Source: Escherichia phage vB_EcoM_LMP25 | Direction: 5' to 3' (one strand) | Sequence record: MK482688.1 | Length of the DNA stretch: 64,000 nt | In this document: positions 1 through 64,000 of the stretch, piece after piece | Layout: each line of letters begins with the position of its first letter | Numbering within the stretch: position 1 is the stretch's first letter | Notes under the pieces: generated by a model | Told to the model about the DNA's origin: nothing | Databases searched by the model: none | Seen by the model: only the letters and a program-made list of their open reading frames with translations | Translations under genes and position numbers: made by a program

Positions 1-1
1 C

Positions 2-133
2 TATGCAGAAGGTATAATAGATGTTGTGCATGATGTTGAAAAAGCTTTAAAGCTTGTTATGCCACATTTAGAATCTGGAAAGCTGACTTTAGAGATGCTT
101 AATAGGGTTATTCGGAGAGCTTATGAAAATTAA
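2..133 (+). CDS. hypothetical protein, C-terminal fragment (5' end outside window)
   Basis: Frame open from window edge to TAA at 131-133; overlaps next gene start by 11 nt; no recognisable motif. Confidence 0.3.
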   Translation, partial: YAEGIIDVVHDVEKALKLVMPHLESGKLTLEMLNRVIRRAYEN

Positions 134-587
134 AGAAACAGTTCGAAAAGCAATGCTTGACAACTCAACTAAAGATGAAATGTACAAAGAAATTTGTGAT
201 AAGCTGAATTGCTCAAGACATGCTGCTAAGGTTCTTGTACATTGTTTTATCTGGGAATGCTCAGAAGCTTATATGCAATATGTAGCGTTTGAGAGTTCTC
301 ACTTACTAGGTGATGTAGAAGTTGGTGAGAAGCTAAAAGAACCTGAAGTGAAAACAGTCCCCAAAGTTGGTAATGTATACCGTCTTAAAGACTTCAAGAC
401 TGGAAAGATTGTTGCAAAAGGTGTAGTAGAATCTGTTTATCACGATGGTAAATACTTACTTAAAATATTTGAGTATGATAGCCACTACACACACTTATGT
501 GGGATTACATTCTTAGTAACAGAAGAAGACCTCATTAAGAACAACGGCAACAAGTTTGCAGTTCCAGCTTACCAAGTTTTACGATAA
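123..587 (+). CDS. hypothetical protein
   Basis: 154-aa ORF, ATG preceded by GGAG at 114-117. Confidence 0.5.
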   Translation: MKIKETVRKAMLDNSTKDEMYKEICDKLNCSRHAAKVLVHCFIWECSEAYMQYVAFESSHLLGDVEVGEKLKEPEVKTVPKVGNVYRLKDFKTGKIVAKGVVESVYHDGKYLLKIFEYDSHYTHLCGITFLVTEEDLIKNNGNKFAVPAYQVLR

Positions 588-600
588 TGGTGTGATAACT

Positions 601-1149
601 ATGGGAAAAGATAACTTAAAAGAAGTTGAAGGTAACTATCTAGTCCTTGACTGGAGTGATATTCGGGAAGCACTCTCCGAAGAAAATCTTGACTGGTTCG
701 AACAAATTATCTTTGCAGTACGGCATAACAGAGAAGTTGAAAATGGTAAAGAGCCGCTTGAAGGAATCTTTGTAGAAAGGTCTTATCCGTTCTATGAAGA
801 TACTTTGCAGAAAGTTAAGATGTACTTTAGACAGAAGAACCGTAAAGTGGTCACTATGGTATCTCTTGGTGGACAGAGTATGTCTGTGATGGAAGATATC
901 AACCCTAAGAGACCGAGTAAAGGTGTTTGTATAAAAATCACAGGTCACGAAGAGTATATCTCAGTGGATGACTTTAGAGCATTCTGTAGTGGTTCTTGTG
1001 TCTTTAATGGTTTTCACTATGATATCCGAGTGTACCCAATCAAGGGAGATGATATCATGATGCAGGTATTCGATAACAACAATGGATTTACTCATTTTTA
1101 TCAGACAACCAAGTCATCACTGAAGACAGTTCTGGAAACACTGATTTAA
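601..1149 (+). CDS. hypothetical protein
   Basis: ORF track 556..1149; ATG at 601 chosen because it avoids overlap with upstream gene; no motif recognised. Confidence 0.45.
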   Translation: MGKDNLKEVEGNYLVLDWSDIREALSEENLDWFEQIIFAVRHNREVENGKEPLEGIFVERSYPFYEDTLQKVKMYFRQKNRKVVTMVSLGGQSMSVMEDINPKRPSKGVCIKITGHEEYISVDDFRAFCSGSCVFNGFHYDIRVYPIKGDDIMMQVFDNNNGFTHFYQTTKSSLKTVLETLI

Positions 1150-1161
1150 AATATCTTAAGA

Positions 1162-1190
1162 GCCTCCTTAATTGGGGGCTTTTTAATTTT
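1162..1190 (+). terminator. rho-independent terminator
   Basis: GCCTCC-ttaatt-GGGGGC stem-loop (one G-U pair) followed by TTTTTAATTTTT. Confidence 0.5.
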
Positions 1191-1199
1191 TATAAAATT

Positions 1200-2732
1200 T
1201 TATCGGTTGTCCCAACCTCTGGGTCACCATCATATGTGAACAAAATATCTACCCTTCTTAACAACCTTCTTAAGCTTACTCTCTATATATAGTTATATAG
1301 TACTATATAGTATCTTAGTATCTATCTAGTGGTCTTAATAGCCCTCTGTATAACCCTTCTAACAAGCCCTCTAACAAGCCTTCTTAACAACCTATACAAT
1401 CACCTTAACCACCTCTCTATACCCTCTTAGAAGCTCCTATACACCTCTTAATCTCTAGGTTAGCTATGACACTCTCTATAGGTGTTCACTAGGTATTACT
1501 AAGCCTCTATATAGACTGTTTTAACAAACTTAACAGGAATATCTTCACAGACCTTATCTCACAAGGTCTAACACGGTACTAACAAGGTATCTTATAAGCC
1601 TGTTATTACCTGTATTTTAGAAAGGCTGTATAGGTAATTATTCAGAATCTTAAAATTTTTATAAAATAGGACTATCAAGTCATTTTTTAGGGTCTTTGAA
1701 GGAACTGAAAAATATCTGTAGAAGATGTATATCTGCTTGGTAGCCCTTAACAACTCCCTTACAAGTACTTTGCAAAATTTTAAATATCATTAACAATTCC
1801 TTAACAACTCTCTCAAGTTCTTAACATCTCTTCAGAGGTCTTAACAGATTCTTAACAGAACTAACAAGGTTGTAACAAGTTCTTAACAGTTGATACATAG
1901 GCTTTACAGAATCTTAACAGATGACTAACAAGAGCTAACAAGTTAATTTTTAAGAGTTATTTTGTTAAGATAATTAACAAGTTTCTAACAAGTGTTTAAT
2001 CTTTTTAACAAGCTATTAACATGGTCACTACTCTTTTCTTATCGTTCCCTTTCCCTCTTAGTGATTCTCTAAACATACCTCTTAAAAGCTCTCTATAGCT
2101 CTTTATAAGCTCTTTTAAGCCTCTTCCTAGTAATTACACCCCAACTGTACAGATACCTCTTTATAAGGCTTTACAGGGGCTTTAAAGGCTATGTCAAAGG
2201 TTCTTACAAGGCTTTTACGTTGTCTTAACAGAGATTTAACAAGGGGCTAACAAGTTGCTAACAAGCATAACTATGTAGGGATTGTTAAGAAATTGTTAAG
2301 AAAATGTTAAGGGGGCTAGCATTTACGTAACTTTTAAGCAACTTCAAAGTAACTTTATAGCCCCTATAACATACTTTTAAGACACTAACAAGCCCTTTTT
2401 AGATATTCACAAGATAGCTAACGAGATAATAAAGCTTATAACCTTATAAGATTCTTTTAAGCCTCTATAAAGCCCTGTAAAGAGCTTTTTAAGGTTGGTT
2501 AATGCAATCCCTTAAGTTAGGTTGATAAGGCTGTTATAGAGCTTTATAGAGCATTTAAATGGGCCATCCCCTTTCTGGGGTTATTGGCTTTTATTTAAGT
2601 TGATTTGATAAAAGGTTATAGAGTAGACTATAGAGTTATTGCTTTTTAAGGTATGAGATAGATTCTATCGAATTAGTGGGATAGATTCTAGGAAGGAAAG
2701 GGAAAGGGTTGTATAGAGGCTATTACATAGAC
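1200..2732. repeat. ORF-free, G-depleted (on + strand) region dense in degenerate short words (CTTAACAAG, CTCTATA, CTTTTAAG) in both orientations
   Basis: No ORF of 60 aa or more on either strand over about 1.5 kb between convergent terminators; words counted by eye. Confidence 0.6.
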
Positions 2733-2787
2733 GTAAAAAAGCCCCTATGAGAAGGAGCTTTTCAGGTATCTGGGGCTATTTAGCCCC
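2733..2787 (-). terminator. tandem stem-loops ending the - strand early array
   Basis: On - strand GCTCCT-tctcat-AGGGGC followed by TTTTTT (plus 2735-2758), and GGGGCTAAATAGCCCC at 2772-2787. Confidence 0.45.
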
Positions 2788-2797
2788 GTTGCGTCGA

Positions 2798-3046
2798 TTA
2801 GTTGTAACCTTGTTTGCTGTAGTATAGGGAGACGATTTTTTCTCCCCAGTAGTGGTAGTGATATTCCTCGTTTATGGCTTCTTTTACAGCGTCCTTCCAA
2901 AAGTCATCGGTAGGGTTATAATCTGGTAGCACCTGCTGAATCAGCATTTTGATAAGGTCAAAGGTGTTATCTGTTCCACCGATATCGAATTTTGCATCAA
3001 GTTCGTGGCAGCCATAAGCATTAACAGTTACGCGGATAGTTGACAT
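2798..3046 (-). CDS. hypothetical small early protein
   Basis: 82 aa, ATG verified, preceded by F1 cassette with GGAG. Confidence 0.55.
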   Translation of the reverse strand: MSTIRVTVNAYGCHELDAKFDIGGTDNTFDLIKMLIQQVLPDYNPTDDFWKDAVKEAINEEYHYHYWGEKIVSLYYSKQGYN

Positions 3047-3112
3047 AATTTAGATTCTCCAGTTTAGGACTTTACTTAGTGGGGGGGAGGTCATCCCCCG
3101 TTGATTAGTAAT
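3047..3112 (-). promoter_or_regulatory. F1 intergenic cassette (TAAATT -10-like, GC stem-loop, conserved leader with GGAG)
   Basis: About 66 bp conserved block, one of 7 F1 copies; read on - strand. Confidence 0.5.
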
Positions 3113-3376
3113 TTACTGCATATTGGCGTATGTTGCAAGCCTTTTTTCGTTGTATTTTGTAAGAATCTCACAAGATACAACATCATACTTTGTAACAGCG
3201 TTGCCTTTATCGAGGTCAAAAAAGCCAAACGCTTTACCATCTTTGAATCCGACAACTTCGTAAGATTCTTTGATGATTTCACCATTGAACAAATCACTTT
3301 CGATACGGTGAAATAATGCTACATCTTCTTTGTCGGTTGCAATTTGTAAAAGTGTGGTTAATTCTACGTTTTCCAT
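3113..3376 (-). CDS. hypothetical small early protein
   Basis: 87 aa, ATG verified, F1 cassette upstream. Confidence 0.55.
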   Translation of the reverse strand: MENVELTTLLQIATDKEDVALFHRIESDLFNGEIIKESYEVVGFKDGKAFGFFDLDKGNAVTKYDVVSCEILTKYNEKRLATYANMQ

Positions 3377-3442
3377 CTTGATAACTCCAGTTTAGGATTT
3401 TATTTAGTGGGGAAGGTCATTCCCTCCCCGTTGATTGACAAT
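3377..3442 (-). promoter_or_regulatory. F1 intergenic cassette
   Basis: ctgTAAATTgtcaatcaacGGGGAGGGaatgaCCTTCCCCactaaataaagtcctaaactGGAGattcaaaATG on - strand. Confidence 0.5.
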
Positions 3443-3973
3443 TTACAGACTTTTGATTGTCTCGTCAATATCTTTTTCAATGTCTTTTAAAGTTTTTTCT
3501 AAGTTCTTGATATTAAAGGATAAACCTTCACCAAGAGTCTTAGAGTAACCACTAGGACGTAAATTATACAGCTTAATTTCTTCCACTTTAAAGAGACTAA
3601 CTAACTCACCGTTTACATCATAAGCCATTGAAACAGTATTTGCAGGTGCATTGTAAAACTTGTTTAAGGACTTGATAGAGCGTTCATAAGCCATTTTATA
3701 ACCGTTTAAAAGGCTTTTAACGTGGTTGTGAACGTTTTTACACTCATCTAAGTAAATCTCTAAGAATAACGGTAATAATTCCGCTACAGCTTGCATAAAG
3801 TGAGAGACTACAACGGTTGAAACATTACGACGATGAACGTAATAAGCCCCGTTTTCTGATTTGGTGATTGTTGCGAAATGTACCCCATTACAACGGAATT
3901 CGTATGTATCTTTTACAGGCTTAGACATTACAGCATTTGAACGAATGAAGTTGATAGCTTGAAATTTGTTCAT
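3443..3973 (-). CDS. hypothetical early protein
   Basis: 176 aa, ATG verified. Confidence 0.55.
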   Translation of the reverse strand: MNKFQAINFIRSNAVMSKPVKDTYEFRCNGVHFATITKSENGAYYVHRRNVSTVVVSHFMQAVAELLPLFLEIYLDECKNVHNHVKSLLNGYKMAYERSIKSLNKFYNAPANTVSMAYDVNGELVSLFKVEEIKLYNLRPSGYSKTLGEGLSFNIKNLEKTLKDIEKDIDETIKSL

Positions 3974-4045
3974 TTTAGAATCTCCAGTTTAGGACTTTAT
4001 TTAGTGGGGAGGTTATTGCCTTCCCGTTGATTAGTAATTTACTTG
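3974..4045 (-). promoter_or_regulatory. F1 intergenic cassette (variant stem)
   Basis: Conserved block with variant stem GGGAGG..CCTTCCC; followed by an extra 150 bp AT-rich spacer to 4193. Confidence 0.45.
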
Positions 4046-4193
4046 TTTTGATAGTTGATTGCAAGTAATTTTTTGAGCTTATCTATAAAGAATCTTTTAA
4101 GTGAATCCCTTTTAGATAACCCCCTCGAACAAAGTTACCAATGTCAATGGGTATTGTCAACACTTTTTTAAAAGTTTTTTTGTAAGTTATTGA

Positions 4194-4535
4194 TTAACTG
4201 ATGAATATTTTTTCAGGTTTTACATAGCTGATACGCTGACTTTTTAGCAGGTCATCCCAGATTAACGCGGCGATATGGGCATAACCGGATTCACGTAAAA
4301 GTTTCATTGTTTTACTTCTCGTTTCAAAACGGCTTGCATAGTACTCACTATTCAGCGTCGTTTTATTCCCTTCGTTGTCTACATGGATAATCTGCATCAC
4401 TTGAAAGGGGCTTGTGTCCTCGCCTTTGTTCCACTGTTCAAAGTATTTTAGGCACTGCATAGGTGACATCTTATCACTAACCTGAGTTGACCAAGATGCG
4501 CCAGCTTTATCGGTAATTACGGTTACATAAGCCAT
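4194..4535 (-). CDS. hypothetical early protein
   Basis: 113 aa, ATG verified. Confidence 0.55.
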   Translation of the reverse strand: MAYVTVITDKAGASWSTQVSDKMSPMQCLKYFEQWNKGEDTSPFQVMQIIHVDNEGNKTTLNSEYYASRFETRSKTMKLLRESGYAHIAALIWDDLLKSQRISYVKPEKIFIS

Positions 4536-4612
4536 TTTTTGAATCTCCTAGTTTAAGGACTTTATTTAGTGGGGAAGGTCATTCCCTCCCCGTTGATTGA
4601 CAATTTACAGAT
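4536..4612 (-). promoter_or_regulatory. F1 intergenic cassette
   Basis: Near-identical to copy at 3377-3442. Confidence 0.5.
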
Positions 4613-4627
4613 TTTTATCAGGCTTGT

Positions 4628-4861
4628 CTAGTCTTTTTCAATGATAATTTCATACTGACCGTCAACACTGTCGAAATAGATTCCGTCGTCATCTTCTGTC
4701 TTAAAGTAACATTGTATATCATCACTAGCGGGATAGTCTTTCCTTGCTATCTGGCAAACTTGAATAGCATTTTCTTTACTTCCTGTAAACTCTTCAAGCC
4801 CTTTAAAGTCACATGAATGGCCATTACAAATTGAGAGGATGAGATAAACGGTTGTAAGCAT
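4628..4861 (-). CDS. hypothetical small protein with N-terminal hydrophobic segment
   Basis: 77 aa, MLTTVYLILSICNG hydrophobic N-terminus, acidic C-terminus. Confidence 0.5.
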   Translation of the reverse strand: MLTTVYLILSICNGHSCDFKGLEEFTGSKENAIQVCQIARKDYPASDDIQCYFKTEDDDGIYFDSVDGQYEIIIEKD

Positions 4862-4927
4862 GATTTAAGCCCTCTAAAAGCCCCTACAAGGGGCTGATTA
4901 GTGTTTATAAGGTGATTGCATAGGTTT

Positions 4928-5470
4928 TTAGAAAAAGCTCTTTAAATCCTCTTCTGCAATGTTTCCTGTCAGTGTATCCATGATGTCACAAAAAACATGA
5001 ATACTGTCCGACTGTTGTACACTTTTAGCAAGAAGCTCCAGAGACTCGTCAAGATAGTTTAAATTTGGGTTATCCAATGAAGGAAGACAAAAAGGCGAAA
5101 ACATCGCATTAAACTCTGTTGTATAGACCTTTTTAATCCAATTTACATCAAAGTACTCTGTAAAACTTGCTACACTCGACATATTATCACAAGAATAATC
5201 ATCATTTAGCTCATCCTCTGGAATATCGAGTTCTAAGATAACAATATTTTGAGTCTTCATCTGAAAAGCTGCGGTGATAGTGGCATTGCCTAGAGCTTGC
5301 TGAATGCCCTCTGATGCTATTTCTTCCTCATCGTCGCCATAGATTTTATTTTCTGGATACACGTAAAAATTGCCGTCCATATCCGAACAATTCCATGCGC
5401 CTGATGGTTTATCACCGTTATTAATCAGGTTGAGGAAATTTTCTTGAGTAGTTCCGTGATAGCATTTCAT
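4928..5470 (-). CDS. hypothetical early protein (acidic)
   Basis: 180 aa, ATG verified. Confidence 0.55.
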   Translation of the reverse strand: MKCYHGTTQENFLNLINNGDKPSGAWNCSDMDGNFYVYPENKIYGDDEEEIASEGIQQALGNATITAAFQMKTQNIVILELDIPEDELNDDYSCDNMSSVASFTEYFDVNWIKKVYTTEFNAMFSPFCLPSLDNPNLNYLDESLELLAKSVQQSDSIHVFCDIMDTLTGNIAEEDLKSFF

Positions 5471-5557
5471 TTTTGAATCTCCTAGTTTAAGGATTTAGTG
5501 GTAAAGCTCTTTATCTGGGGCTTACTTTATCGAACTATAAGCCCCTTGTAAAGTACT
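5471..5557 (-). promoter_or_regulatory. F2 intergenic cassette (TAAAGT including upstream stop codon, GGGGCTTA..TAAGCCCC stem-loop, conserved leader with GGAG)
   Basis: One of 6 F2 copies; 8 bp perfect inverted repeat. Confidence 0.5.
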
Positions 5558-5806
5558 TTATTTAACTTTCTTTGAGAAAATTAGTTTAACTGCAACCGTA
5601 GGAACCTCGTCAGCGATTGTAACCAGCATCACTTTTTGAGTAACCAACCTATAGCCGTTCTTTGCAGCGTATGCGGTGAAACGGTTAACATTGTAACTAT
5701 AAGTTTTTGCCGTGTTATCTGGCATGTGGTAAATGAAAGGTTTACCCAAATTTTCTTCTTGTGTCAATAATCTACAGGTATCGGGAATGTTAAAGTAGTT
5801 CATCAT
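5558..5806 (-). CDS. hypothetical small early protein
   Basis: 82 aa, ATG verified. Confidence 0.55.
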   Translation of the reverse strand: MMNYFNIPDTCRLLTQEENLGKPFIYHMPDNTAKTYSYNVNRFTAYAAKNGYRLVTQKVMLVTIADEVPTVAVKLIFSKKVK

Positions 5807-5892
5807 TTTTAGAATCTCCAGTTTAGGATTTAGTGGTAAAGCTCTTTATCTGAGGCTTAAGTTATCAACTTTTAAGCCCCTTGTAAAGTACT
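5807..5892 (-). promoter_or_regulatory. F2 intergenic cassette
   Basis: Variant stem GAGGCTTAAG..AAGCCCC. Confidence 0.45.
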
Positions 5893-6096
5893 TTATTTGT
5901 TATTTTTGACAACTTTTAAAACTGCAAGATAGCCTAAGCAATAAGAATCACCGAAGAGAGTCCTACCCATGAAAGAATCCTCTTTGATATCCTTTGCAGT
6001 GACAGTTTTTTCTACGCCGTGGGAAAGGACTATATCACCAACTTTGATATCTTTGATGTGTGTAGTTTCAATGGTTAAACCATTAATAATAGCCAT
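5893..6096 (-). CDS. hypothetical small early protein
   Basis: 67 aa, ATG verified. Confidence 0.5.
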   Translation of the reverse strand: MAIINGLTIETTHIKDIKVGDIVLSHGVEKTVTAKDIKEDSFMGRTLFGDSYCLGYLAVLKVVKNNK

Positions 6097-6197
6097 TTTT
6101 GAATCTCCAGTTTAGGACTTTATTTAGTGGGGAAGGTCATTCCCTCCCCGTTGATGTGTAATTTAATCTATCTAAAAACCAGTGTCAACAAAATTTT
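6097..6197 (-). promoter_or_regulatory. F1 cassette with complete sigma70-like promoter
   Basis: On - strand TTGACA (6188-6183), 17 nt spacer, TAAATT (6165-6160), then F1 stem-loop and leader. Confidence 0.5.
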
Positions 6198-6602
6198 TTA
6201 GAGTTCTGCATAAATTGCATCACAGATATCGCGGAAGTCATGATTAGTCAAATTACGCTGCAACCAAGTGGCGAAAAAGTCAGCGATTGCAAAGTTAGCA
6301 TCATACTCGACAGATAGCCACACTTTAACAGCAAATCGGAACATTTTCAAATCTAACTCTTTATTCATTACCTTAGATTTGCCTAACATGTCGGACATTT
6401 CATATTGCGCACCGTCTAGTGTGATACCTGCTGCAACGTCAGCCAATGAATTTTTTACGCTTTCAACGTCTAAGATAACACTTTGAATCTTCCCAATAAT
6501 GTTTTGCAGTGTTTCATCTGGTGCTGATGACGTGATAACATTAATCCGGTTAACGGTCAAACGTGCTTTTAAAATTGATAATTCACGGTTATTAATAGCC
6601 AT
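6198..6602 (-). CDS. hypothetical early protein
   Basis: ORF track start 6617 is TTG; ATG at 6602 (MAINN) follows GGAG of cassette. Confidence 0.5.
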   Translation of the reverse strand: MAINNRELSILKARLTVNRINVITSSAPDETLQNIIGKIQSVILDVESVKNSLADVAAGITLDGAQYEMSDMLGKSKVMNKELDLKMFRFAVKVWLSVEYDANFAIADFFATWLQRNLTNHDFRDICDAIYAEL

Positions 6603-6688
6603 TTTTAAGTTCTCCAATTTAGGATTTAGTGGTAAAGCTCTTTATCTGGGGCTTACTTTATCGAACTATAAGCCCCTTGTAAAGTACT
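6603..6688 (-). promoter_or_regulatory. F2 intergenic cassette
   Basis: Near-identical to copy at 5471-5557. Confidence 0.5.
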
Positions 6689-6961
6689 TTACATTAAATG
6701 CAGTTTTTTGCCTTTTACTATAATGTAACTCGATGCGCTATTGCTTTGCACATCTTGATAAATTCTGCGCAAACGGCCTTCATAGTGTACTTTCCAGCTA
6801 GTTGGAATCTTTTTCCCGTATCCGGTAGCAGTTTTTTGGAGTCCTGCTACTTGCCAATCTAAGATGTGTTGCTCAGCTTGTAAATCATCAAAGCACATTA
6901 CACCATCAACATAGTGACGTAGAGTGACATTTAAAGTACGACCGTTGTTAGTAGTATACAT
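6689..6961 (-). CDS. hypothetical small early protein
   Basis: 90 aa, ATG verified. Confidence 0.55.
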   Translation of the reverse strand: MYTTNNGRTLNVTLRHYVDGVMCFDDLQAEQHILDWQVAGLQKTATGYGKKIPTSWKVHYEGRLRRIYQDVQSNSASSYIIVKGKKLHLM

Positions 6962-7050
6962 TTTTGAATCTCCTAGTTTAAGGACTTTATTTAGTAGGGA
7001 GGTTATTACCTCCCCGTTGATGTGTAATTTAATCTATCTAAAAATCAGTG
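6962..7050 (-). promoter_or_regulatory. F1 cassette (variant) with sigma70-like promoter
   Basis: TTGACA (7054-7049, overlapping upstream stop), 17 nt spacer, TAAATT (7031-7026). Confidence 0.5.
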
Positions 7051-7383
7051 TCAACAGTTTTGTTTTCGTTTGCTCAATTCTTGAACAATTACAGCGTGAT
7101 AATCTTTTAAGTCACTAATATTTAAAGCATTTATCAGAGAATTATAATCATCGACTAATTGAAAATTATCTTTGAAAATGTCACTGATTTGATAAGTTCT
7201 CGCCCTGAATCTAAAGCTCATTTCTAGCCGTTTTAATTGTTCATCACTTAAACGCTCTAGAAAGCTCATTACAAGGTTATTATTAACCTGTTGTGTGATT
7301 GCCTTACTTGCCAGATTATAGGCTTTATATGCCTTATATAGCGCGAAAATGGCAATGATTGCAGTGATACCAGTCATTAACAT
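7051..7383 (-). CDS. hypothetical membrane protein
   Basis: 110 aa; N-terminal hydrophobic helix ITAIIAIFALY; overlaps upstream gene. Confidence 0.5.
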   Translation of the reverse strand: MLMTGITAIIAIFALYKAYKAYNLASKAITQQVNNNLVMSFLERLSDEQLKRLEMSFRFRARTYQISDIFKDNFQLVDDYNSLINALNISDLKDYHAVIVQELSKRKQNC

Positions 7384-7673
7384 GGTGTTTCCTCTTTACG
7401 TGATACTTTGCCATTTACAGTTATCTCATAGGATTCTAATAAATCGCTTTTAGACTTTACAGGACTTTTAAAAGTATCATCATAAATATTGACTTGCAAT
7501 ACAGGTTTTTTATACTCCCTGCAACTGTTCCATAAGCAAATCACTACACGACGGCCTTTGATTTTTCCGTGTAACCATTCCATAACATCATGACTATTCC
7601 TTGATGTTTCAATGAAATCAATTTTATTAAGTAACTTGCTTAAATTTTCACGGACTTTATTTGATAATTTCAT
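7377..7673 (-). CDS. hypothetical small early protein
   Basis: 98 aa, ATG verified. Confidence 0.5.
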   Translation of the reverse strand: MKLSNKVRENLSKLLNKIDFIETSRNSHDVMEWLHGKIKGRRVVICLWNSCREYKKPVLQVNIYDDTFKSPVKSKSDLLESYEITVNGKVSRKEETPC

Positions 7674-7765
7674 TTTAGAATCTCCTAGTTTAAGGGTTGA
7701 TTTGAATAAAGCTCTTTATCTGGGGCTATCTTATCAGTCTGGTAACCCCGTGTAAAGAAATCTAT
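7674..7765 (-). promoter_or_regulatory. F2 intergenic cassette (divergent variant)
   Basis: Shares ctttatctggggc core; stem GGGGCTAtc..GGTAACCCC. Confidence 0.4.
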
Positions 7766-8278
7766 TTAGTTCTTAAAGATATTCATCACTGAGTCTTTCA
7801 ACGATTCCAAACGTTCTAATACTTCAGATTCTGCGTCTGCGTTGTTCACCTCTTCTTTTAGTCTATCCTCTAAATCATCGCCGTCACGATAGCACCAATC
7901 GAAAGCATAACCAATATAAAAACTCTCTAAAACCGTGCTACCGTTTGCATCTACAACTTTCGCGGCGATGTTATATTCTGAAGCCTCTAAATCTCTTTCT
8001 AGTTCTTTCTGTAAGCTGATGTAAGCCTCTTTTGATGGGTTTTCCCGGCCTTGTTTTGCATAGTCACTTGAAAGCTGTTTAAGGCTGTAATGTAAAGGGA
8101 TTGCATATTTAAATTCATTACGCTGACAGCTAGGATTTTTAATCGTCACACCGCCTTGATGGTCATCTGTAAATTCCCAATTATCAAGATTATGGCTTGC
8201 TTCAAAGCAATTAACTGCTTCGTAAATGATGGAAAATTTTTCTTTTACAACTTCAAAGGTAGCGTCTACAGTTTTCAT
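7766..8278 (-). CDS. hypothetical early protein (acidic)
   Basis: 170 aa, ATG verified. Confidence 0.55.
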   Translation of the reverse strand: MKTVDATFEVVKEKFSIIYEAVNCFEASHNLDNWEFTDDHQGGVTIKNPSCQRNEFKYAIPLHYSLKQLSSDYAKQGRENPSKEAYISLQKELERDLEASEYNIAAKVVDANGSTVLESFYIGYAFDWCYRDGDDLEDRLKEEVNNADAESEVLERLESLKDSVMNIFKN

Positions 8279-8363
8279 TTTTGAATCTCCAGTTTAGGAT
8301 TTAGTGGTAAAGCTCTTTATCTGGGGCTTAAGATATCAGCTTTTAAGCCCCCTGTAAAGTACT
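8279..8363 (-). promoter_or_regulatory. F2 intergenic cassette
   Basis: Conserved block. Confidence 0.5.
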
Positions 8364-8657
8364 TTATTTGTTAATTTTCAGCTTTGCATAACTTCTCATT
8401 GTACGAATGGGGGATGTTAATGCTACGCGTCTAATGTATGCCTTTTTCGTGTATACATTTGTCTTCCCGATAGTGTTTACACATGTAAAAAGGTTTATCG
8501 GTGAATTTTTTAACTTCAACTGTTTATCAACCTTCACGCCCCACCTTACAGCAGATTGTTTTCCGTTGTCAACCACTTTCCCGCATAACTTTTTAGCCAT
8601 AACGCGAGCGTCATCACGAGTCTTTGCAGTAATTACAACGTTTTTGATAATAGCCAT
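8364..8657 (-). CDS. hypothetical small basic early protein
   Basis: ORF track start 8672 is TTG inside the cassette; ATG at 8657 (MAIIKN). Confidence 0.5.
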   Translation of the reverse strand: MAIIKNVVITAKTRDDARVMAKKLCGKVVDNGKQSAVRWGVKVDKQLKLKNSPINLFTCVNTIGKTNVYTKKAYIRRVALTSPIRTMRSYAKLKINK

Positions 8658-8743
8658 TTTTAAGTTCTCCAATTTAGGATTGAGTGGTAAAGCTCTTTAT
8701 CTGGGGCTTACTTTATCGAACTATAAGCCCCTTGTAAAGTACT
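8658..8743 (-). promoter_or_regulatory. F2 intergenic cassette
   Basis: Conserved block. Confidence 0.5.
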
Positions 8744-9127
8744 TTATTTGTTAATTTTGAAGATAGTTACATAACCATCGCTGCCGATGATTTGTGATGC
8801 TCCAGCTTTTTCTACTTGATAGCCCATATTTTCAAGATGGTAAACAGCATCATCATAACCATATGCGCCGCCCTGATAACGTCTCTTATCACATCTTACT
8901 AATACCTTTCCACGTCCTGCCAGTGCATTTAGTACGGCTTTTTCACTTGAAAGTGTACCATCTAACATGGTTGCCGTGTAATGGTTGATTCTATTCCCGT
9001 TTACATCATACTTAAAATTGAATGCGTGAACAACGATAATGTTACCTTTAAAATTCTCATCAAGTGACTTCTCCAGTGCGTTGCGAAAGTTGTCTTTGTT
9101 GATGAATTTAGGTGCACGATATGCCAT
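8744..9127 (-). CDS. hypothetical early protein, first gene of array
   Basis: 127 aa, ATG verified. Confidence 0.55.
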   Translation of the reverse strand: MAYRAPKFINKDNFRNALEKSLDENFKGNIIVVHAFNFKYDVNGNRINHYTATMLDGTLSSEKAVLNALAGRGKVLVRCDKRRYQGGAYGYDDAVYHLENMGYQVEKAGASQIIGSDGYVTIFKINK

Positions 9128-9190
9128 TTTTGAATCTCCAGTTTAGGACTTTATTTAGTGGGGAAGGTCATTCCCTCCCCGTTGATGCAA
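9128..9190 (-). promoter_or_regulatory. F1 intergenic cassette
   Basis: Conserved block upstream of first array gene. Confidence 0.5.
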
Positions 9191-9219
9191 ATACTAGATA
9201 ACCACGTTCAAAGAGTCAA
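9191..9219 (-). promoter_or_regulatory. sigma70-like promoter for early array
   Basis: On - strand TTGACT (9219-9214), 17 nt spacer, TAGTAT (9196-9191). Confidence 0.4.
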
Positions 9220-9341
9220 GAAAAAATTTTAAAAATATTTTTGGCAAAACTGTAATGAAACGGGCGCACACAACTACCACAAAACAGAACACAAATCAAG
9301 AATTATTTTTCAATCCGCTACAAATTTTTCTCTTGACTTTT

Positions 9342-9372
9342 GGGGAGAGGGGGAGTAAGAGGGGGAGAGGGG
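9342..9372 (+). repeat. polypurine mirror repeat / G-quadruplex motif
   Basis: GGGGagaGGGGGagtaagaGGGGGagaGGGG; four G-runs of 4-5 with loops of 3, 7 and 3 nt. Confidence 0.6.
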
Positions 9373-9395
9373 TTGGTCTGGCTCTCTATAAAAAC

Positions 9396-9590
9396 CTACC
9401 TGCACAAATCTAAAATGATTTTTCTTGCCCGACCTGAGTGTGGTCTGCACGTTTTGAAAATGAAAAAGCTCTTTGGAGATTATCTGCACAGTTTGAAAAT
9501 GAATTTTCTCTTTGGAGTTCAAAATTCTCTCTACAGATTTCTCTACAGAACTCTACCTGCACAATTCTGAAATGAAAAAGCCCTCCTTAC
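9396..9590. repeat. four direct repeats CTGCAC-N3-TTGAAAATGA at about 40 bp spacing
   Basis: Copies near 9405, 9440, 9484 and 9560 on + strand; no ORF. Confidence 0.5.
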
Positions 9591-9648
9591 CTGAAAAATT
9601 TACCAGATAAGAAAGGCTTAGGCTATTGTGAATATCCTACAGAGTTTC

Positions 9649-10434
9649 TTAGTTCTTTGCGTCTAAGAAGGTAACTTCTGGTGAAGAGAAAACTGTCTCG
9701 ATATCCTCATCAGTTCTTGCATAGATATAAGTATCTGCATCACTGCCAAATGTTACTGCAATCCTGTGATTGCTCTTCGACAGGTGGGTAACTAGAGCGT
9801 TACTTAGAGACATCTTTTCAACCGGAGGGTTACTTTGATGTATCTTACCTTTTCTTCGTCTGAAGAGGGTAACTGCGTTATCTGTGAACACTGCTACACC
9901 TGCAAAGTATTCTGGTTCACAGTAGTTCTTCCAACCTGAGCGTAACTTGTGGTACATCTCTCCTTCGTAGACATAAAGATACACATCTACACTCTTCATC
10001 ACCTGATTAATGATAACTGTGACGGCTTGAGGGTCTAGTCCACCGATACCTGCACCAATCATAGGTAACCCAACTTTCTTCAACTGATTGACTTCACAGT
10101 ATCTGTTAAGTTGTTTCAAAGATGACTCTAAAGCACTGTATCGGGCATCTTTACCAGTCTTAAGCTGAGTGTAAAGGTTAGCTATACGGCCTTGTTCTAA
10201 ACGTGCTACAGAGAAATTACCCAGTAGATTTTCACAGGGTTTGTGACCTATACCACCTGCATAGAGGTAAACTTCTGTATCGGTCTCATATGCTTTTGGG
10301 TAAAGTTTAGAAATCTTGTCAGCGATACCTGCACCCATTAAATTCATACAGTTGCAACCGTGACCAATGATGTCAAACTTACCTTTATCAAATGCTGCAA
10401 AGATATCGCCATTGATGATTTTTACAATACCCAT
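9649..10434 (-). CDS. macro-domain-like protein (putative ADP-ribose binding/processing) with unknown C-terminal domain
   Basis: N-terminal GDIF..DIIGHGCNCMNLMGAGIADKI and GLPMIGAGIGGLD resemble macro-domain Gly-rich motifs (from memory). Confidence 0.45.
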   Translation of the reverse strand: MGIVKIINGDIFAAFDKGKFDIIGHGCNCMNLMGAGIADKISKLYPKAYETDTEVYLYAGGIGHKPCENLLGNFSVARLEQGRIANLYTQLKTGKDARYSALESSLKQLNRYCEVNQLKKVGLPMIGAGIGGLDPQAVTVIINQVMKSVDVYLYVYEGEMYHKLRSGWKNYCEPEYFAGVAVFTDNAVTLFRRRKGKIHQSNPPVEKMSLSNALVTHLSKSNHRIAVTFGSDADTYIYARTDEDIETVFSSPEVTFLDAKN

Positions 10435-10635
10435 TTAACATCTCTCCCAAGATTCTTTATCTTCTGAAGGTTTTACACGTTGCCCTTCGTGGTCTACCCA
10501 GATGCACCCACAACCTTCACAGATTACTGGCATTGCGTAGCCAGCTTTAAAGTCATCTTCAGTGATAAGACCTTTTAAGTCACCTGTATCACGTCCGAAC
10601 ATTTCGATAGAACAATCTTTACAGAAGTCAGCCAT
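10435..10635 (-). CDS. small zinc-ribbon protein
   Basis: CKDC...CEGCGC cysteine pairs; ATG at 10635 (track start 10713 is further upstream). Confidence 0.4.
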   Translation of the reverse strand: MADFCKDCSIEMFGRDTGDLKGLITEDDFKAGYAMPVICEGCGCIWVDHEGQRVKPSEDKESWERC

Positions 10636-10855
10636 GAATAATTGCCTCTTGAATGATGATACCTTTACCACAACGACTTTTAAAGTCTTCCAATGGTTCA
10701 GAGATGAAGCCACGTAAGCAGTCAGTGAATACTAAGTTCTTCCTGTAAGCTATCACATCATTTGCTGTAAATGGGATGACCTCATTTCGTCCAATGAACA
10801 CTGCTGACCTGATAAGCTTTCGTGTCTTTTTATCTCTGGCTAGTATTACTTTCAT
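10628..10855 (-). CDS. hypothetical protein
   Basis: 75 aa, ATG verified. Confidence 0.45.
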   Translation of the reverse strand: MKVILARDKKTRKLIRSAVFIGRNEVIPFTANDVIAYRKNLVFTDCLRGFISEPLEDFKSRCGKGIIIQEAIIHG

Positions 10856-11156
10856 AGTTTACCTTCTCAGTTAGCTCATATAAATCAACATGCTCAATAC
10901 TATCAATGTTGATATCAATCTTTTTGAAGCGTTCTATCACTTCGTTGTCAGTCATCCATATCAGACACCAATGATTCTGAATGGATTCTTCAAGAAGGTC
11001 AACACAATCTTTAAAAGTTTTTGTGTCACTTCTTGTTCCGACCACTGCAATTGTTCCATATAGCCACTTACCATTGCCGTAAGTTACTTGTGCTACGCCA
11101 ACTTCTTTATCTTTCTCGTAGTAAACGGCTACAAAGTCTCTTCCATTAATCTGCAT
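10830..11156 (-). CDS. hypothetical protein
   Basis: 108 aa, ATG verified. Confidence 0.5.
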   Translation of the reverse strand: MQINGRDFVAVYYEKDKEVGVAQVTYGNGKWLYGTIAVVGTRSDTKTFKDCVDLLEESIQNHWCLIWMTDNEVIERFKKIDINIDSIEHVDLYELTEKVNYESNTSQR

Positions 11157-11158
11157 AG

Positions 11159-11428
11159 TTACTTCCTCGTTTTAAGAACTGCTAAGATTTCTTTAGAATC
11201 TGGTAAGAACCATGTGTAGTGATTCTCTTTGATTTCTGGATGAGTGTCAACCTTTATTTTGCAATCTTTACCAACATGCTTAAGCTGTGCTGTGACACCT
11301 TGCATAAAGATATGACACATCACATTATCCATAATGGTTGGTAAGAAATCGATTCGCATATAAGTTTCTTTTGGTCGTGGCAACAGTAAGTAACCTTCTA
11401 CATAGAAAGTGTCTTGATTCTCTGTCAT
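11159..11428 (-). CDS. hypothetical protein
   Basis: 89 aa, ATGA overlap with upstream gene. Confidence 0.5.
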   Translation of the reverse strand: MTENQDTFYVEGYLLLPRPKETYMRIDFLPTIMDNVMCHIFMQGVTAQLKHVGKDCKIKVDTHPEIKENHYTWFLPDSKEILAVLKTRK

Positions 11429-11694
11429 TGCTGCTTATTCCCTAATAAAATCATGTCAATAAGGTTATTAGCTTTAATTGTACACTGGTAAAAGCCGTCA
11501 CGGTAGAACTCAAGTGCTGCTGCTACATCACTGCCTGTGTTGCCTTTGATGATATACCGTGATTCTTCTTGAGTGTACTTATCACTCTCACTTACTTGGG
11601 AGTTTTTGAATGTACTGTTCACTTTGTTCGTTGAACATCCTGACATAATTATCAGTAACACAAACATTATAAAACTCTGGCTTAGTTTTTTCAT
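11425..11694 (-). CDS. putative lipoprotein (possible o-spanin-like)
   Basis: Signal peptide with lipobox LIIMSG-C; start lies 107 nt inside the 3' end of the upstream membrane-protein gene in another frame. Confidence 0.45.
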   Translation of the reverse strand: MKKLSQSFIMFVLLIIMSGCSTNKVNSTFKNSQVSESDKYTQEESRYIIKGNTGSDVAAALEFYRDGFYQCTIKANNLIDMILLGNKQQ

Positions 11695-11935
11695 ATGTTA
11701 GTACCTCTTTTGTGTGCTTATTCTTAGCAAGCACATCTTTCAAATCATTTTTGTAATTGGCGCTCAGTGTAACTAATCCTTCCTGATAAGCATCTTTAGC
11801 AACACTTATGAGCTTTTGATTGTTTAGCTCAGTTTCAGCAACTTGGTAGTCTCTGTAAGAGTACCCTCCCCAGACACCCGCCCCAACTAAGAAAACAATT
11901 ATGAAAGTAGCTTGACAGAACTCTTTAAATGTCAT
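11588..11935 (-). CDS. type II membrane protein (possible i-spanin-like)
   Basis: N-terminal TM FIIVFLVGAGVWGG then helical domain; overlapped by lipoprotein gene. Confidence 0.45.
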   Translation of the reverse strand: MTFKEFCQATFIIVFLVGAGVWGGYSYRDYQVAETELNNQKLISVAKDAYQEGLVTLSANYKNDLKDVLAKNKHTKEVLTYEKTKPEFYNVCVTDNYVRMFNEQSEQYIQKLPSK

Positions 11936-11955
11936 TTAACAATCTCCTGAAATGA

Positions 11956-11980
11956 AAAAGGCTCCCGAAGGAGCCTGTAT
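11956..11980 (-). terminator. rho-independent terminator
   Basis: On - strand AGGCTCC-UUCG-GGAGCCT followed by TTTTTCATTT. Confidence 0.6.
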
Positions 11981-11987
11981 CTTAACC

Positions 11988-12452
11988 TTAACCGAGGACT
12001 TTAGCAAGGATATTCGCAGCCATCGAAGAAGCTTTTGCAGCAGCAACTACGCCAGCTTTGACAGTGCTATCCTTAATAGCAGATACCGTTGCAGCATCAG
12101 TAAAGAGATAAGTGATTGTTTTGGAACCACTTGTAAAGGAAAGCATAAGAGTAGTTTCCAGATTGAAAGAGCGATACGGAGCACCTTCTTTAACGATACC
12201 TTCAGCACCTAACTCTGAAGCCTTACCCATATCATAGATAGTCATCAGGTTTTCTTTGTGTGCAGTCGTTGAACCAACACCTTTTACGTGCTTCTTAACG
12301 TTCAACAATGCACGATATTCACGAATGCTGCCATCAGCTTTTACATTAACAGCACGAAAAATTTTACCTTCAAAGTTACCTTGAATCATTTTACGAACTA
12401 CTGCGGATTTGTTTACCGTATCGTCCAGTGCTACCGTAATGATATTGTTCAT
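11988..12452 (-). CDS. hypothetical protein
   Basis: 154 aa; strong terminator immediately downstream. Confidence 0.5.
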   Translation of the reverse strand: MNNIITVALDDTVNKSAVVRKMIQGNFEGKIFRAVNVKADGSIREYRALLNVKKHVKGVGSTTAHKENLMTIYDMGKASELGAEGIVKEGAPYRSFNLETTLMLSFTSGSKTITYLFTDAATVSAIKDSTVKAGVVAAAKASSMAANILAKVLG

Positions 12453-12462
12453 AAGTTTTCTC

Positions 12463-13158
12463 TCAATGTTTAACTAACATGGTTTTAATGTGTGGAAGGA
12501 TTCTGTTCACCTTTTGCACATTCTTCTCTGTGTCTTCTATAAAACATACTATATTAAAGTAAGGCAGAATGCAAGACTGAATCATCCTCACTTTCAAACT
12601 TTCTGCACTTATAGAGTTAGTCCCAAAACCACGCATAAAAAGCATGTAATCATGCTCTATGTAATGCCTTAAAAACATCTCAGTAGGTATTCTCTGAGAT
12701 TCACCTCTCGCTGTCAAGAGTCCAATGGCGGCATGATTAGCAATTGCATCAATAATATTGAAAACATACGTTGGTTTTGCTCTTACAGAGTCAAGCAAAT
12801 TAGTGTACTGTGAAAATGACCCATCAATCAATTCCGTTGAGTAATCTTCGTGATTAAAATTTGTAAGAACACCATCAATGTCTGCTAAGATAAGGTTACC
12901 TTTTTCTACAAGGTCTTTATTGACTATGACTAAGCTGTCACGCCTTACACCTATAGTTTGTCCAGTCTCTTTATCTACAACATTCACAATTGTCTCTAAT
13001 GTGTGGAACTCTTCGAGTGAACATACAACTTCTCTTGCGGTATCTTCAAAATCCCTACACTGTTCTGGAGTCCATACACAGGAATCAAGACCTAACTCAT
13101 GAGGATGTAAGTCATAAGCATGACACAGTACTTCATCAGACTTTCTTAATTTTTTCAT
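12463..13158 (-). CDS. HAD-superfamily phosphatase / nucleotidase-like
   Basis: LADIDGVLT matches HAD motif I (DxDG). Confidence 0.5.
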   Translation of the reverse strand: MKKLRKSDEVLCHAYDLHPHELGLDSCVWTPEQCRDFEDTAREVVCSLEEFHTLETIVNVVDKETGQTIGVRRDSLVIVNKDLVEKGNLILADIDGVLTNFNHEDYSTELIDGSFSQYTNLLDSVRAKPTYVFNIIDAIANHAAIGLLTARGESQRIPTEMFLRHYIEHDYMLFMRGFGTNSISAESLKVRMIQSCILPYFNIVCFIEDTEKNVQKVNRILPHIKTMLVKH

Positions 13159-13684
13159 GATTTACCTTAGAAATGTTTGTTGCAAATTCACATTGAGCAA
13201 TAACTTTCATGTTGTTATAGACATCTTGAGAATATTTCTTAGCTTTAGGGATTCTGTACGAATACCCAGCATTATATGATGCTAAAACTTTTTGTAAAGT
13301 TTTCTTTGACTTTGGCTGACCATGCACCTTTGTCCAAAATTCAAGTTCTTTGTGCGTTTCCTTTGCAGCATAGTCAAAGTCTCTTAAGAGTTTCTTTTTA
13401 GCCACATTAGGACTAATTTTGTTACGCTTTACAACAGTCTTCAAGTGATTCTGGAAAATACCATAATCATGTGTCTTTTTATTCTCTACCTTCAGACCTA
13501 ACTCTGACTCTTGTAAGGCTATAGCAGCTAGAGTGATACCCCAACCTTTACCCATGTTATTCTCACCATACTGGTAAGCTTTTAACATGTTTACTTTTTG
13601 GCTAATTGATAGCTCTGGGCAGTCAACTGCATAAGATAAGTGTGCTGTAAACATTAAGCACAAACCTAGAATCAATTTCTTCAT
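13136..13684 (-). CDS. secreted lytic transglycosylase (SLT domain)
   Basis: Cleavable signal peptide, catalytic-region ALQESELG, and ASYNAGYSY (AYNAG-like) motif. Confidence 0.55.
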   Translation of the reverse strand: MKKLILGLCLMFTAHLSYAVDCPELSISQKVNMLKAYQYGENNMGKGWGITLAAIALQESELGLKVENKKTHDYGIFQNHLKTVVKRNKISPNVAKKKLLRDFDYAAKETHKELEFWTKVHGQPKSKKTLQKVLASYNAGYSYRIPKAKKYSQDVYNNMKVIAQCEFATNISKVNHEKIKKV

Positions 13685-13747
13685 TGGTTCTCCTGTTTAG
13701 TTTATCGTGACAACAATTATACAGCACTCTGCACAAAATACAAATAA

Positions 13748-13778
13748 AAAAGGCCGCCGAAGCAGCCTTTTAAGAAAT
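13748..13778 (-). terminator. rho-independent terminator
   Basis: On - strand GGCTGC-UUCG-GCGGCC followed by TTTTTTATTT. Confidence 0.5.
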
Positions 13779-13784
13779 TACTTA

Positions 13785-14894
13785 TTAGATTTCACGTTTA
13801 CGTTGAGAGATGAGTTCACCAGCAGTGCCAACGATGACATGCAAAGCTTCAGTCTTACCGTCCCATGCTTCCAGCACTTTACGTTGATTATCAACGATTG
13901 CTGCAACTTCATAACGAGAGGAACGCATCTTCATATCGTTGTAATCAGTTGGAACAGATACAACATCTCGTGGATGTACGCGAACCTTCAGGATTGTATC
14001 ACCTGAGAAGCAACGAACATAATCCCAAGCACCAACATGAAGACCTTGAGAGCAAGTTACGTTACGGTTATTATCAACCATCCAACGTGGCATTTCTACA
14101 ATGTTACCCAAATCATTAGGCACTTTGTAGGTGTGAGAGTCAACCAGCTTGCCTTCACGAGTAGAGACTTTCTTCCAACCAATGATGTAGCCTTCTTCAT
14201 CAATCTCAACATCAAGGTGAGATACAAATCCCCAAAGTTGTTCTACAGAATCTTTAGATGGGTTTTCCATCAGTTTTTCGAAGAACATTACAAGTCGTTC
14301 AAAACCTTTATCGCCAGTTTTCATCATGTGAAGAATACGGTCAACCAGAGTAGAACGCATCTCAACAGCACCGTAGAATAGCTTGTCACCTTTGATTGTG
14401 ATAGCACCCTGAGTGAAGTTTTCGATAGACTTACGAATGTTCATCAGTTCAAAGGCTTTCTTAAACTCACCTTTCACAACATGAACTACAATCTCTTGAT
14501 AGTTCGGATGAGTAGATTCAACAATTTCAGACTCTGAACCGTAAGTCATAATTACAGAGTCACCAGTAATCATGTACTCAATCTTGTCATCTTTCTGCAT
14601 AGCTTCATGCAGTTTATTTACTGGAGCTTTCTGTACAGCCTCTTTAACAACCTTTTCAACTGGTTTGCCAGTTTTCTTTTTAACTGACTTAGCAACTTGC
14701 TTTAGGGTCTTCTTAGCTGGCTTAGAAGTTGCCTTTTTCTTACCTTTTAAGGTTGCTTCATGACGCTCTACAGCACGACCAACTGAACGGGTTGAAGTAT
14801 TGAACTTCTGTGCGATAGCTGTTTTAGTCAGCTTACCTTCTTTAACCAGTTCGTAAATTTCTGCGTCAATCTGTGCTTTAGTTTTAGTAGTCAT
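13785..14894 (-). CDS. rIIB: rIIB-like protein (putative)
   Basis: Immediately downstream of rIIA-like gene on same strand, 369 aa with N-terminal HTH-like and Lys-rich linker; assignment by synteny only. Confidence 0.4.
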   Translation of the reverse strand: MTTKTKAQIDAEIYELVKEGKLTKTAIAQKFNTSTRSVGRAVERHEATLKGKKKATSKPAKKTLKQVAKSVKKKTGKPVEKVVKEAVQKAPVNKLHEAMQKDDKIEYMITGDSVIMTYGSESEIVESTHPNYQEIVVHVVKGEFKKAFELMNIRKSIENFTQGAITIKGDKLFYGAVEMRSTLVDRILHMMKTGDKGFERLVMFFEKLMENPSKDSVEQLWGFVSHLDVEIDEEGYIIGWKKVSTREGKLVDSHTYKVPNDLGNIVEMPRWMVDNNRNVTCSQGLHVGAWDYVRCFSGDTILKVRVHPRDVVSVPTDYNDMKMRSSRYEVAAIVDNQRKVLEAWDGKTEALHVIVGTAGELISQRKREI

Positions 14895-14944
14895 CTTATT
14901 ACTCTCTCTTGTTAGTTAATAAATCATTTTGTAATGCTATTCTA

Positions 14945-14964
14945 AGGGGCTTTGAAGCCCCTTG
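14945..14964 (-). other. intergenic stem-loop GGGGCTTCAAAGCCCC
   Basis: Perfect 7 bp stem between rIIA-like and rIIB-like genes. Confidence 0.4.
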
Positions 14965-14973
14965 TCAAACACT

Positions 14974-17340
14974 TTAATCGTAAATTGTAGTCCCTTCTGG
15001 AACACACTTCACATCAAAGCCTAAGAACTTACTCACTTCGATGGGTGACACTTTATTCCAATCTAAATGAGAAAGCAAGAAGTTTTCTTGTTTTCTTTTT
15101 GAAAGGTAGTTTGTCACCTTAATGACCATACGGTCACCAGCTTTCTTAATTTTCTTGTACAGCTTTGTATCATTGTCAAGGCAGTCTTTCAAAGTTTGCA
15201 ACCTACTAATAGTGTAAGTATATGCAAACGGTGCAGCAACGTATTGGATTTTACCAAACATTGCCTCTACAGCATCTTCATTGCCTTCTAAGAAGATAGT
15301 TTTGTTTGTATCCCGTGAATAACAATAGCCACGAGAAATCTTCCTGTTATTGAACGTAAAGTTTCTGGCAATAATCCAACTGCTTGTAAGGTCGAGGACA
15401 CCATTCATATAGATACGTGTCATATACCTGTTATGATTAATCCAATGAACATCAGTTAAGCTGTCGTTCAAGAGCTTCTCATCTACTTCAATCCAGTCTT
15501 CTGGTATCTTTTTCCAATTTGCTTTTCGGAAAACATAGACTGTCTTACCTGTAACATTAGCAACTGACTTAGCTACATCTTCTGGAGATGAGCAAAAACA
15601 TTCGCCATCAACTGTGTCACCAACTGCCTTAATGTAAAGCTGAGGTTCTTCAATTGTATCAAAGTCCTCTGAAACCTCTTTATAGGAAGCTACACCTTCT
15701 GCTGGAACAGCTTTCCAGAGTTTTACAACACCTCTTACAGCTTCTTTACGCTGATAATGGTGTTCCTTATCAGACATCTTCACAATCTTTAACAAGCTTT
15801 TATCAAGTTTGTGCAGATTGATTAGGTCGTCTAACTCTTTTTCAGTCGAGAATACAAAGACAATACCATTGTATCTGTGAAACAGACTAGACTCACTGGC
15901 ATAGTCTCGACATGCACCACGCAAGATTTGATTGCGTCCTACAGTTTTCTCAGTACCATTTTTATTGCGACGGTCATTTATAACAAACAAAAACTGTTCA
16001 ATTTGGCTTTTACGCATTGCGCCAAAGATATTGAACATACTTGCCTCTTGAGTGTAGGAAAGCGATGTTGCACGAATCTTACTCTCTAAAGAGTTGAACT
16101 TGACATAAGCAACTGGGTCATAAAGATAATCTACTTTAGGTATATTGTTCCCGTTCCTATCAACCTTAATATTACCTTTACCGTCACGTTCATAAATGAC
16201 TGAGCCGTCTTCTGCGTAGATAATTCCACGACGAATGTTTAGTAATTCTTCTTCCAGAGAATCAAGCTTAACACCACCCCACTCTAGCTTTGGACACACA
16301 GCATTAAACATCTCTCGTGAGTTCAAACGTAACTCAGCATAAGCCTGTGCAGCATCCATGAGTGTAGGTTGGCTATTAACTTTCTTGATAACATCCTTTG
16401 TAATGGCTTCAGTTATCTTTTTAGTAGCCTCAATGATAACATTTTTTGTCGTGTCATTCATCTGCAATGCTTCACGAGAAGCTGCAATAGCAACTGAACC
16501 AATAGGCATGTAGATGTTTACAAGGTCTACGCTCCTGCGGAAAAATTCTGGTAATACTTTGAAGAAATCATCACCAAGTAATGCCTCCATATTAACTGGG
16601 TAGGCAATATTACCCATAACCACGTTAAACTCTGTTCTATTGCTGCTTGAACGCCAGCTATGCTTATGAGTCATGGCATCATAGACACCTTCTTCACGAG
16701 CAATCACATCCATATCTGCTAATATATCATTATACTCCACATTACTCTCTGGTTTTACAGCAAAGTATGAGTATACATTACCAGCCTCTTCAAAGAACTT
16801 TGAAATACGGTGGTCAGCAACTGCCACACGTACAGCTAAACCATTAGGTTCTTTTGTTGGGTTAGTGGTAAGCTTAGTTACTTGAGGGATACCATTCTCA
16901 AGATAAACAGAGTACTTATTAACAACACCGTCAACATAGCTAGACACTGTGAATGACTGAGCAATTGCAAATGGAGATTTTGAGCCGATACCCATTGCAC
17001 CAATGTAGTCATTAGAGTCATTCTTCGTAGAAGCCCCGTAGTTTAGGTACAAACTCATAACTTTATCATGAGTCAATCCAGTTCCAAAATCACGGACTTC
17101 AAAGTAAGGTTCAAAACGAGTAGGTAAATGCACATGGAACGGGATATTCTCTTTTCCAGCTTCTTTCTGAGCATCTACTGCGTTACATGACAGTTCACGA
17201 ATCACTGCCCTTTCTTTAAAGGTATATACACCAGAACTCAAAAGGCTGAACATTTCAGGTGTCATTGTAATCTGTGCTTGAGACGTCTCTAAAGAAGTTG
17301 AACTCTTAATCACTTCTGCGTGGTCATTTACCATGCGCAT
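14974..17340 (-). CDS. rIIA: rIIA-like protein with GHKL-type ATPase domain
   Basis: N-box ELSCNAVDA, G1 box RDFGTGL, G2 box GAMGIGSKS; 788 aa. Confidence 0.6.
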   Translation of the reverse strand: MRMVNDHAEVIKSSTSLETSQAQITMTPEMFSLLSSGVYTFKERAVIRELSCNAVDAQKEAGKENIPFHVHLPTRFEPYFEVRDFGTGLTHDKVMSLYLNYGASTKNDSNDYIGAMGIGSKSPFAIAQSFTVSSYVDGVVNKYSVYLENGIPQVTKLTTNPTKEPNGLAVRVAVADHRISKFFEEAGNVYSYFAVKPESNVEYNDILADMDVIAREEGVYDAMTHKHSWRSSSNRTEFNVVMGNIAYPVNMEALLGDDFFKVLPEFFRRSVDLVNIYMPIGSVAIAASREALQMNDTTKNVIIEATKKITEAITKDVIKKVNSQPTLMDAAQAYAELRLNSREMFNAVCPKLEWGGVKLDSLEEELLNIRRGIIYAEDGSVIYERDGKGNIKVDRNGNNIPKVDYLYDPVAYVKFNSLESKIRATSLSYTQEASMFNIFGAMRKSQIEQFLFVINDRRNKNGTEKTVGRNQILRGACRDYASESSLFHRYNGIVFVFSTEKELDDLINLHKLDKSLLKIVKMSDKEHHYQRKEAVRGVVKLWKAVPAEGVASYKEVSEDFDTIEEPQLYIKAVGDTVDGECFCSSPEDVAKSVANVTGKTVYVFRKANWKKIPEDWIEVDEKLLNDSLTDVHWINHNRYMTRIYMNGVLDLTSSWIIARNFTFNNRKISRGYCYSRDTNKTIFLEGNEDAVEAMFGKIQYVAAPFAYTYTISRLQTLKDCLDNDTKLYKKIKKAGDRMVIKVTNYLSKRKQENFLLSHLDWNKVSPIEVSKFLGFDVKCVPEGTTIYD

Positions 17341-17368
17341 AATACTTTCCTCTTAGTTTACTGTTAAA

Positions 17369-17545
17369 TTACTTATTAAACATTTTACCAGAACCACCAC
17401 ACATAGGGCAACAACCTGCTCTTGTATACCCTTCTCCGTTACAGTAGTCACACTTCTTGTGTTCTGCAAAGTACTTACAAAGAAGATAAACAAGAACTGC
17501 TACACTACCGAGTGACAGTAAAATTTCTATCCAATATGCTTGCAT
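17369..17545 (-). CDS. small membrane protein with DnaJ-type CxxCxGxG zinc-finger motifs
   Basis: 58 aa not in ORF track: TM helix then CDYCNGEG and CPMCGGSG; GAGGTG 5 nt before ATG. Confidence 0.4.
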   Translation of the reverse strand: MQAYWIEILLSLGSVAVLVYLLCKYFAEHKKCDYCNGEGYTRAGCCPMCGGSGKMFNK

Positions 17546-17862
17546 GACTCACCTCTCATATTCTTGTAAAGGATAAAGCTTCTGTCATGGACGATACTTG
17601 TAGATACTGCAAAGTTACTTTCAAGCATCTGTTTATTTGGATTGTAGAAGCTTTCTTTAAACTCGTCAAGTGCAAATTGGTGATTGTCTGGAAGACCTTT
17701 TACACAGACCTTTATTGTGATTGCTGCTGCAATCTTACCAGTCAGTTCTTCTTTAGCTGCTACTAAAATTTTGTTAAGGAACTTATGACCATTTTCAGGT
17801 TTCTTGATGTTCTCCCAACGTTCCTCTAAGACGATGTTGATGTTCATCTCTTTGATTTTCAT
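17527..17862 (-). CDS. hypothetical protein
   Basis: 111 aa ORF. Confidence 0.45.
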   Translation of the reverse strand: MKIKEMNINIVLEERWENIKKPENGHKFLNKILVAAKEELTGKIAAAITIKVCVKGLPDNHQFALDEFKESFYNPNKQMLESNFAVSTSIVHDRSFILYKNMRGESCKHIG

Positions 17863-17883
17863 AATCTTCTCCAGAAATTAAAA

Positions 17884-17901
17884 AGGCTCCCGTAGGAGCC
17901 T
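17884..17901 (-). terminator. rho-independent terminator
   Basis: On - strand AGGCTCC-UACG-GGAGCCT followed by TTTTTAATTT. Confidence 0.55.
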
Positions 17902-17915
17902 CTTATCATATACTT

Positions 17916-19697
17916 TTAAAGCTGCTTGTCAATATTATTTCGAATATCACCAAGAGTTGTGTAGCCGAACTGCTCAGAGTCACTAAAGACTAGACGTAAA
18001 GCACAAGCTGGATGTTCAAGTGCATCTGCAAAGCTCTGGAACCCATAGCCATCTACAGCTTTCAGATTTTCACCATCCCACATAGGTGCTACACCACCAA
18101 AAGCAGACTTCTTAACACCACTATCTGTTTTAGGGTCTTTTGCAAGCATAATCTCTTTACCACCAATGCTTGCAAGGGTTGCTTTGACAGCAAATGCAAA
18201 GGTGTCACGAGTCATGTACTGGTAAGTGTAAGAGCCTACGCCAAACACTACGTTAGAGCTTGCAAAACCCATTTCATACAGGCGCTTCAGGATTTCGTTT
18301 GCACGTTCCAACGTGATAGAGTCGCCATAGATAAGGCCAATGTGCTCATCCAGTACCTTAAAACCTTTAGAGTTGATAGTTCCTCCAAAGATGTTATACA
18401 AGGTCTTAATAGCTCCATCAATCTCTGCTACAGGGCGTGTTACAACGTTTGCAGAGCCAACCATATAAGCGTTCTTCAACATCACTGTGTCAGCAACTTC
18501 AAAGTCTTCTCTATCAACAACCATTTCGTAGCCTTCTGACAGTAGCCATCCAGCAATACCATAGTTGATGTTTTCAAGCTTCATGTTAAGAACAGCATTC
18601 AACATTGTGTCACTGGCTTCCAGCTTGCTTAGGTGCTCGTAATAAGCCTTCTTAGCACATTCTAAGTGGATTGCTTTATAACCTGTGACAATATGTACAG
18701 GGTCTCCAGAGTCAGGACGAATTACCAGTTTGCCATCACGTTCCATAATTTCTTTACGGAGTGCTGGTAAAATTTCTGACACAGTTCTCCAGAAGTTATA
18801 AGTGTCTGAAACAATGCTTGCAATACCTGTTGGGTAAGTTTCTGTTAAGAAACGACGGAAGGTTTGTAACTCACCTTTAAAGCGTCTTTCTTCTTCAATC
18901 AACTCATTACCACCTTCCCAAGCAATGTTTGCACACATTACAGAGTGCTCAGTGGCTGGTACAGAACTACCAATATCAGAGATTGGGTAGGACTGTCCAT
19001 AGATTCGTTTAGCCGTGTATACAGCAGGGAAGCTATCAGTCCCTTTAAAGCTGGTTAAGTGACCTACAGCGTTAAATGCGTCATCAGTAAAGCCGGACAT
19101 ACCACGCATAGCAAAATCATGGCACTGATAAGGTAAATGTAAGTCATTGTCACAAGTAAGGTCAGCCCACTTCTTACAGATGCGTTTGTAATGCAATGCA
19201 ATAGTTGCAATGGTGCAAGCCTTCCAAATTTCAGCAGAGAAAGCATCTTCCAGATAACCTGCTACCCAATGAAAACCTGAAACAGTGTTCTGAAAGACAA
19301 TCATCGGGACACGCATTGGAACAACTGTGCCTTCTTCTACAGCGTATACTTCAACTGGTAGATAACCTAAGTCGTGAAGTGCTTCCCAATGCTCTCGACC
19401 GATAGCATCTTTACCCAGAACACCATTCATGACTTCTAAGATTTCATCAATGGCTTCTTTTTTATCACGTTCAAAGAAAGTGGCATTCCAGTGGTCTATC
19501 AAGTAATCTTTAACAAAACGTTGAATACCAAAAGCCACTACACCGTCAATTGCTAAGGGGCTGTTAAACCATTTGTCGCTACGTGGTGTCAGATTGAACA
19601 TCAAGTACTCTGTTGCGCTAGGATACTGGTAAACATGACCAGATTTGTAAGCATCTGCATTTAAACCTGCTGGTACTGCATAAAGTGATTTAGTCAT
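17916..19697 (-). CDS. nicotinamide phosphoribosyltransferase family protein (NAMPT/NadV-like; possibly Namat-like)
   Basis: DAYKSGHVYQYP, HDFAMRGMSGF..SFKGTD, VPATEHSVM, IRPDSGDPV, IYGDSI motifs match NAMPT family (from memory); ATG and SD verified. Confidence 0.8.
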   Translation of the reverse strand: MTKSLYAVPAGLNADAYKSGHVYQYPSATEYLMFNLTPRSDKWFNSPLAIDGVVAFGIQRFVKDYLIDHWNATFFERDKKEAIDEILEVMNGVLGKDAIGREHWEALHDLGYLPVEVYAVEEGTVVPMRVPMIVFQNTVSGFHWVAGYLEDAFSAEIWKACTIATIALHYKRICKKWADLTCDNDLHLPYQCHDFAMRGMSGFTDDAFNAVGHLTSFKGTDSFPAVYTAKRIYGQSYPISDIGSSVPATEHSVMCANIAWEGGNELIEEERRFKGELQTFRRFLTETYPTGIASIVSDTYNFWRTVSEILPALRKEIMERDGKLVIRPDSGDPVHIVTGYKAIHLECAKKAYYEHLSKLEASDTMLNAVLNMKLENINYGIAGWLLSEGYEMVVDREDFEVADTVMLKNAYMVGSANVVTRPVAEIDGAIKTLYNIFGGTINSKGFKVLDEHIGLIYGDSITLERANEILKRLYEMGFASSNVVFGVGSYTYQYMTRDTFAFAVKATLASIGGKEIMLAKDPKTDSGVKKSAFGGVAPMWDGENLKAVDGYGFQSFADALEHPACALRLVFSDSEQFGYTTLGDIRNNIDKQL

Positions 19698-19716
19698 CTT
19701 TTAATCTCTCTCAAAA

Positions 19717-19734
19717 TGGGGCTTGGAAGCCCCT
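19717..19734 (-). other. intergenic stem-loop between Prs-like and NAMPT-like genes
   Basis: GGGGCTT..AAGCCCC hairpin, short U-run only. Confidence 0.35.
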
Positions 19735-19742
19735 ATAAAGTT

Positions 19743-20624
19743 TTAATCAAGGTTTGCTACAGTAACTTGGCTATAATGTGTTAAGCCACGGTCTTTAGCT
19801 TCCCCTAAAGAGTTTGTAGTGTAGATATGGTCAATACCATTGTCAAGCAAGTTTTCAACATCTTTAGAGAAAATACCATGAGTTACATAGAGTTCCACAC
19901 GTTTTGCACCTGCTTCACGAAGATGTTTGGCTGCTTCTATGAAGGTTCGACCTCCATCACAAATATCATCCAGAATCATGACAGTTTTATCTGTCAAATC
20001 AACATCGTCAAGGATTCGCATACCAGTAATTTCACCAGTCTTAAGGTTACGCACCTTAGACATTGTGATGTATGGTTTATCCACCTCTTTAGCAGTCTCT
20101 GCAATCTTCTTAGCAGCACCTGCATCTGGGGCTACTAAGTAATCAATCAGTGGGTCATTTGCGTAGTGAACTGCAATCTCCTTTTGAGGAATACTCTGGA
20201 AGCAGTTAAACAGGTTATCTGGAACGTAACTGTGAGGGTCAACTGCACAGACTGCACCAAATCCCATTGCATTTACCTGTTTAGCAAAAACCTTTAAAGC
20301 TGCTGCGTCGCCTTTAAACATGTGACGGTCATAACGTGCATTTGGTAAGTAGTAAAAGATGACAGTCTTTAAAGCATAATCATGAGGAATTAAATCATCA
20401 ATTGCTTCTTTAGCAAGTGCCACAGCAAACAATGTATCCTTATCATAACCTTTTACAATCATAATCACATTGTTGATGGATGATGCTGCATAAGCAGTGA
20501 AATCAACAAACTCTGGCGAAAAGTGCCCACCAATCTCACCAGAAGGAAATTGGATGATGTTAAACTCTTCTTCATGAGTTCCTTTAGTTGGTGAATGAAC
20601 TGTAACACGGATAGATGTTTTCAT
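19743..20624 (-). CDS. ribose-phosphate pyrophosphokinase (PRPP synthetase) family protein (possibly ADPR-PP synthetase-like)
   Basis: VMILDDICDGGRT PRPP-binding loop and Prs-like N-half; ATG at 20624 (track start 20639 is TTG). Confidence 0.7.
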   Translation of the reverse strand: MKTSIRVTVHSPTKGTHEEEFNIIQFPSGEIGGHFSPEFVDFTAYAASSINNVIMIVKGYDKDTLFAVALAKEAIDDLIPHDYALKTVIFYYLPNARYDRHMFKGDAAALKVFAKQVNAMGFGAVCAVDPHSYVPDNLFNCFQSIPQKEIAVHYANDPLIDYLVAPDAGAAKKIAETAKEVDKPYITMSKVRNLKTGEITGMRILDDVDLTDKTVMILDDICDGGRTFIEAAKHLREAGAKRVELYVTHGIFSKDVENLLDNGIDHIYTTNSLGEAKDRGLTHYSQVTVANLD

Positions 20625-20635
20625 AGTTTTCTCTC

Positions 20636-20914
20636 TCAATCAAAAGTTACGTTTGTTACTGCCATTGCAGATTTGCATTTTGCAGGGTCTACAACGTGAT
20701 AAAGTACACTACAGTTACCTGTGCTGTCTGGTACAGGTTTAACCCATTGTTGCTTGACAGTTGGTTCGCCTAAGTCTTTGTAAGAACCATCTGTAAAGTT
20801 GTTTACCATCTCAAGTGCAATTGGCTCTGGAACATGACCACGTATCATGTACATTTCACAACCATTACCTCCTTCACTGACTAATGGTAAAATCTCCCAC
20901 TTTTCTTTAGCCAT
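20636..20914 (-). CDS. hypothetical protein
   Basis: 92 aa ORF. Confidence 0.45.
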   Translation of the reverse strand: MAKEKWEILPLVSEGGNGCEMYMIRGHVPEPIALEMVNNFTDGSYKDLGEPTVKQQWVKPVPDSTGNCSVLYHVVDPAKCKSAMAVTNVTFD

Positions 20915-21422
20915 TATAAGTTGCCCTATAAACTGTCTCGAACTTCAACAGGAGAGATATTGCCAAATCTGTATAGTTGTTGTCAAGCACATCTGGCATA
21001 TTATTTTTGATATATTTCTCTTGCTCTTCATAGGTCATCTTGGGGATACTTAGGAGGCTATCTCCTTGCTTCTGGTTATCAGTTTTAGTTTGGATAAACC
21101 AGTTTGCACAGTGGTGTTCACCACCTTTTGTAACAGGTTTGTGATGACCTAATGTAAATGTTTGCTTACCCGTATACCTGCAAAGATTGTTCAGTGTTGC
21201 AATGGTGTTCTTCACAACACACCATTCATACAGGTTATCTATTGTGTAGTGTGGGTAATAACGGACAAGTGCTCTTTCACGGAAGTTATCACGATTCCAA
21301 AGAACCATGTGATTAGAATTTGAAGGGTCATATTTGTGGGAGTCTATAAACTCTTGACGCTCATCAAAGCTGAGTCTTAGAACTGACATTGCAGCAGAAC
21401 GTTTTAGGTTTGACAGATACAT
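20907..21422 (-). CDS. hypothetical protein
   Basis: 171 aa ORF. Confidence 0.5.
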   Translation of the reverse strand: MYLSNLKRSAAMSVLRLSFDERQEFIDSHKYDPSNSNHMVLWNRDNFRERALVRYYPHYTIDNLYEWCVVKNTIATLNNLCRYTGKQTFTLGHHKPVTKGGEHHCANWFIQTKTDNQKQGDSLLSIPKMTYEEQEKYIKNNMPDVLDNNYTDLAISLLLKFETVYRATYNG

Positions 21423-21472
21423 ATCATCTCCAAAATAAAAGGGAACCTTTACAGTTCCCTTATAGTATCTGT

Positions 21473-21793
21473 TTACTGAGCTACTTTCAAGATGCTTGTG
21501 AATGAAATCTCACTCTCATCCATAAACTCTTTTGCTTCCCCAGTAACTTTTACAAAGTTATCTAGGCAGATAATCTTCTTATCTTTCTTGCTGTAGGTTA
21601 GCTTAACCTTTTCAATATCTTTCTTAGAGCTTTTCTCTTCATTAAAGAGTTTTACAGCTTCTTTGAATGGTAGGTATGAGCCATCATCATCGCTAATAAA
21701 ACCTGTACCACAATAGTAGAAGTTATATTCTTTAGCCATAAACTGGCACAGTACGAAAATCTGTAATTTACGAGTGTTATAAACTTTGCTCAT
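21473..21793 (-). CDS. hypothetical protein
   Basis: 106 aa ORF. Confidence 0.45.
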   Translation of the reverse strand: MSKVYNTRKLQIFVLCQFMAKEYNFYYCGTGFISDDDGSYLPFKEAVKLFNEEKSSKKDIEKVKLTYSKKDKKIICLDNFVKVTGEAKEFMDESEISFTSILKVAQ

Positions 21794-21795
21794 GA

Positions 21796-22053
21796 TTATT
21801 TAGCCTTCTTATTACGTTTACGGTTACGAGCTTTCTTAGCTGCTCGTTTAATAGCTGCTGCACCAGACGGACGGTGGGCTTGTTTCTTACCACCTTTGCC
21901 ACGGCCTACATAGATACTTTTCATAATCTCATTAGCCAGCTTCTCATCCATCTTAAAGTTCTGCATAAGATGAGTCACATCAACACCAGTGAGCATACCT
22001 AATGAAGCTAGTGCTGCTTTTACTTTTGATTTAAAACTATTCCAGAGTCCCAT
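21796..22053 (-). CDS. hypothetical small basic protein
   Basis: 85 aa, Lys/Arg-rich C-terminus. Confidence 0.45.
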   Translation of the reverse strand: MGLWNSFKSKVKAALASLGMLTGVDVTHLMQNFKMDEKLANEIMKSIYVGRGKGGKKQAHRPSGAAAIKRAAKKARNRKRNKKAK

Positions 22054-22178
22054 TTCATATCTCTCTCAATCTTTTCACAAAAGATTTTAAGTTCTTCTTC
22101 AGTGACACCAAACGGTTAAGTTTGTTCTGTAGAACATTGTAAAGTGGCCTTTACCGATAACCTACTTTACGACGAGAC

Positions 22179-22664
22179 TTACTCGGCTCGCCACTGACAA
22201 TCACCTTGCCACCCATACTCTTTTCTCCAGAGGTTTTGGTTATCAGAACCACGATACGGTTTAACTGTTGGTTTAGATGAATCATACTTACCATCAATCA
22301 CCACGTCAACATATTTCATTACATCTAGGTGAATTTTTTCGTGTAACTGAAAACCTGTCCAGAGCCAGATAGACTTCTCTGGGTAAACAGTTTTAATACG
22401 TTTACATATATTGGTAACCTCTTGAATATTTCTATCATCCAGAGGTTCTCCACCAAGTATTGACAACCCACTGACAGCATCGTCACCCATTAACTGGATG
22501 ATTCCATATAGGTTTGCATAAGTGAACACTTTACCAGCATTAAACTTCCAAGACTCCCTGTTAAAGCAGCCTTCGCAGTGATGCTTACAACCAGCTACGA
22601 AGAGGCTTACACGAACCCCTTCACCATTAGCTGTGTCAAATGGTCGAATCTCCATGTAATTCAT
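22179..22664 (-). CDS. nrdG: anaerobic ribonucleotide reductase activating protein (radical SAM)
   Basis: CKHHCEGC = CxxxCxxC radical-SAM cluster motif near N-terminus; adjacent to nrdD. Confidence 0.75.
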   Translation of the reverse strand: MNYMEIRPFDTANGEGVRVSLFVAGCKHHCEGCFNRESWKFNAGKVFTYANLYGIIQLMGDDAVSGLSILGGEPLDDRNIQEVTNICKRIKTVYPEKSIWLWTGFQLHEKIHLDVMKYVDVVIDGKYDSSKPTVKPYRGSDNQNLWRKEYGWQGDCQWRAE

Positions 22665-22673
22665 CTAGTTACC

Positions 22674-22973
22674 TCACCAATACATATAAGTGTTCTTAGC
22701 GGCTTTCTTTGGAGACTTGCTATCAATGTCAAAGTCTTCATCTAAGAAGGATGTCTTAGAAAGCTGCCTGATTTGTGTTCTTGTAAGACGTTTAGTAGCC
22801 TTCTTAATCTCCCTACAAGGTTGACTTGTAAAGTCATAAGAGCCACCTTTTCTGGACATCATATCAGAATGGAAGTAGACATCTGAAGCATTTTCTCTGT
22901 TACGTACCTCATTTCTCCACTCATAGAGTCCATGAACGTTCTTTAAACCTTTTCTTCGAATTGTTTTACTCAT
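22674..22973 (-). CDS. hypothetical protein
   Basis: 99 aa ORF. Confidence 0.45.
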   Translation of the reverse strand: MSKTIRRKGLKNVHGLYEWRNEVRNRENASDVYFHSDMMSRKGGSYDFTSQPCREIKKATKRLTRTQIRQLSKTSFLDEDFDIDSKSPKKAAKNTYMYW

Positions 22974-23365
22974 TCAAACACCACCTGACAAGGAACCTGT
23001 TTAGTAATAAATTCTTCACAGTGCTCTTTAATGAAGTTTTGTAATGGTACACAATCTTGTGCGCAAGTCATTAGCATAATGTACTCTGGATTCATGATGT
23101 TTTCAAGACTGTAGAAGACAACATCATCAGATAGTTCGTGACCATCTTCTTCAGACCAAGTTCCAGTGACTACAGCTAATTTGTCAAGCAATTCATTAGG
23201 CAATGCTACACCATCTTCTACAGAATCACTTAGAACATTGTCGCCGATATACAATGTGAAGACCGTGTGGAATGTTGAGTATCTTACGTGATTCTTTTCA
23301 CAAGAGCCACACTCTGAGGCATAATCTTTAATCCACTCTAACTGTTTTTGGCTCAACTTAATCAT
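22970..23365 (-). CDS. hypothetical protein
   Basis: 131 aa ORF, ATGA overlap. Confidence 0.5.
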   Translation of the reverse strand: MIKLSQKQLEWIKDYASECGSCEKNHVRYSTFHTVFTLYIGDNVLSDSVEDGVALPNELLDKLAVVTGTWSEEDGHELSDDVVFYSLENIMNPEYIMLMTCAQDCVPLQNFIKEHCEEFITKQVPCQVVFE

Positions 23366-23562
23366 AATTTCACCTTAGTTGGTAATGCACTGAATGCTAT
23401 GACTAACCCTAAAAATGGTTTGAAGCATGACCATAAATCCATCTGACCATGATATGAGAAACTCCATTGTGGGTCTGAAAAACCCCATACCATAACACTA
23501 ACCCCAAAGAAGAAGACTAGAATATGGAGTATGTATATCAACGCTTTTGATATCTTAAACAT
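23362..23562 (-). CDS. small membrane protein
   Basis: 66 aa, two hydrophobic segments. Confidence 0.4.
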   Translation of the reverse strand: MFKISKALIYILHILVFFFGVSVMVWGFSDPQWSFSYHGQMDLWSCFKPFLGLVIAFSALPTKVKL

Positions 23563-23716
23563 TTTAACTTACCTTTCAATTCACAATAAGAGAGTCCTAA
23601 AAAGAACCCTAGTAAGACAGAACCTATGAACAACCCAATAATACTCTCTGCCATATCTAACATCCAATAAAAAAGGTGATGTAAGCCTATCAAGACTCAC
23701 ACCACCATGTCAAGTT

Positions 23717-25861
23717 TTACATAGAAACTCTGTCACGAATCTCAGCGATTTTTGCATCGTTCATTCGGGATTCACCTTTAATCTTAGTCCATCCAAGATA
23801 CCCACACACCCTGTTAATCACAGAGATATCATGTGAGTGACAAACTTCACATTCTTCAACATCAGCCTTTGGCCTGTTACCACAATGTTCACAGATTGCT
23901 AAGTCAAAGTTAAGTCCCTGATAGAAACCTTTCAACATTCCTCTTGTAATACAGCTCTTAAGTGCTGATAAGTTTTCTGGGTTAGCTACTCTTACATACT
24001 GGATTCTACCGCCTCTACAGATATGGAAGAAGGGTTCTTCTAAGTCCTGCTTCTCAAATGGTGAGATGTTTGCTGCAACATTCATATGGAAACTGTTTGT
24101 AAAGTATTCCTTGTCAGAAACGCCTTTGATAACACCAAACATATCTCTGAACTGTTTTAGCTGAGTTCCACACAATGACTCTGCTGGAGTACCATATACT
24201 GCATACAAGAAGCCATCTTCATTTTTAAACTCTTCAGTTTTCATGTTGATGTACGCCAGAACATCGTATGCAAAACTATAGCTTCCAACTTCATGAAGTC
24301 GTTTACCCTCAGCAAGAACAGATAGCTCATCAAGAGCAGTAACCCCAAAAGAAGCTGTGAAGGACTTCACGATATCCCAACCAACCTTGTCAGTAGGTTT
24401 CTTAGTCCCTTTGTACAGACCACCTTGTGTGAATGCAAGAGGGTTAGAACTTGCTGGCATATTAGCAATCATTTCGTAGCGTTTCTTGTGGAAGCTGCGA
24501 ATCATCTCTAGGTACTTATCAAGCTCTTTCCAGAAATCTAAACCACTCTCTTTAGAATACTGGTAAATCATTGGTAAGTTCAAAGATACAGCACCAATGT
24601 TAGCACGACCAACGTAGAACTCTTCCCCATTCTCGTTAAGATACGGAGATAAGAAGGCTCTGCAACCCATCGGTGAAATTACCTTACCAGAACGCTCAAA
24701 AGCCTCTGCTACAGCACCATGACCAGATACACTTAAGAAATCTGGATACATTGCTTTAGAGCAACACTCAATAGCTTTACTGTACAGGTGACCTTGACAG
24801 ATATTCTCATTGTGTCTCTTCTGGTCATAAATATAAACCAGTTTAGGGAATACAACAGGTTTCTTGCTCTTACCTTGACCATTCATACGAACATCTAGGA
24901 GAGTACTTGCAATCATATATTGCAGTCGGTTATCTTCATTGGACATATCTGAGTCAAGTAACCCGAATGTCAAAGTTGTGAATGCAAAATCACCACGGCT
25001 ACAAGGCACGGTATTTAGTTTCATCTCAAGTGACTGAAAACCTTGAGTCAGTTCAATTTGTAACTGCTCCATTACATAATTGTGGTAATGCTCTTTAGGA
25101 ATACCATAAGATGATGCTTTCTCAGCATGATAGCGTAGAGACTTCTTAGCATACGGTACAAGTACCTTATCAATCTCTGCTAAAGTAAAACCACCAAATT
25201 GCTGTGCAGTTGCTGAAAGTACTACGTCACCAATAACCTGCAACGCTGACAGTACAGATTTAGGTTCACAGTACTCAATGCCGGACATTTCAAAGCCACC
25301 TTTTAGTACTTTACCAATGTCAAACAGGCAACAGTTAATACCACCAAAAATCAGGTCTCTTAAATCATGGATATAGATAAAGCCTTTCTCAATGGCTTCA
25401 AGTTCCTCTGGTGTTAGATGATACTGTTTAAAGATTTCTTTAGTCAGGTAACCACGGATAATTGAACCTTTCGTAGAAATTAAACTGCTGTCAAAGTTAG
25501 CATTTTCACGGTCACCTAAGAAGAGTGTATCTTTAGTCTTCTGGTAGAGTTCATCCCAATTTTGAGCAACCTCTTTACGGTAATTTCTATATGTTGAGTA
25601 AGACTCATAAATCTCGTGATTGACTTCTGCCAAAGCACCCTCAACAATACTGTGAATATCATTTACCGAAATTAGCAAATTATTCTGCTTAGTGGACTTT
25701 ACCAGAATCCTCATAAATGCTGACTCAAGAGCTTGAGTAACATCTGGTGGAAGCTCTTTATAACCAACTCTGTTAGCTGACTTTGTGACTGCTGCTAAAA
25801 CTTTTTTGATATCAGGTTCTTCAAGTGAGCCATTCTTTTTAATAATCTGTACTTTGTTCAT
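23717..25861 (-). CDS. nrdD: anaerobic ribonucleoside-triphosphate reductase
   Basis: 714 aa; C-terminal Cys cluster CEHCG..CEVCH and glycyl-radical motif RVCGYLG. Confidence 0.85.
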   Translation of the reverse strand: MNKVQIIKKNGSLEEPDIKKVLAAVTKSANRVGYKELPPDVTQALESAFMRILVKSTKQNNLLISVNDIHSIVEGALAEVNHEIYESYSTYRNYRKEVAQNWDELYQKTKDTLFLGDRENANFDSSLISTKGSIIRGYLTKEIFKQYHLTPEELEAIEKGFIYIHDLRDLIFGGINCCLFDIGKVLKGGFEMSGIEYCEPKSVLSALQVIGDVVLSATAQQFGGFTLAEIDKVLVPYAKKSLRYHAEKASSYGIPKEHYHNYVMEQLQIELTQGFQSLEMKLNTVPCSRGDFAFTTLTFGLLDSDMSNEDNRLQYMIASTLLDVRMNGQGKSKKPVVFPKLVYIYDQKRHNENICQGHLYSKAIECCSKAMYPDFLSVSGHGAVAEAFERSGKVISPMGCRAFLSPYLNENGEEFYVGRANIGAVSLNLPMIYQYSKESGLDFWKELDKYLEMIRSFHKKRYEMIANMPASSNPLAFTQGGLYKGTKKPTDKVGWDIVKSFTASFGVTALDELSVLAEGKRLHEVGSYSFAYDVLAYINMKTEEFKNEDGFLYAVYGTPAESLCGTQLKQFRDMFGVIKGVSDKEYFTNSFHMNVAANISPFEKQDLEEPFFHICRGGRIQYVRVANPENLSALKSCITRGMLKGFYQGLNFDLAICEHCGNRPKADVEECEVCHSHDISVINRVCGYLGWTKIKGESRMNDAKIAEIRDRVSM

Positions 25862-25884
25862 TATTGCCCCTTTACATGCTAAAA

Positions 25885-25900
25885 AGGTCTCCGAAGAGAC
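25885..25900 (-). terminator. rho-independent terminator
   Basis: On - strand GGTCTC-UUCG-GAGACC followed by TTTTTAGCATG. Confidence 0.5.
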
Positions 25901-25909
25901 CCTTTCATT

Positions 25910-26116
25910 TTAAATCTTTTTAGAAAACTTAGAAACGAGTTTTCTCAGTTTTTCAGTGATGCCTAACTGTATCTCTAATATTTCAAAGATAACCCATAGT
26001 AACATGGCTCCAAACAATGAACCTTGTTCAAAATCAGTAAATAGGTTAACAACAAGCATACCAATCACAATGGCTGGTGCATCAACAACCAGACCTTCCC
26101 AAAGGCGTTTAAGCAT
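25910..26116 (-). CDS. small membrane protein
   Basis: 68 aa, hydrophobic. Confidence 0.4.
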   Translation of the reverse strand: MLKRLWEGLVVDAPAIVIGMLVVNLFTDFEQGSLFGAMLLWVIFEILEIQLGITEKLRKLVSKFSKKI

Positions 26117-26351
26117 TATTCACCTCTGCCATAAAATTCTGTAGCGTTCCAACAGGTTTTAGGTTTTGTCCATCAGTTTTCATGATGAATGGCATCTGAC
26201 GAACTGGCATCTGTGCAATATCCATCAGGTCTGATAGTTCATAGTCCTGCCCTAACATTCTCACAACATGGTCAATACCACGAGCTTTTGCAAAATTCTT
26301 TGCAGTCTCACACTGAGGGCATCCAGTTTTGGAGTAAATTACATAAGTCAT
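26109..26351 (-). CDS. glutaredoxin/NrdH-like redoxin
   Basis: CPQC active-site motif at residues 11-14; located beside nrdB. Confidence 0.7.
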   Translation of the reverse strand: MTYVIYSKTGCPQCETAKNFAKARGIDHVVRMLGQDYELSDLMDIAQMPVRQMPFIMKTDGQNLKPVGTLQNFMAEVNNA

Positions 26352-27424
26352 TAAGGAACCTCTAAAAATCCACTATTCAAATCATCTACAACAGTATTCA
26401 ACAGGTACGCACCGTTCTGTTGCTCCTGATTAGCATTCTGCTCTTTATCAATTTCCATCTTCTTAATCATGTACTTCAAAGGTGGTTCTTTAGGAGCTAC
26501 AAAATCTCTGGGAATGCCAAACATATCATACAGTGGGGCAGCATTATAGTAAACCCACTCATGAAGAAGCTTTGTATTCAAGCCAACTACAGCACGTCCT
26601 TCGGAGAAGATATAATACGACCATTTCTCTTCACTTTCAACTACTTCATCTAAGATTACTTTAATCTCTGGAAGAATTTGTTGAAAAGCTTTCTGCCATT
26701 CATCATCTCTTAAAGTTTCTTTTAAAACTTCAATATCAATTTTAGTGTGAAGGATTTCGTCAAGCATAATTTTCTGGACAGCTTGAGCAATACCCTGAAA
26801 TTTATCTTGAGCATCAAGTGCAAAAGTACATGCAAAGGATGCCATAAAAGATATGCCTTCAAGTGCAGTCACTGCAAACAGCCCTTTCAGAATCACTTTA
26901 TGGAAGTGCAAAGGGTCTTTGTCCAGAAGTGAATCACGTACATAACTCAGACGGTAGTTTATACCTTCATCCAGTAATTCTTCAAGAACACGATTCACAG
27001 TTTTTAATCGGTCTTGCACAGCAACATTCTGGTTAATCTCATCTAAGATTGTTTCAGGGTTTTTAATACATTGTCTTACAATCTCTGAGTAAGTAAGAGC
27101 ATGTAGGTTTTCAATCTCAGACTGCTTCATAATTGCAGTTGCATAGATGTCATCAGAGATAAAGGGTGCAAAGGCAAATGCCAAGCTCTTAGCAACTTGA
27201 GTATCTGCTTCCCATTGCCACTTAAGAATCTCAAGCATTACACCTGACATTGATGCTGGGACACTCTCAAAATCAAGACGTGATTGTTCAAAAGGGAACT
27301 CATCTTCTGACCAGTCTTGTGCTTTTTGTTGTTTATAAAGTTCAAAGATTTTTGGGTAGTGCTTATTGAGTGAGTCAAAAGTTTTTCTCTCACCACCTAA
27401 AAAGATTGGGTGCTGGTTAATCAT
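26351..27424 (-). CDS. nrdB: ribonucleotide reductase small subunit (class I, beta)
   Basis: Ferritin-like helical protein directly downstream of nrdA; ATGA overlap start at 27424 chosen over track start 27484. Confidence 0.75.
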   Translation of the reverse strand: MINQHPIFLGGERKTFDSLNKHYPKIFELYKQQKAQDWSEDEFPFEQSRLDFESVPASMSGVMLEILKWQWEADTQVAKSLAFAFAPFISDDIYATAIMKQSEIENLHALTYSEIVRQCIKNPETILDEINQNVAVQDRLKTVNRVLEELLDEGINYRLSYVRDSLLDKDPLHFHKVILKGLFAVTALEGISFMASFACTFALDAQDKFQGIAQAVQKIMLDEILHTKIDIEVLKETLRDDEWQKAFQQILPEIKVILDEVVESEEKWSYYIFSEGRAVVGLNTKLLHEWVYYNAAPLYDMFGIPRDFVAPKEPPLKYMIKKMEIDKEQNANQEQQNGAYLLNTVVDDLNSGFLEVP

Positions 27425-27678
27425 AGCGTGATTTCTCCTTTCTTTATCATTTCTAAGGCTTGTTTTCTGTCTAAAACTTCCCAATTTTCTTTGTTAAACA
27501 TCTCATAAGGTCTTGCGTAGATTTTACCATCTGCTGTAGAGATGTAAGAGATACCAGCAACCCATGAGTCATCATTTTGTTTTATCATCATGTCTGTGCT
27601 ACTCACATAGTACATCGTTTTCCGAGGCTTATGGAGCAAGTATATAGGTCGCTCATGTTTTTCTATTAAATCTTTCAT
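27421..27678 (-). CDS. hypothetical small protein between nrdA and nrdB
   Basis: ATG at 27678 with GGAGAG upstream; track start 27756 would overlap nrdA. Confidence 0.4.
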   Translation of the reverse strand: MKDLIEKHERPIYLLHKPRKTMYYVSSTDMMIKQNDDSWVAGISYISTADGKIYARPYEMFNKENWEVLDRKQALEMIKKGEITL

Positions 27679-27734
27679 GGTCTCTCCAAAGTTATTTTTA
27701 GAGGGTCTTTTACGACCCCCCATAGTTGTTAAAA

Positions 27735-29969
27735 CTAAACACCACAACCCTCGCAATAAGCATCTTGCAGTGCAGATTTACCTACACCAATGCGACTATT
27801 AAGGTAGTACATGGTTTTCATACCTACCGAGTTGGCATAAATCATGTACTTCAGAGCTTGAGCCAATGATACCTTCTTAGACTTTGCATAGTCAACATAG
27901 AAGTCTGAAGAAATAGCTTGACCAGTGAACTTTTGAACAATTGCATAACAATCAATCATGTCAAAGGTGTCAATATCCCAAGCAATTTCATAAACATACT
28001 TCAACTCTTCATAATCTGGAACAATAAACAGTACGTTACCAGTTGCAGACTTTTTAGTTAAAATAAAGTCACGAATTGGGTACAAGCCATTTGTCGTGTT
28101 AGTTGCTAGTGAAGAACTCTCATTAGGCATGTAAGCTTCTAATACAGAGTTTCGGATTCCACCATTTTCTTTGATACGTTGTGCTAAGTCATCCCAATCA
28201 TATCGTAGTTTTGCATCATGCTTTTCATCAATCTTCTTGTTAGCTGTCTTTGGAGGAACCCAGCCTTCAGGATACTTAGTGAACTTCATGTACTCTGGAA
28301 CGCCACGCTCTTTAGCAAGTCTCAGAGAGGCTTCATGCAGATAGTAAGAGTGCATCTCTGCCAGTTCATGAAGTTTCGTTTTACCTGCTCGTGAAGAGTA
28401 GTTCACATAGTTCTTCGCAAGGTAATGAGCCACATTTGTAAGGCCAATCCCAACAGAACGACGCTTCTGAACATGGTTACGCATCGACGGATACGGATAA
28501 TCCATAAGGTCAATAACGGAGTCAACCATTGCAAGAGCATAATAAGCAACGTCAGCGTATTCATCTTCTGAAATTCTCCCTGCAACCAAACTAGCTAGGA
28601 AGCAAAGAGCCACCTCACCATCCTCTTTCACAGCATCGTCTCTGTAAAGGTCTGTCTCTTTCTCAAAACCATACACTGGCAATACAATTTCCATACAAAG
28701 ATTTGACATCTTCAATGGTTCTTTAAATGGTGTATGTGTGTTTGCATTGTTAGTGAAGAATGGATACACACGACCTGTAGCATAACGCTGTTGAATAAAC
28801 AGCTTAGCAATTTCACGAGCCTTGACTCGTCTGTGCTTAACTCCTGAATGTACTGCGTGACCAACTGCCATAGCAAACTCATCAGCAGATGCTGTGTAGA
28901 ACATGTCATAGAGTTTTGGTGCATCTTTGTAAGAGAATAGCAACCAATCTGTATCATACTGAACACACTGCCAGAAGTAATCGTTTGTGCCGAATGAGTA
29001 GTCCATCTCATTAATACGTTTAGAAGGAACCGTTGTAGGGTGCTTCAAACGCAGTAAATCTTCAATCTGCGGGTCTAGAGCAGTGTAGAAGTTGTTAGCT
29101 GAACCACCACGACTCTTCTGTTTGTTTGCCTCTACAGATGAACGTACAAGCTTGTAATAAGGTAGCTTACCCATGTGTTCAATAGTATTTTGACGGATAC
29201 CATCACCAATAGTGCGAGTCTCCATCAGCATCCCGATACCAGCTTGCTTTGTAGTCATATCATAAGCAACCTTTGCAGCAATACCGAGAGATTCAGCGGT
29301 ATCATTCGCCTTAATCAAACAGCATGACGCATAACCTGATTTAGTGGCTCTTAAACCATTCAGGTAAGGAGTAGGAGCGTTAATCTTCAGGTCAGATAGG
29401 TAAGTGTACAGCTTGATAACATCTTGCAGTCTACGGTGCTTTGGTTGCTTCTCAAAGGCTTTCATAGCCATACCCATAAACATAAATTGTGGTGACTCAA
29501 AAAGTCTTCCCGTTTTAATATCACGGATACCATACTTGTCTCTGAACTGTTTCAGGACTGCATAACCATAAGAGATATCTTTTGAGTGCACAATGTACCC
29601 TTGCAGGTATTCAAGCTCTTCCTGAGAATAGTCCATCTTCTCCCAAAGTCCTGCTCTCTCCATATTTTTAACGAAGGTAACCAGCGTAGGAACCTTAGTA
29701 AAACCTCCAAAGGCTTCTTTGTAGATAATTCCCAGAAGTAGCCGTCCAGCCATATCTGAGTACTCTTGAGTTTGTTTATCAACACAAACATCAATCATGG
29801 CTTGGTGCATCTCTTTTGTAGTGCAACCTTCATAGACACGTTTCATGGCTTCCATAGTGACTTCTGACCAGATGATTCCGCGCTTATCTGCCCATGATGC
29901 CCACTTATTCAGTCTTTCTGGGTCAAAGCTTACTACTGTACCGTTTGATTTTTTAATTGTCTTAATCAT
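27735..29969 (-). CDS. nrdA: ribonucleotide reductase large subunit (class I, alpha)
   Basis: 744 aa, N-terminal ATP-cone-like region, C-terminal CEGCGV tail. Confidence 0.85.
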   Translation of the reverse strand: MIKTIKKSNGTVVSFDPERLNKWASWADKRGIIWSEVTMEAMKRVYEGCTTKEMHQAMIDVCVDKQTQEYSDMAGRLLLGIIYKEAFGGFTKVPTLVTFVKNMERAGLWEKMDYSQEELEYLQGYIVHSKDISYGYAVLKQFRDKYGIRDIKTGRLFESPQFMFMGMAMKAFEKQPKHRRLQDVIKLYTYLSDLKINAPTPYLNGLRATKSGYASCCLIKANDTAESLGIAAKVAYDMTTKQAGIGMLMETRTIGDGIRQNTIEHMGKLPYYKLVRSSVEANKQKSRGGSANNFYTALDPQIEDLLRLKHPTTVPSKRINEMDYSFGTNDYFWQCVQYDTDWLLFSYKDAPKLYDMFYTASADEFAMAVGHAVHSGVKHRRVKAREIAKLFIQQRYATGRVYPFFTNNANTHTPFKEPLKMSNLCMEIVLPVYGFEKETDLYRDDAVKEDGEVALCFLASLVAGRISEDEYADVAYYALAMVDSVIDLMDYPYPSMRNHVQKRRSVGIGLTNVAHYLAKNYVNYSSRAGKTKLHELAEMHSYYLHEASLRLAKERGVPEYMKFTKYPEGWVPPKTANKKIDEKHDAKLRYDWDDLAQRIKENGGIRNSVLEAYMPNESSSLATNTTNGLYPIRDFILTKKSATGNVLFIVPDYEELKYVYEIAWDIDTFDMIDCYAIVQKFTGQAISSDFYVDYAKSKKVSLAQALKYMIYANSVGMKTMYYLNSRIGVGKSALQDAYCEGCGV

Positions 29970-29991
29970 TTTTGAATCCTACAGATGAAAA

Positions 29992-30009
29992 GAGCCTCCG
30001 AAGAGGCTC
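29992..30009 (-). terminator. rho-independent terminator
   Basis: On - strand GAGCCTC-UUCG-GAGGCTC followed by TTTTCATCT. Confidence 0.55.
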
Positions 30010-30015
30010 CCTAGT

Positions 30016-30351
30016 TTAAATCTTGAAAATTTGCTCATTCTGCCACATATCGTAAAACTTATCACTTACTTTTGTGACTGAAGAGGCGTGCATACAATTT
30101 AGGAACCATGACGGTGTACTAGCATCCATAATTGTTTCAAGTTTTTGTGTGACATTCACATCCATGTCTGCAACAACGTAATTGCCTCGCATCTTGCAAA
30201 CAATTCTTCCAAACAAGATTGCACTTCTGCCTCTTCTGTCGTCACAGTACATAACTGTGTCTCCGTGCTTAACATCTTGTCCGATACTATCAACACCTAA
30301 TTTAGCACCTGAGATAATGTCATCATAAGATAGCTTTTTTGCTTTAGACAC
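30016..30351 (-). CDS. hypothetical protein
   Basis: 111 aa ORF. Confidence 0.45.
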   Translation of the reverse strand: MSKAKKLSYDDIISGAKLGVDSIGQDVKHGDTVMYCDDRRGRSAILFGRIVCKMRGNYVVADMDVNVTQKLETIMDASTPSWFLNCMHASSVTKVSDKFYDMWQNEQIFKI

Positions 30352-30676
30352 GGTATTTCTCCAAGTTTCTTTTTAGATATAACCAACCATAGTCAGTTCT
30401 TTCTACACCCATGAAGAGTGGAGCCATTACAACTTTACCAAAAGTATTCCTGTGTTGACAGATTTCAAAAGAATACTCTTTCTCAATATCAATCCCGTAT
30501 TTGTACAGGACTGCTTTTAAAACTTGTTCATTATCCAGAAGTGTATCTGGAGTCTCACCATACTTCTCAAGTAACGGGTCATTCATAAACACCGTCATAG
30601 AGATATTGTAGTTTGAGAAGTGGCTCTTCTGAGCCACACCTTCTTTATTAATGTTCTGTGAATCCATTATAACCAA
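30344..30676 (-). CDS. hypothetical protein
   Basis: 110 aa ORF. Confidence 0.45.
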   Translation of the reverse strand: MVIMDSQNINKEGVAQKSHFSNYNISMTVFMNDPLLEKYGETPDTLLDNEQVLKAVLYKYGIDIEKEYSFEICQHRNTFGKVVMAPLFMGVERTDYGWLYLKRNLEKYRV

Positions 30677-31403
30677 CCCCTTTTAACCAGCACTTCAGGT
30701 TATTAGCATCATAATTCAGTTTCGGGTATGAGGTTACATGGAACTGCTCACCATCATAGTAGACAATATCTGCAATCCATAGTCCATTCTCTTTACAGAA
30801 GTCTTTATCTGCTTTAGAGGTAATTGGATTAACTTCTACAAAACCATCTACACCCAAATCCTTTAAGCTACATACAATACCTTTGCAGATAACGCATGTG
30901 TCAGATACTACCACAAAAAGTTCTTGGCTTTCAAGTTCTACAATGTATTCACCAAGCTGAACTTTAGGGAGATTAGATTGCTTCATAACCTTCCCATCGG
31001 CTGCGCGAACAATTGCATACCACTCTTTACCATCAACTACTGACATTCTGATGATACACTCTTGACCAGTACGCTTCTCAATATCTGCAAGACGTTTTAA
31101 AGCTTCTTCATAGTCGTCTGTGTACTTCAGGTCATTATTATGGCAAACGGCTTCCATAGCGCCATTGTGGTCATGCTGTGACAGATAAATCAGACCGTCA
31201 AGAACATATTGCAAATCTGCCTGAGCATCCAGTGTCTCAATGGGGTCTTTCTCTTCAATTGCTTTTACAAGCTCTTTTGCTTCTTCAAGCATACATAGAG
31301 ATTGAGATTTCAAAGACTCCCAATACTCATCACTGTAAGGTTGCTTTTGAGTGTTTCCACAACGAAGATTCCAGTTTTTTACTGATTCTCTTGAGTTAAA
31401 CAT
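30648..31403 (-). CDS. hypothetical protein
   Basis: 251 aa ORF. Confidence 0.5.
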   Translation of the reverse strand: MFNSRESVKNWNLRCGNTQKQPYSDEYWESLKSQSLCMLEEAKELVKAIEEKDPIETLDAQADLQYVLDGLIYLSQHDHNGAMEAVCHNNDLKYTDDYEEALKRLADIEKRTGQECIIRMSVVDGKEWYAIVRAADGKVMKQSNLPKVQLGEYIVELESQELFVVVSDTCVICKGIVCSLKDLGVDGFVEVNPITSKADKDFCKENGLWIADIVYYDGEQFHVTSYPKLNYDANNLKCWLKGVGYNGFTEH

Positions 31404-31642
31404 TTGGACTCCTTAAAATATCTGTTAACCTTTAGCTCTCGTGTTTCAATATATTCCAGATGTTCACGTAGCTCTTGACGTTTAAGCATTAGGTGCTGCA
31501 TTTGAGATTCAACAGCTTCAACCTCTTTAATTATTGACTCTCTGGCATTTGCAAGAATGCGCTCAAGTTCTTCAATCTTGCTGTCAACTTTTGCTACATG
31601 ACTCACAGCTTTACTTTTGTTAAACATTTTATTCTCTCTCAA
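31379..31642 (-). CDS. hypothetical coiled-coil protein
   Basis: 87 aa, heptad-like charged sequence. Confidence 0.4.
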   Translation of the reverse strand: MRENKMFNKSKAVSHVAKVDSKIEELERILANARESIIKEVEAVESQMQHLMLKRQELREHLEYIETRELKVNRYFKESKCLTQENQ

Positions 31643-31648
31643 TAGTTA

Positions 31649-32146
31649 TCAAGCACAGTTTGCTTTCATTACCTTATGGATTCTTTTTTCAGCATCTTCA
31701 TAAGTTTCTTTAGTAATAAACTTAATTGCTGCAATATTGGCATTGTAGAAGAGCCTGAGCTTCGAGTCAATCCTTTTTGTCATTACATCGAATTTATGTT
31801 GAAGGTTTGCTTCACCATAGACTAGACCACCTTTTGTGTAGTAGGTTTGAATAATGTAAAAATCAAAAGATTCTTTTCCAAAGCTTTCAATATCTTTTTT
31901 AATATACTCAGAAGAGGTTTCGTAAGTCATCCAATCACTCTCCTTAGTGACTACCTTCTTCCGAGTCTTCCCAGCAACTTTTCTTTTTGTCACACTGTTA
32001 AGCTGTTTCTTTCCGATATAATATTGTCCAGTCTTCTTACAGTGCACTAAATAGACAAAGCCAAAATGTTTAGTGGGGTCAACTTCCCCACATAAAGATA
32101 CCCAATGACCGTAGGTAGGGCAATTGCCAAATCCTTTAATCTTCAT
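31649..32146 (-). CDS. GIY-YIG-like endonuclease (putative homing endonuclease)
   Basis: GFVYLVHCKKTGQYYIGKK resembles GIY..YIG motif. Confidence 0.45.
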   Translation of the reverse strand: MKIKGFGNCPTYGHWVSLCGEVDPTKHFGFVYLVHCKKTGQYYIGKKQLNSVTKRKVAGKTRKKVVTKESDWMTYETSSEYIKKDIESFGKESFDFYIIQTYYTKGGLVYGEANLQHKFDVMTKRIDSKLRLFYNANIAAIKFITKETYEDAEKRIHKVMKANCA

Positions 32147-33176
32147 TCATACACGGCTCCCAATTATATTTCTTGAAAGAGAAATTGTCTTTTGGATTTC
32201 TCTCTTGATATGCTATCCAGAAATGCTGTTCCATTAACTCTAATGGTGTTTTGGTAACAGTCTGTCCATCCCATGATACATAGGTGTAAGAGTCTTTTTT
32301 AGCATAGAGTTCATAGATAGCATCAAGACACTCTTTATAGGTCTCTTTACCCTCTAAAGCATTCATCACAGCTACTTTACCAGCACCTTTAAGGCCGAAG
32401 TAGTTGTCTGCATTATCTCCAGCAACAGCCTGATAACACAAAAATTTAAAACCTACACCAACTGTTTTTGCAGCTTTTGGTTTTGATTTGATAGGACAAT
32501 CCCAGATATCACCAACATTATTATCAGCAATAAAAATTAGTGGTGACTTTTCATAAGTCATATCAATACAATAAGTCCCTTCAGCTTGTCGAAGGTCTTT
32601 GTCAATACTCATGAGAGCAGCCTTCTTACCCATCTTTTCAGCTTTAGCAATTACAATTGAATCGGCTTCGAATCCTCCCTTTAAGAGTTTGAACTCTGGT
32701 CTTGACAGAAGATACTCACGACAAGCGACTAAATGTGTTGGTGTGACAGCATCTTTACGGTTACCTTGATATTGGTGCTCAAGACCTTTCACATCTTTAT
32801 GTTTATGCACACCCTTCTCTGTTAAATAACCTACCCAAGTTCTTTCTTTACCAACAACCTTAAGCCATTCCTGAAGAACCTGCTGAGTAGCCATGATAGC
32901 TTCTTTTTCACTCTTAGCTTCTTTCCAAGTCTGTCTTTCCCATTCATCTTCATCAAATGCTAGGCCAAGCTCTTCTACAAGGATTCTCTGGTCTGCTAAC
33001 CATCTTGCAGCATCTTTTGCATTATCAAATGATTCAGATTCTTCTGCTGTGAGCTTATTAACGTATTTATACTTTGCTTTCTCAACTACACAAGCACCTT
33101 TATAGGCAATGCTGTCAGAGTCAATAAAGACATGTGTAACTGAATCGGGAAGCTTTGTTAATGTGTACTTCTCCAT
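32136..33176 (-). CDS. 5'-3' exonuclease / flap endonuclease (RNase H-like)
   Basis: N-terminal VFIDSDSIAY resembles FEN/Pol I 5'-exo motif; acidic clusters. Confidence 0.5.
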   Translation of the reverse strand: MEKYTLTKLPDSVTHVFIDSDSIAYKGACVVEKAKYKYVNKLTAEESESFDNAKDAARWLADQRILVEELGLAFDEDEWERQTWKEAKSEKEAIMATQQVLQEWLKVVGKERTWVGYLTEKGVHKHKDVKGLEHQYQGNRKDAVTPTHLVACREYLLSRPEFKLLKGGFEADSIVIAKAEKMGKKAALMSIDKDLRQAEGTYCIDMTYEKSPLIFIADNNVGDIWDCPIKSKPKAAKTVGVGFKFLCYQAVAGDNADNYFGLKGAGKVAVMNALEGKETYKECLDAIYELYAKKDSYTYVSWDGQTVTKTPLELMEQHFWIAYQERNPKDNFSFKKYNWEPCMNED

Positions 33177-33238
33177 TATGGCTCTCCATATGAAAAAGCC
33201 CCATACTAAGTACAGGGCTTTAAAGTAACTTTTAGAGA

Positions 33239-34096
33239 TTAGTCTTCTGTATCGAAGTCTTCATCTTCTTCGTCATCTGGGTCTGGCAAGTCTTCATCGT
33301 CACCATCATCAGAATCATTCGAAGATTTATGGTCTGTTGCGTCTTCTTCAGTGATTTCACCGTTATCTTCGACACCATCAAGACCAAGCATAGCCAGTTC
33401 ATCTTCATCCAGTTCAGGTTCACCGTTAGCACCGTTACCACCAGTGTAAGGTACAAGAGTATCAATGATAAACTGTTCCTGAATAGGCTTTGTCAAGACA
33501 TTGTTCTCAAAAGTGTAGAAGTGAGTAGAAAGAATCACACTACCAAAAGAACCGTTACCAACTGCAATATCTGGATGAATTACATCATAGTTCTTATCAT
33601 CTTCATGTTTGTCAGATGCTTGAGCTTTGATTTTCTTCATCGGCTGCTTAACAGCTACACGCTTACCATTTACTTCTTCAATCAGCATTACAGGGAATGA
33701 CTGTTTAGCTGTCCATACAGCACCATCTTTATAAGCTGCTGCACGACTTACTTTCAAGATGTAGTAAGTGTCTGCTTCAAATGGTGGTTTGCAACCAAAC
33801 TTCTCTTCGAAGTCATCTGCATCAACTGCTTCAGTGGTAACTTTATCCCAACCTTCTGGGTTTTTCTTAGACTTAGTAAACTCTTTAAACAGCTTGTTAC
33901 CATCTTCTGCCAGAATTGAAACGCTGTAGTTACAGTCTTTGCCTGGGAATTTCTTATCAATGGACTTGCCTTTTCCCGGACGTGGTGAAGTGTTCAGGTA
34001 ATAAAACCAGACATCTTTCAGAAGGTAACGCAGAGTTTGACGTTCAGTACCGTTGTACTTCTCTACCGGAGCTTTCATTTTAACAACTTTAGACAT
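33239..34096 (-). CDS. single-stranded DNA-binding protein (putative)
   Basis: 285 aa with extremely acidic C-terminal tail (DSDDGDDEDLPDPDDEEDEDFDTED), typical of phage SSBs. Confidence 0.45.
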   Translation of the reverse strand: MSKVVKMKAPVEKYNGTERQTLRYLLKDVWFYYLNTSPRPGKGKSIDKKFPGKDCNYSVSILAEDGNKLFKEFTKSKKNPEGWDKVTTEAVDADDFEEKFGCKPPFEADTYYILKVSRAAAYKDGAVWTAKQSFPVMLIEEVNGKRVAVKQPMKKIKAQASDKHEDDKNYDVIHPDIAVGNGSFGSVILSTHFYTFENNVLTKPIQEQFIIDTLVPYTGGNGANGEPELDEDELAMLGLDGVEDNGEITEEDATDHKSSNDSDDGDDEDLPDPDDEEDEDFDTED

Positions 34097-34168
34097 TATT
34101 TAAACCTCTATCTCAATTTATGAAGAGTACCAATTCTAATTTGTTGATACTCTATTGTCAAATATTAA

Positions 34169-34318
34169 TTACTGGAAGTTGTGCTTATCTTTAGAAGCTG
34201 CTTTACGTGCAGTTTTTCCAGTTCTTACACGCTTCTCTTCATAGTATTTTGCTGGTTTTCCAGCAGTGGCTTTTAAGGAATCCCCAAAAACTTTTTCAAA
34301 TGCTTTAGAGTGTTTCAT
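34169..34318 (-). CDS. small basic protein (49 aa)
   Basis: Not in ORF track; GGAGAA 5 nt before ATG; ATGA overlap with upstream ORF. Confidence 0.35.
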   Translation of the reverse strand: MKHSKAFEKVFGDSLKATAGKPAKYYEEKRVRTGKTARKAASKDKHNFQ

Positions 34319-34596
34319 GATATTCTCCGATATACTTGATATTCAAACACATTTTCTTTTATTACAAACAGCCAACCAATATTATGTTCAGGTATAGTAA
34401 TAGTGACTGTGATAATACTGTGATGGAACTTTTCTTCTACCTCAACACCTCCATCACATTTCATGTAGAGCATTCTATAGAACCTATCAACCTTTGTCAA
34501 ACACTCTTCCTGAAATTTATTTAAACTTTTTTCTTCAAAGAAGGGTGTGAACCCCTCTCTTTTATAGCTATCACTCAGTTTCGAACGGGCAGTCAT
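34315..34596 (-). CDS. hypothetical protein
   Basis: ATG at 34596 with GAGGA upstream (track start 34608 is GTG). Confidence 0.4.
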   Translation of the reverse strand: MTARSKLSDSYKREGFTPFFEEKSLNKFQEECLTKVDRFYRMLYMKCDGGVEVEEKFHHSIITVTITIPEHNIGWLFVIKENVFEYQVYRRIS

Positions 34597-36556
34597 CTGC
34601 ATCCTCACTTAATACAGGTGGAATCGTTGAGCTTTGACGCTGCTCTTCAGTATAGACTTCACCAGTCTCACGGTCAAACACTTCATCCTCATAATGTGGC
34701 AAAGAGTCATCATAATGGTCTTCAGCTTCACCAATACCAAACTGCTGGCGAATGTTTTCTGCTGCACCATCAATGTCAACTCCACAACCAGATGCTTTGA
34801 TGAGACGTCCTGTATCTGGATTGTACCAAGTATGACCAGCAATACCAGTTGACTTACCATGACGACGACACTTAGTTAACTTGATTTTTGTCAAGTTTTT
34901 CTTAACTGGGTCTGGGTCAACCTTGTTACGCATTAACAGAATGTTATTCATAGAAATCTGAAAATACGCACCAGAACCTTTGATATCCTCTTCAGAGATA
35001 TCTCCACCTTCAGAGTTAGCTTTCTGACCACCTGCACTCTTACGAACGTGACATACGTTTACCTGCGCATACTGGTAGCGTTTGCAACGACGCAATAGCT
35101 CAGACAAAACTTCTTCTTCATCCGTATCAGAACGTGACAGGGCTAACGTGATAGGGTCAAGAATGATAATCTTACAGTCTAAACTGTTAACAAGATAGTC
35201 AACAAACTCTAGCAGGTTATCTTGGTCAATTGCCCCTTGATGGTCAACGATATGGATACGACGGCCTTTAGATAGTTCTGCGTGTGCTCCTTTTAATTCA
35301 TCCCAATCCCGTTCATCATAAGGAATCTCAGAAATCTGCTTGCTCAGGTGGATTGCACAGAGCATCTCCATCAACTCTTCATAGGTATCTTCTACAGGAA
35401 TTACACCGATATTATAATCAGTTTCTTTCCAAGCTGAGTAAATCATCTCACGAGTGTAAGCTGACTTACCTACTGAAGATGGTGCTGCAATAGTTGTAAT
35501 CTCACCTAAACCGTAACCACCATAAGTCAGCCTGTTCAAATCTCCGAAAGATTCTGGGAAAGGAATCAATGGAATCTGACCACGATTCTTCATTGCCTCA
35601 AAACCATCTGCAAAGTTCTTGATACCAGCAGGACAGTAACGAGGTGCATTGTAGATACGCTGCTTAAATCCTTCCAGAACTGTATCTTTCTCTTTATAGA
35701 ACTTTGTCCACCACTCGTTAAGGTCTTTTACGCCTTCTGGATACTGGAATAAACGAACCTTCTCAATAGGTAGGATACCAGCAGCCTCTTTAGTGGCTTT
35801 AGCACCTGCTTCATCGTTATCAAAGCACAAGTAAATCTCATCAAATGATGTAATGTACTGATAGTTATCTTTGATAGACTTGATGTTTGCACCTGATGGA
35901 ACAGATACGTGACAGTAATTCTTACGACGAGATTTGTCCTTAATCGCAAGAGAAGTCATATAGATTGCTGTCGCACATTCCATCTCACCTTCCCAGATGA
36001 ATAGACGGTTACCACCTTCTGGAGCAATCCATGAACCGAACATTGCCAGTTCACCTTTAATGTCTCCAACACCACCAGAAAAGTCTTTTAACTTACCTCG
36101 TAGGTGCTCTTTTGGATGGTCTTCTGGGTAACGGTGACGAACACGGTAGCCAACATGCTCTAGCTTGCCATCTTCATTGCGTTTGTAAGTTGGGTAGAAA
36201 TGCGCGTCAATTTCACCATCACTGTCAATGTCAACCTTGATACCCAAACGCTCAAGAACTTTTGCAGGAATCTTCCTGTCCTTTAAGTCCATTGCTTCAA
36301 GGTTTTCTTTCACATCGTCTAAATCCATTCCACGGAAAGTACGGTTTTTATTGTCTGAACCAGTAGAATAAGTGCTCACGATTTGTCCTTTATCAAAATC
36401 CCACTCTGGGAAACCTTTGTTACAACTAAAGCAAGTCATTGAATAAGAACCATCGTCATGATGATAGATTGAACCAGCATCTGATGAACCACAACGTGGA
36501 CATGCGCAATGACCAACAAACTGACCAGCCTCTTTCAATTTACGACCTTTAGACAT
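34571..36556 (-). CDS. DNA primase-helicase (zinc-ribbon/TOPRIM primase fused to DnaB-like helicase)
   Basis: CPRCGSSD...CFSCNKG zinc ribbon; Walker A APSSVGKSAYT; ATG at 36556 (track 36562 is GTG). Confidence 0.8.
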   Translation of the reverse strand: MSKGRKLKEAGQFVGHCACPRCGSSDAGSIYHHDDGSYSMTCFSCNKGFPEWDFDKGQIVSTYSTGSDNKNRTFRGMDLDDVKENLEAMDLKDRKIPAKVLERLGIKVDIDSDGEIDAHFYPTYKRNEDGKLEHVGYRVRHRYPEDHPKEHLRGKLKDFSGGVGDIKGELAMFGSWIAPEGGNRLFIWEGEMECATAIYMTSLAIKDKSRRKNYCHVSVPSGANIKSIKDNYQYITSFDEIYLCFDNDEAGAKATKEAAGILPIEKVRLFQYPEGVKDLNEWWTKFYKEKDTVLEGFKQRIYNAPRYCPAGIKNFADGFEAMKNRGQIPLIPFPESFGDLNRLTYGGYGLGEITTIAAPSSVGKSAYTREMIYSAWKETDYNIGVIPVEDTYEELMEMLCAIHLSKQISEIPYDERDWDELKGAHAELSKGRRIHIVDHQGAIDQDNLLEFVDYLVNSLDCKIIILDPITLALSRSDTDEEEVLSELLRRCKRYQYAQVNVCHVRKSAGGQKANSEGGDISEEDIKGSGAYFQISMNNILLMRNKVDPDPVKKNLTKIKLTKCRRHGKSTGIAGHTWYNPDTGRLIKASGCGVDIDGAAENIRQQFGIGEAEDHYDDSLPHYEDEVFDRETGEVYTEEQRQSSTIPPVLSEDADDCPFETE

Positions 36557-36749
36557 TAGCACCTCTTCGTTGTAGTTCTGCCTTCAATCCATTTTCAATC
36601 TTGTCCAGTTCATGAATTTCATCTGCAATCTCTTTCCTTCTTGATTCAACTCTCTTAAGACGTTCAATCATTACCTCATTGGAAAGAGATGAGAGTTCCA
36701 CTAAACGGTGGTCAATAACTTTAAAATTGTCTTTTACTCTCATCTTCAT
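36549..36749 (-). CDS. hypothetical small coiled-coil protein
   Basis: 66 aa ORF. Confidence 0.4.
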   Translation of the reverse strand: MKMRVKDNFKVIDHRLVELSSLSNEVMIERLKRVESRRKEIADEIHELDKIENGLKAELQRRGANV

Positions 36750-36757
36750 TCTCTCTT

Positions 36758-37501
36758 TTAAACTTTAATGATGGCTCTTAGCTTGTTCTCAAGGTCTGCA
36801 AGAGTACCATTATTATGAATAATGTCACGCGCATATTTGGTAGAAATCCCATTTTCTGAAACATGTGACGAAACCTTATCCACATTGTCTCTTTTTACTT
36901 CGATAGTTTGGTGTGCAAATCTGCTCAGCCACTCAGCTTCAGAGTCAAACCTTAAGTCACTGATTAAAACAACACCGTATTGATTCTTAAGTGAGCAAAC
37001 GTCAAAGAAATTTGCCATTCGTTTTTCGAGGTCTTTAGCCCAGAATTTGTCACCCATAACTTTACGGATAACTTCAGTACCCCAAATCTGTTGAACCTGT
37101 CTTGATGAGAATTTATACTTTTTACTAAACCCCAGACGTGTTAATAAAGTTGGTTTAGCAACCTTCTTTAGTTCCATAATCAGTCGTCCGGTTAACTCTG
37201 ACATAAGTTTAAAGTCCGTATGATAACGTTCACCTCTGAAAGTAAACTCCATAGCTTCTGTGACTTTGAACATCAGTTCAGGGTATGATAAATCAAAAAC
37301 CTGTGGAGTCTCTTTAGTTTCACCGTACAGGTCATTCCAAGTCAAGTCAAATATCTTTGATGCAGAGAGTTTAAGGTTGTCTGCATAGGCCATTACTGCA
37401 ACATTGTAGCCATACTCATCTTCTAGAATATTCTTAACAATAGAACATGAGGTGTCTTTTCCAGAACGCGCCTTTCCAGTAAATGCGATAATATTACTCA
37501 T
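36758..37501 (-). CDS. deoxynucleoside monophosphate kinase-like P-loop kinase
   Basis: N-terminal IAFTGKARSGKDT P-loop, similar to phage dNMP kinase N-termini (from memory). Confidence 0.55.
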   Translation of the reverse strand: MSNIIAFTGKARSGKDTSCSIVKNILEDEYGYNVAVMAYADNLKLSASKIFDLTWNDLYGETKETPQVFDLSYPELMFKVTEAMEFTFRGERYHTDFKLMSELTGRLIMELKKVAKPTLLTRLGFSKKYKFSSRQVQQIWGTEVIRKVMGDKFWAKDLEKRMANFFDVCSLKNQYGVVLISDLRFDSEAEWLSRFAHQTIEVKRDNVDKVSSHVSENGISTKYARDIIHNNGTLADLENKLRAIIKV

Positions 37502-37563
37502 TCTATCTCCCTTAATTACTAAAAAGCCCCCAACTAAGGAGGCTTGTAAGTTTTTATAAAGAC

Positions 37564-38376
37564 TTAGTGCAGTTGGTCAGTATTAGTCTGTGAATACTCT
37601 TTTTCAGCCATAGCTGAGATTTGCTTCACAAAATCATCACCAAAGTTAATGCGCAGCTTCTCTTCAATGATTGAAGCACCAATGCTCACCAGAACATCAT
37701 TGATTGCTTGCATACTCACACCACCAGTCATACTCTCAATGAACTCAATGCTTGTGCCCATCATCTGTGAAAGCTGGATTAGTGCAACGATATTCATCAT
37801 CGTAGAGATGGCTGGAATCATCAATGCAACTTTCACCTGAAGTGGTTCTACATCAGCTACAGAATCATCTTTCACAGCTTCTTCTAGAGAATCTTTGGTT
37901 TGCTGGATAATCTCTTTGATTCGTGGGTTTAATTCCTCTACACCCCAATCAAGCTTTTCATATCGTGACAGCTTCTCTTCCATTCGCTTCTCAAGAGCAG
38001 CCATAACAGCACTCGTTGACGAAATTAACAGGTCAACTAGCTCATTATTATCTAAGAGCAGTAGCGAGTCTTTTTCTTCAGAGGTCATGGCAATATAGTC
38101 ATTTTTCTGCATCTCATAAAAAATGAACTCTGCAAGAGCATCAACACCTACAACAATAGATGCTAAAGCAAGTGTTTTGTCACACAGCATCATATTAACC
38201 TGTTCTGCAAAAGCACCGTTATCAGACTTGTCTTTAGGCAGGTTATAGCTTGCAGGCATAAACTGTTCTGTGTAGTTGTTTCCACGAAGAATCATAGCCA
38301 TGCTTTCTACGGCATTGATTAAGAATGCTTCGTCAATACCTTTTTCTTCAAGCATCTGGTCTACAGTAGTATTCAT
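37564..38376 (-). CDS. hypothetical protein
   Basis: 270 aa ORF. Confidence 0.5.
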   Translation of the reverse strand: MNTTVDQMLEEKGIDEAFLINAVESMAMILRGNNYTEQFMPASYNLPKDKSDNGAFAEQVNMMLCDKTLALASIVVGVDALAEFIFYEMQKNDYIAMTSEEKDSLLLLDNNELVDLLISSTSAVMAALEKRMEEKLSRYEKLDWGVEELNPRIKEIIQQTKDSLEEAVKDDSVADVEPLQVKVALMIPAISTMMNIVALIQLSQMMGTSIEFIESMTGGVSMQAINDVLVSIGASIIEEKLRINFGDDFVKQISAMAEKEYSQTNTDQLH

Positions 38377-38377
38377 A

Positions 38378-38800
38378 TTATTTCTCTCTCAGTTGGTTAA
38401 GTTTCTTTCTAGAACATTTTAAGTTTTCGGATGAAGAAAAGTCAAGTGTCTTTTCAGAACGTGGATAGTAATGTCTATCCCAAGAAGTTTCAACATCATT
38501 AATCAGTGACGCTAGATTACACAGGTCTGTACCACTTTGCAACCTCTTTTTAAGAGAATCTAGTAAAGCAACTGTGTCTTTAGCTTTACGTCTCGCTGTA
38601 GCAACATCTTTCATATGCTCAAATACAGAGCATTTTAAGTCATCTTCATAGTTTTCAGACAACTCTATTTCATGTTGTATATCAACCATTCTCCTGTGAT
38701 GGTGAGCATATTCCCGTTGAGCAGCAATGTCAAGTTCTTCCAACTTCTGCAAAGCTCTAACAAAGTCAGCTATGTCTGGGTGAACAAACATTTTCTGCAT
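38378..38800 (-). CDS. hypothetical protein
   Basis: 140 aa ORF, first gene of - strand block. Confidence 0.5.
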   Translation of the reverse strand: MQKMFVHPDIADFVRALQKLEELDIAAQREYAHHHRRMVDIQHEIELSENYEDDLKCSVFEHMKDVATARRKAKDTVALLDSLKKRLQSGTDLCNLASLINDVETSWDRHYYPRSEKTLDFSSSENLKCSRKKLNQLREK

Positions 38801-39057
38801 GTAAGCCTCTTTTAAGTAACTATTAAGTTTTAATCTTTTATCTTAACGTATTCTATACGTTATACTTTAAAGCTTTTTAAAAGCTATTAAATAATCTTTT
38901 AAGAGTTTTAAAGTATCTGTATAGTTAAACTGTTAAGTAACCTTTTAAGTAAAAACCCACTTCGCAAAGATTAACACCTTGTCAAGTACATTGTCAACTT
39001 GCTTTTTATAATTTTTTGCAGTAATGTATGAGGTTAATGATTTTAGAGGGAGTAAAA
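38801..39057. promoter_or_regulatory. divergent promoter region
   Basis: AT-rich 257 bp between divergent blocks; TTGTCA..TATAAT-like elements; repeated CTTTTAAG words. Confidence 0.5.
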
Positions 39058-41757
39058 ATGGAAAACGTAGATTTTAAAAACTTACATTTAGTTGGTGATA
39101 CAGAAACTGATGGTTTACTCCTTGAGTTCACTAAAGTGCACGTAATGGCTTTCGCAGACTATAAATCTGACGATGAAGAGCCACCTGTATGGGTCTTTAC
39201 AGATGAGCCTATCCTCGGTCACAAGTACACTAAGTACATCAAGGGTGGTTTACGTGAAGGTGTTGAGTTTGCGTTAAAGGCAAAACGACTTTGCATCCAT
39301 AACGGCCTCGGTTATGACTGGTGGGTTTTCAATCACATTGCACCTGATTTATGGAACTTTGATAATCCAAAGTGTAAACCGTGGAGTAATTTCTTTCAGG
39401 ATTCTCTTATCCAGTCTCGTGTTCAGTGGATGGATAGACCAACTCCAAAGGGTTATAAAGGTGCTCATGGTTTGGCTGCATGGGGTGCTCGTGTTGGTGT
39501 TCGTAAACCAGAGATTGAACATTGGGGTGTGTGGAATGCAGAAATCTTCACTCGTGTTGTAGAAGATATCCGTATTAACGCCAAAACTAAACGGGCACTT
39601 GATAATGAATATCTCAAGCTTAAGAAGTGTGGCATAGACACTTATGAAACCTACATGCGAGCTAAAGAAACATCTTTCTGGATGAGTCAACAAGCTATCA
39701 ATGGCTGGAAAGCTGATAAAGAGCTTATGGAGTTCCATGTAAAGGAACTTGACAAGTTGACTAATGAGCTTGCTTCAGAGGTTGAACCACATCTACCTCC
39801 AACTATTAAGACTAAAGGTAAAGTCACTGGAGAAGAGTTTGCAAAAGCTTGGAATGAGTATGTTGAATCGTTCGGTCATGCAGATGGACTGAAGAGAATT
39901 ACCAAGTACCCTAAGACAAAGTACCGTCAGCAGGTACGTAACGGTGAGATGCAGACATATGAAATCAAGCCATTTGGTAAGCCAACTACAAAGATTTTTA
40001 ACATTGAAAAGAGAAATTGCTATACACCAACCAACTCTGTAACTGGTGAAGAGTACAAGGAAGGCTTTGTAGCAATGAAGGATGCTCGTGCAATTTGCAA
40101 TGAGTTGAATGCAAAGATTGGTAAGAAATGCAAAGACTGGAAGCCAGTAAAAACAGTCAAAACTGTGAAGTACTACAACAGTCATGTTGTTAACCACTTT
40201 GAACTTGAGTCAAGTCGCTATACAGGTTTGATTGATGCACCATATACACCAATTGAGTTCGAAGTTTCTCGTATGACTCAGGTAGCAGTTGTTAAAGACT
40301 ACTTGAAATCAGTTGGTTGGATTCCAGATGACTGGAACTACAAGAAAGACTCAGATGGTCGCCCTGTCAAAGTTTGTCGTTTCAAAGACAACAAAAAGAT
40401 GATTACAAAGCATCCTAAGTGGCAGGAGATGGTTGAACGGTGTGGCTTGAGTTATGTTGAACATGAAGGTGTCCAGTACATTGAGCATAACTGGTCTGTG
40501 AAGAAGTACACAGATTTGCTTGAGCCTTGCTTAATCCGTACTTCACCAAAACTTACTGAATCATCTTATGATACGATTGAAGGCGAGCTTGGACAGAAGA
40601 TTGCTAAATACTATACTTTGATGCACCGACGTAGAACTATTGAGAACTCAAAGGATGATGAAAAAGGTTGGTTGAACCAGATTCGTCCTGATGGTCGCCT
40701 TAGTGCTGGTGCAATGGTGTTTGGTACTTCAACTGGACGTATGACACAATATGGTATTGTAAACGTACCGTCTGGTGCTGCTGTCTATGGGGAACCAATG
40801 AGGGCAGTGTGGATTTGTGAAGAAGGTACTAACGTCGTCTCTGTAGACATGAACTCAGCCCAGCTAGTTCTTCTTTGTAACTTTATGGGTGACAAAGACT
40901 TCACCAAAGCGGTGACGCAAGGTAAAGAAGAGATTGAGTTTATTCGTCAAGAAGATGGACGCTATTACTGCAAACATTTTGATGAGTACCTCAATCCAGA
41001 GATTGATAAGTACCTTCGCTATGACTCTGAGAATGACCTTTACGTTGTCTATTCAGGGACTGATGCACACACACTGAACAGTATTTACTTTAGCTTGAAT
41101 GATGAGCAGGATATCTTGACTTGTCGAGCTACTCAGGATGAGAATCTTCTTCATGAGATTAGTAAAGGTCGTAAGAAAGCTAAGAATGGTATCTATGCAC
41201 TGCTGTTCGGTGCAGGGGATGAGAAGTTTGCTAAGACGATTAAAGCTGCAACTACTCAGGAAGGTGCACTGACTAAACAAACTTACTTTATTCGTTTGCC
41301 TAAAATTAAGAAGCTACTAGATGACTTGGAAGCTGACTACAAAGCAACTAAAAAGGCACTTGAAGAGGTGTTTGGTAAGACTGCTGCAATCTCTAAAGGG
41401 GGTTTTGTAAAGGTTGCTGGAGCTTGGTTGTGGTGTAAATCTCCACATAAGTTATTGAATTATTTGCTCATGGGTTCAGAGGCTCAGATTCAAAATGAGG
41501 CAATTAACCTTGCTTGTAGAAGAGCATGTGAAGAAGGATTGACAAAATTAAATGGACGAAAACCAGCAATTGGTGCTAGGCTTTTGCTGGCATACCACGA
41601 TGAAAACAGTTGGGAATGCCCAGAAAGTATGACTCAAGAAGTTAAAGCCATAACTGACTGGATGTATGGTCAGGCATCTAAGAATTTAGGTTTGAAGAGT
41701 GAGACGCTTGTAACTGGCACAGGTAAGGTTGGTAAGAGCTGGTTGGAAGTACATTGA
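39058..41757 (+). CDS. DNA polymerase (family A, with 3'-5' exonuclease domain)
   Basis: Exo motif VGDTETDGL; motif A VVSVDMNSAQL; motif B KAKNGIYALLFG; motif C YHDE; ATG at 39058 after AGAGGGAG. Confidence 0.85.
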   Translation: MENVDFKNLHLVGDTETDGLLLEFTKVHVMAFADYKSDDEEPPVWVFTDEPILGHKYTKYIKGGLREGVEFALKAKRLCIHNGLGYDWWVFNHIAPDLWNFDNPKCKPWSNFFQDSLIQSRVQWMDRPTPKGYKGAHGLAAWGARVGVRKPEIEHWGVWNAEIFTRVVEDIRINAKTKRALDNEYLKLKKCGIDTYETYMRAKETSFWMSQQAINGWKADKELMEFHVKELDKLTNELASEVEPHLPPTIKTKGKVTGEEFAKAWNEYVESFGHADGLKRITKYPKTKYRQQVRNGEMQTYEIKPFGKPTTKIFNIEKRNCYTPTNSVTGEEYKEGFVAMKDARAICNELNAKIGKKCKDWKPVKTVKTVKYYNSHVVNHFELESSRYTGLIDAPYTPIEFEVSRMTQVAVVKDYLKSVGWIPDDWNYKKDSDGRPVKVCRFKDNKKMITKHPKWQEMVERCGLSYVEHEGVQYIEHNWSVKKYTDLLEPCLIRTSPKLTESSYDTIEGELGQKIAKYYTLMHRRRTIENSKDDEKGWLNQIRPDGRLSAGAMVFGTSTGRMTQYGIVNVPSGAAVYGEPMRAVWICEEGTNVVSVDMNSAQLVLLCNFMGDKDFTKAVTQGKEEIEFIRQEDGRYYCKHFDEYLNPEIDKYLRYDSENDLYVVYSGTDAHTLNSIYFSLNDEQDILTCRATQDENLLHEISKGRKKAKNGIYALLFGAGDEKFAKTIKAATTQEGALTKQTYFIRLPKIKKLLDDLEADYKATKKALEEVFGKTAAISKGGFVKVAGAWLWCKSPHKLLNYLLMGSEAQIQNEAINLACRRACEEGLTKLNGRKPAIGARLLLAYHDENSWECPESMTQEVKAITDWMYGQASKNLGLKSETLVTGTGKVGKSWLEVH

Positions 41758-41767
41758 TGGTGTTGAA

Positions 41768-42280
41768 ATGATTACAGAAATTCGTCTTAAGGAGCTATTG
41801 GACTACGACCCCGAAACAGGGGTCTTTACTTGGAAGTTTAGAGAAGGTAATGCAAACTTTAACTCTAGATTTGGAGGTAAGAGGGCTGGAAACTACAGAA
41901 CAAATACTGATGGACACAAGTCAGTTCAGTTGCTGATTGATGGAAGGGGTTACCAAGCAAATCGTTTAGTTATCTTGTATATGGATGGATATCTACCTGA
42001 TAAAACCTTACAGGTTGACCATAAGAATGGGGACGGTTGGGACAATAGGTACTTGAATTTAAGGGTTTGTACAGCTTCACAAAACTCTTGCAATCGGTCA
42101 AGAGAGTCCCCATCTGGGTTGCCAAAAGGTGTACAGAAGATAAGTAAAAGGTTTCGAGCAATGATACGTTTACAAGGTAAAAACTATCATCTTGGTATGT
42201 TTGACACACCAGAAGAAGCCCATAAAGCTTACTGTGAAGCTGCTATTAAACTCCACGGAGAGTTTGCAAAACTAAGTTGA
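41768..42280 (+). mobile_element. HNH homing endonuclease with AP2 DNA-binding domain
   Basis: HNH motif DHKNGDGWDNRYLNLRVCTASQN plus AP2-like GVQKISKRFRAMIRLQGKNYHLGMFDTPEEAHKAY. Confidence 0.75.
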
Positions 42281-42331
42281 CAAGGTGCTCAGGGAAGAGT
42301 ACCTTATACTACATCTTGTATAGGAGGGCTT

Positions 42332-42541
42332 ATGAGTCACCGTGGAAGAACCCATGCAGCGATGATGAAAGGTGCTTCAAAGGAAACTATCAAGAACCGT
42401 AAGCAGAAGTTGTTTGAGAGAATGAACAGGCTAATTGATAATACTTCCCTGTCTGGTGGTGAGAAAGTTTTCCTTAAAAGTAACCTTAAAAGCATTGCAC
42501 AAGAACTTGTAGATATTGAATATTGGAGACATCAAAAATGA
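42332..42541 (+). CDS. hypothetical small basic protein
   Basis: 69 aa; AGGAGGG 5 nt upstream of ATG. Confidence 0.5.
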   Translation: MSHRGRTHAAMMKGASKETIKNRKQKLFERMNRLIDNTSLSGGEKVFLKSNLKSIAQELVDIEYWRHQK

Positions 42542-42756
42542 CACTTGCAGACGTTATTCAGCAACTTCATGATAACTGCTATACTCCAGAGCTGATTCAG
42601 GAGATGTGCATTGTAGTCATGCCTAGTAGGTTCGTAAAAACCTTTAACAGCGACACTTTAAGGTCTGCACACATTCTTATTGTTGAAGGTAAGATTGCAA
42701 AAGACCGTACTGGAGTACTCAAAGGTGAACGTATTGATATTCTGGAGTTGCTATGA
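42538..42756 (+). CDS. hypothetical protein
   Basis: ATGA overlap; GGAG upstream; track start 42523 is TTG. Confidence 0.45.
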   Translation: MTLADVIQQLHDNCYTPELIQEMCIVVMPSRFVKTFNSDTLRSAHILIVEGKIAKDRTGVLKGERIDILELL

Positions 42757-43022
42757 AGAAAATGTACAGTCTCTGGGGAAGTATTATGTGGAAAGCAGTA
42801 ATTGCGCTTGGTGTTGTTTTTCTATCTGGCTGCAACCCTTCTTATGAAGATAAAAATGCTTCTTACAGTCTCCCACCAGAGATGCAAGATTGCAGAGTAT
42901 ACAAGTTACATGGTGATGCTATAAGCAGGGATATTGTTGTTGTCAGATGCCCAAACTCTCAAACAACAACATCTTATAGCTATGGCAAAAATGGTCAATC
43001 ACATACTACGGTTATTGAGTGA
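42753..43022 (+). CDS. putative lipoprotein
   Basis: Signal peptide ending in lipobox FLSG-C; GGAG upstream. Confidence 0.5.
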   Translation: MKKMYSLWGSIMWKAVIALGVVFLSGCNPSYEDKNASYSLPPEMQDCRVYKLHGDAISRDIVVVRCPNSQTTTSYSYGKNGQSHTTVIE

Positions 43023-43032
43023 GGTTTTCACG

Positions 43033-43239
43033 ATGGAAGTATTAGTAAACTATATCTACCGTTATGATACTGTTCACACCACTACAACCGTAGCTCAACG
43101 TAACCCAATCGTCCCACGAGAAGGTGAGTTGGTTCGCATCGAGGGTTGGACTTACACTGTGGAAAGTATCATTCATAAGTTTGATGTTGCTGGTGATGTT
43201 CAAGTTATCGACGTGGAAATTGGCGGTAAGAGAAAATGA
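43033..43239 (+). CDS. hypothetical protein
   Basis: ATG at 43033 after GAGG; track start 42934 overlaps the lipoprotein gene. Confidence 0.4.
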   Translation: MEVLVNYIYRYDTVHTTTTVAQRNPIVPREGELVRIEGWTYTVESIIHKFDVAGDVQVIDVEIGGKRK

Positions 43240-43403
43240 AATCTAAGCAAACAATGACAGATGCAATCTTCACAGTACACAGTTTCGAAAGGTTGCACAT
43301 TAAAGATGCAAAAAATACACCAAAATGCGTTGTACATTTCATTAAAAGACGTAGTGATAGGTCTTATATAAAATCTGACACAGGCGAGAGTACAAATGGG
43401 TAA
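43236..43403 (+). CDS. hypothetical small protein (55 aa)
   Basis: Not in ORF track; ATGA overlap with upstream stop; fills otherwise empty gap. Confidence 0.3.
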   Translation: MKSKQTMTDAIFTVHSFERLHIKDAKNTPKCVVHFIKRRSDRSYIKSDTGESTNG

Positions 43404-43614
43404 AGATAATAAATTTCAGAACGCAGTTCTTACAGAAGATGGTGAGCTTGAAGCATTCATTCTTCGTGTTGATGGTAAGTTATTCCGGTGTCGTTGTGGG
43501 TCAAACTGTTTCCATAAACCAGATAAAAACGACTTAGAGCTTTACGCATGTAATGCTTGCAACACTTGGTATCACTCAGAGGTTAAAAATGACAATTCTG
43601 TACAAACAAAATAA
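43396..43614 (+). CDS. small zinc-ribbon protein
   Basis: CRCGSNC ... CNACNTWYH cysteine pairs. Confidence 0.45.
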   Translation: MGKDNKFQNAVLTEDGELEAFILRVDGKLFRCRCGSNCFHKPDKNDLELYACNACNTWYHSEVKNDNSVQTK

Positions 43615-44692
43615 AGATGGTTCCTTCAACGTCTGGTCATGTGTTGCTGTAGGTGACAAAGTTATCACAACCTATGGTAAAGAAAATGGCAAGATGATGT
43701 TTGAAGAGTACACAGCAGAGCCTAAGAACATCGGTAAAAAGAATGAGCGTAATGCTGAACAGCAAGCTCTCTTTGAAGTTGCTGCTAAGTATAAAAAGCA
43801 AGTTGACCGTAAAGGGTATGCTTACACAAAAGAGTCTGCACAGAATACTGAGAAGGTAGGTGTACAGCTTGCTCATGATGCTGCAAAGGTTAGTCATGCA
43901 AAGTATCTGAAGTTCCCTGCTGATGCTCAACCAAAACTGGATGGTGTACGTTGTAGAATTTCAAGACACTTAAGTATTGGTAGTGTATTTACAGCATATT
44001 CTCGTGAGAACACTATTTATAAAATTCCTACTGAGCTAATACCTGACATTATGGCAATGTTGAGGCTCCATAAAGACGTTGATGAATTTGATGGTGAAAT
44101 CTATGCTCATGGGTTGGACTTAGAAGATATTGTCTCCATGATTAAAAATGAAGACAATCCTGACCGACATCTACTCAAGTTTTACTGGTATGATATCTGT
44201 GACAGTACTAAGACGTGGCCTGAGCGTAGAGATATTATTGAGACTTCACCATTGAATGACTTCAGAGACGGCTGTAAAGTTGTTCCTGTTAAGTCTCGTC
44301 GTGTAAATTCTTGGGAAGAGTTTGATGAAGCCCATGATAAGTGGGTTGAAGCTCAGTTTGAAGGTGCAATGTACCGTTCAATCTCTGAAGACTCATTCTA
44401 TGAGTGTTGTCACCGTTCATACTTCTTGATTAAGCACAAGAAGATGCACACTGAAGAGTTTAAAGTGACTGGTGTAAAGACTGATAAACGTGGTCATGGT
44501 AAGTTCGTTGTAGAGACTCTTCCTAACGTCTTTGTAGATGTTTCATGGAAAACTACACACGAGAAGAAACAGTATCTTGCTGAACATCCTGAAGAGTTTA
44601 TCGGGAAACCTTTAACTGTTCAGTTCCAGAAGATGACTCGTAAGGGTTCTTTACAGTTTCCTGTAGGGCTAGTTATTAGGGATTATGAGTAA
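43589..44692 (+). CDS. ATP-dependent DNA ligase
   Basis: Adenylation motif KLDGVRC; ATG at 43589 after GAGGT (track start 43553 also possible). Confidence 0.65.
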   Translation: MTILYKQNKDGSFNVWSCVAVGDKVITTYGKENGKMMFEEYTAEPKNIGKKNERNAEQQALFEVAAKYKKQVDRKGYAYTKESAQNTEKVGVQLAHDAAKVSHAKYLKFPADAQPKLDGVRCRISRHLSIGSVFTAYSRENTIYKIPTELIPDIMAMLRLHKDVDEFDGEIYAHGLDLEDIVSMIKNEDNPDRHLLKFYWYDICDSTKTWPERRDIIETSPLNDFRDGCKVVPVKSRRVNSWEEFDEAHDKWVEAQFEGAMYRSISEDSFYECCHRSYFLIKHKKMHTEEFKVTGVKTDKRGHGKFVVETLPNVFVDVSWKTTHEKKQYLAEHPEEFIGKPLTVQFQKMTRKGSLQFPVGLVIRDYE

Positions 44693-44695
44693 ACT

Positions 44696-44842
44696 ATGTT
44701 CAGTACAGTCATTCTGTTTATACTGGTTGTCTTTGTATTATCATACATTGCAAGTAAGCTTTTGGACACATCTTTTGCAATGGGTGTTTTGTTCACAATC
44801 TTTTGTTTTGTAACACATATAGCTATCAGGACTTTTATATAA
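44696..44842 (+). CDS. small membrane protein (48 aa)
   Basis: Not in ORF track; two hydrophobic helices; starts 4 nt after ligase stop. Confidence 0.35.
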   Translation: MFSTVILFILVVFVLSYIASKLLDTSFAMGVLFTIFCFVTHIAIRTFI

Positions 44843-44879
44843 AAAGTTGTTGACATAGAAAATTTGGTGAGTATACTGA

Positions 44880-45850
<971 letters not shown>

Positions 45851-45852
45851 TT

Positions 45853-46293
45853 ATGAATACAAAAGCATTAGCAGCAAAGTTTAGTTACGGTGACACTGTA
45901 TCACATTCTGAGATGGATACCTTCTTAGGTATTGTGAAGCCAACTTATCAAGGTGACATTGTTAAGTACGAAGATGAAATGAAGGCTTATGCACTTACAC
46001 GACTAAACCGACTTGAGAAGTTTATTGAAAAGCTTCTTAAAGAAGAGAAGATTTATCTGGTTGCTTCAATGGGTGTTGGTTATCGTGTTGTTGAACCTAA
46101 GCATCAAGCAACTATTGCAAAACGTAAAATGTCTGGTAAGATTGGTCGAGCTTTAAAGCAAGCTACTCAAGCGATTGAGAATGTGAACACTATGGCACTT
46201 AGTCACCAAGAACGTTCACGACTGATTGAACAGCAAAATCACTTAGCTGCTATGAAAGCTAATATTAACAAGCAACGCAGAAAACCTTTCTAA
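45853..46293 (+). CDS. hypothetical protein
   Basis: 146 aa, tightly coupled to upstream gene. Confidence 0.5.
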   Translation: MNTKALAAKFSYGDTVSHSEMDTFLGIVKPTYQGDIVKYEDEMKAYALTRLNRLEKFIEKLLKEEKIYLVASMGVGYRVVEPKHQATIAKRKMSGKIGRALKQATQAIENVNTMALSHQERSRLIEQQNHLAAMKANINKQRRKPF

Positions 46294-46303
46294 GTTGACT
46301 AGG

Positions 46304-46326
46304 TAGCCTCTTCGGAGGCTCCTTTT
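46304..46326 (+). terminator. rho-independent terminator
   Basis: GTAGCCTC-TTCG-GAGGCTCC followed by TTTTT. Confidence 0.6.
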
Positions 46327-46660
46327 TAAAAGGTCTTTAAACAGGGTCTTTTAACAAGGCTTAGCTTGGTTAGGTATGGTAAGGTGGTGTTTGGTGTTGT
46401 AAGGTATGGGTAGTTAATCGGAGCTACATAAAAATTCGATTACATCACTTAAGAGTCTTTTAAGAGGGTTTTTAAGTGAGGTGTGGCACAGTAATGTTAG
46501 GTAGGGTCAGGTCAGGTCAGGTGAGGTAATGTATGGAAGGATGGCAGTAGCCTTATAAAAAATCTGCCAAATAAGCTATAAAATCTGTTGACAAGTCAGG
46601 TGTTATAGCTTATTTTTATACTCAATGTAATACAAAATTTAATATAACTTTGAGGTCATT
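46327..46660. repeat. C-depleted GT-rich modular repeat region B
   Basis: Same leader motifs and stem-loop tails as region A but in swapped order; TTGACA-like promoter near 46580. Confidence 0.55.
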
Positions 46661-47044
46661 ATGAAAAAGATTTTATTAGCTGCTGCAATGGTTATGGCAA
46701 TGAATTTACCAGTCAATGCAACAGAACTTCCAAATGTGGACTTATCAGGTGTTCCAGAAGACACTTGCCAGATTGTAAAAGGTGTTGCTCTAGCTAATGG
46801 TGAGTTACTTAAACCAATCTCTGAAGAGTCTTTGACAGAGATGACTGATAAGGTGACTGACTATCAATATCGCGTTCTTGCAGAGTATTTCCTGCAATCT
46901 GCAAATATTAAAGAGAAACACCATGATGATATTGATGTACAGGCGATGCTCAATCATCGTATCCAGTTTAAAGAAGATTTGATGCAAAAAGCTATGTACG
47001 GTGTTGAGTATTTCTTAGAAAACAGAAGCTGCACAGGTATTTGA
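46661..47044 (+). CDS. secreted/periplasmic protein
   Basis: Signal peptide MKKILLAAAMVMAMNLPVNA; GAGG upstream. Confidence 0.5.
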   Translation: MKKILLAAAMVMAMNLPVNATELPNVDLSGVPEDTCQIVKGVALANGELLKPISEESLTEMTDKVTDYQYRVLAEYFLQSANIKEKHHDDIDVQAMLNHRIQFKEDLMQKAMYGVEYFLENRSCTGI

Positions 47045-47045
47045 T

Positions 47046-47258
47046 ATGGCTCTTAAAAAGTTACATCCCAGAAGCGGTTATGGTAAGATAATTGACGATA
47101 CAGACGGCTTTACAGTCTTTACAGTTATCTGTCAAGATGATTCACAGATTGAAAAGGCTCTTGATGATTATCTTAACGATGAACGTGAAAAGGTTAGGGC
47201 TACAAACATAGATTCATTGATTGACACTTCACGCAAACGGAAGAAGAAAGATGAATGA
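47046..47258 (+). CDS. hypothetical protein
   Basis: 70 aa ORF. Confidence 0.45.
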   Translation: MALKKLHPRSGYGKIIDDTDGFTVFTVICQDDSQIEKALDDYLNDEREKVRATNIDSLIDTSRKRKKKDE

Positions 47259-47550
47259 AGCTTTTGACCCTTATGCTCCACAAGATGATTGGGAGGCTGA
47301 TAGAGAGGCTGAAATGGAGAGTTATATTTGTCCAATGGATGTAGACGAAATGAGAGACTTCGTTGCACATCGTTTTAAGAGAGAGATTAAATCCAGAGGT
47401 CTTTCTCAAGAGCAAGTTGCTAAAATTTGTGGCATCTCTCAAGCTCGTGTATCCAACATAATCCACCTCACTGGTAATGTTTCCCTTGAGTATATGTTGG
47501 AAGTATGTGAAAAATTTGGTGTTAATTTTAATTTAAGGTTGGCAGATTAA
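47251..47550 (+). CDS. helix-turn-helix DNA-binding protein (XRE-like)
   Basis: LSQEQVAKICGISQARVSNI HTH; ATGA overlap start at 47251. Confidence 0.5.
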   Translation: MNEAFDPYAPQDDWEADREAEMESYICPMDVDEMRDFVAHRFKREIKSRGLSQEQVAKICGISQARVSNIIHLTGNVSLEYMLEVCEKFGVNFNLRLAD

Positions 47551-47551
47551 T

Positions 47552-47911
47552 ATGAAACGTGAAAACATTATCCACTCTGAAAACTTCGCATTAGGCTTTT
47601 ATGGTGTCCCTACTCACCTTGAAAAGTATTATGGTGTGAAGATTCTCTCCAATCTCATTATGGCTTACAAAGATGGTAAGATTAAGCATACTGAGAAGAA
47701 ACGTGTCATGGGCTATATGGCTGTTGGTTCAGCAATCTCGAACATTAAGTTGGAAACAACTAGCAGTCAGATTGTAAAAGACCACTTCATCAAAGAGCTT
47801 TACCAAAATCTTGATGGTGTAGATGTTCAGGCTGTTTGGCTAGATGTTGATGGTCACAACTACACAAGTTTCGTTTTCAAAAACGATGACATTAAGTGTC
47901 TGTTCCCATAA
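47552..47911 (+). CDS. hypothetical protein
   Basis: 119 aa ORF. Confidence 0.5.
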   Translation: MKRENIIHSENFALGFYGVPTHLEKYYGVKILSNLIMAYKDGKIKHTEKKRVMGYMAVGSAISNIKLETTSSQIVKDHFIKELYQNLDGVDVQAVWLDVDGHNYTSFVFKNDDIKCLFP

Positions 47912-47924
47912 TAGGTGATTAACG

Positions 47925-48440
47925 ATGATTGATATCTACTTACAAGATGCTCATGCAGATTTCCTTAAAGAGATGCTTAAAAAGTTTATGGCTTCACAGT
48001 ATGAGAATGAAGCATCTTTTAAAATAGTTACATGTGGTGACGAAGCTGGTTTTGTTGAGATTGAACATGAAGGTACTGGAAAGACTGTTTGTAAGCTACC
48101 TGATAGCATGTTCTCTAAAACGTTCTTAACAAAGACTAGTATAAATGTTAAGCTTGTTCCTCAGATTGAAACATACTCTGGTACAGATTACCCTAAAGGC
48201 TTCAAGTCACTGATGAAACACTTCTTAGATGACTTTGTGAGTAATCTTCTAAGTGAGGTAACAGAAAGCCGTACAATATTAACTGTAGAGAATATAGGGA
48301 ACACTATCAGGGTTACTTCTGACCGATATTCTATGAGCCTCTTCGACTTTGTACCTAAGAACTTTGATGGTATTCTGGATGAAGAAGATGACTGTGTAGA
48401 CTTTATATTGGTTCTTGAACCAGTTTTTGAGGTTAAATAG
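47925..48440 (+). CDS. hypothetical protein
   Basis: 171 aa ORF, GGTG upstream. Confidence 0.5.
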   Translation: MIDIYLQDAHADFLKEMLKKFMASQYENEASFKIVTCGDEAGFVEIEHEGTGKTVCKLPDSMFSKTFLTKTSINVKLVPQIETYSGTDYPKGFKSLMKHFLDDFVSNLLSEVTESRTILTVENIGNTIRVTSDRYSMSLFDFVPKNFDGILDEEDDCVDFILVLEPVFEVK

Positions 48441-48701
48441 ATGAAAATTGAACACTGCTATGAGTCTGATGGAACACCTATCCGTTGTCCACATTGCGGG
48501 TGTACAGACTTACAAGGTGAGGTAAGTGAAATAGTCAACGGTCATATTGCTGAAGAAAGTACCCGATGCACAGGGTGTAATGAAATTATCGCTTTCTGGG
48601 CTTATGGTTCATACCAACCATCTCCACATTTTATCTACCATCGTAGTAAAGTTGTGAAGAGTGTTATCAACTGGTTCATTAAGAAAGGATTTACAAAATG
48701 A
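48441..48701 (+). CDS. small zinc-ribbon protein
   Basis: CPHCGC ... CTGCNE cysteine pairs. Confidence 0.45.
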   Translation: MKIEHCYESDGTPIRCPHCGCTDLQGEVSEIVNGHIAEESTRCTGCNEIIAFWAYGSYQPSPHFIYHRSKVVKSVINWFIKKGFTK

Positions 48702-49243
48702 TTAAATTAATCTTTGCAAGTGGTGAAAATGGTGAGTTTGGTACTCCAACTGGTATGCCGTGGCCTCGACATAAACAGGACATGCAAGAGTTTAAGAGAC
48801 TCACTAAAAACAACTTAGTAGTGATGGGTAATGAGACTTTCAAGACTCTGGGGAGTAAGCCTTTACCAGAACGCGCAAACCTCATCTTAACAAACTCTGT
48901 ACCATACTTAGGCATAGACTTTGGCAAAGATGATGTAATGTATGCTAAGGCCAGCAAAGAATCCTTTGGAGCATTTTTGAAGTATCTTGATAGCTCTATT
49001 GATGAAGATGTCTTTGTAATTGGTGGTGCAGGTGTTCTTGTCGATGCTTTGCCGTATGCTGGTGTGGTGTTCCATACAGTCTTCCATAAAGTTACTGAAG
49101 AGGCCACTGTGCATTTACCTTTTGAAAACTTCTTTGCGAAGCTGTATGATAACCGTGTATTTACAAAGGTACAGTCAAAACCATCAGAGGATGGTAAAGC
49201 AACTTTTGAAATTTATGTTCCACAAGTAAAAGGACACTTTTGA
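48698..49243 (+). CDS. frd: dihydrofolate reductase
   Basis: GENGEFGTPTGMPW and VVMGNETFKTL match DHFR motifs; upstream of thymidylate synthase. Confidence 0.8.
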   Translation: MIKLIFASGENGEFGTPTGMPWPRHKQDMQEFKRLTKNNLVVMGNETFKTLGSKPLPERANLILTNSVPYLGIDFGKDDVMYAKASKESFGAFLKYLDSSIDEDVFVIGGAGVLVDALPYAGVVFHTVFHKVTEEATVHLPFENFFAKLYDNRVFTKVQSKPSEDGKATFEIYVPQVKGHF

Positions 49244-49244
49244 T

Positions 49245-50144
49245 ATGTCACAAGCAGATTCAAGTTACAAAAATATCCTGAACCATGTTTTATCCGTTGG
49301 TGAACTGCGTACTACACGAACTGGAGATGTTATCTCTGCATTTGCTCCACCTCAGTTTCGTTTTGATATGCGAACTGGTTTCCCGCTCTTAACATCTAAA
49401 CAGGTGTTTACACGGCAAGTCATTGGGGAAGCTTTATGGTTCCTGAATGGTGAGAATAAACTTGGTGAACTCCGTTATCGCACTTGGGGTGAAAATGATG
49501 GAGAACGCTGGACTATCTGGTCAGATGATTTTAAACGCTGGTTAAGCTCTAATTATTCCTCTGAACAAGACTGGTTAGAAGATGCAGGTGGTAGAATCTA
49601 CGGGGTTCAGTGGAGAAACTTTGAAGGTCATAATGGTTGTGTTGTAGACCAGTTAGAAACCTTAGTAACGAAGATGAAAGGTGATATCACAGACCGTTAC
49701 ATGCTTGTTAATGCTTGGAATGCAGCAGATATTGCAGCAAACTCAATGGCTTTAGCACCTTGTCATGTTCTGTTTCAGATTTATATCACCAACGAAGGTG
49801 AAGTTGACTTGCAATGGTATCAACGTTCTGTAGACACCTTTTTAGGACTTCCGTTTAATATTGCATCTTATGGTTTTATTCTGGAAGTTCTTTGTAAGAT
49901 GACTGGATACACTCCACGGTACTTGATAGGTGTCTTTGGAGATACTCAGATTTATCAGAATCATATGAAGCAGGTTTATGAACTGATGAACAATGAAGAG
50001 TTCCATGCACCAACTTTTGAGATTGGTATCCCACTTAACACTTTAAGTGACCTAAAACATCTCACTGCAAGTGACTTTATCGGTGGAATTAACAACTACC
50101 AACATGCAGGAAAGATTGAAGCGCCTTTGTCAGTAGGTAAGTAA
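49245..50144 (+). CDS. thyA: thymidylate synthase
   Basis: Active-site PCH and QRSVDTFLGLPFNIASYG motifs. Confidence 0.85.
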   Translation: MSQADSSYKNILNHVLSVGELRTTRTGDVISAFAPPQFRFDMRTGFPLLTSKQVFTRQVIGEALWFLNGENKLGELRYRTWGENDGERWTIWSDDFKRWLSSNYSSEQDWLEDAGGRIYGVQWRNFEGHNGCVVDQLETLVTKMKGDITDRYMLVNAWNAADIAANSMALAPCHVLFQIYITNEGEVDLQWYQRSVDTFLGLPFNIASYGFILEVLCKMTGYTPRYLIGVFGDTQIYQNHMKQVYELMNNEEFHAPTFEIGIPLNTLSDLKHLTASDFIGGINNYQHAGKIEAPLSVGK

Positions 50145-50149
50145 AAAAC

Positions 50150-50190
50150 AAAAAAGGCTCCCGTCAAAAGGAGCCTTAAAATTTTATTTT
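50150..50190. terminator. bidirectional rho-independent terminator
   Basis: GGCTCC-cgtcaaaa-GGAGCC with A-run before and T-run after, between convergent genes. Confidence 0.6.
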
Positions 50191-50555
50191 TCAGTATTCT
50201 TTGTGTTCTTCTCAGTAATAGCTTGGAGGGCTGATACTGATTGAGCCAGATTATTTACACTGTCAGAGAATTTATCAAGAGTTTTGGTAAGTTTTGCGTT
50301 TTCGCCCTTAACATTCTCTAACTGAACTTTCTGGTTCTCCATCCCTAGCTGAATCAATCTCATGTCAGACTGTAAATCACGAATAGCTGAATAGTTACTT
50401 TTGGAATAATTATCTAGCTGCTGTAACTTTGTTGTGACAGACACTTCTTGTTTACCACTTGAAACTTGCATGGTGGTATACATCCCAATAACACTAAAAA
50501 TACCAACTACAATTGCACCAATATTATTTTTAAAAGCTTCCTCTAGCCACTTCAT
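50184..50555 (-). CDS. membrane protein with coiled-coil domain (possible lysis-associated)
   Basis: N-terminal TM GAIVVGIFSVIGMY then coiled coil. Confidence 0.45.
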   Translation of the reverse strand: MKWLEEAFKNNIGAIVVGIFSVIGMYTTMQVSSGKQEVSVTTKLQQLDNYSKSNYSAIRDLQSDMRLIQLGMENQKVQLENVKGENAKLTKTLDKFSDSVNNLAQSVSALQAITEKNTKNTEK

Positions 50556-50749
50556 TTATTCTCCCCCTTAAAAGCTTTTTCTAAGTTATCTACGAACTCA
50601 TCATCAATAGGTGTGTCTGTTTTACTCGCAAGGTATCTTGCAAGCCTAAAGAACACTTTCTCAATCATGTATTCACTTAGAAGGGATAAAATGAGTTTCC
50701 AGAAGAAGCTACCTAGATTTTTTAGAAGAATTGCTAGGATTGTAGGCAT
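50552..50749 (-). CDS. small membrane protein (possible holin-like)
   Basis: 65 aa, one hydrophobic helix, charged C-terminus. Confidence 0.35.
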   Translation of the reverse strand: MPTILAILLKNLGSFFWKLILSLLSEYMIEKVFFRLARYLASKTDTPIDDEFVDNLEKAFKGENK

Positions 50750-50828
50750 TTAATCACCTCATCAGCCAAGATGGTGAGAATACCCATAAAGAATATTAAC
50801 ACCATCTTAACAATCAGTCAACAAGGGA

Positions 50829-53213
50829 TTAAGCAGTTCTCACCCAAGCCATTAACTTGTAGAACTGGTTAGTAACACTAAATGCTGAACCAGAACCTGT
50901 ACTACCAGTGTTACCACTGACTGTGTGGCTGTGAGCACCAATACCTACAGAGTGGGAATGGTCACCAGCACCGCTTGTAGTACCAGACCATGTGTGTGTA
51001 TGGTTACCAGTTGTGTTAGTGTTAGGGAACTTGTTATCAGTTCTGTCAAGCCAGTCAAGAGTTCTTGTCTTGTTGTTACCAATAGTGGTATAACCGTACT
51101 GAGCATCACCACCATTAACCAATAGTAGACCTAAGTGGTGAGCGTGGTTACCAGCAGCACTTGTTGTACCACTTACAGAGTGAGTATGACCACCAGTACT
51201 ATTAGTGCCCTTCGTACCATAATCAAAAGATGAAGTGGTGGCAGAGAAACTGTGAGTGTGCGATGGTAAGTTACCAACAGCTAAAGTTACAGAGTCTGAA
51301 CCACCAGTTGTAGCAACATCTGAACCGTTTGCTGCTGCGATTCTGATAGTTCTACCAACACCATTGTTCAGGTACGTCCAAGTTAACCCAGGCAACGCTG
51401 TGTTAGGGTTAACATTACTGTTAAACCATGTTACAATACCAACTGGGTAGATTTTATTAAGGTCTGTAGAGTCACTAATTGCTTCTGCAATTTTCTGGTC
51501 AGTTTCAGCTTTAGTGTATGCACCAATCTCTGAAGGGTTTGGTCTCTGAGCTTCAGTGTAAACCTTAGACCATTCAGCCTCAAAACCCTGCCTATCTCTA
51601 GCTGTTCTATACCATAAACCACTATTCCTGTAATCAAACCTTAATTGTGCAGTTGGTGTTGATGCTAACGTATTAGCGAATAGGTGTAAGACTAAACGGC
51701 TTGAACCACCACCCTTGATAGTCTCTACATAAATTCCTGAAGGTTGGTTCCAAGCCACACCACCATCAGACTCCTCCACTAAAGCTCTGGATGCTGGCCA
51801 TAAGTACTTTGCATCGGTTGCAGATTTAACGTAGTATCTATCATCTAAGTTAGACCAATCAGATGGTTGTACCTGACCAGTGATTCTAACAGTTTTATTC
51901 AGTAAGAAATCACTCCCCATGTAAATGGTGGTAGCAGTCCTGTCATTGTGAATAATGAGTCTGGTCGGGTCTGCTGTTTCTCCATTCCCAATATACCACC
52001 TTCTCACATCGTCAGCATTATGGGCAGAGAGATACACCTCTTTATCCTGAATAGTATTCCTTAGTTGCAATAATGGGCCATTCTGTTTAATAACCTGTGC
52101 AGACCTGAAAGTGTTTACATCACTTAGCTTAGCAAGATTACTCAAAGTTCCTGCTGGAATATATCTAGAGTCGATGTTAGTCCAATCAGAAGGTTGAACT
52201 TGACCAGTGATTTGGACTGTTCTGCTCATGGCAATGGTGTTACCTAGTGAGATTTGTGTATTTGCTAAGTAGTTATAGATGTTTACAGTGTTTTCATCGG
52301 TATCATTACCAATATACCACTTACAAGTTCCATCTGATTTTTTTGCTTGGATATACAAAGCAGCAGTTGTATCTACATTTTGCAGAGTGATAGCATTAGC
52401 ATTCTTCTTAACAACAAAGTTAGTGAAAATATTAGAGCCACTAAAAGTATTATCACCAGCCAACTGTGCAAATTTCTGATTAGCCACTGTCTGAGTAAAA
52501 TATCTAGCATCTAAGTTAGAGAAGTCAGAAGGTTGAACTTGACCCATAACTCTTAGTGTCTTGTTAAACGATGCTGTTGCATCAAGTGTCAACATTGAAC
52601 CGGTGGCATGATTGTACAAATAAACATTAGTATTATTTGCATTTCCTTGCCCAACATACCAAGTTTGCTGGTTATTAGCATCCCTACCTTGAATATATGA
52701 AGCACCTGCATTGGTTGCTTTCTTAAGGGTTAACTGCTCACCATCAGTTACAATTGCTTGCCTAATGCTGAAGTTATTTGTAACAGCAAGCCTTGCATAT
52801 CTTGCATCATTCTCTTCATTAGTTCTCATCCCAAGTTCATTAGGACTTGGTTTATTCAGAGTATGGTAAACAGTTGCTGACCTTGAAGCATCTGCAATAG
52901 TTAGTTTAAGACCATTTGCGTTAATTTTAAAAGTCTTTAAAACATCCCCAATAGTAATCTCAGAAGAGCCTGTCGGGTTAAATACTACCTTACCACCATA
53001 AAGTAACTTAATAATCCCTAAGTCACCAGTCATAGTGCTACCAGCAATCTGAACAAATCTTTCAAGTTTAAAAGATGCTAAGAAGTCTTGATAGGTCATT
53101 CGACGGTCTTCATCACCCAGCATTTCAGGTCTCTTTTTAACTCTGACATGAAGAAGGTCATCTGAACGGATTGTGTCGATTGAGTTTAATTCACTCAATT
53201 TGTAATCTGCCAT
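50829..53213 (-). CDS. tail fibre protein (long)
   Basis: 794 aa; three internal repeats with GQVQPSD(W/F)(S/T)N(L/I)D.RY; C-terminal His-rich HxH repeats (GHTHS, NHAHH, NHTHT, DHSHS, AHSHT). Confidence 0.7.
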
Positions 53214-53230
53214 TATATATTATCCTCTCA

Positions 53231-53248
53231 AAAGGGGCTATAAAGCCC
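53231..53248 (-). terminator. intergenic stem-loop between tail fibre genes
   Basis: AGGGGCTTTATAGCCCCT on - strand, short T-run. Confidence 0.4.
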
Positions 53249-53259
53249 CTGTAAAGAAA

Positions 53260-54447
53260 TTAAGCTGTTCTCTGCCATACATACAGTACGAAGGATGGCT
53301 GCTCAATGTTGAAAGCTTGTCCACCACCAACACTATTAGTGTTCCCGCTATGCGTATGTTCAGAAGAAGAAACTGTTACAGTACCATTGTGTGTATGTGA
53401 ACCAATACCAACTGTGTGGCTGTGAGCACCAATACCAACCGTATGGTTGTGGTTACCAGTTGTGTTAGTGGTAACACTGAAAGAGTGGCTGTGAGCACCA
53501 GCGACTTCACAGACAGCATCTGCTGAGTACCATGATTGGTCATTCCTTGAAGACCAAACCATTGCAGGTCTTTCCGATAAACCACCACCTGCTTCATAGG
53601 TCAATCTGTGGTTGTGAGCACCATCCGCATTTGTTGACCCACTACCCACATGGTTGTGGTTACCAGTCGTGTTAGTGGTCTTTGTCCCATAGTCAAAAGA
53701 GTTGGTAGTCTTAGTTCCATAATCAAAAGCTGAAATTGACACCGTTGCATTATGGGTGTGACCACCACCACTAAGAGACACAGAGTGTGAGTGTTGTGGC
53801 ATGTTATTAACTGACAAAGTGACAGTTGAAGCACCAAATACAGAGCCTGCTGGTCTTGTATCAGAGTCATAACCAACCAACGCTCTACCTTTTGAAACTA
53901 ACTCCCAAGTTCCTCCACAAATTAAATACGTAGAAGGGTTTGCAGAGTTCATGGAAAGATGGATAGTACCTACTGGATAAGAAGCCTGAACAGCCTTGTA
54001 CAAGTTATTTACTGCTCTTGCTGTAGCATACTTATCTGCATCTTCATTATAAAGGTTAGATGTTGTCCAGTTCTGAACATTACTCAATCCTACCTGTGCC
54101 TTAGTTGTATTATGTGGGTTGCTCTTGTCCTGAATATGCTGTTGAACAAGATTATTAACCTCTTCTGAAGACATAATCTGTAGATTTGCTCTTGCCTGAG
54201 CTACATTAGTAACGTCTGATAAGTTATTTGCAGCAACTAACTGAAGAGCATTGATAACGTTATCTAAACCAATTTGTGTTTTAGTAACACCATGAGGGTT
54301 ATTTCTTAGGCTTGAGTGTGGAGCAAGTAATTGCTCAAGAGTACATCTCTTATCCTCAATACCCTGCTTAAGATGGAAGATATCACTAAGGTCAATTGGT
54401 AAGGCTGCTTGAGGCAAGGCACTAATTTGAATTTCACCTACCGCCAT
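53260..54447 (-). CDS. tail fibre protein (short) with His-rich tip
   Basis: 395 aa; HSHSVS, GHTHNAT, NHNHVG, AHNHRL, AHSHSF, NHNHTV, AHSHTV, SHTHNG repeats; C-terminus similar to 50829..53213. Confidence 0.65.
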   Translation of the reverse strand: MAVGEIQISALPQAALPIDLSDIFHLKQGIEDKRCTLEQLLAPHSSLRNNPHGVTKTQIGLDNVINALQLVAANNLSDVTNVAQARANLQIMSSEEVNNLVQQHIQDKSNPHNTTKAQVGLSNVQNWTTSNLYNEDADKYATARAVNNLYKAVQASYPVGTIHLSMNSANPSTYLICGGTWELVSKGRALVGYDSDTRPAGSVFGASTVTLSVNNMPQHSHSVSLSGGGHTHNATVSISAFDYGTKTTNSFDYGTKTTNTTGNHNHVGSGSTNADGAHNHRLTYEAGGGLSERPAMVWSSRNDQSWYSADAVCEVAGAHSHSFSVTTNTTGNHNHTVGIGAHSHTVGIGSHTHNGTVTVSSSEHTHSGNTNSVGGGQAFNIEQPSFVLYVWQRTA

Positions 54448-54449
54448 TA

Positions 54450-62474
<8,025 letters not shown>

Positions 62475-62475
<1 letters not shown>

Positions 62476-62714
62476 TACATTTTTCCTGCTCTTCTAAGTT
62501 CGTTGTAAGCAATTTCCTCTTTATACGACCTCTGAATCTCAAGAAATTGTCTCAATGATAATAAATCAGAGAATGTCATAGCAAAGAGTTGGTCAAGTGT
62601 TTCTTTACACCCTTCCATACCATAAATAGCAAGCACAAATTTCATCTCGTCTGCTTCTTCATAGGTTGCCTCTACAGCAGCATCAGTCAGTGGTGTCTGT
62701 AGAGTGTTACCCAT
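62475..62714 (-). CDS. tail assembly chaperone, -1 frame extension ORF
   Basis: 79 aa ORF in -1 frame relative to upstream chaperone; frame open upstream across the slippery site. Confidence 0.55.
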
Positions 62715-62716
62715 GT

Positions 62717-63115
62717 TTACTGAGAAGTTAGGCTTTTGAAAATGCTTGCTTCGAAAAAACTTCCGAAGTTTGCCTCCAGCGCAAATGCTAAGTAATCAAT
62801 AAATTCACCATAGTTTGCTTGGAAGTATGTATCAATATTAAGTGGGAAGTCATCAACAGTTGCCCCTTGAAATAACAGGGTAGCCATTTCTTCAAGGTTA
62901 ATTTCTTCAATTCTGTCAAAACAAGCTTCAACAAGTTCTTTAAATGGAACCATTGGAGCTTCTTTCTTACCCTTGTCAGTCAGACTTGACAGCATCTGTG
63001 CAAAAGTTGGAACAACAATTTTACCCAACTTCATAGACATCTTAATACCATCTCTTGCCCCAAGCAGAACGATATTTACTTTCTTACCATTAATTACTCT
63101 AGATTCTGTTTTCAT
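62717..63115 (-). CDS. tail assembly chaperone
   Basis: 132 aa ORF between tube and tape measure; slippery heptamer near 3' end. Confidence 0.55.
   Translation of the reverse strand: MKTESRVINGKKVNIVLLGARDGIKMSMKLGKIVVPTFAQMLSSLTDKGKKEAPMVPFKELVEACFDRIEEINLEEMATLLFQGATVDDFPLNIDTYFQANYGEFIDYLAFALEANFGSFFEASIFKSLTSQ
62753..62759 (-). other. candidate -1 programmed ribosomal frameshift site (T TTT TTC)
   Basis: Heptamer in zero-frame register X XXY YYZ, 34 nt before chaperone stop; -1 frame open into 62475..62714. Confidence 0.5.
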
Positions 63116-63147
63116 TGTGATTCCTTAATACTTTTAAAAGAAACAAA

Positions 63148-63180
63148 AAAGGGGAAGACCTTTTAAAGTCTCCCCCTTAT
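63148..63180 (-). terminator. rho-independent terminator after tail tube gene
   Basis: On - strand GGGGGAGAC-tttaaaa-GGTCTTCCCC followed by TTTTTTGTTTCTTTT. Confidence 0.5.
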
Positions 63181-63188
63181 AGGATTTA

Positions 63189-63635
63189 TTAAACACTTGA
63201 CGCTGGAATTGTAGAAGTGTAGTCTAGCTTCTCACAACCAAAAATCCAAGTTTTAGAGTTCTGGTCACGACCAAGTTCAATCTGTGGTAATTCCTGCAAC
63301 CAAGCATTAATACCAGTTGCCAGAACAGAGCCTGATGGGTCGTAGATTACGAAGTTAGAAGAGATATCTTCTTCAAGTTCCATATTGTCTTGTTTAGCTT
63401 GAATTGCAGAAAGCATCTGGTTAGAGAGAGAAGTCTGCATTAACTCAATCTCAATAGTACCTGTCTTGTCTGCATTTCTTGTCAGAGCAACCTGACCACC
63501 TGCACCAACAACTGGTGTCACAAGTGGTGATGTTCTCTGTAGACGCAAGAATGAGTCTGGAGCAAAGCCTTCAATAGCAATGCCGTTCCAGCTACATACA
63601 ACGTCTTTAGGGGAATATTGCTGATACATAGCCAT
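63189..63635 (-). CDS. tail tube protein (putative)
   Basis: 148 aa, between sheath-like partial ORF and chaperones. Confidence 0.45.
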   Translation of the reverse strand: MAMYQQYSPKDVVCSWNGIAIEGFAPDSFLRLQRTSPLVTPVVGAGGQVALTRNADKTGTIEIELMQTSLSNQMLSAIQAKQDNMELEEDISSNFVIYDPSGSVLATGINAWLQELPQIELGRDQNSKTWIFGCEKLDYTSTIPASSV

Positions 63636-63650
63636 TCCAATTTACCTCTA

Positions 63651-64000
63651 TTATTCGTAAGCCACTGTACCTTTCAAGTCAACATCCAAGATAGCCCCTG
63701 CTAAGATACCTGCGAAGGTAACGTCTTTCAGGATACGTGCTTTCTTGTCTGCCAAAGCAACTTGAGAGGCTTTAGGAACATTAACTGTGTAAGATGACAG
63801 GAAGTTTCTGTTGACTGCTCTTTGCAGAGAGGTTTCAATGACTTGACGAATACGGGTAATACCAGTATCATCATAAGTAATCTTACCACCCTTCTGGTTA
63901 ATTAGCAAGTCTCTCAGAGAAGTTTTCAGGTCTGATTCTAACCAGTCAACACCACGGACGATATCAATCCATTCCCCACCAGAAGTAATCCCTCTACGAA
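63651..64000 (-). CDS. tail sheath protein, C-terminal part (5' end outside window)
   Basis: Frame stays open from 63908 to the window edge; track start at 63908 is TTG. Confidence 0.4.
   Translation of the reverse strand, partial: RRGITSGGEWIDIVRGVDWLESDLKTSLRDLLINQKGGKITYDDTGITRIRQVIETSLQRAVNRNFLSSYTVNVPKASQVALADKKARILKDVTFAGILAGAILDVDLKGTVAYE

What the first reader, a model, noticed from the sequence alone, without database searches (positions are those of the whole stretch)
1200..2732. 1.5 kb ORF-free, strand-asymmetric region packed with short degenerate repeats
Between convergent terminators lies about 1.5 kb with no ORF of 60 aa or more, very few G on the + strand, and dozens of degenerate words (CTTAACAAG, CTAACAAG, CTCTATA, CTTTTAAG). 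Some recur in inverted orientation near 2280-2310 (TGTTAAG x3) and 2538-2725 (TATAGAG). Such density in a compact phage genome suggests a cis-acting element: replication origin, packaging site or terminal-repeat boundary, protein-binding array or noncoding RNA locus.
Basis: seen in the sequence. Interest (0 to 1): 0.7.

Follow-up and report, generated by a model that had tools for sequence, protein, structure and literature searches.

The report
Felix O1-type phage genome end region
The gene-free, repeat-packed 1.5 kb is where this Felix O1-like phage's linear chromosome begins and ends: a 578-bp terminal repeat plus two non-coding flanks, filled with conserved, evenly spaced short words that look like docking sites for a still unidentified protein.

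Summary
Window 1150-2797 is the longest ORF-free stretch in the 64 kb (1648 bp; next longest 367). It lies between two convergent terminators and is far more repetitive than shuffles. The window is a Felixounavirus, identical to Escherichia phage LMP34.

Window 1739-2316 (578 bp) is the genome's direct terminal repeat (DTR), present once in this assembly. Three related records carry exact DTRs at both ends with base-identical boundaries (CTGCTT|GGTAGCCC and AAGGGGGC|TAGCAT). The run-off-sequenced 608-bp DTR of UAB_Phi87 is the same segment, within 2 and 8 nt.

The remaining 553 and 421 bp are non-coding subterminal flanks. The repeats are yTAACArG units (36 copies against about 2.4 expected). 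They are helically phased, and their cores are better conserved than their spacers. Their orientation flips next to the right DTR boundary.

The same layout and word recur in Erwinia phage phiEa21-4, which is barely alignable. The DTR boundaries I predicted there match the ends of about ten records.

The most likely role is a cis-acting platform for packaging and end formation; that step is inferred. The DTR is already known for the genus. The array appears undescribed, and its binding protein is unknown, since no small terminase has been recognised in this group.

The parts
1158..1183 (+). Rho-independent terminator that ends the rightward gene cluster
   Evidence: Pattern scan. The fold is -15.2 kcal/mol and is followed by a T-run. 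It is conserved in the relatives whose aligned segment reaches it.
1186..1738 (.). Left subterminal non-coding flank (553 bp). In the virion it sits just inside the right-end DTR copy.
   Evidence: No conserved ORF. 77% matched to Mooglevirus, the 56th percentile of genome tiles. G is only 12.3%.
1185..1198 (.). AT-rich near-palindromic box AATTTTTATAAAAT, copy 1. Copy 2 is at 1654-1667.
   Evidence: Two exact copies. Copy 2 (1654-1667) is invariant in all 12 aligned genomes of three genera; copy 1 is nearly so in the sequences that reach it. Function unknown.
1220..1230 (.). Invariant 11-mer TGGGTCACCAT at the outer edge of the left flank
   Evidence: Invariant in all 12 aligned genomes. Function unknown.
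1281..1511 (+). Cluster of CTCTATA / TATATAG words in the left flank (CTCTATA at 1281, 1415, 1474, 1505)
   Evidence: CTCTATA is about 160-fold enriched. Coordinates.
1726..1738 (+). TGTATATCTGCTT, the invariant sequence just outside the left DTR boundary; a candidate left cleavage-recognition element
   Evidence: Invariant in 12 genomes of three genera. Also conserved in phiEa21-4 (Kolesnikvirus), at the position where that group's records start or end.
1739..2316 (.). Direct terminal repeat (578 bp), present as one copy in this assembly
   Evidence: Homologous to the 581-bp PhageTerm DTR of Pr103Blw and the 618-bp DTR of UAB_69. Exact DTRs with identical boundaries occur in Pr103Blw, ZX4221 and CRP22. 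The run-off-sequenced 608-bp DTR of UAB_Phi87 is the same segment, within 2 and 8 nt. About 32 of 254 records hold two copies.
1748..2021 (+). Main array of 16 yTAACArG units in + orientation, spaced mostly 11, 20 or 31 nt apart
   Evidence: Positions and spacings. Phasing test. Cores are more conserved than spacers.
2226..2263 (+). Four TAACA units at exactly 11-nt spacing
2263..2278 (.). Invariant AAGCATAACTATGTAG between the direct and inverted units
   Evidence: Invariant in 12 genomes.
2282..2311 (-). Three inverted units (TGTTAAG) at 11-nt spacing next to the right DTR boundary. The GGGGGC|TAGC cut lies 5 nt further on.
   Evidence: Inverted units also abut the right DTR boundary in phiEa21-4, where several TGTTA copies fill the right half of its DTR.
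2317..2737 (.). Right subterminal non-coding flank (421 bp). In the virion it sits just inside the left-end DTR copy.
   Evidence: No conserved ORF. 80% matched to Mooglevirus, the 74th percentile. G-rich on the + strand.
2535..2718 (+). Five TATAGAG words, the reverse complement of the CTCTATA words found further left
   Evidence: All TATAGAG copies lie right of 2535, and all CTCTATA copies lie left of 2470.
2562..2596 (+). Conserved two-tier hairpin followed by a T-rich run. It may be an internal + strand terminator or a DNA structural element.
   Evidence: Pattern scan. Two allelic versions (GCCA..TGGC and GCCC..GGGC) fold the same way in 12 genomes.
2735..2762 (-). Rho-independent terminator that ends the leftward gene cluster
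   Evidence: Fold of -16.7 kcal/mol with a U-run. Annotated as a terminator in Barry and Moogle. The stem varies with compensating changes.

Best explanation
The interval is the terminal (concatemer-junction) region of a Felix O1-like myovirus.

**Shown**
- Window 1739-2316 is the direct terminal repeat. In virions it is present at both chromosome ends. Here it is collapsed to one copy because the assembly is circularly permuted.
- The ends are formed at CTGCTT|GGTAGCCC and AAGGGGGC|TAGCAT, give or take a few nucleotides.
- 1186-1738 and 2317-2737 are non-coding subterminal DNA. A terminator on each side shields them from the two gene clusters that are transcribed toward them.
- The short words are selectively maintained, helically phased units. 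yTAACArG fills the DTR and part of the left flank, and flips orientation next to the right boundary. CTCTATA/TATAGAG sits in the flanks.

**Inferred**
- The units are binding sites for a protein that loads cooperatively on one face of the helix and builds a large nucleoprotein complex over the junction.
- This complex most likely recruits and positions the packaging nuclease, so that the two boundary cuts are made about 578 bp apart.
- Because a concatemer junction holds a single repeat copy, the repeat then has to be duplicated, as in T7-type phages.
- The binding protein is unknown, since no small terminase has been recognised in this phage group.

**My confidence by step**
- About 0.9 that this is the DTR plus subterminal flanks.
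- About 0.7 that the units are protein-binding sites.
- About 0.4-0.5 that their job is packaging and end formation rather than another end-associated function.
For: **Identity**
- The window is 100% identical to Felixounavirus LMP34.

**Termini**
- DTRs annotated in Pr103Blw (PhageTerm) and UAB_69 map to 1739-2316 and 1737-2318.
- Three records carry exact DTRs of 581, 591 and 579 bp with identical boundary sequences.
- At least six sampled records start exactly at the position matching 2316, and one starts at 1740.
- UAB_Phi87's ends were determined by Bal31 digestion plus run-off sequencing. Its published 608-bp DTR sequence is this same segment.

**Constraint**
- The region is 79% matched to a sister-genus phage, against a median of 75% for genome tiles.
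- TAACA cores score 0.946 for conservation, against 0.846 for the rest of the region. None of 5000 permutations reached that value.
- Indels are whole 11-12-nt units.

**Phasing**
- Spacings cluster at 11, 20, 31 and 42 nt. The mean deviation from multiples of 10.5 is 1.10 nt, against 2.47 at random, with 0 of 20,000 draws as good.

**Depth of conservation**
- phiEa21-4 (Kolesnikvirus) shares only about 140 alignable nucleotides, yet it has the same gene-free junction.
- It has the same TTAACA word (14 on +, 7 on - inside its DTR) and the same boundary motifs.
- The DTR I predicted from those motifs (439 bp; query positions 434-872) coincides with the ends of about ten two-copy records, at 432-435 and 871-873.

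**Mechanism background**
- For T7-type phages, concatemers hold one repeat copy and the second is synthesised (PMC10438801).
- Packaging specificity maps to the genome termini (PMC3276506).
- No TerS was identified in Felix O1 (PMC3185647).
- No TerS-like signature lies next to TerL in Moogle.
Against: - No read data exist for this particular genome, so its own termini are inferred by homology (about 90% identity to Pr103Blw).
- Nothing here shows that any protein binds the units, or which one. The packaging role is an analogy.
- Long-range periodicity is weak. The phasing is local, in runs of 3-5 units.
- The neat inverted CCCTTAACA word at both DTR ends is not conserved at the phiEa21-4 left end. 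A simple 'same site in mirror image at both cuts' model is therefore not supported.
- The run-off-sequenced ends and the NGS-derived ends differ by 2 and 8 nt.
Confidence: 0.6

Rival explanations
1. The phased units are iterons of a replication origin. A phage or host initiator would bind them, and the nearby AT-rich boxes (1185-1198, 1654-1667) or the TATA-rich stretch at 1281-1330 would act as the unwinding element.
For: Directly repeated, phased, conserved short units next to AT-rich boxes. The region is non-coding and conserved across genera.
Against: - There are no DnaA boxes or IHF consensus sites in the region.
- The unit has a 7-8 nt core on an 11-nt period. That is shorter than the classical 17-22-bp iterons (my own knowledge).
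- No initiator gene is adjacent. The flanking genes are small hypotheticals that end in terminators.
- The array is tied precisely to the DTR boundaries and flips orientation next to the right one, which an origin does not explain.
Confidence: 0.12
2. The arrays form an end-protection or DNA-entry control complex, a kind of phage telomere. A virion-borne or early protein would coat the terminal 600 bp. This would shield the ends from host exonucleases or pace genome ejection, comparable to the repeat-rich injection-stop region in the T5 terminal repeat.
For: - The units fill the terminal repeat itself, so they are the first and last DNA in the virion.
- They are conserved across the subfamily.
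- A felixounavirus (Bas63) is reported to lack a RecBCD inhibitor (bioRxiv 10.1101/2024.10.10.617714).
- There are no Chi sites anywhere in the window.
Against: No candidate protein is known, and there is no direct evidence. The units extend about 500 bp beyond the DTR into the left flank (1259-1580), which is internal in the virion. This function could also coexist with a packaging role.
Confidence: 0.15
3. The region encodes one or more non-coding RNAs or acts as a transcriptional control zone. The TTAACA units resemble the sigma-70 -35 hexamer and could act as promoters or decoys.
For: TTAACA matches TTGACA at 5 of 6 positions. A conserved hairpin plus T-run at 2562-2596 on the + strand could end a short transcript.
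Against: - Promoter-like sites are not enriched (8 found, 6.9 +/- 2.4 in shuffles).
- No Rfam family reaches a meaningful score (best E = 0.12, far below gathering scores).
- The region lies between convergent terminators.
- Conservation peaks on 5-nt cores at an 11-nt period, which is a DNA-site pattern rather than an RNA-structure pattern.
Confidence: 0.05
4. The repeats have no function of their own. They are by-products of replication slippage and recombination in a gene-poor end region that tolerates junk.
For: Units are gained and lost, and small palindromic inserts come and go, showing that the region is plastic.
Against: - The region is as conserved as typical coding DNA between genera.
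- Cores are significantly more conserved than spacers.
- The same word and layout persist in Kolesnikvirus although the surrounding sequence has diverged beyond alignment.
Confidence: 0.05

Closest known systems
Direct terminal repeats of Felix O1-like phages (UAB_Phi87 608 bp by Bal31 and run-off sequencing; Pr103Blw 581 bp by PhageTerm; Felix O1 'short terminal repeats')
   Same: Homologous sequence at the same genomic position, with the same boundary motifs. This is the same element.
   Different: Those papers report only the length and sequence of the repeat. They do not describe the phased TAACA arrays, the subterminal flanks or the conserved boundary motifs. I found no paper in the searchable library that does.
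T7/T3 concatemer junction: a short exact terminal repeat flanked by arrays of short repeated heptamers (SRL/SRR of Dunn and Studier 1983; recalled from my own knowledge, not retrieved here)
   Same: A short exact DTR, and non-coding flanks packed with short repeated words. The concatemer junction holds a single repeat copy that has to be duplicated. Packaging specificity resides near the termini.
   Different: An unrelated phage lineage (myovirus, no phage RNA polymerase) and a different word. The DTR is about 3.6 times longer. Here the units fill the repeat itself and flip orientation next to one boundary. The function of the T7 arrays is itself unclear (my own knowledge).
Small-terminase recognition sites: SPP1 pacL/pacR boxes and lambda cosB R sites (own knowledge)
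   Same: Multiple short, phased sites next to the cleavage position. They are thought to wrap DNA around an oligomeric recognition protein.
   Different: Those systems have a few sites over about 100-200 bp and an identified TerS. Here there are about 36 sites over 1.3 kb, and no TerS is recognised.
Arrays of 11-bp direct repeats bound head-to-tail by small DNA-binding proteins, for example plasmid R1 parC/ParR and pho boxes/PhoB (own knowledge)
   Same: A conserved core of about 7 nt plus a variable spacer of about 4 nt on an 11-bp period. This implies cooperative binding along one face of the helix.
   Different: The biology differs (partition, transcription), and no homologous protein has been identified here. 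The resemblance is one of geometry only.
Repeat-rich non-coding 'injection stop' region in the T5 terminal repeat (own knowledge)
   Same: Dense direct and inverted repeats in non-coding DNA inside a terminal repeat.
   Different: The T5 repeat is about 10 kb and carries genes. There is no evidence for two-step DNA entry in Felix O1-like phages.

Membership tests
Short exact direct terminal repeat (DTR) of Felixounavirus / Ounavirinae | Sequence homology to a DTR whose ends were determined experimentally or from reads | tested here: met
   90% identity over the full 581-bp DTR of Pr103Blw and 88% over the UAB_69 DTR. The published UAB_Phi87 DTR sequence is the same segment.
Short exact direct terminal repeat (DTR) of Felixounavirus / Ounavirinae | Conserved boundary sequences at both ends of the repeat | tested here: met
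   CTGCTT|GGTAGCCC and AAGGGGGC|TAGCAT are identical in the window, Pr103Blw, ZX4221 and CRP22. Both boundary motifs are recognisable in all 12 aligned genomes, which span three genera: the motif just outside the left cut is invariant, and the right-hand motif varies at a few positions.
Short exact direct terminal repeat (DTR) of Felixounavirus / Ounavirinae | The same sequence is present at both ends of this phage's own virion DNA (fixed read starts, twofold coverage) | not testable with these tools
   The window and the LMP34 record hold a single copy. No reads are available.
Short exact direct terminal repeat (DTR) of Felixounavirus / Ounavirinae | Large terminase belongs to the clade associated with short DTRs | not tested
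   TerL lies outside this 64-kb window. The literature places Felix O1-type TerL in a DTR clade (PMC4837284).
Terminase recognition (pac/cos-type) site | Specific binding by a small terminase or other recognition subunit | not testable with these tools
   No TerS is known for the group. There is no TerS or DNA-binding signature in the two genes upstream of TerL in Moogle.
Terminase recognition (pac/cos-type) site | Multiple phased sites next to the cleavage positions | tested here: met
   Four direct units at 2226-2263 and three inverted units at 2282-2311 lie within 90 nt of the right cut. The first direct unit is 9 nt inside the left cut.
Iteron-type replication origin | Directly repeated initiator sites next to an AT-rich unwinding element | tested here: inconclusive
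   Repeats and AT-rich boxes exist. However, the units are short, and they track the DTR boundaries.
Iteron-type replication origin | DnaA boxes or IHF sites, or an adjacent initiator gene | tested here: not met
   There are no DnaA-box or IHF consensus matches in 1100-2850. The neighbouring genes are small hypotheticals behind terminators.
Known non-coding RNA family | A match to an Rfam covariance model at gathering score | tested here: not met
   The best hits score 20-26 bits against gathering scores of 47-100, with E >= 0.12.

The most novel reading that the evidence does not exclude
Ounavirinae have no recognisable small terminase. They may instead use an unidentified, subfamily-conserved DNA-binding protein that polymerises on about 36 phased yTAACArG sites across the concatemer junction. 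This filament-like or wrapped complex, rather than a compact pac/cos site, would measure out and position the two cuts that define the terminal repeat. It might also protect the ends after injection. That would be a new type of genome-end recognition system in tailed phages.
Probability: 0.25. Interest if true: 0.6.

Novelty: new member of a known kind. Interest (0 to 1): 0.4.

Why it matters
**Practical value**
- Many deposited Felix O1-like genomes, including the one this window matches, are arbitrarily permuted. They lack the terminal repeat annotation or carry spurious small ORFs here.
- The two boundary motifs given here allow the true ends to be placed by sequence alone in four genera. 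They predicted the ends in Kolesnikvirus correctly.

**Biological value**
- Felix O1-type phages are widely used for Salmonella and E. coli typing, biocontrol and therapy. How they recognise and cut their DNA is unknown, and no small terminase has been found.
- A conserved array of about 36 phased sites is a concrete handle for finding the recognition protein. It could also help in designing packaging-competent vectors or engineered genomes.

Tried and rejected
1. **Hidden genes.** ORFs inside the region are at most 53 aa. They differ in place and length among 12 genomes, so I rejected this.
2. **Known RNA families and promoters.** I found nothing above chance.
3. **Host-factor sites.** Chi, DnaA boxes and IHF consensus sites are all absent from the region.
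4. **Mirror-image cleavage sites.** CCCTTAACA occurs only 3 times in 64 kb, and two copies sit inverted at the two DTR ends. This looked promising, but the left-end copy is not conserved in phiEa21-4. I therefore do not rely on it.
5. **Mirror symmetry of the flank words.** CTCTATA lies to the left and TATAGAG to the right in this genus. In phiEa21-4 the flank word is different (TTAGAAG, GAGAAG), and it has the same orientation on both sides. This is therefore not a general rule.
6. **Candidate small terminase.** TerL is outside the window. The two genes upstream of TerL in Moogle give only DUF7217 and families of unknown function.
7. **IMG/VR scan for four TAACA at 11-nt spacing.**
   - The dense degenerate arrays were all Ounavirinae.
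   - The other hits were perfect simple tandem repeats or short 4-9-unit arrays in unrelated contigs.
   - The pattern itself selects for such hits, so this was uninformative.
8. **Literature.** I found no description of the array, no transcriptome and no functional data on the felixounavirus end region. The PhageMaP study of Bas63 reports gene essentiality but nothing on the terminal repeat.
9. **Long-range Fourier periodicity.** It is weak; only local phasing is significant.
Full report
**1.

Window 1150-2797 contains no ORF of 60 aa or more. At 1648 bp it is by far the longest such stretch in the 64 kb; the next longest is 367 bp. The longest ORFs inside are 53, 38 and 33 aa. None is conserved in position or length in 11 related genomes.

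The stretch is bracketed by a + strand terminator at 1158-1183 and a - strand terminator at 2735-2762. Both fold well, at -15.2 and -16.7 kcal/mol, and each is followed by a U-run.

Base composition is asymmetric in patches. G is 12.3% in 1186-1738 and 14.4% in 1739-2316, but 19.5% in 2317-2737, against 18.3% elsewhere. Only 4 G occur in 1350-1449.

The region is highly repetitive:
- TAACA occurs 30 times on + and 6 times on -, where about 2.4 are expected.
- CTAACAAG occurs 10 times against 0.05 expected, and CTCTATA 6 times against 0.04.
- Identical 8-mer pairs number 316, against 59 +/- 11 in dinucleotide shuffles and a mean of 61 in coding tiles.

**2. What genome this is**

The window is 100% identical to Escherichia phage vB_EcoM_LMP34. 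It is 85-96% identical to many Felix O1-like myoviruses of the genus Felixounavirus. The region itself is found in 256 phage records, and 205 of them cover at least 80% of it. Curated records in Felixounavirus, Suspvirus, Mooglevirus and Kolesnikvirus annotate no genes here. At most they mark repeat regions or terminators.

**3. The central 578 bp is the direct terminal repeat**

Two relatives annotate a DTR inside the homologous stretch. Pr103Blw has 581 bp from PhageTerm (PMC8303462), and UAB_69 has 618 bp. They map to window 1739-2316 and 1737-2318.

Three independently sequenced records carry exact repeats at both ends: Pr103Blw (581 bp), ZX4221 (591 bp) and CRP22 (579 bp). Their boundary sequences are identical to the window's:
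- left: ...ATATCTGCTT|GGTAGCCCTTAACA...
- right...AATGTTAAGGGGGC|TAGCATTTACG...

In a spread sample of 60 of the 254 matching records, at least five begin exactly at the position matching window 2316. Two more appear in another sample, and one begins at 1740. About 32 records hold two copies.

The link to experiment is direct. The ends of UAB_Phi87 were mapped by Bal31 digestion and run-off sequencing, giving a 608-bp DTR (PMC4837284). The sequence printed in its Figure S1 is the reverse complement of this same segment. It starts 2 nt outside the left boundary and stops 8 nt short of the right boundary. In that genome the distance between the two boundary motifs is 614 bp, and 614 + 2 - 8 = 608.

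The window holds one copy, as expected for a permuted assembly with the repeat collapsed. In window orientation the virion chromosome therefore starts at 1739. It runs rightward through the whole genome and ends at 2316 after a second copy of 1739-2316. The 553 bp at 1186-1738 and the 421 bp at 2317-2737 are subterminal non-coding DNA, and both adjacent gene clusters are transcribed toward the ends.

**4. The short words behave like binding sites**

Aligning all 36 TAACA occurrences gives the unit y-T-A-A-C-A-(A/G)-(G). Upstream positions are T/C-rich, and 3-4 variable positions follow.

Spacings between successive + strand units are dominated by 11 nt (11 of 29), then 20, 31 and 42. For the 24 spacings of 45 nt or less, the mean distance from a multiple of 10.5 is 1.10 nt. 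Random spacings give 2.47, and none of 20,000 draws did as well. Phasing is local, in runs of 3-5 units. Fourier peaks over the whole region are weak.

In a 12-genome alignment spanning three genera, the TAACA cores score 0.946 for conservation, against 0.846 for the rest of the region. None of 5000 permutations reached that value. Indels are mostly whole 11-12-nt units.

Against Citrobacter phage Moogle, a different genus, the region is 79% matched. The median 578-bp tile of the window is 75%, which puts the three sub-regions at the 56th to 74th percentile. This non-coding DNA is therefore as constrained as typical coding DNA.

The units are arranged with respect to the repeat:
- 16 direct units lie at 1748-2021.
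- Four lie at exactly 11-nt spacing at 2226-2263.
- An invariant 16-mer follows at 2263-2278.
- Three inverted units at 2282-2311 sit next to the right cut.

The sequence just outside the left cut, TGTATATCTGCTT (1726-1738), is invariant.

**5. The architecture is conserved across the subfamily, and it made a correct prediction**

Erwinia phage phiEa21-4 (Kolesnikvirus) has a gene-free gap of about 1.2 kb at the syntenic convergent junction. It shares only about 140 alignable nucleotides with felixounaviruses. Even so, it shows the following:
- the same TTAACA word, 14 on + and 7 on - inside the predicted repeat, with spacings of 11, 20 and 22 nt;
- the left motif TGTATATCTGCTT|;
- a right motif AATGTAAAAGTGGC|TAAC...CGTAAAA.

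From these motifs I predicted a 439-bp DTR at query positions 434-872. Records with two-copy repeats start or end at 432-435 (Hafnia phage SPARTY, Erwinia phage MM7, six vEam phages) and at 871-873 (Roscha1, Hena2, Prophecy).

The outer flank word differs in that genus: TTAGAAG occurs nine times instead of TATAGAG. The flank words therefore evolve, while TTAACA and the boundary motifs persist.

**6. How it most likely works**

The termini, the conservation and the phasing are shown. Everything else in this section is inferred.

Phased, core-conserved units on an 11-nt period are the geometry used by proteins that bind head-to-tail along one face of the helix. The array is locked to the two cut sites. 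The simplest reading is a cooperative nucleoprotein complex over the concatemer junction that recruits and positions the packaging nuclease.

In T7-type phages each junction holds one repeat copy and the second copy is synthesised (PMC10438801). Packaging specificity lies near the termini (PMC3276506). The same logic probably applies here.

The recognition protein is unknown. The Felix O1 genome paper found only a large terminase (PMC3185647). The two genes upstream of TerL in Moogle show only DUF7217 and families of unknown function.

My confidence is about 0.9 for the DTR plus flanks, about 0.7 for protein-binding units, and about 0.4-0.5 for a packaging or end-formation role.

**7. Rivals**

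- **Iteron origin.** This is not excluded, but it has no specific support. There are no DnaA or IHF sites, no adjacent initiator gene, and the units are short and track the repeat boundaries.
- **End protection or entry control.** This is plausible and could coexist with packaging. The units fill the terminal DNA, and a felixounavirus is reported to lack a RecBCD inhibitor. However, the units also extend 500 bp into DNA that is internal in the virion.
- **ncRNA or promoter array.** This is unsupported. A conserved hairpin plus T-run at 2562-2596 deserves an RNA-end test.
- **Neutral slippage products.** This is contradicted by the conservation pattern.

**8. Comparison with what is known, and novelty**

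The DTR of this genus is already known, and this is the same element. What I could not find described is:
- the dense phased TAACA array;
- the conserved boundary motifs;
- the subterminal flank organisation;
- their conservation into Kolesnikvirus.

In kind, it resembles the T7 concatemer junction with its flanking short-repeat arrays, and multi-site terminase recognition regions. It differs in lineage, word, scale (about 36 sites over 1.3 kb) and the absence of a known recognition subunit.

I file it as a new member of a known kind, with moderate interest. The element is ordinary in category, but it is a clean, testable handle on an unknown DNA-recognition step in a widely used phage group.

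Noticed in passing
window 1-64000: GATC is completely absent from all 64 kb, on both strands. Dinucleotide-preserving shuffles give 186 +/- 13 matches. This is extreme avoidance of the Dam / MboI-type site. Chi (GCTGGTGG) is also absent.
   Followed up: partly
related loci: L001 2876-2893, L004 2804-2821, L011 1387-1404, L012 1940-1957, L020 305-322, L022 240-257 (homologous to window ~1942, ~1965, ~2060, ~2566): A palindromic insert of about 23 nt (GGGATTGGTAACAATACCAAT) sits at different positions, and in both orientations, inside the terminal region of different felixounaviruses. It is absent from this window. It looks like a small mobile hairpin element confined to the end region. Three other palindromic inserts of 24-32 nt behave in the same way.
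   Followed up: partly
window 2562-2596: A conserved two-tier hairpin is followed by a T-rich run on the + strand, inside the right flank. Two allelic versions (GCCA..TGGC and GCCC..GGGC) fold identically across 12 genomes. It may be an internal terminator or a DNA structural element.
   Followed up: partly
window 1185-1198 and 1654-1667: There are two exact copies of the AT-rich near-palindrome AATTTTTATAAAAT. One is right after the left terminator, and the other is about 70 nt before the left DTR boundary. The copy at 1654-1667 is invariant in three genera and the other nearly so, and AT-rich counterparts occupy the same two positions in phiEa21-4. Their function is unknown.
   Followed up: no
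window 3047-3112, 3377-3442, 3974-4050: A conserved intergenic cassette of about 65 nt is repeated between the small leftward genes next to the region. On the - strand it consists of a G/C-rich hairpin, then TAAAGTCCTAAACTGGAG and the start codon (seen directly). It is probably a reiterated terminator/leader module of the early genes.
   Followed up: no
GenBank GU169904.1 (Staphylococcus phage SA1) 135884-136463: A 147-kb Staphylococcus phage record contains the complete Felix O1-type terminal repeat at 89% identity (H104). This is most likely a chimeric or contaminated assembly rather than biology.
   Followed up: no
window 1-64000: No tRNA genes were detected in the window, and TerL is absent from it. 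The tRNA cluster and the terminase gene of this phage type therefore lie in the roughly 21 kb of the genome that the window does not cover.
   Followed up: no
MK482690.1 (LMP34), OL656108.1 (UAB_69), JN225449.1 (UAB_Phi87), OR863361.1 (SeKF_63): Several records annotate short 'hypothetical protein' CDSs of 25-50 aa inside the terminal repeat and its flanks. These ORFs are not conserved among relatives, so they are probably annotation artefacts.
   Followed up: partly

What the first reader, a model, noticed from the sequence alone, without database searches (positions are those of the whole stretch)
2798..9221. Array of 15 small early-type genes, each with its own conserved promoter/stem-loop/leader cassette
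Thirteen intergenic gaps carry one of two conserved 65-90 bp cassettes. Read on the - strand, each has a -10-like TAAATT or TAAAGT (in F2 overlapping the upstream stop codon), then a GC-rich stem-loop about 10 nt downstream, then a near-invariant leader ending ..CCUAAACUGGAGAUUCAAAA-AUG. Two copies keep a full TTGACA-17-TAAATT promoter. This points to many individually transcribed short mRNAs beginning with a 5' stem-loop, typical of host-takeover or anti-defence loci. None of the encoded proteins has a recognisable motif.
Basis: seen in the sequence. Interest (0 to 1): 0.7.

Follow-up and report, generated by a model that had tools for sequence, protein, structure and literature searches.

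The report
Promoter-hairpin cassettes between phage early genes
A Felix O1-type phage carries 15 small genes, 13 of them preceded by one of two repeated ~95-base units that combine a host-type promoter, an RNA hairpin and a standard ribosome-binding leader; the design is real but matches the 'PeSL' cassettes already described in T4-like phages, here found in a different phage group.

Summary
The window is a Felixounavirus, 100% identical to Escherichia phage vB_EcoM_LMP33. On the minus strand of 2798-9221 lie 15 small genes. Thirteen are preceded by a cassette: 7 of type F1 and 6 of type F2. No full copy occurs elsewhere in the 64 kb.

Comparison across 13 Ounavirinae genomes corrects the reading.
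- All F1 copies, not two, carry TTGnnn/TAGACA-17-TAnnnT. A hairpin starts exactly 10 nt after the -10.
- The F2 promoter is not the TAAAGT at the stop codon, which has no -35. It is TTTACA-17-TAnnnT, with its -10 inside the hairpin loop. T, A and T are invariant in 33 variants, while the three middle bases vary freely.
- The hairpins keep pairing through G-U and a few compensatory changes, on the sense strand.
- Gene gains and losses between genomes break inside the cassettes, and chimeric cassettes mark the crossovers.

This anatomy matches the PeSL (promoter-early stem-loop) cassettes of T4-type phages. Felix O1 papers list the repeats without interpreting them. I call it a new member of a known kind.

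One array protein has an ADP-ribosyltransferase fold. Promoter activity, RNA 5' ends and the role of the hairpins remain untested.

The parts
9578..9619 (-). Intrinsic terminator upstream of the array (17-bp stem followed by a T run); t13 in Felix O1
   Evidence: PMC3185647 Table 2
9126..9221 (-). F1 cassette 1. TTGACT(9219-9214)-17-TAGTAT(9196-9191) with an A/T-rich upstream tract; hairpin 9180-9160; leader and SD; predicted start near 9183
8744..9127 (-). gene 1, 127 aa, PHROG 4495, function unknown
8658..8748 (-). F2 cassette. TTTACA(8738-8733)-17-TAAAGT(8715-8710); hairpin 8731-8703; invariant AGATAAAGAG; predicted start near 8702
8364..8657 (-). gene 2, 97 aa, function unknown
8277..8368 (-). 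F2 cassette. TTTACA(8358-8353)-17-TGaTATCTT(8335-8330); hairpin about 8351-8323; predicted start near 8322
7766..8278 (-). gene 3, 170 aa. Confident model (pLDDT 92) with no fold match
7672..7766 (-). F2 cassette, divergent variant. TTTACA(7756-7751)-17-TGaTAAGAT(7733-7728); hairpin 7749-7722 (GGGGTTA/TAGCCCC with a U-G pair); predicted start near 7721
7377..7673 (-). gene 4, 98 aa, function unknown
7051..7383 (-). gene 5, 110 aa. No cassette; its start overlaps the stop of gene 4, so it shares a transcript with gene 4
6960..7056 (-). F1 cassette. TTGACA(7054-7049)-17-TAAATT(7031-7026); hairpin 7015-6996 (GGGGAGGT/ACCTCCCT); predicted start near 7018
6689..6961 (-). gene 6, 90 aa, function unknown
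6603..6692 (-). F2 cassette. TTTACA(6683-6678)-17-TAAAGT(6660-6655); hairpin 6676-6648. The extended three-tier helix folds at -27.2 kcal/mol, z -4.9; predicted start near 6647
6198..6602 (-). gene 7, 134 aa, function unknown
6095..6190 (-). F1 cassette. TTGACA(6188-6183)-17-TAAATT(6165-6160); hairpin 6149-6129; predicted start near 6152
5893..6096 (-). gene 8, 67 aa, function unknown
5807..5897 (-). F2 cassette. TTTACA(5887-5882)-17-TGaTAACTT(5864-5859); hairpin 5880-5852 (one G-U pair); predicted start near 5851
5558..5806 (-). gene 9, 82 aa. Absent from several relatives, where one chimeric cassette stands in its place
5469..5562 (-). F2 cassette. TTTACA(5552-5547)-17-TAAAGT(5529-5524); hairpin 5545-5517; predicted start near 5516
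4928..5470 (-). gene 10, 180 aa. ADP-ribosyltransferase fold by structure prediction; conserved C-[FY]-H-G-T-T, F-Y-V-Y-P and E80
4876..4895 (-). Terminator-like hairpin inside the array: AGCCCCTTGTAGGGGCT followed by UUUU
4628..4861 (-). gene 11, 77 aa. No cassette; own SD (AGAGGG)
4536..4631 (-). F1 cassette. TAGACA(4630-4625)-17-TAAATT(4607-4602); hairpin 4591-4571; predicted start near 4594
4194..4535 (-). gene 12, 113 aa, function unknown
3971..4065 (-). F1 cassette. TTGCAA(4064-4059)-17-TAAATT(4041-4036); hairpin about 4025-4006 (one A-C mismatch); predicted start near 4028
3443..3973 (-). gene 13, 176 aa, function unknown
3376..3469 (-). F1 cassette. TTGACG(3468-3463, inside the coding end of gene 13)-17-TAAATT(3445-3440, contains the stop codon); hairpin 3429-3409; predicted start near 3432
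3113..3376 (-). gene 14, 87 aa, function unknown
3047..3140 (-). F1 cassette. TTGCAA(3138-3133, coding)-17-TAAATT(3115-3110, contains the stop codon); hairpin 3099-3083 (GGGGGA/TCCCCC); predicted start near 3102
2798..3046 (-). gene 15, 82 aa, function unknown
2772..2787 (-). Promoterless cassette-type hairpin after the last gene: CAAC-GGGGCTAAATAGCCCC-AGATA
   Evidence: the same sequence is in L012
2734..2759 (-). Intrinsic terminator closing the array: AGCTCC..GGGGCT followed by TTTTTT; t23 in Felix O1
   Evidence: PMC3185647 Table 2

Best explanation
The array is a hyperplastic early-gene region built from plug-in expression units of the PeSL type. Each unit has three parts.
1. A promoter read by the host sigma-70 RNA polymerase. 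F1 is TTGnnn-17-TAAATT. F2 is TTTACA-17-TAnnnT.
2. A G-rich/C-rich hairpin that forms in sense-strand RNA.
3. A standard leader (ACUAAAU..CCUAAACUGGAGAUUCAAAA-AUG) with a GGAG Shine-Dalgarno site.

In F1 the hairpin lies 10 nt after the -10. F1 transcripts are therefore predicted to start at the A of AAC, about 3 nt before the stem. That position fits a 5'-terminal protective stem-loop.

In F2 the hairpin spans the spacer, the -10 and the start site. It is present only in RNA arriving from upstream, where it forms a roughly 21-bp three-tier helix right after the upstream stop codon. There it would act as an attenuator, a 3'-end protector or a processing site. F2-initiated RNA is predicted to start at the invariant AGAUAAAGAG.

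Because about 90 nt is repeated 13 times in the same direction, homologous recombination between cassettes adds, deletes and relocates units of one gene plus one cassette without breaking expression.

Shown here: the repeats, the position-specific conservation, RNA-compatible pairing, and recombination junctions inside cassettes. Inferred: promoter activity, start sites, and what the hairpins do.
For: Promoter footprints.
- F1: in 64 distinct copies from 13 genomes of Felixounavirus, Mooglevirus, Suspvirus and unclassified Ounavirinae, the only invariant columns upstream of the hairpin are T.G of the -35, TA...T of the -10 and TCA before the stem. The 17-bp spacer is unconserved.
- The F1 -35 is kept even where it lies in coding sequence and the spacer has diverged. 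An example is TTGACG-agacaatcaaaagtctg in the window against TTGACG-aaatcatcagaactcta in SUSP1.
- F2: 68 copies in 33 variants all have TTTACA, then 17 nt (18 nt once), then TAnnnT. Positions 1, 2 and 6 are invariant and positions 3-5 use all four bases. Many variants carry TG at the extended -10 position.
- The 1-nt length difference between F2 variants falls after the -10, so the spacer stays at 17.
- Erwinia Kolesnikvirus copies with a different stem (GGTGTTTA/TAAGCACC) still read TTTACA-17-TAGTAT or TAATCT.
- C-A sits 7-8 nt after both -10 elements.

Hairpins.
- All 31 distinct F1 hairpin variants fold, starting at the same position. Energies are -5 to -17 kcal/mol against -1 to -7 for shuffles. 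Stems differ: GGGGAGGG/CCUUCCCC, GGGGGA/UCCCCC, GGGGC/GCCCC, GGGC/GCCC.
- F2 helix: 96.8% of cells are paired against 31-59% when the partner is slid. Changes include G-C to U-A compensatory pairs, 15 C-G to U-G changes and 2 G-C to G-U changes. These are tolerated only on the sense strand.
- RNAalifold finds the same helix independently. The MFE is -27.2 kcal/mol, z -4.9.

Recombination.
- 46 of 56 homology breakpoints against 12 relatives fall in cassettes, which make up 26% of the region.
- Genomes lacking gene 5558-5806 carry one chimeric cassette. In L008 and L009 the 5' part matches cassette 8 (3-6 mismatches in 95 nt, against 26-29 to cassette 9) and the leader matches cassette 9. In L003 and L010 the crossover lies further 5'.
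- The same gene family sits behind F1 in one genome and F2 in another. One family occupies different slots in different genomes.

Match to the published PeSL anatomy: upstream stop codon in A/T-rich sequence, sigma-70 boxes, polyG/polyC stem-loop with G-T pairs overlapping or following the -10, then SD and start codon. The T4/PST consensus is TTTACW-N17-TAYWAT (PMC2839356; PMC4122927).
Against: - No RNA 5'-end or reporter data exist for any Ounavirinae phage in the searched literature.
- A plain consensus scan is not enriched over shuffles in this A/T-rich region: 32 sites against 24.2 +/- 5.4. The case rests on positional conservation.
- Some of that conservation is confounded. CTTTA of the F2 -35 also pairs with the invariant TAAAG in the lower helix. 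The last T of the F2 -10 is the first base of the 3' stem arm.
- In 2 of the 7 window F1 copies, TAAATT contains the upstream stop codon.
- Cassettes are homogenised within and between genomes, so covariation counts reflect few independent events. The RNAalifold covariation term is only -0.6 kcal/mol.
- The hairpins lack a U tract, so classical termination is not expected.
- Felix O1 end-point RT-PCR puts some array ORFs at 5 min and others at 25 min.
- A third cassette type in Erwinia phages has no well-placed -10.
Confidence: 0.65

Rival explanations
1. There is one long early transcript from the first promoter (9191-9219). The cassettes are RNA processing and stabilising sites, as in the T7 early region where RNase III cuts between cistrons and leaves protective hairpins. 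The internal promoter-like hexamers are weak or incidental.
For: - The F2 RNA folds into a roughly 21-bp helix with a 3x3 internal loop and a 1x1 mismatch, the size and shape of RNase III substrates.
- The lower helix explains the invariance of CTTTA and TAAAG without any promoter.
- The first cassette has the best upstream A/T tract. The array is bracketed by true terminators at 9578-9619 and 2734-2759.
- A promoterless hairpin follows the last gene at 2772-2787.
- All one-sided stem changes are G-U on the sense strand.
Against: - It does not explain the invariant TA in the F2 loop at exactly 17 nt from TTTACA while neighbouring loop bases vary.
- It does not explain the T.G/TA...T footprint with a free 17-bp spacer in F1, including -35 boxes kept inside diverged coding sequence.
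- F1 stems of 4-8 bp are too short for RNase III.
- A terminator-like hairpin at 4876-4895 would cut a single transcript midway.
- The two readings are not exclusive. Read-through plus internal starts is what the PeSL papers propose.
Confidence: 0.2
2. The hairpins are transcription terminators or insulators and nothing more, as several GenBank records annotate them ('rho-independent terminator'). Each gene is simply insulated from its neighbour.
For: - Records MZ726791 and KT184313 annotate these hairpins as terminators, from TransTermHP and WebGeSTer predictions.
- The PeSL paper reports that one such stem-loop cut lacZ expression as strongly as rrnB T1 (PMC2839356).
- The hairpins sit just after stop codons.
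Against: - None of the 13 cassette hairpins is followed by a U run. The tails read ACUAAAUAAAG for F1 and AGAUAAAGAG for F2. The terminator scan picks up none of them, yet it finds the flanking true terminator.
- KT184313 even places them on the non-coding strand.
- Termination alone leaves 12 downstream genes without a way to be expressed unless promoters follow, which returns to the composite reading.
Confidence: 0.1
3. The inverted repeats act on DNA. They are either operators for a phage repressor that shuts off early promoters, since in F2 the palindrome covers the -10 and the start site, or targets of a dedicated recombination protein, an integron-like site.
For: - The F2 inverted repeat brackets the -10 and the start site, a typical operator position.
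- The PeSL authors speculated about a GGGG...CCCC-binding recombination protein (PMC2839356).
- AGATAAAGA is invariant across genera with no explanation yet.
Against: - The commonest F1 stem and many F2 stems contain G-T pairs. As duplex DNA the two arms are therefore not symmetric half-sites.
- Stem sequences differ widely between copies within one genome. One protein would be unlikely to tolerate that.
- No integrase or recombinase was found next to the array. The neighbours are a macro-domain protein, a polynucleotide kinase and rIIA/B.
- Crossover points vary along the cassette, as in homologous rather than site-specific exchange.
Confidence: 0.05

Closest known systems
PeSL (promoter-early stem-loop) cassettes of T4-type phages (Arbiol et al. 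2010, PMC2839356; Comeau et al. 2014, PMC4122927)
   Same: - The order of parts is the same: upstream stop codon in A/T-rich sequence, sigma-70-type -35/N17/-10, a polyG/polyC stem-loop with G-T pairs, then SD and start codon.
- The stem-loop overlaps the spacer and -10 (as in F2) or lies just after the -10 (as in F1).
- The cassettes cluster in a plastic region in front of small ORFs of unknown function.
- Indels between close relatives break at the cassettes.
- The F2 boxes fit the T4/PST consensus TTTACW-N17-TAYWAT.
   Different: - The host lineage is Ounavirinae, not T4-like phages, and no sequence homology to T4-type PeSLs is claimed.
- There are only two (three with Erwinia phages) tightly homogenised types, not a loose motif with five positional classes.
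- Each carries a long, near-invariant 30-45-nt leader, including an anti-SD/SD mini-hairpin.
- In the 64 kb examined, all lie in one co-directional array (plus one looser site at rIIA|rIIB) rather than spread over many regions.
- Promoter and terminator activity and mini-circles were shown experimentally for PeSLs, not here.
T7 early region: RNase III sites between genes 0.3-1.3 (established knowledge, not checked in a paper here)
   Same: Structured elements sit between consecutive small early genes. The F2 RNA forms a roughly 21-bp helix interrupted by an internal loop, like the R sites. Hairpins left at RNA ends would stabilise each message.
   Different: T7 early genes share three upstream promoters and have none between cistrons. 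Here each element also carries a conserved promoter footprint. F1 stems are too short for RNase III. Cleavage is untested.
SPO1 host-takeover module (Stewart et al. 1998; established knowledge, not checked in a paper here)
   Same: Both hold many small early genes of unknown function packed in one region, each or each pair with its own strong sigma-A/sigma-70-type promoter and strong ribosome-binding site.
   Different: The SPO1 promoters are not part of a long repeated cassette with a hairpin and a common leader. The host is Gram-positive. No cassette-mediated shuffling has been described.
5'-terminal stabilising stem-loops such as the ompA 5' UTR (Emory, Bouvet & Belasco 1992; established knowledge)
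   Same: The F1 hairpin is predicted to begin about 3 nt from the RNA 5' end. That is within the distance at which a 5' hairpin protects against 5'-end-dependent RNase E attack.
   Different: The start site is only predicted. F2 transcripts would lack such a hairpin. No half-life data exist.
Integron gene cassettes (attC) and phage 'morons'
   Same: In both, single genes are added or lost as units at repeated boundary elements without disturbing neighbours. The PeSL authors draw the same comparison.
   Different: There is no integrase and no attC-type site. Here every unit brings its own promoter, whereas integron cassettes are promoterless. Exchange junctions vary along the repeat, which points to homologous recombination. 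Morons are not bounded by conserved repeats.

Membership tests
PeSL-type composite promoter/stem-loop cassette | Sigma-70-like early promoter (-35, about 17 bp, -10) in each cassette | tested here: met
   Sequence footprint only. In F1 the T.G and TA...T columns are invariant and the spacer is free. F2 is TTTACA-17-TAnnnT in 33 of 33 variants, one of them with an 18-nt spacer. All 13 window copies are listed.
PeSL-type composite promoter/stem-loop cassette | G-rich/C-rich stem-loop overlapping or next to the promoter (between the boxes, over the -10, or just after it), with G-T pairs allowed | tested here: met
   The F2 stem spans the spacer, the -10 and the start site. The F1 stem starts 10 nt after the -10. 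All variants fold. Pairing is 96.8%.
PeSL-type composite promoter/stem-loop cassette | Upstream stop codon in A/T-rich sequence at the 5' edge; SD and start codon at the 3' edge | tested here: met
   The sequence shows it. F2 begins ..AAATAAAGTAC, which holds the stop codon. In two F1 copies the stop lies within TAAATT. All cassettes end ..GGAG-N8-ATG.
PeSL-type composite promoter/stem-loop cassette | Concentrated in a plastic region in front of small ORFs without known function | tested here: met
   All 13 full copies lie in 6.2 kb of the 64 kb. None of the 15 proteins has a Pfam match, and the 10 scanned against PHROGs (genes 1-10) fall only in families of unknown function. Gene content varies among 13 genomes.
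PeSL-type composite promoter/stem-loop cassette | Insertions, deletions and replacements between related genomes have their junctions in the cassettes | tested here: met
   46 of 56 homology breakpoints fall in cassettes, which are 26% of the region. Chimeric cassettes occur where gene 5558-5806 is missing. Genes change cassette type and slot.
PeSL-type composite promoter/stem-loop cassette | Demonstrated promoter activity and attenuator/terminator activity of the stem-loop | not testable with these tools
   This needs reporter fusions or RNA end mapping. None was found in the literature for Ounavirinae.
PeSL-type composite promoter/stem-loop cassette | Formation of cassette-plus-ORF mini-circles | not testable with these tools
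   This needs outward-facing PCR or long-read data from infected cells.
PeSL-type composite promoter/stem-loop cassette | Found in T4-type phages (the scope in which it was defined) | tested here: not met
   The window is a Felixounavirus (Ounavirinae). The kind is defined by anatomy and role, not by descent, so I file this as a new member from another lineage and not as a homologue.
Intrinsic (Rho-independent) terminator | G+C-rich hairpin followed directly by a U run | tested here: not met
   None of the 13 cassette hairpins passes the terminator scan. Their tails are ACUAAAUAAAG and AGAUAAAGAG. True terminators flank the array at 9578-9619 and 2734-2759.
RNase III processing site (T7 early type) | About two turns of double-stranded RNA, often with an internal loop, between cistrons | tested here: inconclusive
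   F2 has 5+5+8-9 bp with a 1x1 and a 3x3 internal loop. F1 stems of 4-8 bp are too short. Cleavage is not testable.
5'-terminal mRNA-stabilising stem-loop (ompA type) | Stem-loop within about 2-4 unpaired nt of the RNA 5' end | tested here: inconclusive
   In F1 the hairpin starts 10 nt after the -10 in every copy. This predicts about 3 unpaired nt, but the start site is not mapped. F2-initiated RNA would lack the hairpin.
Described RNA families (Rfam 15) | Match to a curated covariance model | tested here: not met
   There were no matches at gathering score in the window and none at E<=1 in 2500-9700.

The most novel reading that the evidence does not exclude
The cassettes may be more than passive repeats. 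They could be a self-contained mobile expression module that carries single genes between co-infecting Ounavirinae as excised circles. That would be a promoter-bearing counterpart of integron cassettes that works without an integrase. In this reading the invariant hairpin plus AGAUAAAGAG box, and the anti-SD/GGAG mini-hairpin, are recognition sites for a dedicated phage factor. That factor would be a nuclease or RNA-binding protein that times the shut-off of the early genes, as RegB does at GGAG in T4.
Probability: 0.12. Interest if true: 0.65.

Novelty: new member of a known kind. Interest (0 to 1): 0.4.

Why it matters
- It gives Felix O1-type phages, which are widely used for Salmonella typing, biocontrol and therapy, a concrete and testable map of early transcription. 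There are 13 predicted start sites in a region where the genome paper said regulation was unknown.
- It shows that the PeSL design is not peculiar to T4-like phages. Conserved promoter-hairpin-leader units also act as recombination linkers in a second, unrelated myovirus subfamily. This supports the old idea that phage modules are exchanged at conserved linker sequences.
- The two cassettes are compact, naturally insulated expression parts. They also mark which genes are dispensable and swappable for engineering.
- The array is a defined set of candidates for host-takeover or anti-defence screens, including one ADP-ribosyltransferase-fold protein.

Tried and rejected
rejected. It has no -35 above background and is not invariant.
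- **Hairpins as plain intrinsic terminators:** rejected. They have no U tract.
- **Known RNA family:** none in Rfam.
- **RegB-like nuclease acting on the invariant GGAG.** The Mordin record calls the homologue of window 13136-13684 'similar to RegB'. Pfam gives only a sub-threshold SLT match, and PDB sequence search gives nothing. Not supported.
- **Genes 6689-6961 and 5893-6096 as paralogues.** My single-linkage clustering suggested this, but direct BLASTP finds no similarity. It was a clustering artefact.
- **Sequence-level function for any of the 15 proteins.** There are no Pfam matches for any of them; genes 1-10, the only ones scanned against PHROGs, fall in families of unknown function.
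- **Transcript start or RNA-seq data for Felix O1-like phages.** None was found. The wV8 paper does not discuss the repeats its GenBank record annotates.
- **Cassettes outside Ounavirinae.** BLAST of both types against 50,697 phage records hits only Ounavirinae genera, plus single records named as Staphylococcus and Campylobacter phages and two further unlisted names. I take the Staphylococcus and Campylobacter hits for assembly chimeras and did not follow them.

Full report
**What the window is.** Region 2700-9300 is 100% identical to Escherichia phage vB_EcoM_LMP33. It is 85-98% identical, in several pieces, to about 250 other Felix O1-like phages. The genes of interest lie on the minus strand.

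**Checking the observation.** Reading the minus strand shows 15 ORFs from 9127 down to 2798. Repeat finding gives two families of intergenic repeats. Profiles built from the cassettes and run over all 64 kb return exactly 7 full F1 copies and 6 full F2 copies, with E-values from 1e-17 to 1e-27. All lie between 3047 and 9221.

The leader core occurs 7 times against 0.62 expected, and only in the array. Two genes have no cassette. Gene 7051-7383 starts at the stop of the gene before it. Gene 4628-4861 follows a terminator-like hairpin at 4876-4895. True intrinsic terminators bracket the array at 9578-9619 and 2734-2759.

**Bringing in relatives.** I fetched the homologous region from 12 other Ounavirinae. 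They cover Felixounavirus, Mooglevirus (Mordin), Suspvirus (SUSP1), Kolesnikvirus (the Erwinia phage SunLIRen) and two unclassified members. I parsed 145 cassettes from them.

**F1 anatomy.** Every parsed copy reads -35 hexamer, 17 nt, TAnnnT, 7 nt, AAC, hairpin, leader. In a 25-sequence alignment, the only invariant or near-invariant columns before the stem are T(T)G of the -35, TA...T of the -10, and TCAAC-GGG. Nothing in the 17-nt spacer is conserved.

The -35 survives even inside the coding end of the upstream gene, where the spacer has diverged between genera. In the window all seven copies qualify: TTGACA twice, TTGACT, TTGACG, TTGCAA twice, and TAGACA.

**F2 anatomy.** That hexamer departs from TAnnnT in 12 of 58 contexts. 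Its best -35 match averages 2.67 of 6, identical to shifted controls.

The conserved promoter signature lies about 25 nt further on. It is an invariant CTTTACA, then 17 nt (18 nt once), then TAnnnT. T, A and T are invariant in 33 distinct variants, and the three middle positions use all four bases. This -10 lies in the loop of the hairpin.

Several variants add TG at the extended -10 position. The 1-nt length difference between stem variants falls after the -10, so the spacer is kept at 17. Erwinia-phage copies with a different stem still read TTTACA-17-TAGTAT or TAATCT. A C-A step lies 7-8 nt after the -10 in both families. The predicted F2 start is the A of the invariant AGATAAAGAG.

**The hairpins.** All 31 distinct F1 variants fold from the same position, with stems of quite different sequence.

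For F2 I named a three-tier helix: AAAGU/GCUUU, then CUUUA/UAAAG, then GGGGCUUA/UAAGCCCC. 96.8% of cells pair, against 31-59% when the partner is slid by 1-3 columns. One G-C to U-A change on both sides occurs in the upper stem and five such cells occur in the lower stem. There are 15 C-G to U-G and 2 G-C to G-U one-sided changes. RNAalifold predicts the same helix unprompted. Single sequences fold at -20 to -27 kcal/mol, with z from -2.6 to -4.9.

G-U pairs are tolerated only on the sense strand. The structure is therefore best read as RNA, not as a symmetric protein site. The covariation is modest and the sequences are related, so this is support and not proof.

None of the hairpins is followed by a U run. 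The GenBank label 'rho-independent terminator' therefore does not describe them well. A promoterless copy of the hairpin follows the last gene at 2772-2787. That argues for a role at the 3' side of the upstream message as well.

**The leader.** Two alleles exist: CCT-AAAyT-GGAG (94 copies) and CCTT-AAAyT-AGGAG (51 copies). They are never mixed. Both can pair a CC(U) with the SD purines. Erwinia copies read CCTT-AyA-AAGG. This may be a small SD-masking hairpin. However, the two changes are 6 nt apart, so linkage alone could explain their co-occurrence.

**Evidence of shuffling.** Against the 12 relatives, 46 of 56 homology breakpoints fall in cassettes, which make up 26% of the region. Gene order tables show whole gene-plus-cassette units present or absent. 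The same gene sits behind F1 in one genome and F2 in another. One family occupies slot 1 in ASO1A and KhF1 but a middle slot in Mordin (40% identity, E 3e-11).

Where gene 5558-5806 is missing, a single cassette remains and it is chimeric. In two genomes its 5' part matches the window's cassette 8 (3-6 mismatches in 95 nt) and its leader matches cassette 9. In two others the switch lies further 5'. Variable crossover points within a shared repeat are the mark of homologous recombination.

**Comparison with what is known.** The Felix O1 genome paper lists 57-bp and 39-bp direct repeats at these positions without interpreting them. It names other promoters. It states that read-through or secondary promoters around the terminators, and temporal control, are not understood (PMC3185647). 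Its RT-PCR places ORFs 13, 16, 20, 21 and 22 at 5 min and ORFs 14, 17, 19 and 23 at 25 min. The wV8 record annotates the repeats as DR_1 to DR_9, but the paper does not discuss them.

The anatomy matches PeSLs. These are composite early-promoter/stem-loop cassettes of T4-type phages. Their stem-loops lie between the boxes, over the -10, or just after it, and G-T pairs are allowed. They run from an upstream stop codon to the SD and start codon, and they sit in hyperplastic regions before ORFans. They have been shown to promote and attenuate transcription and to recombine (PMC2839356). The T4/PST consensus TTTACW-N17-TAYWAT fits F2 (PMC4122927).

Five anatomical and genomic PeSL features were tested here and met. 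The functional ones cannot be tested with these tools. The lineage differs. I therefore file the array as a new member of a known kind. A looser site of the same design sits between rIIA and rIIB: TTGACA-18-TAGAAT with the hairpin in the spacer, at 14946-14961.

**The proteins.** None of the 15 has a Pfam match, and the ten scanned against PHROGs (genes 1-10) fall only in families of unknown function. Two were taken further.

- The 170-aa product of 7766-8278 models at pLDDT 92 but matches nothing convincingly.

**Verdict.** The finding is real. Its general reading of many separately promoted early genes is the best-supported one. The F2 promoter was misplaced, and the 5' stem-loop idea applies at most to F1. 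The kind of element is already known from T4-like phages. What is new is its clean, highly homogenised form in Ounavirinae, the predicted start sites, and the direct recombination junctions.

Noticed in passing
[not shown]
   Followed up: partly
window 9649-10434 (-): The gene just upstream of the array encodes a macro-domain protein (Pfam Macro, E 1.2e-7; relatives annotate it 'phosphatase'). Macro domains bind or remove ADP-ribose, so it may pair functionally with the ART-fold protein.
   Followed up: no
window ~1150-2730: About 1.6 kb without ORFs follows the terminator that closes the array. It is packed with dozens of short words (yTTGTTAAG, CTGTTAAGA, CTATAAAG) at a 10-12-bp period. It sits in the gap between convergent transcription units and could be a protein-binding array, an origin or a packaging region.
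   Followed up: no
window 9400-9575 (-): Four copies of TCATTTyNNAANNGTGCAG (0.5 expected) lie between the upstream terminator and the first early promoter. A similar set sits at the same place in an Erwinia Kolesnikvirus (L007 ~3560-3760). They look like iterons or operators.
   Followed up: partly
window 14946-14961 (-), rIIA|rIIB gap: This is another promoter-plus-hairpin site of PeSL design but different sequence. A stop codon is followed by TTGACA-18-TAGAAT, with GGGGCTT-CAA-AGCCCC filling the spacer.
   Followed up: partly
window 4066-4195 (-): The 220-nt gap before the F1 copy at 3971-4065 holds an extra TTGACA-17-TAACTT. It also holds an A/T-rich hairpin, TTATCTAAAAG..CTTTATAGATAA. In Mordin and vB_SflM_004 a 41-46-aa ORF sits here.
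   Followed up: partly
all cassettes; e.g. window 6103-6115 (-): The leader comes in two alleles that never mix: CCT-AAAyT-GGAG (94 copies) and CCTT-AAAyT-AGGAG (51 copies). Both let CC(U) pair with the SD purines. Erwinia phages have CCTT-AyA-AAGG. This may be an SD-masking mini-hairpin, or it may be simple linkage.
   Followed up: partly
window 2772-2787 (-): A cassette-type hairpin with no promoter and no downstream gene (CAAC-GGGGCTAAATAGCCCC-AGATA) follows the last array gene, just before the true terminator. It is conserved in vB_SflM_004.
   Followed up: partly
L012 (MK295205) and L010 (OM386661), homologues of window genes 7377-7673, 7051-7383 and 5893-6096: Some GenBank records label these 65-112-aa early proteins 'tail sheath monomer', 'tail tube protein' or 'prohead assembly scaffold protein'. 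Given their size and place these are almost certainly propagated annotation errors.
   Followed up: no
phage records GU169904 (Staphylococcus phage SA1) and one Campylobacter phage record: Both cassette types hit these records at 85-90% identity, although the phages are named for unrelated hosts. The records probably contain Felix O1-like sequence through mixed assemblies.
   Followed up: no
L007 (Erwinia phage SunLIRen) 5649-5719, 8137-8215, 8541-8618: A third cassette type has TTGCAA or TTTACA followed by GGGGTTA..TAACCCC and GTCGAAAC. It has no well-placed -10 and no AGATAAAGAG box. Its leader SD is AAGGA rather than GGAG.
   Followed up: no

What the first reader, a model, noticed from the sequence alone, without database searches (positions are those of the whole stretch)
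9342..9372. Polypurine mirror repeat with canonical G-quadruplex spacing
GGGGagaGGGGGagtaagaGGGGGagaGGGG is an almost perfect mirror repeat of pure purines (one T) with four G-runs separated by 3, 7 and 3 nt. In an AT-rich genome this is unlikely by chance. It lies just upstream of the early-array promoter and could form a G4 or H-DNA triplex, acting as a transcription or replication barrier or a nuclease-sensitive site.
Basis: seen in the sequence. Interest (0 to 1): 0.5.

Follow-up and report, generated by a model that had tools for sequence, protein, structure and literature searches.

The report
G-rich cassette inside phage promoter
The G-rich mirror repeat is real and far from random, but it is one of two interchangeable sequence versions of the core of a small, unannotated promoter in Felix O1-like phages, and more than half of the relatives lack it, so any four-stranded DNA structure there is optional, not essential.

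Summary
GGGGAGAGGGGGAGTAAGAGGGGGAGAGGGG lies at 9342-9372 and is the only G4 pattern on the + strand in 64 kb.

The window is a Felixounavirus, identical here to phage LMP33. The motif sits in a 521-bp conserved non-coding region between two minus-strand genes. It fills the spacer, -10 position and start region of an unannotated plus-strand promoter-like element (TTGACT-17-TAAGAG). That element lies back-to-back with the early-array promoter.

Between invariant flanks, relatives carry one of two cassettes:
- **G-rich:** 112 GenBank records, including Felix O1, Mooglevirus and Suspvirus.
- **Not G-rich:** 140 records, reading TTGACT-17-TGgTAGCCT.

All 37 cassettes examined keep TA exactly 17 nt after TTGACT. 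The perfect mirror symmetry and the strongly predicted four-layer G4 are confined to the LMP33/wV8/Felix O1 clade.

Three independent GenBank assemblies break in or next to the motif, which suggests polymerase trouble in vitro.

The motif is not a genome end, a structured RNA or coding sequence. Most likely it is a promoter-core variant with optional, untested non-B DNA potential. Interest is modest.

The parts
9342..9372 (+). G-rich homopurine mirror repeat and canonical G4 motif (the finding). About -26 to +5 relative to the predicted + strand start.
9333..9338 (+). -35-like hexamer TTGACT of the unannotated + strand promoter-like element P(+). TTGACTTTT is invariant in all relatives aligned.
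9356..9361 (+). -10-position hexamer TAAGAG, 17 nt after TTGACT. It lies inside the motif and holds its only T. It lacks the usual final T. It reads TAATAG in wV8 and TAGCCT (with upstream TG) in type B relatives.
9342..9394 (+). Variable cassette between the invariant flanks TTGACTTTT and ACCTACCTGCACAA. G-rich type A here. A non-homologous type B (36-38% identity) replaces it in 140 GenBank relatives.
9322..9341 (+). A/T-rich upstream module plus -35 of P(+). It is an inverted copy (85%) of the matching module of the early promoter at 9211-9230.
9191..9219 (-). Early-array sigma-70-type promoter P(-): TTGACT-17-TAGTAT followed by TTGCATCAACGG. Same class as the promoters at 6188 and 7054. 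Annotated as a promoter in phage ASO1A.
9160..9181 (-). GGGG/CCCC hairpin at the predicted 5' end of the early mRNA for gene 8744..9127. Part of wV8 'DR_6'.
9399..9424 (+). Repeat 1 of four conserved direct repeats (CTGCAC-N-AAAATGA type).
9444..9478 (+). Repeat 2 of four.
9483..9517 (+). Repeat 3 of four.
9556..9590 (+). Repeat 4 of four. It overlaps the terminator stem.
9578..9619 (-). Intrinsic terminator of the upstream minus-strand phosphatase/macro-domain gene (9649..10434). No T-run on the + strand.
1737..2308 (-). [quoted passage not shown] This is the physical genome end, about 7.0 kb from the motif.

Best explanation
The motif is the core of one allelic form (type A) of a roughly 53-nt cassette. 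The cassette makes up the spacer, the -10 position and the start region of an orphan rightward sigma-70-type promoter, P(+). This promoter lies back-to-back with the early-array promoter in a conserved 521-bp non-coding control region of Felix O1-like phages.

Shown: the geometry, the conservation pattern and the existence of two cassette alleles.

Inferred:
- P(+) fires. It would transcribe the four conserved repeats in the direction opposite to all neighbouring genes.
- The G-rich allele gives a weak or conditional promoter. Its -10 (TAAGAG) lacks the final T, and a G-run directly follows it as the discriminator. The type B allele is a conventional extended -10 promoter.
- Under the negative supercoiling generated behind RNA polymerase leaving the divergent early promoter, the homopurine mirror/G4 tract on the non-template strand could flip into a non-B form and tune P(+). 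Such structure formation is an optional, clade-specific layer, not the reason the region exists.

The mirror symmetry itself is most simply a duplication of a self-mirror 11-mer.
For: - TTGACT at 9333 and TA exactly 17 nt later are present in all 37 cassettes examined: TAAGAG 18, TAATAG 2, TAGCCT 16, TAGTCT 1.
- Indels between cassette types fall only downstream of the hexamer.
- The only invariant bases inside the cassette include the G-T-A at the -10 position.
- Type B reads TTGACT-17-TGgTAGCCT, an extended -10 promoter.
- The Erwinia outgroup has a fully canonical + strand promoter, TTGACG-17-TATACT, upstream of the same four repeats.
- The -35/upstream module is an inverted copy of that of the early promoter.
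- LMP33 versus type B: flanks 88-99% identical, cassette 36-38%.
- 140 records carry type B and 112 carry type A.
- LMP33 versus Moogle-type: cassette 64% identical against flanks of 70-81%, consistent with ordinary descent.
- Mirror symmetry and a predicted stable G4 occur only in the LMP33/wV8 clade.
- There is no covarying RNA structure and no Rfam match.
Against: - No transcription-start data exist for any Felix O1-like phage in the literature searched, so P(+) activity is unproven.
- TAAGAG lacks the highly conserved final T of the -10 hexamer and failed the promoter scan's rule, so type A may not be a functional sigma-70 promoter.
- No convincing product for P(+) was found. There is no structured RNA, only a doubtful small ORF, and no + strand terminator.
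- In the Erwinia phage a G-rich element lies about 110 nt downstream of the promoter rather than in it. G-richness therefore predates, or is independent of, the promoter overlap.
- All 12 unique type A variants keep at least four G-tracts of 3 or more. Eleven do so with loops of 7 nt or less, and one with a 9-nt loop. This hints at some constraint on the tracts themselves.
Confidence: 0.45

Rival explanations
1. Dedicated non-B DNA element. The tract folds into a G-quadruplex or an intramolecular triplex in vivo. It then acts as a barrier or switch for transcription or replication, or as a nuclease-sensitive or recombination-prone site.
For: - G4Hunter scores 2.36.
- A four-layer G4 is predicted at -23.8 versus -4.8 kcal/mol for the single strand.
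- The 14-nt homopurine mirror arms are perfect, with a 3-nt spacer.
- All type A variants in three genera keep at least four G-tracts despite sequence change.
- Three independent GenBank assemblies (TH10, Andreotti, LMP34) break in or within 4 nt of the motif. Poisson P is about 8e-6 for 79 records.
- The motif lies 123-153 bp behind a strong divergent promoter, where negative supercoiling is expected (inference from the twin-domain model, own knowledge).
Against: - It is absent from 140 of about 252 relatives whose flanks are 88-99% identical, so it is not needed for the life cycle.
- G4-aware folding predicts no quadruplex for the Moogle-type, the Erwinia-type or variant L029.
- Mirror symmetry falls to 0.74-0.81, with T interruptions, outside one clade.
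- Point changes hit the G-tracts within the clade.
- The assembly breaks show in-vitro sequencing trouble, not in-vivo structure.
Confidence: 0.2
2. No selected function of the G-richness or symmetry. The tract is low-complexity sequence that arose by duplication or slippage of GGGGAGAGGGG in a tolerant stretch between functional elements, and it hitch-hikes with them.
For: - The cassette is the least conserved stretch of the region.
- It can be replaced wholesale.
- The mirror repeat is fully explained as a direct repeat of a self-mirror 11-mer.
- G-tract edges vary within the clade.
- It has no counterpart in E. coli genomes.
Against: - A G-rich version has persisted across Felixounavirus, Mooglevirus and Suspvirus, with a G-rich relic in Kolesnikvirus.
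- This is in genomes of about 39% G+C, where such tracts should decay. G4 repeats are also genetically unstable in E. coli (PMC10530614).
- The fixed 17-nt TTGACT-TA geometry shows that at least part of the cassette is constrained.
Confidence: 0.2
3. Rho-loading (rut-like) site on the minus-strand RNA. Transcripts that read through the phosphatase-gene terminator would carry a C-rich, G-free tract. This would recruit Rho and stop them before they run into the early promoter.
For: - The minus-strand copy has 22 C, 8 U, 1 A and 0 G.
- The best 78-nt window (9394..9317) has C 28 and G 9, in the top 0.5% of the window.
- It lies about 200 nt downstream of the intrinsic terminator and upstream of P(-).
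- The Moogle-type has a similar C-over-G excess, C 24 and G 8.
Against: - Type B phages have no such C-over-G excess (best C 15, G 9), although they share the same terminator and promoter.
- The tract is short for a rut site.
- Stronger C-rich windows exist elsewhere in the window.
Confidence: 0.08
4. Translation-related. The GGAG/GAGG runs serve as ribosome-binding sites, or the tract is part of a small + strand gene, as some annotators have called (Mordin_126, Sf13 gp58, LMP33 hypothetical proteins).
For: - In Moogle-type phages an ATG follows GGAG by 9 nt inside the motif.
- A 51-aa ORF (9415-9570) is present in many Felixounavirus, extended to 66 aa from an ATG near the predicted start in type B. 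It shows a mild third-position excess: 5/7/14 variable sites by codon position.
Against: - The reading frame relative to the conserved repeats differs between genera.
- The ORF is frameshifted in wV8, truncated in L035 and variable in length in the Moogle group.
- Synonymous changes number 11 against 18 non-synonymous.
- There are only marginal PHROG hits, E 0.002-0.009.
- The 76-aa TTG ORF that covers the motif would begin upstream of the predicted start.
Confidence: 0.04

Closest known systems
Putative G-quadruplex sequences in or next to bacterial promoters, such as the engineered series of Holder & Hartig 2014 (Chem Biol 21:1511). The citation was seen; the content is from my own knowledge.
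   Same: Four G-tracts with short loops within a sigma-70-type promoter region of an E. coli-infecting genome. The effect is expected to depend on strand and on position relative to the -35 and -10 elements.
   Different: This one is natural. It overlaps the -10 position itself, is also a perfect homopurine mirror repeat, is unverified biophysically, and is dispensable in 56% of relatives.
Neisseria gonorrhoeae pilE G4 with its adjacent small-RNA promoter (Cahoon & Seifert 2009 and 2013; own knowledge, not checked here).
   Same: A G4 motif lies directly beside an orphan promoter that makes a non-coding transcript. The G-rich strand is the non-template strand, and the element sits upstream of a differently oriented gene set.
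   Different: In pilE, transcription starts within the G4 motif, is needed to open it, and the outcome is programmed recombination. Here most tracts lie upstream of the predicted start, and neither a transcript nor a recombination role is shown.
H-DNA-forming homopurine-homopyrimidine mirror repeats (Mirkin and Frank-Kamenetskii; own knowledge).
   Same: Perfect 14-nt all-purine mirror arms with a 3-nt spacer, located where negative supercoiling is expected.
   Different: There has been no supercoiling or chemical-probing test. The symmetry is clade-specific and explained by a direct duplication.
Sigma-70 promoters with a G-rich discriminator (GGGA-type element contacted by sigma region 1.2; Haugen 2006, Feklistov 2006; own knowledge).
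   Same: A G-run starts immediately after the -10 position: TAAGAG-GGGGGA here and TAAGAG-GGGA in the Moogle-type.
   Different: The -10 here lacks the final T. No binding or open-complex data exist.
Promoter-plus-G-rich-element replication primers: ColE1 RNA II, mitochondrial CSB II, phage T4 ori(uvsY)/ori(34) (own knowledge).
   Same: An orphan promoter with no coding target, G-rich non-template DNA at or after the start, and a cluster of unique conserved direct repeats next to it.
   Different: There is no evidence of origin function. In LMP33 most G-tracts are not transcribed. This is only a lead.

Membership tests
Canonical intramolecular G-quadruplex motif | Four runs of at least three G separated by loops of 1-7 nt | tested here: met
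   Runs of 4, 5, 5 and 4 with loops of 3, 7 and 3. G4Hunter 2.36.
Canonical intramolecular G-quadruplex motif | Quadruplex is the favoured fold of the single strand | tested here: met
   ViennaRNA with G4 allowed: -23.8 versus -4.8 kcal/mol with DNA parameters and -28.9 versus -20.1 with RNA parameters. This is a model prediction only.
Canonical intramolecular G-quadruplex motif | Cation-dependent folding shown in vitro (CD, thioflavin T, polymerase stop) | not testable with these tools
   The only indirect hint is that three assemblies break at the motif.
Functional (selected) G4 element | G4 potential conserved across relatives | tested here: inconclusive
   It is kept in 112 records across three genera and absent in 140. 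A stable G4 is predicted only in one clade.
H-DNA (intramolecular triplex) motif | Homopurine-homopyrimidine mirror repeat with arms of at least 10 nt and a short spacer | tested here: met
   Perfect 14-nt arms with the 3-nt spacer TAA.
H-DNA (intramolecular triplex) motif | Supercoil- or pH-dependent structural transition | not testable with these tools
   Needs S1 or chemical probing on supercoiled DNA.
Sigma-70-type promoter | -35 hexamer close to TTGACA | tested here: met
   TTGACT at 9333-9338, invariant in all relatives.
Sigma-70-type promoter | Spacer of 16-18 nt | tested here: met
   17 nt in 37 of 37 cassettes, and 17 nt in the Erwinia outgroup.
Sigma-70-type promoter | -10 hexamer of TAnnnT type | tested here: not met
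   TAAGAG lacks the final T and was not called by the scan. The feature is met in type B (TGgTAGCCT) and in the Erwinia phage (TATACT).
Sigma-70-type promoter | Mapped transcription start | not testable with these tools
   No start-site data were found in the literature.
Genome terminus or packaging site | Coincides with the physical DNA end or terminal repeat | tested here: not met
   The mapped 608-bp terminal repeat of UAB_Phi87 aligns to window 1737-2308, 7 kb away.
Structured non-coding RNA | Conserved secondary structure with compensatory changes, or an Rfam match | tested here: not met
   There are 0 (+ strand) and 1 (- strand) compensatory pairs in 23 sequences. No Rfam hit at E of 1 or below.
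Protein-coding sequence | Reading frame conserved across relatives with a synonymous-biased substitution pattern | tested here: not met
   Frames differ between genera. The ORF is frameshifted in wV8. Synonymous 11 versus non-synonymous 18.
Rho utilisation site | Extended C-rich, G-poor unstructured RNA, conserved in relatives that share the terminator and promoter layout | tested here: inconclusive
   C 28 and G 9 in 78 nt here. C 24 and G 8 in Moogle. C 15 and G 9 in type B.

The most novel reading that the evidence does not exclude
The G-rich cassette is a supercoil-sensing structural switch (G4 or H-DNA) built into an orphan promoter. That promoter's transcript acts at the adjacent cluster of four unique, family-wide repeats. 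One possibility is a transcription-primed or transcription-activated replication origin. Another is a control point about 8% of the genome length from the DNA end, loosely reminiscent of the phage T5 injection-stop region. On this reading the two cassette alleles set different firing regimes.
Probability: 0.12. Interest if true: 0.6.

Novelty: new member of a known kind. Interest (0 to 1): 0.3.

Why it matters
Felix O1 and its relatives are classical typing and biocontrol phages, yet their transcription programme and replication origin are unmapped. This work points to three things:
- A compact, family-wide non-coding control region: divergent promoters, four unique repeats and a terminator.
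- A previously unannotated rightward promoter inside that region.
- A natural two-allele polymorphism of that promoter's core, with and without strong non-B DNA potential. This gives a ready-made isogenic test of whether a G4/H-DNA motif in a bacterial-type promoter does anything in vivo.

There is also a practical point. The motif is a reproducible assembly breakpoint, which explains some truncated or oddly linearised Felixounavirus records.

Tried and rejected
- **Genome end or packaging site.** I suspected this because the TH10, Andreotti and LMP34 records break at the motif. It is rejected: the experimentally mapped terminal repeat of UAB_Phi87 maps to 1737-2308. The breaks look like assembly or coverage artefacts. 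TH10 has a 72-nt terminal overlap, Andreotti has a fold-back, and LMP34 is a partial genome.
- **Known RNA family.** None found.
- **Structured RNA on either strand.** No covariation.
- **Protein-coding.** No conserved frame, and only marginal PHROG hits.
- **Recurrent phage promoter class.** The -35/upstream module occurs only here and, inverted, at the early promoter. The four repeats are unique to this locus.
- **Host-derived sequence.** No match in 5,426 E. coli genomes.
- **Literature.** I searched for transcription-start or functional data on this region in Felix O1, wV8, SUSP1 (CRISPRi-ART) and Bas63 (PhageMaP). Nothing relevant turned up. One search was badly posed and wasted.
- **G4 prediction for SUSP1.** The ViennaRNA two-layer G4 result for SUSP1 looks like a model artefact, so I did not use it.

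Full report
**Observation.** The 31-nt tract GGGGAGAGGGGGAGTAAGAGGGGGAGAGGGG is at 9342-9372 on the + strand. It has 30 purines, 22 G and four G-runs (4, 5, 5, 4) with loops of 3, 7 and 3 nt. It consists of two perfect 14-nt mirror arms around TAA. It is equally a direct repeat of the self-mirror 11-mer GGGGAGAGGGG around GAGTAAGAG. The three-run pattern occurs nowhere else in the window and in none of 100 dinucleotide-preserving shuffles.

**What genome this is.** The 601 nt around the motif are 100% identical to Escherichia phage vB_EcoM_LMP33. They are 72-98% identical to about 255 other Ounavirinae: Felixounavirus including Felix O1 itself, Mooglevirus and Suspvirus.

**Local anatomy.**
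- The motif lies in a 521-bp gap between two minus-strand genes. One is a phosphatase/macro-domain gene (9649..10434, PHROG 335). The other is the first gene of an array of small early genes (8744..9127).
- Reading along the minus strand, the gap holds the intrinsic terminator of the phosphatase gene (9619..9578) and four conserved direct repeats of the type CTGCAC-N-AAAATGA (9399, 9444, 9483, 9556). These repeats are unique to this locus.
- Next come the motif and a sigma-70-type promoter, TTGACT-17-TAGTAT (9219..9191).
- That promoter belongs to a recurring early-array class, followed by CATCAACGG and a GGGG/CCCC hairpin. It is annotated as a promoter in phage ASO1A.
- Its -35/upstream module is repeated in inverted orientation at 9322-9341. 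This gives a + strand TTGACT at 9333-9338.
- Seventeen nt later, inside the motif, is TAAGAG (9356-9361). Its T is the only non-purine of the tract.
- The motif therefore spans about -26 to +5 of a divergent, so far unannotated, promoter-like element that I call P(+).

**Conservation.**
- An 11-phage alignment and a scan of viral contigs anchored on the invariant flanks TTGACTTTT and CTACCTGCACAA gave 37-38 sequences, 27 of them unique.
- The segment between the flanks is the least conserved part of an otherwise very conserved region. It comes in two forms.
- Type A is G-rich. The LMP33/wV8/Felix O1 clade has the mirror repeat. The Moogle/SUSP1/Sf13 form is GGGAGGAAGGGGAGTAAGAGGGGATGGTGGG, which contains T's, has lower mirror symmetry (0.74-0.81) and has tracts of three G.
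- Type B is ATTTTCAGATGTGGTAGCCTTGTGAGAAATGG..., with no G-tracts and a G4Hunter score of 0.4.
- GenBank holds 112 records with type A and 140 with type B. Both types occur in E. coli and in Salmonella phages.
- LMP33 and type B phages are 88-99% identical in the flanks but 36-38% in the cassette, so type B is a replacement. LMP33 and Moogle-type cassettes are 64% identical against 70-81% in the flanks, which is ordinary descent.
- All 37 cassettes keep TA exactly 17 nt after TTGACT. Indels occur only downstream of it. Type B reads as a good extended -10 promoter (TGgTAGCCT).

**Outgroup.** Erwinia phage Rouille (Kolesnikvirus) has the same layout: divergent promoters, four ATGCAC...AAAATGA repeats and a terminator. 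Its + strand promoter is fully canonical, TTGACG-17-TATACT. A G-rich element, GGTAGAGGGGAGGGTGGG, lies about 25 nt before the first repeat but about 110 nt downstream of that promoter. So a rightward promoter in front of the repeats is a family-wide feature. G-richness near the repeats is old, but its overlap with the promoter core is not universal.

**Structure potential.**
- G4-aware folding of the single strand predicts a four-layer quadruplex for LMP33 (-23.8 versus -4.8 kcal/mol, DNA parameters) and for wV8.
- It predicts none for variant L029 (fourth tract mutated), the Moogle-type, the Erwinia-type or type B.
- The 14+3+14 homopurine mirror fits H-DNA geometry.
- Three independent GenBank assemblies break in or next to the motif. 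TH10 starts at the equivalent of 9364, with a 72-nt terminal overlap. LMP34, a partial genome, ends at 9363. Andreotti starts at 9376 with a fold-back artefact.
- With 79 clade records, 0.04 such coincidences are expected (P about 8e-6).
- The simplest reading is a coverage or extension failure at the tract during sequencing. That is indirect evidence of polymerase trouble in vitro, not of structure in vivo.

**Alternatives tested and rejected.**
- The motif is not a genome end. The experimentally mapped 608-bp terminal repeat of UAB_Phi87 (PMC4837284) aligns to window 1737-2308, 7 kb away.
- There is no Rfam match and no covarying RNA structure on either strand.
- No reading frame is conserved. 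Frames differ between genera and wV8 is frameshifted. There are 11 synonymous versus 18 non-synonymous changes, and only marginal PHROG hits.
- There is no counterpart in E. coli genomes.
- On the minus-strand RNA the tract is C-rich and G-free, and the surrounding 78 nt rank in the top 0.5% for C over G. This fits a Rho-loading site, but type B phages lack it.

**Most likely mechanism.** I read the motif as the type A allele of the core of P(+). Shown: the geometry, its strict conservation, the allelic replacement and the clade-restricted symmetry. Inferred:
- P(+) is active and transcribes the repeats against the flow of the neighbouring genes.
- The G-rich allele, with a -10 lacking the final T but a G-run discriminator, makes a weak or conditional promoter compared with type B.
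- Negative supercoiling behind the divergent early promoter could drive the tract into a non-B form that tunes P(+).

Because 56% of relatives do without any G-tract, structure formation cannot be the essential function of this position. My confidence is about 0.45. The rivals are a dedicated non-B barrier or switch (0.2), no selected function (0.2), a Rho site (0.08) and a translation-related role (0.04).

**Comparison with known systems.**
- The tract meets the sequence definitions of a canonical G4 motif and of an H-DNA mirror repeat. The biophysical criteria could not be tested.
- It meets the -35 and spacer criteria of a sigma-70 promoter but not the -10 criterion, so I do not file type A as a proven promoter.
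- The closest functional analogies are G4 motifs placed within E. coli promoters and the Neisseria pilE G4 with its adjacent small-RNA promoter. More speculative analogies are promoter-plus-G-rich primers at origins (ColE1, T4, mitochondrial CSB II).
- These analogies rest on my own knowledge and are leads, not tests.

**Verdict.** This is a real, statistically exceptional sequence in an interesting and undescribed control region. It is a dispensable allele, and its structural role is unproven. It is a new member of a known kind, of modest interest (0.3). The natural A/B polymorphism makes the question easy to settle experimentally.

Noticed in passing
window 9399-9590 (repeats at 9399, 9444, 9483, 9556); L040 661-800: Four direct repeats (CTGCAC/ATGCAC-N-AAAATGA, about 25-35 nt, spaced 37-73 nt) are conserved across four genera of Ounavirinae and occur nowhere else in the window. 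They look like iterons or an operator cluster. Their function is unknown.
   Followed up: partly
window 9415-9570 (+): A 51-aa ORF (MIFLARPE...TLPAQF) is present in many Felixounavirus and is extended to 66 aa in type B phages, from an ATG 9-11 nt after the -10 (possibly leaderless). It shows a mild third-position excess (5/7/14). It is frameshifted in wV8 and not conserved in Mooglevirus.
   Followed up: partly
window 6188, 7054, 9219 (- strand) and GGGG/CCCC pairs between 4500 and 9200: Early-array promoters share TTGACA/T-17-TAnnnT followed by (A/G)CATCAACGG and a GGGG...CCCC hairpin at the predicted mRNA 5' end. Paired G4/C4 runs recur about every 400-600 nt through the early array.
   Followed up: partly
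window 1737-2308: [quoted passage not shown] The physical genome end therefore lies inside this window. The array of small early genes lies between it and the control region, which is about 7 kb (8% of the genome) from the end.
   Followed up: partly
window 11864-11884: The only other G4-type pattern in the window is CCCTCCCCAGACACCCGCCCC on the + strand, so it is G-rich on the minus (coding) strand. It lies inside ORF 11588..11935.
   Followed up: no
window 9436-9443: A second small bi-allelic patch (GAGTGTGG/GAGCGGGG versus GATTTTTC/GATTTTTA) lies between repeats 1 and 2. It varies independently of the cassette type.
   Followed up: no
GenBank GU169904.1 (Staphylococcus phage SA1) 128890-129148: A record labelled as a Staphylococcus phage carries this Felixounavirus region at 95.8% identity. 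A 'Campylobacter' record also matches. These are probably chimeric or contaminated records.
   Followed up: no
L003 1-16 and L005 813-946 (Andreotti MN850610 record ends): Both ends of the Andreotti record carry inverted-duplication artefacts that are annotated as repeat_region. The record (83,391 nt) appears to lack the early array.
   Followed up: partly

What the first reader, a model, noticed from the sequence alone, without database searches (positions are those of the whole stretch)
9396..9590. Four iteron-like direct repeats beside an AT-rich tract
Four copies of CTGCAC-N3-TTGAAAATGA at roughly 40 bp spacing lie between the macro-domain gene and the early-array promoter, next to an A/T tract (9220-9330) and the G-rich mirror repeat. 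Iterons plus an AT-rich unwinding element is the classic architecture of a replication origin or regulatory hub.
Basis: seen in the sequence. Interest (0 to 1): 0.55.

Follow-up and report, generated by a model that had tools for sequence, protein, structure and literature searches.

The report
Conserved repeat array in Felix-O1-like phages
A cluster of four short repeated DNA words in a gene-free gap of a Felix-O1-type phage genome is real, is kept almost unchanged across the whole phage subfamily and beyond, and most likely serves as docking sites for a DNA-binding protein, but nothing yet shows that DNA replication starts there.

Summary
The window is a Felixounavirus, 100% identical here to Escherichia phage vB_EcoM_LMP33. 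Genes in this region run on the minus strand.

The four repeats are real. Their 25-nt cores lie at 9399-9423, 9444-9468, 9483-9507 and 9556-9580. They score 44-54 bits against a shuffle maximum of 6.5. The only other site in the 88-kb genome is a weak outlier at 13,724-13,763.

On the gene-sense strand the unit reads GAG-n-TTTTTCATTTyCAAnnnGTGCAG. The array sits in a 520-nt gap, after the terminator of the macro-domain operon and before the first promoter of the small early genes.

It is present in four Ounavirinae genera and in two uncultivated lineages whose macro protein is only 33-36% identical. Its cores are as conserved as the first and second codon positions of the adjacent gene.

It is not a gene, not a structured RNA, not a genome end, and has no counterpart in host genomes.

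Features specific to a replication origin are weak:
- the repeats are not helically phased;
- the AT tract is ordinary;
- the G-rich mirror is dispensable;
- there are no DnaA or IHF boxes and no initiator gene nearby;
- the GC-skew minimum and the least stable DNA lie elsewhere.

Verdict: a genuine, undescribed cis-element, most likely a protein-binding array. The origin reading is plausible but unproven.

The parts
9578..9619 (-). Intrinsic terminator of the operon that ends with the macro-domain gene (9649-10434, minus). Its T-run is also the T-rich half of repeat copy 1.
   Evidence: The terminator scan finds 17 pairs with 6 G-C pairs, followed by TTTCATTTCA. It is annotated as a terminator in wV8 and ASO1A.
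9556..9580 (-). Repeat copy 1. Sense strand: CTTTTTCATTTCAGAATTGTGCAGG.
   Evidence: 36.6 bits for the core, 54.1 bits for the 40-mer.
9508..9555 (-). Spacer holding a decayed repeat copy (GTAGAG x3). It aligns with an intact copy in Erwinia phage Ea21-4.
   Evidence: Alignments A1 and A3. Ea21-4 copies are spaced 37/37/39.
9483..9507 (-). Repeat copy 2. Sense strand: AAAATTCATTTTCAAACTGTGCAGA. It has decayed in the phiWec177, EcoM2 and L079 lineage.
9444..9468 (-). Repeat copy 3. Sense strand: CTTTTTCATTTTCAAAACGTGCAGA.
9399..9423 (-). Repeat copy 4. Sense strand: AAAAATCATTTTAGATTTGTGCAGG.
9342..9372 (+). G-rich mirror repeat and G-quadruplex motif (C-rich on the gene-sense strand). It is an optional neighbour of the array.
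   Evidence: It is one of only two such motifs in the 64-kb window. It is conserved in Moogle- and Suspvirus but replaced by unrelated sequence in many Felixounaviruses.
9288..9311 (-). Degenerate fifth repeat-like element. Sense strand: GAAAAATAATTCTTGATTTGTG.
   Evidence: Direct-repeat family D4, 86% identical to copy 4. The same family appears in L114.
9211..9341 (.). Conserved unique spacer bounded by a 20-nt inverted repeat, each arm carrying TTGACT preceded by a T-tract. It includes the AT-rich tract 9221-9260.
   Evidence: Inverted repeat I1; conservation; stability ranking.
9191..9219 (-). Sigma-70-type promoter (TTGACT-17-TAGTAT) of the first small early gene (8744-9127, minus).
   Evidence: Promoter scan. 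ASO1A annotates a promoter in this intergenic region. It is the best sense-strand match in every lineage except Ea21-4, where the annotated TTGACT-17-TATATT site fell outside the interval scored.
13724..13763 (-). Single outlier site: rIIB terminator, then TTTTTTATTTG-N6-GTGCAG, then TATAAT 7 nt further on. The motif overlaps the -35 and spacer region of a promoter.
   Evidence: 14.7 bits against a shuffle maximum of 6.5. It is the only other GTGCAG in the window with a TCATTT-like word 13 nt upstream. GTGCAG is kept in three lineages while the flanking spacer bases change. The site was not found in the first 12 kb of the Ea21-4 record, which spans rIIA through the early genes.

Best explanation
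The four repeats, together with one decayed and one degenerate copy, are a deeply conserved array of recognition sites on double-stranded DNA for a sequence-specific DNA-binding protein. The array sits in the gene-free boundary between the operon that ends with the macro-domain gene and the block of small, individually promoted early genes.

My preferred mechanism is as follows. Several copies of one protein, not yet identified, occupy the bipartite words TCATTT-N7-GTGCAG and build a nucleoprotein complex. This complex marks the phage's internal replication start, so the array acts like iterons. The neighbouring promoter region supplies the easily opened DNA.

Shown: the repeats exist, are unique in the genome, are under strong purifying selection, and are neither coding nor a structured RNA.

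Inferred: that a protein binds them.

Guessed: that the complex fires replication rather than controlling transcription.
For: - Statistics and uniqueness in the genome.
- Position-by-position orthology of the copies, with spacing kept, across Felixouna-, Moogle-, Susp- and Kolesnikvirus.
- Arrays of 4 and 6 copies of the same word in two uncultivated lineages whose macro protein is only 33-36% identical to ours. There the array is 0.7-2.1 kb from that gene and not fused to a terminator.
- Cores are 68% invariant across three genera and 54% invariant when Ea21-4 is included. Third codon positions of the adjacent gene are 20% and 10% invariant, first and second positions 63% and 40%. Spacers between cores are 42% and 16% invariant.
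- Conserved core, free spacer and variable copy number (3-6) is the signature of independent protein-binding sites.
- All four copies read GTGCAT in the Erwinia phages, as do the six in lineage L115, against GTGCAG elsewhere. This is a concerted change.
- The gap is 520-800 nt long in otherwise compact genomes. It carries further lineage-specific repeats and G-rich tracts, as complex origins do.
- A promoter aimed into the array from the far side is significant in two lineages.
Against: - No protein partner was identified. The flanking and operon genes have no recognisable DNA-binding or initiator domain. The only HTH protein found is an XRE-type 99-aa protein 38 kb away.
- Spacing between copies (35, 37, 39, 41, 45, 47 nt) does not keep sites on one face of the helix, unlike classical iterons.
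- The AT tract is not unusually unstable.
- There are no DnaA, IHF or Fis consensus sites.
- The GC-skew minimum and the most unstable 100 bp lie at the divergent DNA-polymerase/primase junction near 38.8 kb.
- The small step in GC skew near 10 kb has the opposite sign to that expected of an origin. It is confounded by gene class.
- A 1.6-kb repeat-dense non-coding region at 1.15-2.79 kb is at least as origin-like.
- The outlier site overlaps a promoter, which suits a transcription factor better.
Confidence: 0.35

Rival explanations
1. The array is a set of operator-like sites for a phage or host transcription factor. This factor manages the boundary between the upstream operon and the early-gene block. 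It could act as a roadblock to terminator read-through, by looping to the promoter that carries the outlier site 4.1 kb upstream, or by long-range control of the first early promoter.
For: - The array lies exactly between a terminator and a strong sigma-70-type promoter.
- The single outlier copy sits over the -35 and spacer of the promoter that starts the very operon the array ends. Its GTGCAG is conserved in three lineages while neighbouring spacer bases vary.
- The phage encodes an XRE-type HTH protein.
- Site spacing is not phased, which independent operators tolerate.
Against: - The array copies lie 180-370 nt upstream of the early promoter, and 250-450 nt upstream in L116. None overlaps a promoter.
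- The roughly 15 other early promoters of the block carry no such site.
- The units have no dyad symmetry, which XRE-type dimers usually need.
- The outlier is absent from Ea21-4.
Confidence: 0.28
2. The array acts as RNA. It would be transcribed either by read-through of the terminator or from an antisense promoter beyond it. This would give an unstructured multi-repeat RNA that soaks up or is processed by an RNA-binding protein or nuclease, in the manner of type III antitoxin repeats (ToxI-like) or sponge RNAs.
For: - The tandem period of 35-47 nt and the 3-6 copies fall in the range I recall for type III antitoxin arrays (from memory, not checked here).
- The array adjoins a terminator.
- Unphased, variable spacing does not matter for RNA.
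- Antisense promoter-like sites aimed at the array reach 10 of 12 matches in Ea21-4 and L116.
Against: - No Rfam family matches at E up to 1.
- There is no excess folding energy once the terminator is removed: z = -0.7 on the sense strand, -0.9 on the antisense strand, and +0.4 to +1.5 for five of the six single units, the sixth being -0.5.
- The consensus structure is essentially empty on both strands, at -3.2 and -1.5 kcal/mol, with negligible covariation.
- Copies are only 66-83% alike, unlike antitoxin repeats.
- No toxin-like gene follows, and the downstream gene varies between phages.
- No similar repeats occur in 5,426 E. coli genomes, 72,556 plasmids or 185,579 species genomes.
- The antisense promoter is not significant in Felixouna-, Moogle- and Suspvirus, with p = 0.6-0.9.
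Confidence: 0.1
3. The array marks a stop or pause point for stepwise DNA entry, comparable to the first-step-transfer boundary of phage T5. It would separate the host-takeover early block, which enters first, from the rest of the genome.
For: In UAB_Phi87, whose ends were mapped experimentally, the array lies about 22 kb from one physical end. The early block and its first promoter lie on the end-proximal side of the array (PMC4837284).
Against: - Which end enters first is unknown.
- The end-proximal 22 kb also holds tRNA and lysis genes.
- No evidence for two-step transfer in this family turned up in the papers I searched.
Confidence: 0.04
4. The region encodes a small protein, as several GenBank records annotate it (wV8 gp13, three small ORFs in LMP33, Michonne gp098, EcoM2_00053).
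For: Open frames of 45-76 codons cross the repeats on both strands of the window, and depositors annotated them.
Against: - No frame stays open across genera.
- 2-nt insertions and deletions shift the frame between copies: spacing is 39 or 41 nt, and 37 nt in Ea21-4. wV8 carries a 2-nt deletion.
- The annotated ORFs lie on different strands in different records.
- Every frame of Ea21-4 has stop codons.
Confidence: 0.02
5. The repeats are a packaging or terminus recognition site.
For: One GenBank record (EC106) starts about 45 nt from the array.
Against: The ends of UAB_Phi87, mapped by Bal31 and run-off sequencing, are a 608-bp direct terminal repeat in the tRNA region. The record's first 542 nt equal its last 542 nt, and they lie about 22 kb from the array, outside the window (PMC4837284).
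Confidence: 0.01

Closest known systems
Iteron-type origins (phage lambda ori with four 19-bp repeats and an AT-rich flank; plasmids P1, F, RK2, pSC101, R6K). Described from general knowledge.
   Same: A handful (3-6) of direct repeats sharing a roughly 20-25-nt consensus. They are unique in the replicon, lie next to an A+T-richer stretch, and have conserved cores with freer spacers.
   Different: Spacing is 35-47 nt and unphased, rather than about 22 nt. No initiator gene contains or adjoins the repeats. There are no DnaA or IHF boxes. The AT stretch is not exceptional. The site sequence is conserved across phages whose accessory proteins are only 33-44% identical, whereas lambdoid iterons co-vary with their O protein.
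Transcription-primed phage origins (T4 oriF/oriG, the T7 primary origin). Described from general knowledge.
   Same: The phage has a T7-gp4-like primase-helicase and its own DNA polymerase, and no recognisable initiator. The site is intergenic and flanked by promoters. A G-rich tract lies between a possible antisense promoter and the array in several lineages.
   Different: The antisense promoter is significant in only two lineages. The G-rich tract is dispensable. Those origins have no repeated protein-site array.
Operator clusters of phage regulators, and the 43-bp sopC repeats of plasmid F. Described from general knowledge.
   Same: Multiple direct copies of a protein-binding word with a roughly 40-nt period. 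One extra copy overlaps a promoter.
   Different: The units have no dyad symmetry. The array is 180-370 nt from the nearest promoter. No ParA/ParB-type genes are annotated in the two complete records inspected.
Type III antitoxin repeat RNAs (ToxI and relatives) and phage pseudo-ToxI decoys. Described from memory.
   Same: Tandem period of 35-47 nt, 3-6 copies, next to a terminator.
   Different: Copies are only 66-83% alike. There is no Rfam match, no conserved fold, no toxin gene and no host counterpart.

Membership tests
Iteron-type replication origin | Three or more direct repeats of about 17-25 bp sharing a consensus, clustered at one locus | tested here: met
   Four intact copies plus one decayed and one degenerate copy. 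They score 44-54 bits against a shuffle maximum of 6.5.
Iteron-type replication origin | Repeats regularly phased, about 22 bp apart or a whole number of helical turns | tested here: not met
   Start-to-start spacings are 45/39/73 here, 45/41/75 in Mooglevirus, 37/37/39 in Ea21-4, 91/35/45 in L116 and about 47 in L115.
Iteron-type replication origin | Adjacent A+T-rich unwinding element of unusually low duplex stability | tested here: inconclusive
   The best 40-bp window (9221-9260) is in the top 0.8% of the genome. At 100 bp, 12% of windows are less stable. The tract doubles as the UP-like region of a promoter. The least stable DNA lies at 38.8 kb and 1.2-2.7 kb.
Iteron-type replication origin | Cognate initiator gene containing or adjoining the repeats | tested here: not met
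   The flanking genes are a macro-domain protein and small proteins with no Pfam or PHROG DNA-binding or Rep match. The macro gene exists as two alleles only 42% identical, beside the same array.
Iteron-type replication origin | Host-factor sites (DnaA box, IHF) | tested here: not met
   No DnaA box (strict with one mismatch, or relaxed), IHF or Fis consensus in 9128-9648.
Iteron-type replication origin | Replication demonstrably initiates at the site | not testable with these tools
   This needs marker-frequency sequencing, 2D gels or an origin-cloning assay. The GC-skew minimum is at about 38 kb, but it is confounded by gene orientation.
Transcription-primed origin (T4 oriF/G, T7 type) | Promoter firing into the element | tested here: inconclusive
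   The antisense promoter matches 10 of 12 in Ea21-4 (p about 0.06) and L116 (p about 0.02). It is not significant in the window or in four related phages of the Felixouna-, Moogle- and Suspvirus groups, with p = 0.6-0.9.
Promoter-proximal operator array | Sites overlap or abut the regulated promoter | tested here: inconclusive
   The four array copies do not, lying 180-370 nt upstream. The single outlier does, over the -35 and spacer of the promoter after rIIB.
Type III antitoxin-like repeat RNA | Near-identical tandem repeats adjoining a toxin endoribonuclease gene, with a family RNA model match | tested here: not met
   Copies are 66-83% alike. The downstream gene is variable and the one in this window has no Pfam family. 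There is no Rfam hit and no conserved structure.
Protein-coding small ORF (as annotated in several records) | A reading frame kept open and in register across relatives | tested here: not met
   Six-frame comparison in 8 lineages shows frameshifting indels, and stop codons in all frames of Ea21-4.
Packaging or terminus site | Coincides with the physical genome ends | tested here: not met
   The mapped terminal repeat of UAB_Phi87 is about 22 kb away and outside the window (PMC4837284).

The most novel reading that the evidence does not exclude
The array is not a DNA site at all. It would be transcribed, from the antisense promoter seen in two lineages or by terminator read-through, into an unstructured multi-repeat RNA. 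Its 35-47-nt units would titrate or be processed by a conserved RNA-binding protein or nuclease. That would make it a phage-borne decoy of the kind known for type III toxin-antitoxin systems, but fixed across a whole phage subfamily.
Probability: 0.08. Interest if true: 0.8.

Novelty: new member of a known kind. Interest (0 to 1): 0.45.

Why it matters
Felix O1 and its relatives are classic typing and biocontrol phages. The papers I could search do not say how their transcription is timed and give no replication origin (PMC3185647).

This array is the most strongly conserved non-coding element I found in the region. It is unique in the genome and survives in lineages whose neighbouring proteins have drifted to about 35% identity.

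That gives experimenters a short, precisely defined probe of about 25 bp, repeated four times, with which to fish out the binding protein and to test origin function.

If it is the origin, it would define a new initiator-site pair for a large phage group and help in engineering these phages. If it is a regulatory boundary, it would expose how the host-takeover block is insulated from the replication genes.

It also shows that the small ORFs annotated across this gap in many GenBank records are probably spurious.

Tried and rejected
- **Small ORF.** Rejected by the frame comparison.
- **Structured RNA.** No Rfam hit, no excess folding energy and an empty consensus structure on both strands.
- **Mimic of a host or plasmid repeat.** There is no match in E. 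coli genomes, and only chance-level matches in plasmids. The two-copy pattern search in 185,579 species genomes returned only unrelated tandem repeats in distant metagenome-assembled genomes.
- **Genome end or pac site.** Rejected using the mapped ends of UAB_Phi87.
- **Sigma-70, sigma-54, sigma-E, sigma-32 or T4 MotA-type promoters in each unit.** I compared these by eye against consensus sequences recalled from memory. No unit has a usable -10 at the right distance, and the promoter scan hits are not conserved between relatives.
- **Host-factor sites.** DnaA, IHF and Fis were tested by pattern and not found. CRP, Fur, LexA, MarA and ops/RfaH were compared by eye only, and none fits.
- **Link to the macro-domain gene.** Rejected for four reasons. 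More distant macro-gene phages (L036, L037) have no array. The array persists beside a 42%-identical allele of the gene. It lies 0.7-2.1 kb from the gene in L115 and L116. The C-terminal extension of the protein is not conserved with Ea21-4. For these reasons I ran no further search on it.
- **Binder encoded in the operon bounded by the sites.** No DNA-binding domain was found.
- **Antisense promoter as a universal feature.** It is significant in only two of seven lineages.
- **Literature.** No paper in the searchable library mentions the motif, an origin or iterons for this phage family.

Full report
**Identity and setting**

Bases 9100-9700 of the window are 100% identical to Escherichia phage vB_EcoM_LMP33. 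They are 95-98% identical to Felix O1, wV8, UAB_Phi87 and many other Felixounaviruses. Genes here run on the minus strand.

The repeats lie in a 520-nt gene-free gap, 9128-9648. Upstream, in the direction of transcription, is a 261-aa protein with a Macro domain (9649-10434). It is followed by an intrinsic terminator at 9619 to 9578 (annotated as such in wV8 and ASO1A). Downstream is a sigma-70-type promoter, TTGACT-17-TAGTAT, at 9219 to 9191. After it comes the first of a series of small early genes. Each of these has a repeated leader: 9123-9187 recurs nine more times between about 3.0 and 8.3 kb. The repeat cluster itself occurs nowhere else.

The pattern CTGCAC-N3-TTGAAAATGA matches at 9400, 9445, 9484 and 9557, with 2, 0, 0 and 3 mismatches. 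The whole window has 8 matches at up to 3 mismatches against 1.44 expected. The other four are scattered and at chance level.

A weight matrix built from 56 distinct copies in relatives scores the four sites 44-54 bits in the complete 88,409-bp LMP33 genome. Shuffled genomes never exceed 6.5 bits.

Spacing is 45, 39 and 73 nt. The most informative positions are a G about 6 nt before TCATTT, then TCATTT itself, then GTGCAG.

Copies alternate between GCTTTTTCA and GAAAATTCA forms. The 73-nt gap aligns with an intact copy in Erwinia phage Ea21-4, so it is a decayed unit. A further degenerate copy lies at 9288-9311.

**Conservation**

A 331-nt query across the array finds 291 phage records, all Ounavirinae apart from a few evidently mislabelled ones. 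Identity is about 75% to Mooglevirus and Suspvirus. To the Erwinia and Hafnia Kolesnikvirus group only the repeat part (window 9401-9503) still aligns.

Across 28 loci the four copies are positional orthologues, with spacing 73-77, 39-41 and 45. Ea21-4 has four copies at 37/37/39.

In a 24-sequence alignment, 68% of core positions are invariant across three genera, and 54% when Ea21-4 is included. For third codon positions of the adjacent gene the figures are 20% and 10%. For first and second positions they are 63% and 40%. For the spacers between cores they are 42% and 16%.

Homologues of the macro protein led to two uncultivated, much more distant lineages, at 33-36% protein identity.
- L116 has four copies of GGACTAACGAGCTTTTTCATTCTGAAACTGTGCAG at 91/35/45. 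They lie inside an 800-nt gene-free region that also holds other repeat families. The copies are not fused to the terminator and sit in a genome of higher G+C.
- L115 has six copies with a period of about 47 nt, ending in GTGCATA(A/G)G.
- The only similarity between L116's non-coding region and any GenBank phage is to these repeats.

Some Felixounaviruses carry a macro-gene allele only 42% identical to ours yet keep copies 1, 3 and 4 nearly unchanged. In that lineage copy 2 has decayed. The array is therefore far more conserved than its neighbours and does not track them.

**What it is not**

It is not a gene. No frame stays open across lineages. 2-nt indels and 37- or 41-nt spacings shift the frame. 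Depositors' small ORFs lie on different strands in different records.

It is not a recognisable or structured RNA.
- There is no Rfam match at E up to 1.
- Without the terminator, folding z-scores are -0.7 on the sense strand and -0.9 on the antisense strand. Five of the six single units fold no better than shuffles (z +0.4 to +1.5), and the sixth is only marginally better at -0.5.
- The alignment consensus is nearly empty on both strands, with negligible covariation.

It is not a copy of anything in hosts. There is no match in 5,426 E. coli genomes, only chance-level matches in plasmids, and only unrelated tandem repeats in other bacteria and non-Ounavirinae viral or metagenomic contigs.

It is not a genome end. 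UAB_Phi87, 98% identical here, has experimentally mapped 608-bp terminal repeats (PMC4837284). Its record starts and ends with the same 542 nt, in the tRNA region, about 22 kb from the array and outside this window.

**How it most likely works**

The array has conserved 25-nt cores, freely evolving spacers, a copy number that drifts between 3 and 6, and spacing that varies between lineages but is fixed for each pair of copies. This is the pattern expected of independent recognition sites for a sequence-specific DNA-binding protein.

All copies read GTGCAT in the Erwinia phages and in L115, and GTGCAG elsewhere. This is a concerted change. It points either to co-evolution with a partner or to homogenisation between copies.

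One extra site exists. After the rIIB terminator at 13,724-13,763 the sequence reads TTTTTTATTTG-N6-GTGCAG, followed 7 nt later by TATAAT. It is the only other GTGCAG in the window with a TCATTT-like word 13 nt upstream. Its GTGCAG is kept in three lineages while the surrounding promoter-spacer bases change. It is absent from Ea21-4. This promoter starts the operon that the array ends.

**Origin or regulator?**

In favour of an origin:
- the cluster is unique;
- it is deeply conserved;
- it lies in an unusually long gene-free gap with additional repeats and G-rich tracts;
- the phage has a T7-gp4-like primase-helicase and its own polymerase, and no recognisable initiator;
- in two lineages a good promoter points into the array.

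Against an origin:
- Spacing is not helically phased.
- The AT tract is ordinary. It is in the top 0.8% at 40 bp, but 12% of 100-bp windows are less stable, and it doubles as the UP-like part of the promoter.
- The G-rich mirror, a G-quadruplex motif, is replaced by unrelated sequence in many viable relatives.
- There are no DnaA, IHF or Fis consensus sites.
- No flanking or operon gene has a DNA-binding or Rep-like domain.
- The cumulative GC-skew minimum and the least stable 100 bp of the genome are at the divergent polymerase/primase junction near 38.8 kb.
- A 1.6-kb gene-free region at 1.15-2.79 kb is dense with CTTAACA-type repeats about 11 nt apart and holds several of the least stable stretches. 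It is at least as origin-like.

The outlier over a promoter favours a transcription factor. So does the array's position at the boundary between two blocks of genes that are probably timed differently. The distance of the array from any promoter, 180-370 nt, argues against simple operator action.

I put about 0.6 on 'protein-binding DNA array' as a whole. Within that, about 0.35 goes to an origin role and about 0.28 to a transcriptional boundary or regulatory role. The RNA readings get about 0.1.

**Novelty**

No paper in the searchable library mentions this motif, or an origin or iterons, for Felix O1-like phages. The Felix O1 genome paper lists only other direct repeats. The element is a new, well-delimited member of a familiar class, clustered direct repeats that act as protein-binding sites. 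Its conservation is unusually deep and its spacing is atypical.

Noticed in passing
window 1,150-2,790: A gene-free stretch of about 1.6 kb lies at the convergent junction between the early-gene block and the lysin block. It is packed with dozens of (T)CTTAACA(A/G), CTAACAAG and CTnTATAG-type short repeats at about 11-12 and 31-nt spacing in both orientations (26 direct-repeat families, 45 inverted pairs). It also holds several of the least stable 40-60-bp stretches of the whole genome. It is a rival origin or protein-array candidate.
   Followed up: partly
whole window (1-64000): GATC is completely absent, 0 sites against about 224 expected from base composition. CTAG, TCGA, GGCC, CCGG, GCGC and CGCG are also depleted. 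This suggests strong selection against Dam or restriction-type sites.
   Followed up: no
window 38,811-38,935: The divergent intergenic region between the DNA polymerase gene and the primase-helicase block is the least stable 100 bp of the genome (82% A+T). It contains a 27-nt near-palindrome and CTTTTAAGTAAC repeats, and it coincides with the cumulative GC-skew minimum. This is the textbook in-silico origin position.
   Followed up: partly
window 13,724-13,763: The rIIB terminator is followed by a single motif-like site that overlaps the -35 and spacer of a TATAAT promoter. Its GTGCAG is conserved in three lineages. This promoter starts the operon that the four-copy array ends.
   Followed up: partly
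window 9123-9187 and nine further places between about 3,056 and 8,299: A leader module of about 60 nt, made of a GGGGAGGGAATGACCTTCCCC hairpin plus a ribosome-binding site, is repeated in front of the small early genes. These are the 'DR' repeats annotated in wV8.
   Followed up: no
window 9342-9372, and the same place in L009, L012, L014 and others: The slot just downstream of copy 4 in the direction of transcription (to its left on the + strand) has two unrelated alleles. One is the polypurine/polypyrimidine mirror, a G-quadruplex motif. The other is a 55-nt sequence containing an extra GTGCAGGT. The array edge at about 9394 is therefore a mosaic junction.
   Followed up: partly
window 9649-10434, and L112-L114: The macro-domain gene exists in two alleles only 42% identical at protein level among otherwise near-identical Felixounaviruses. 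Its C-terminal portion of about 95 aa has no sequence match to any solved structure and does not align with the Erwinia-phage homologue.
   Followed up: partly
window 9255-9575 (both strands): Small ORFs annotated over the non-coding gap in several GenBank records (three in LMP33, wV8 gp13, Michonne gp098, EcoM2_00053) are not conserved as reading frames and are probably annotation artefacts.
   Followed up: yes
window 47,251-47,550 (+): This is the only helix-turn-helix protein I found among the 20 proteins of this phage scanned. It is a 99-aa XRE/Cro-type protein in the block that also holds the thymidylate synthase, ligase and polymerase genes. It is a candidate site-specific DNA binder, but nothing links it to the array.
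   Followed up: partly
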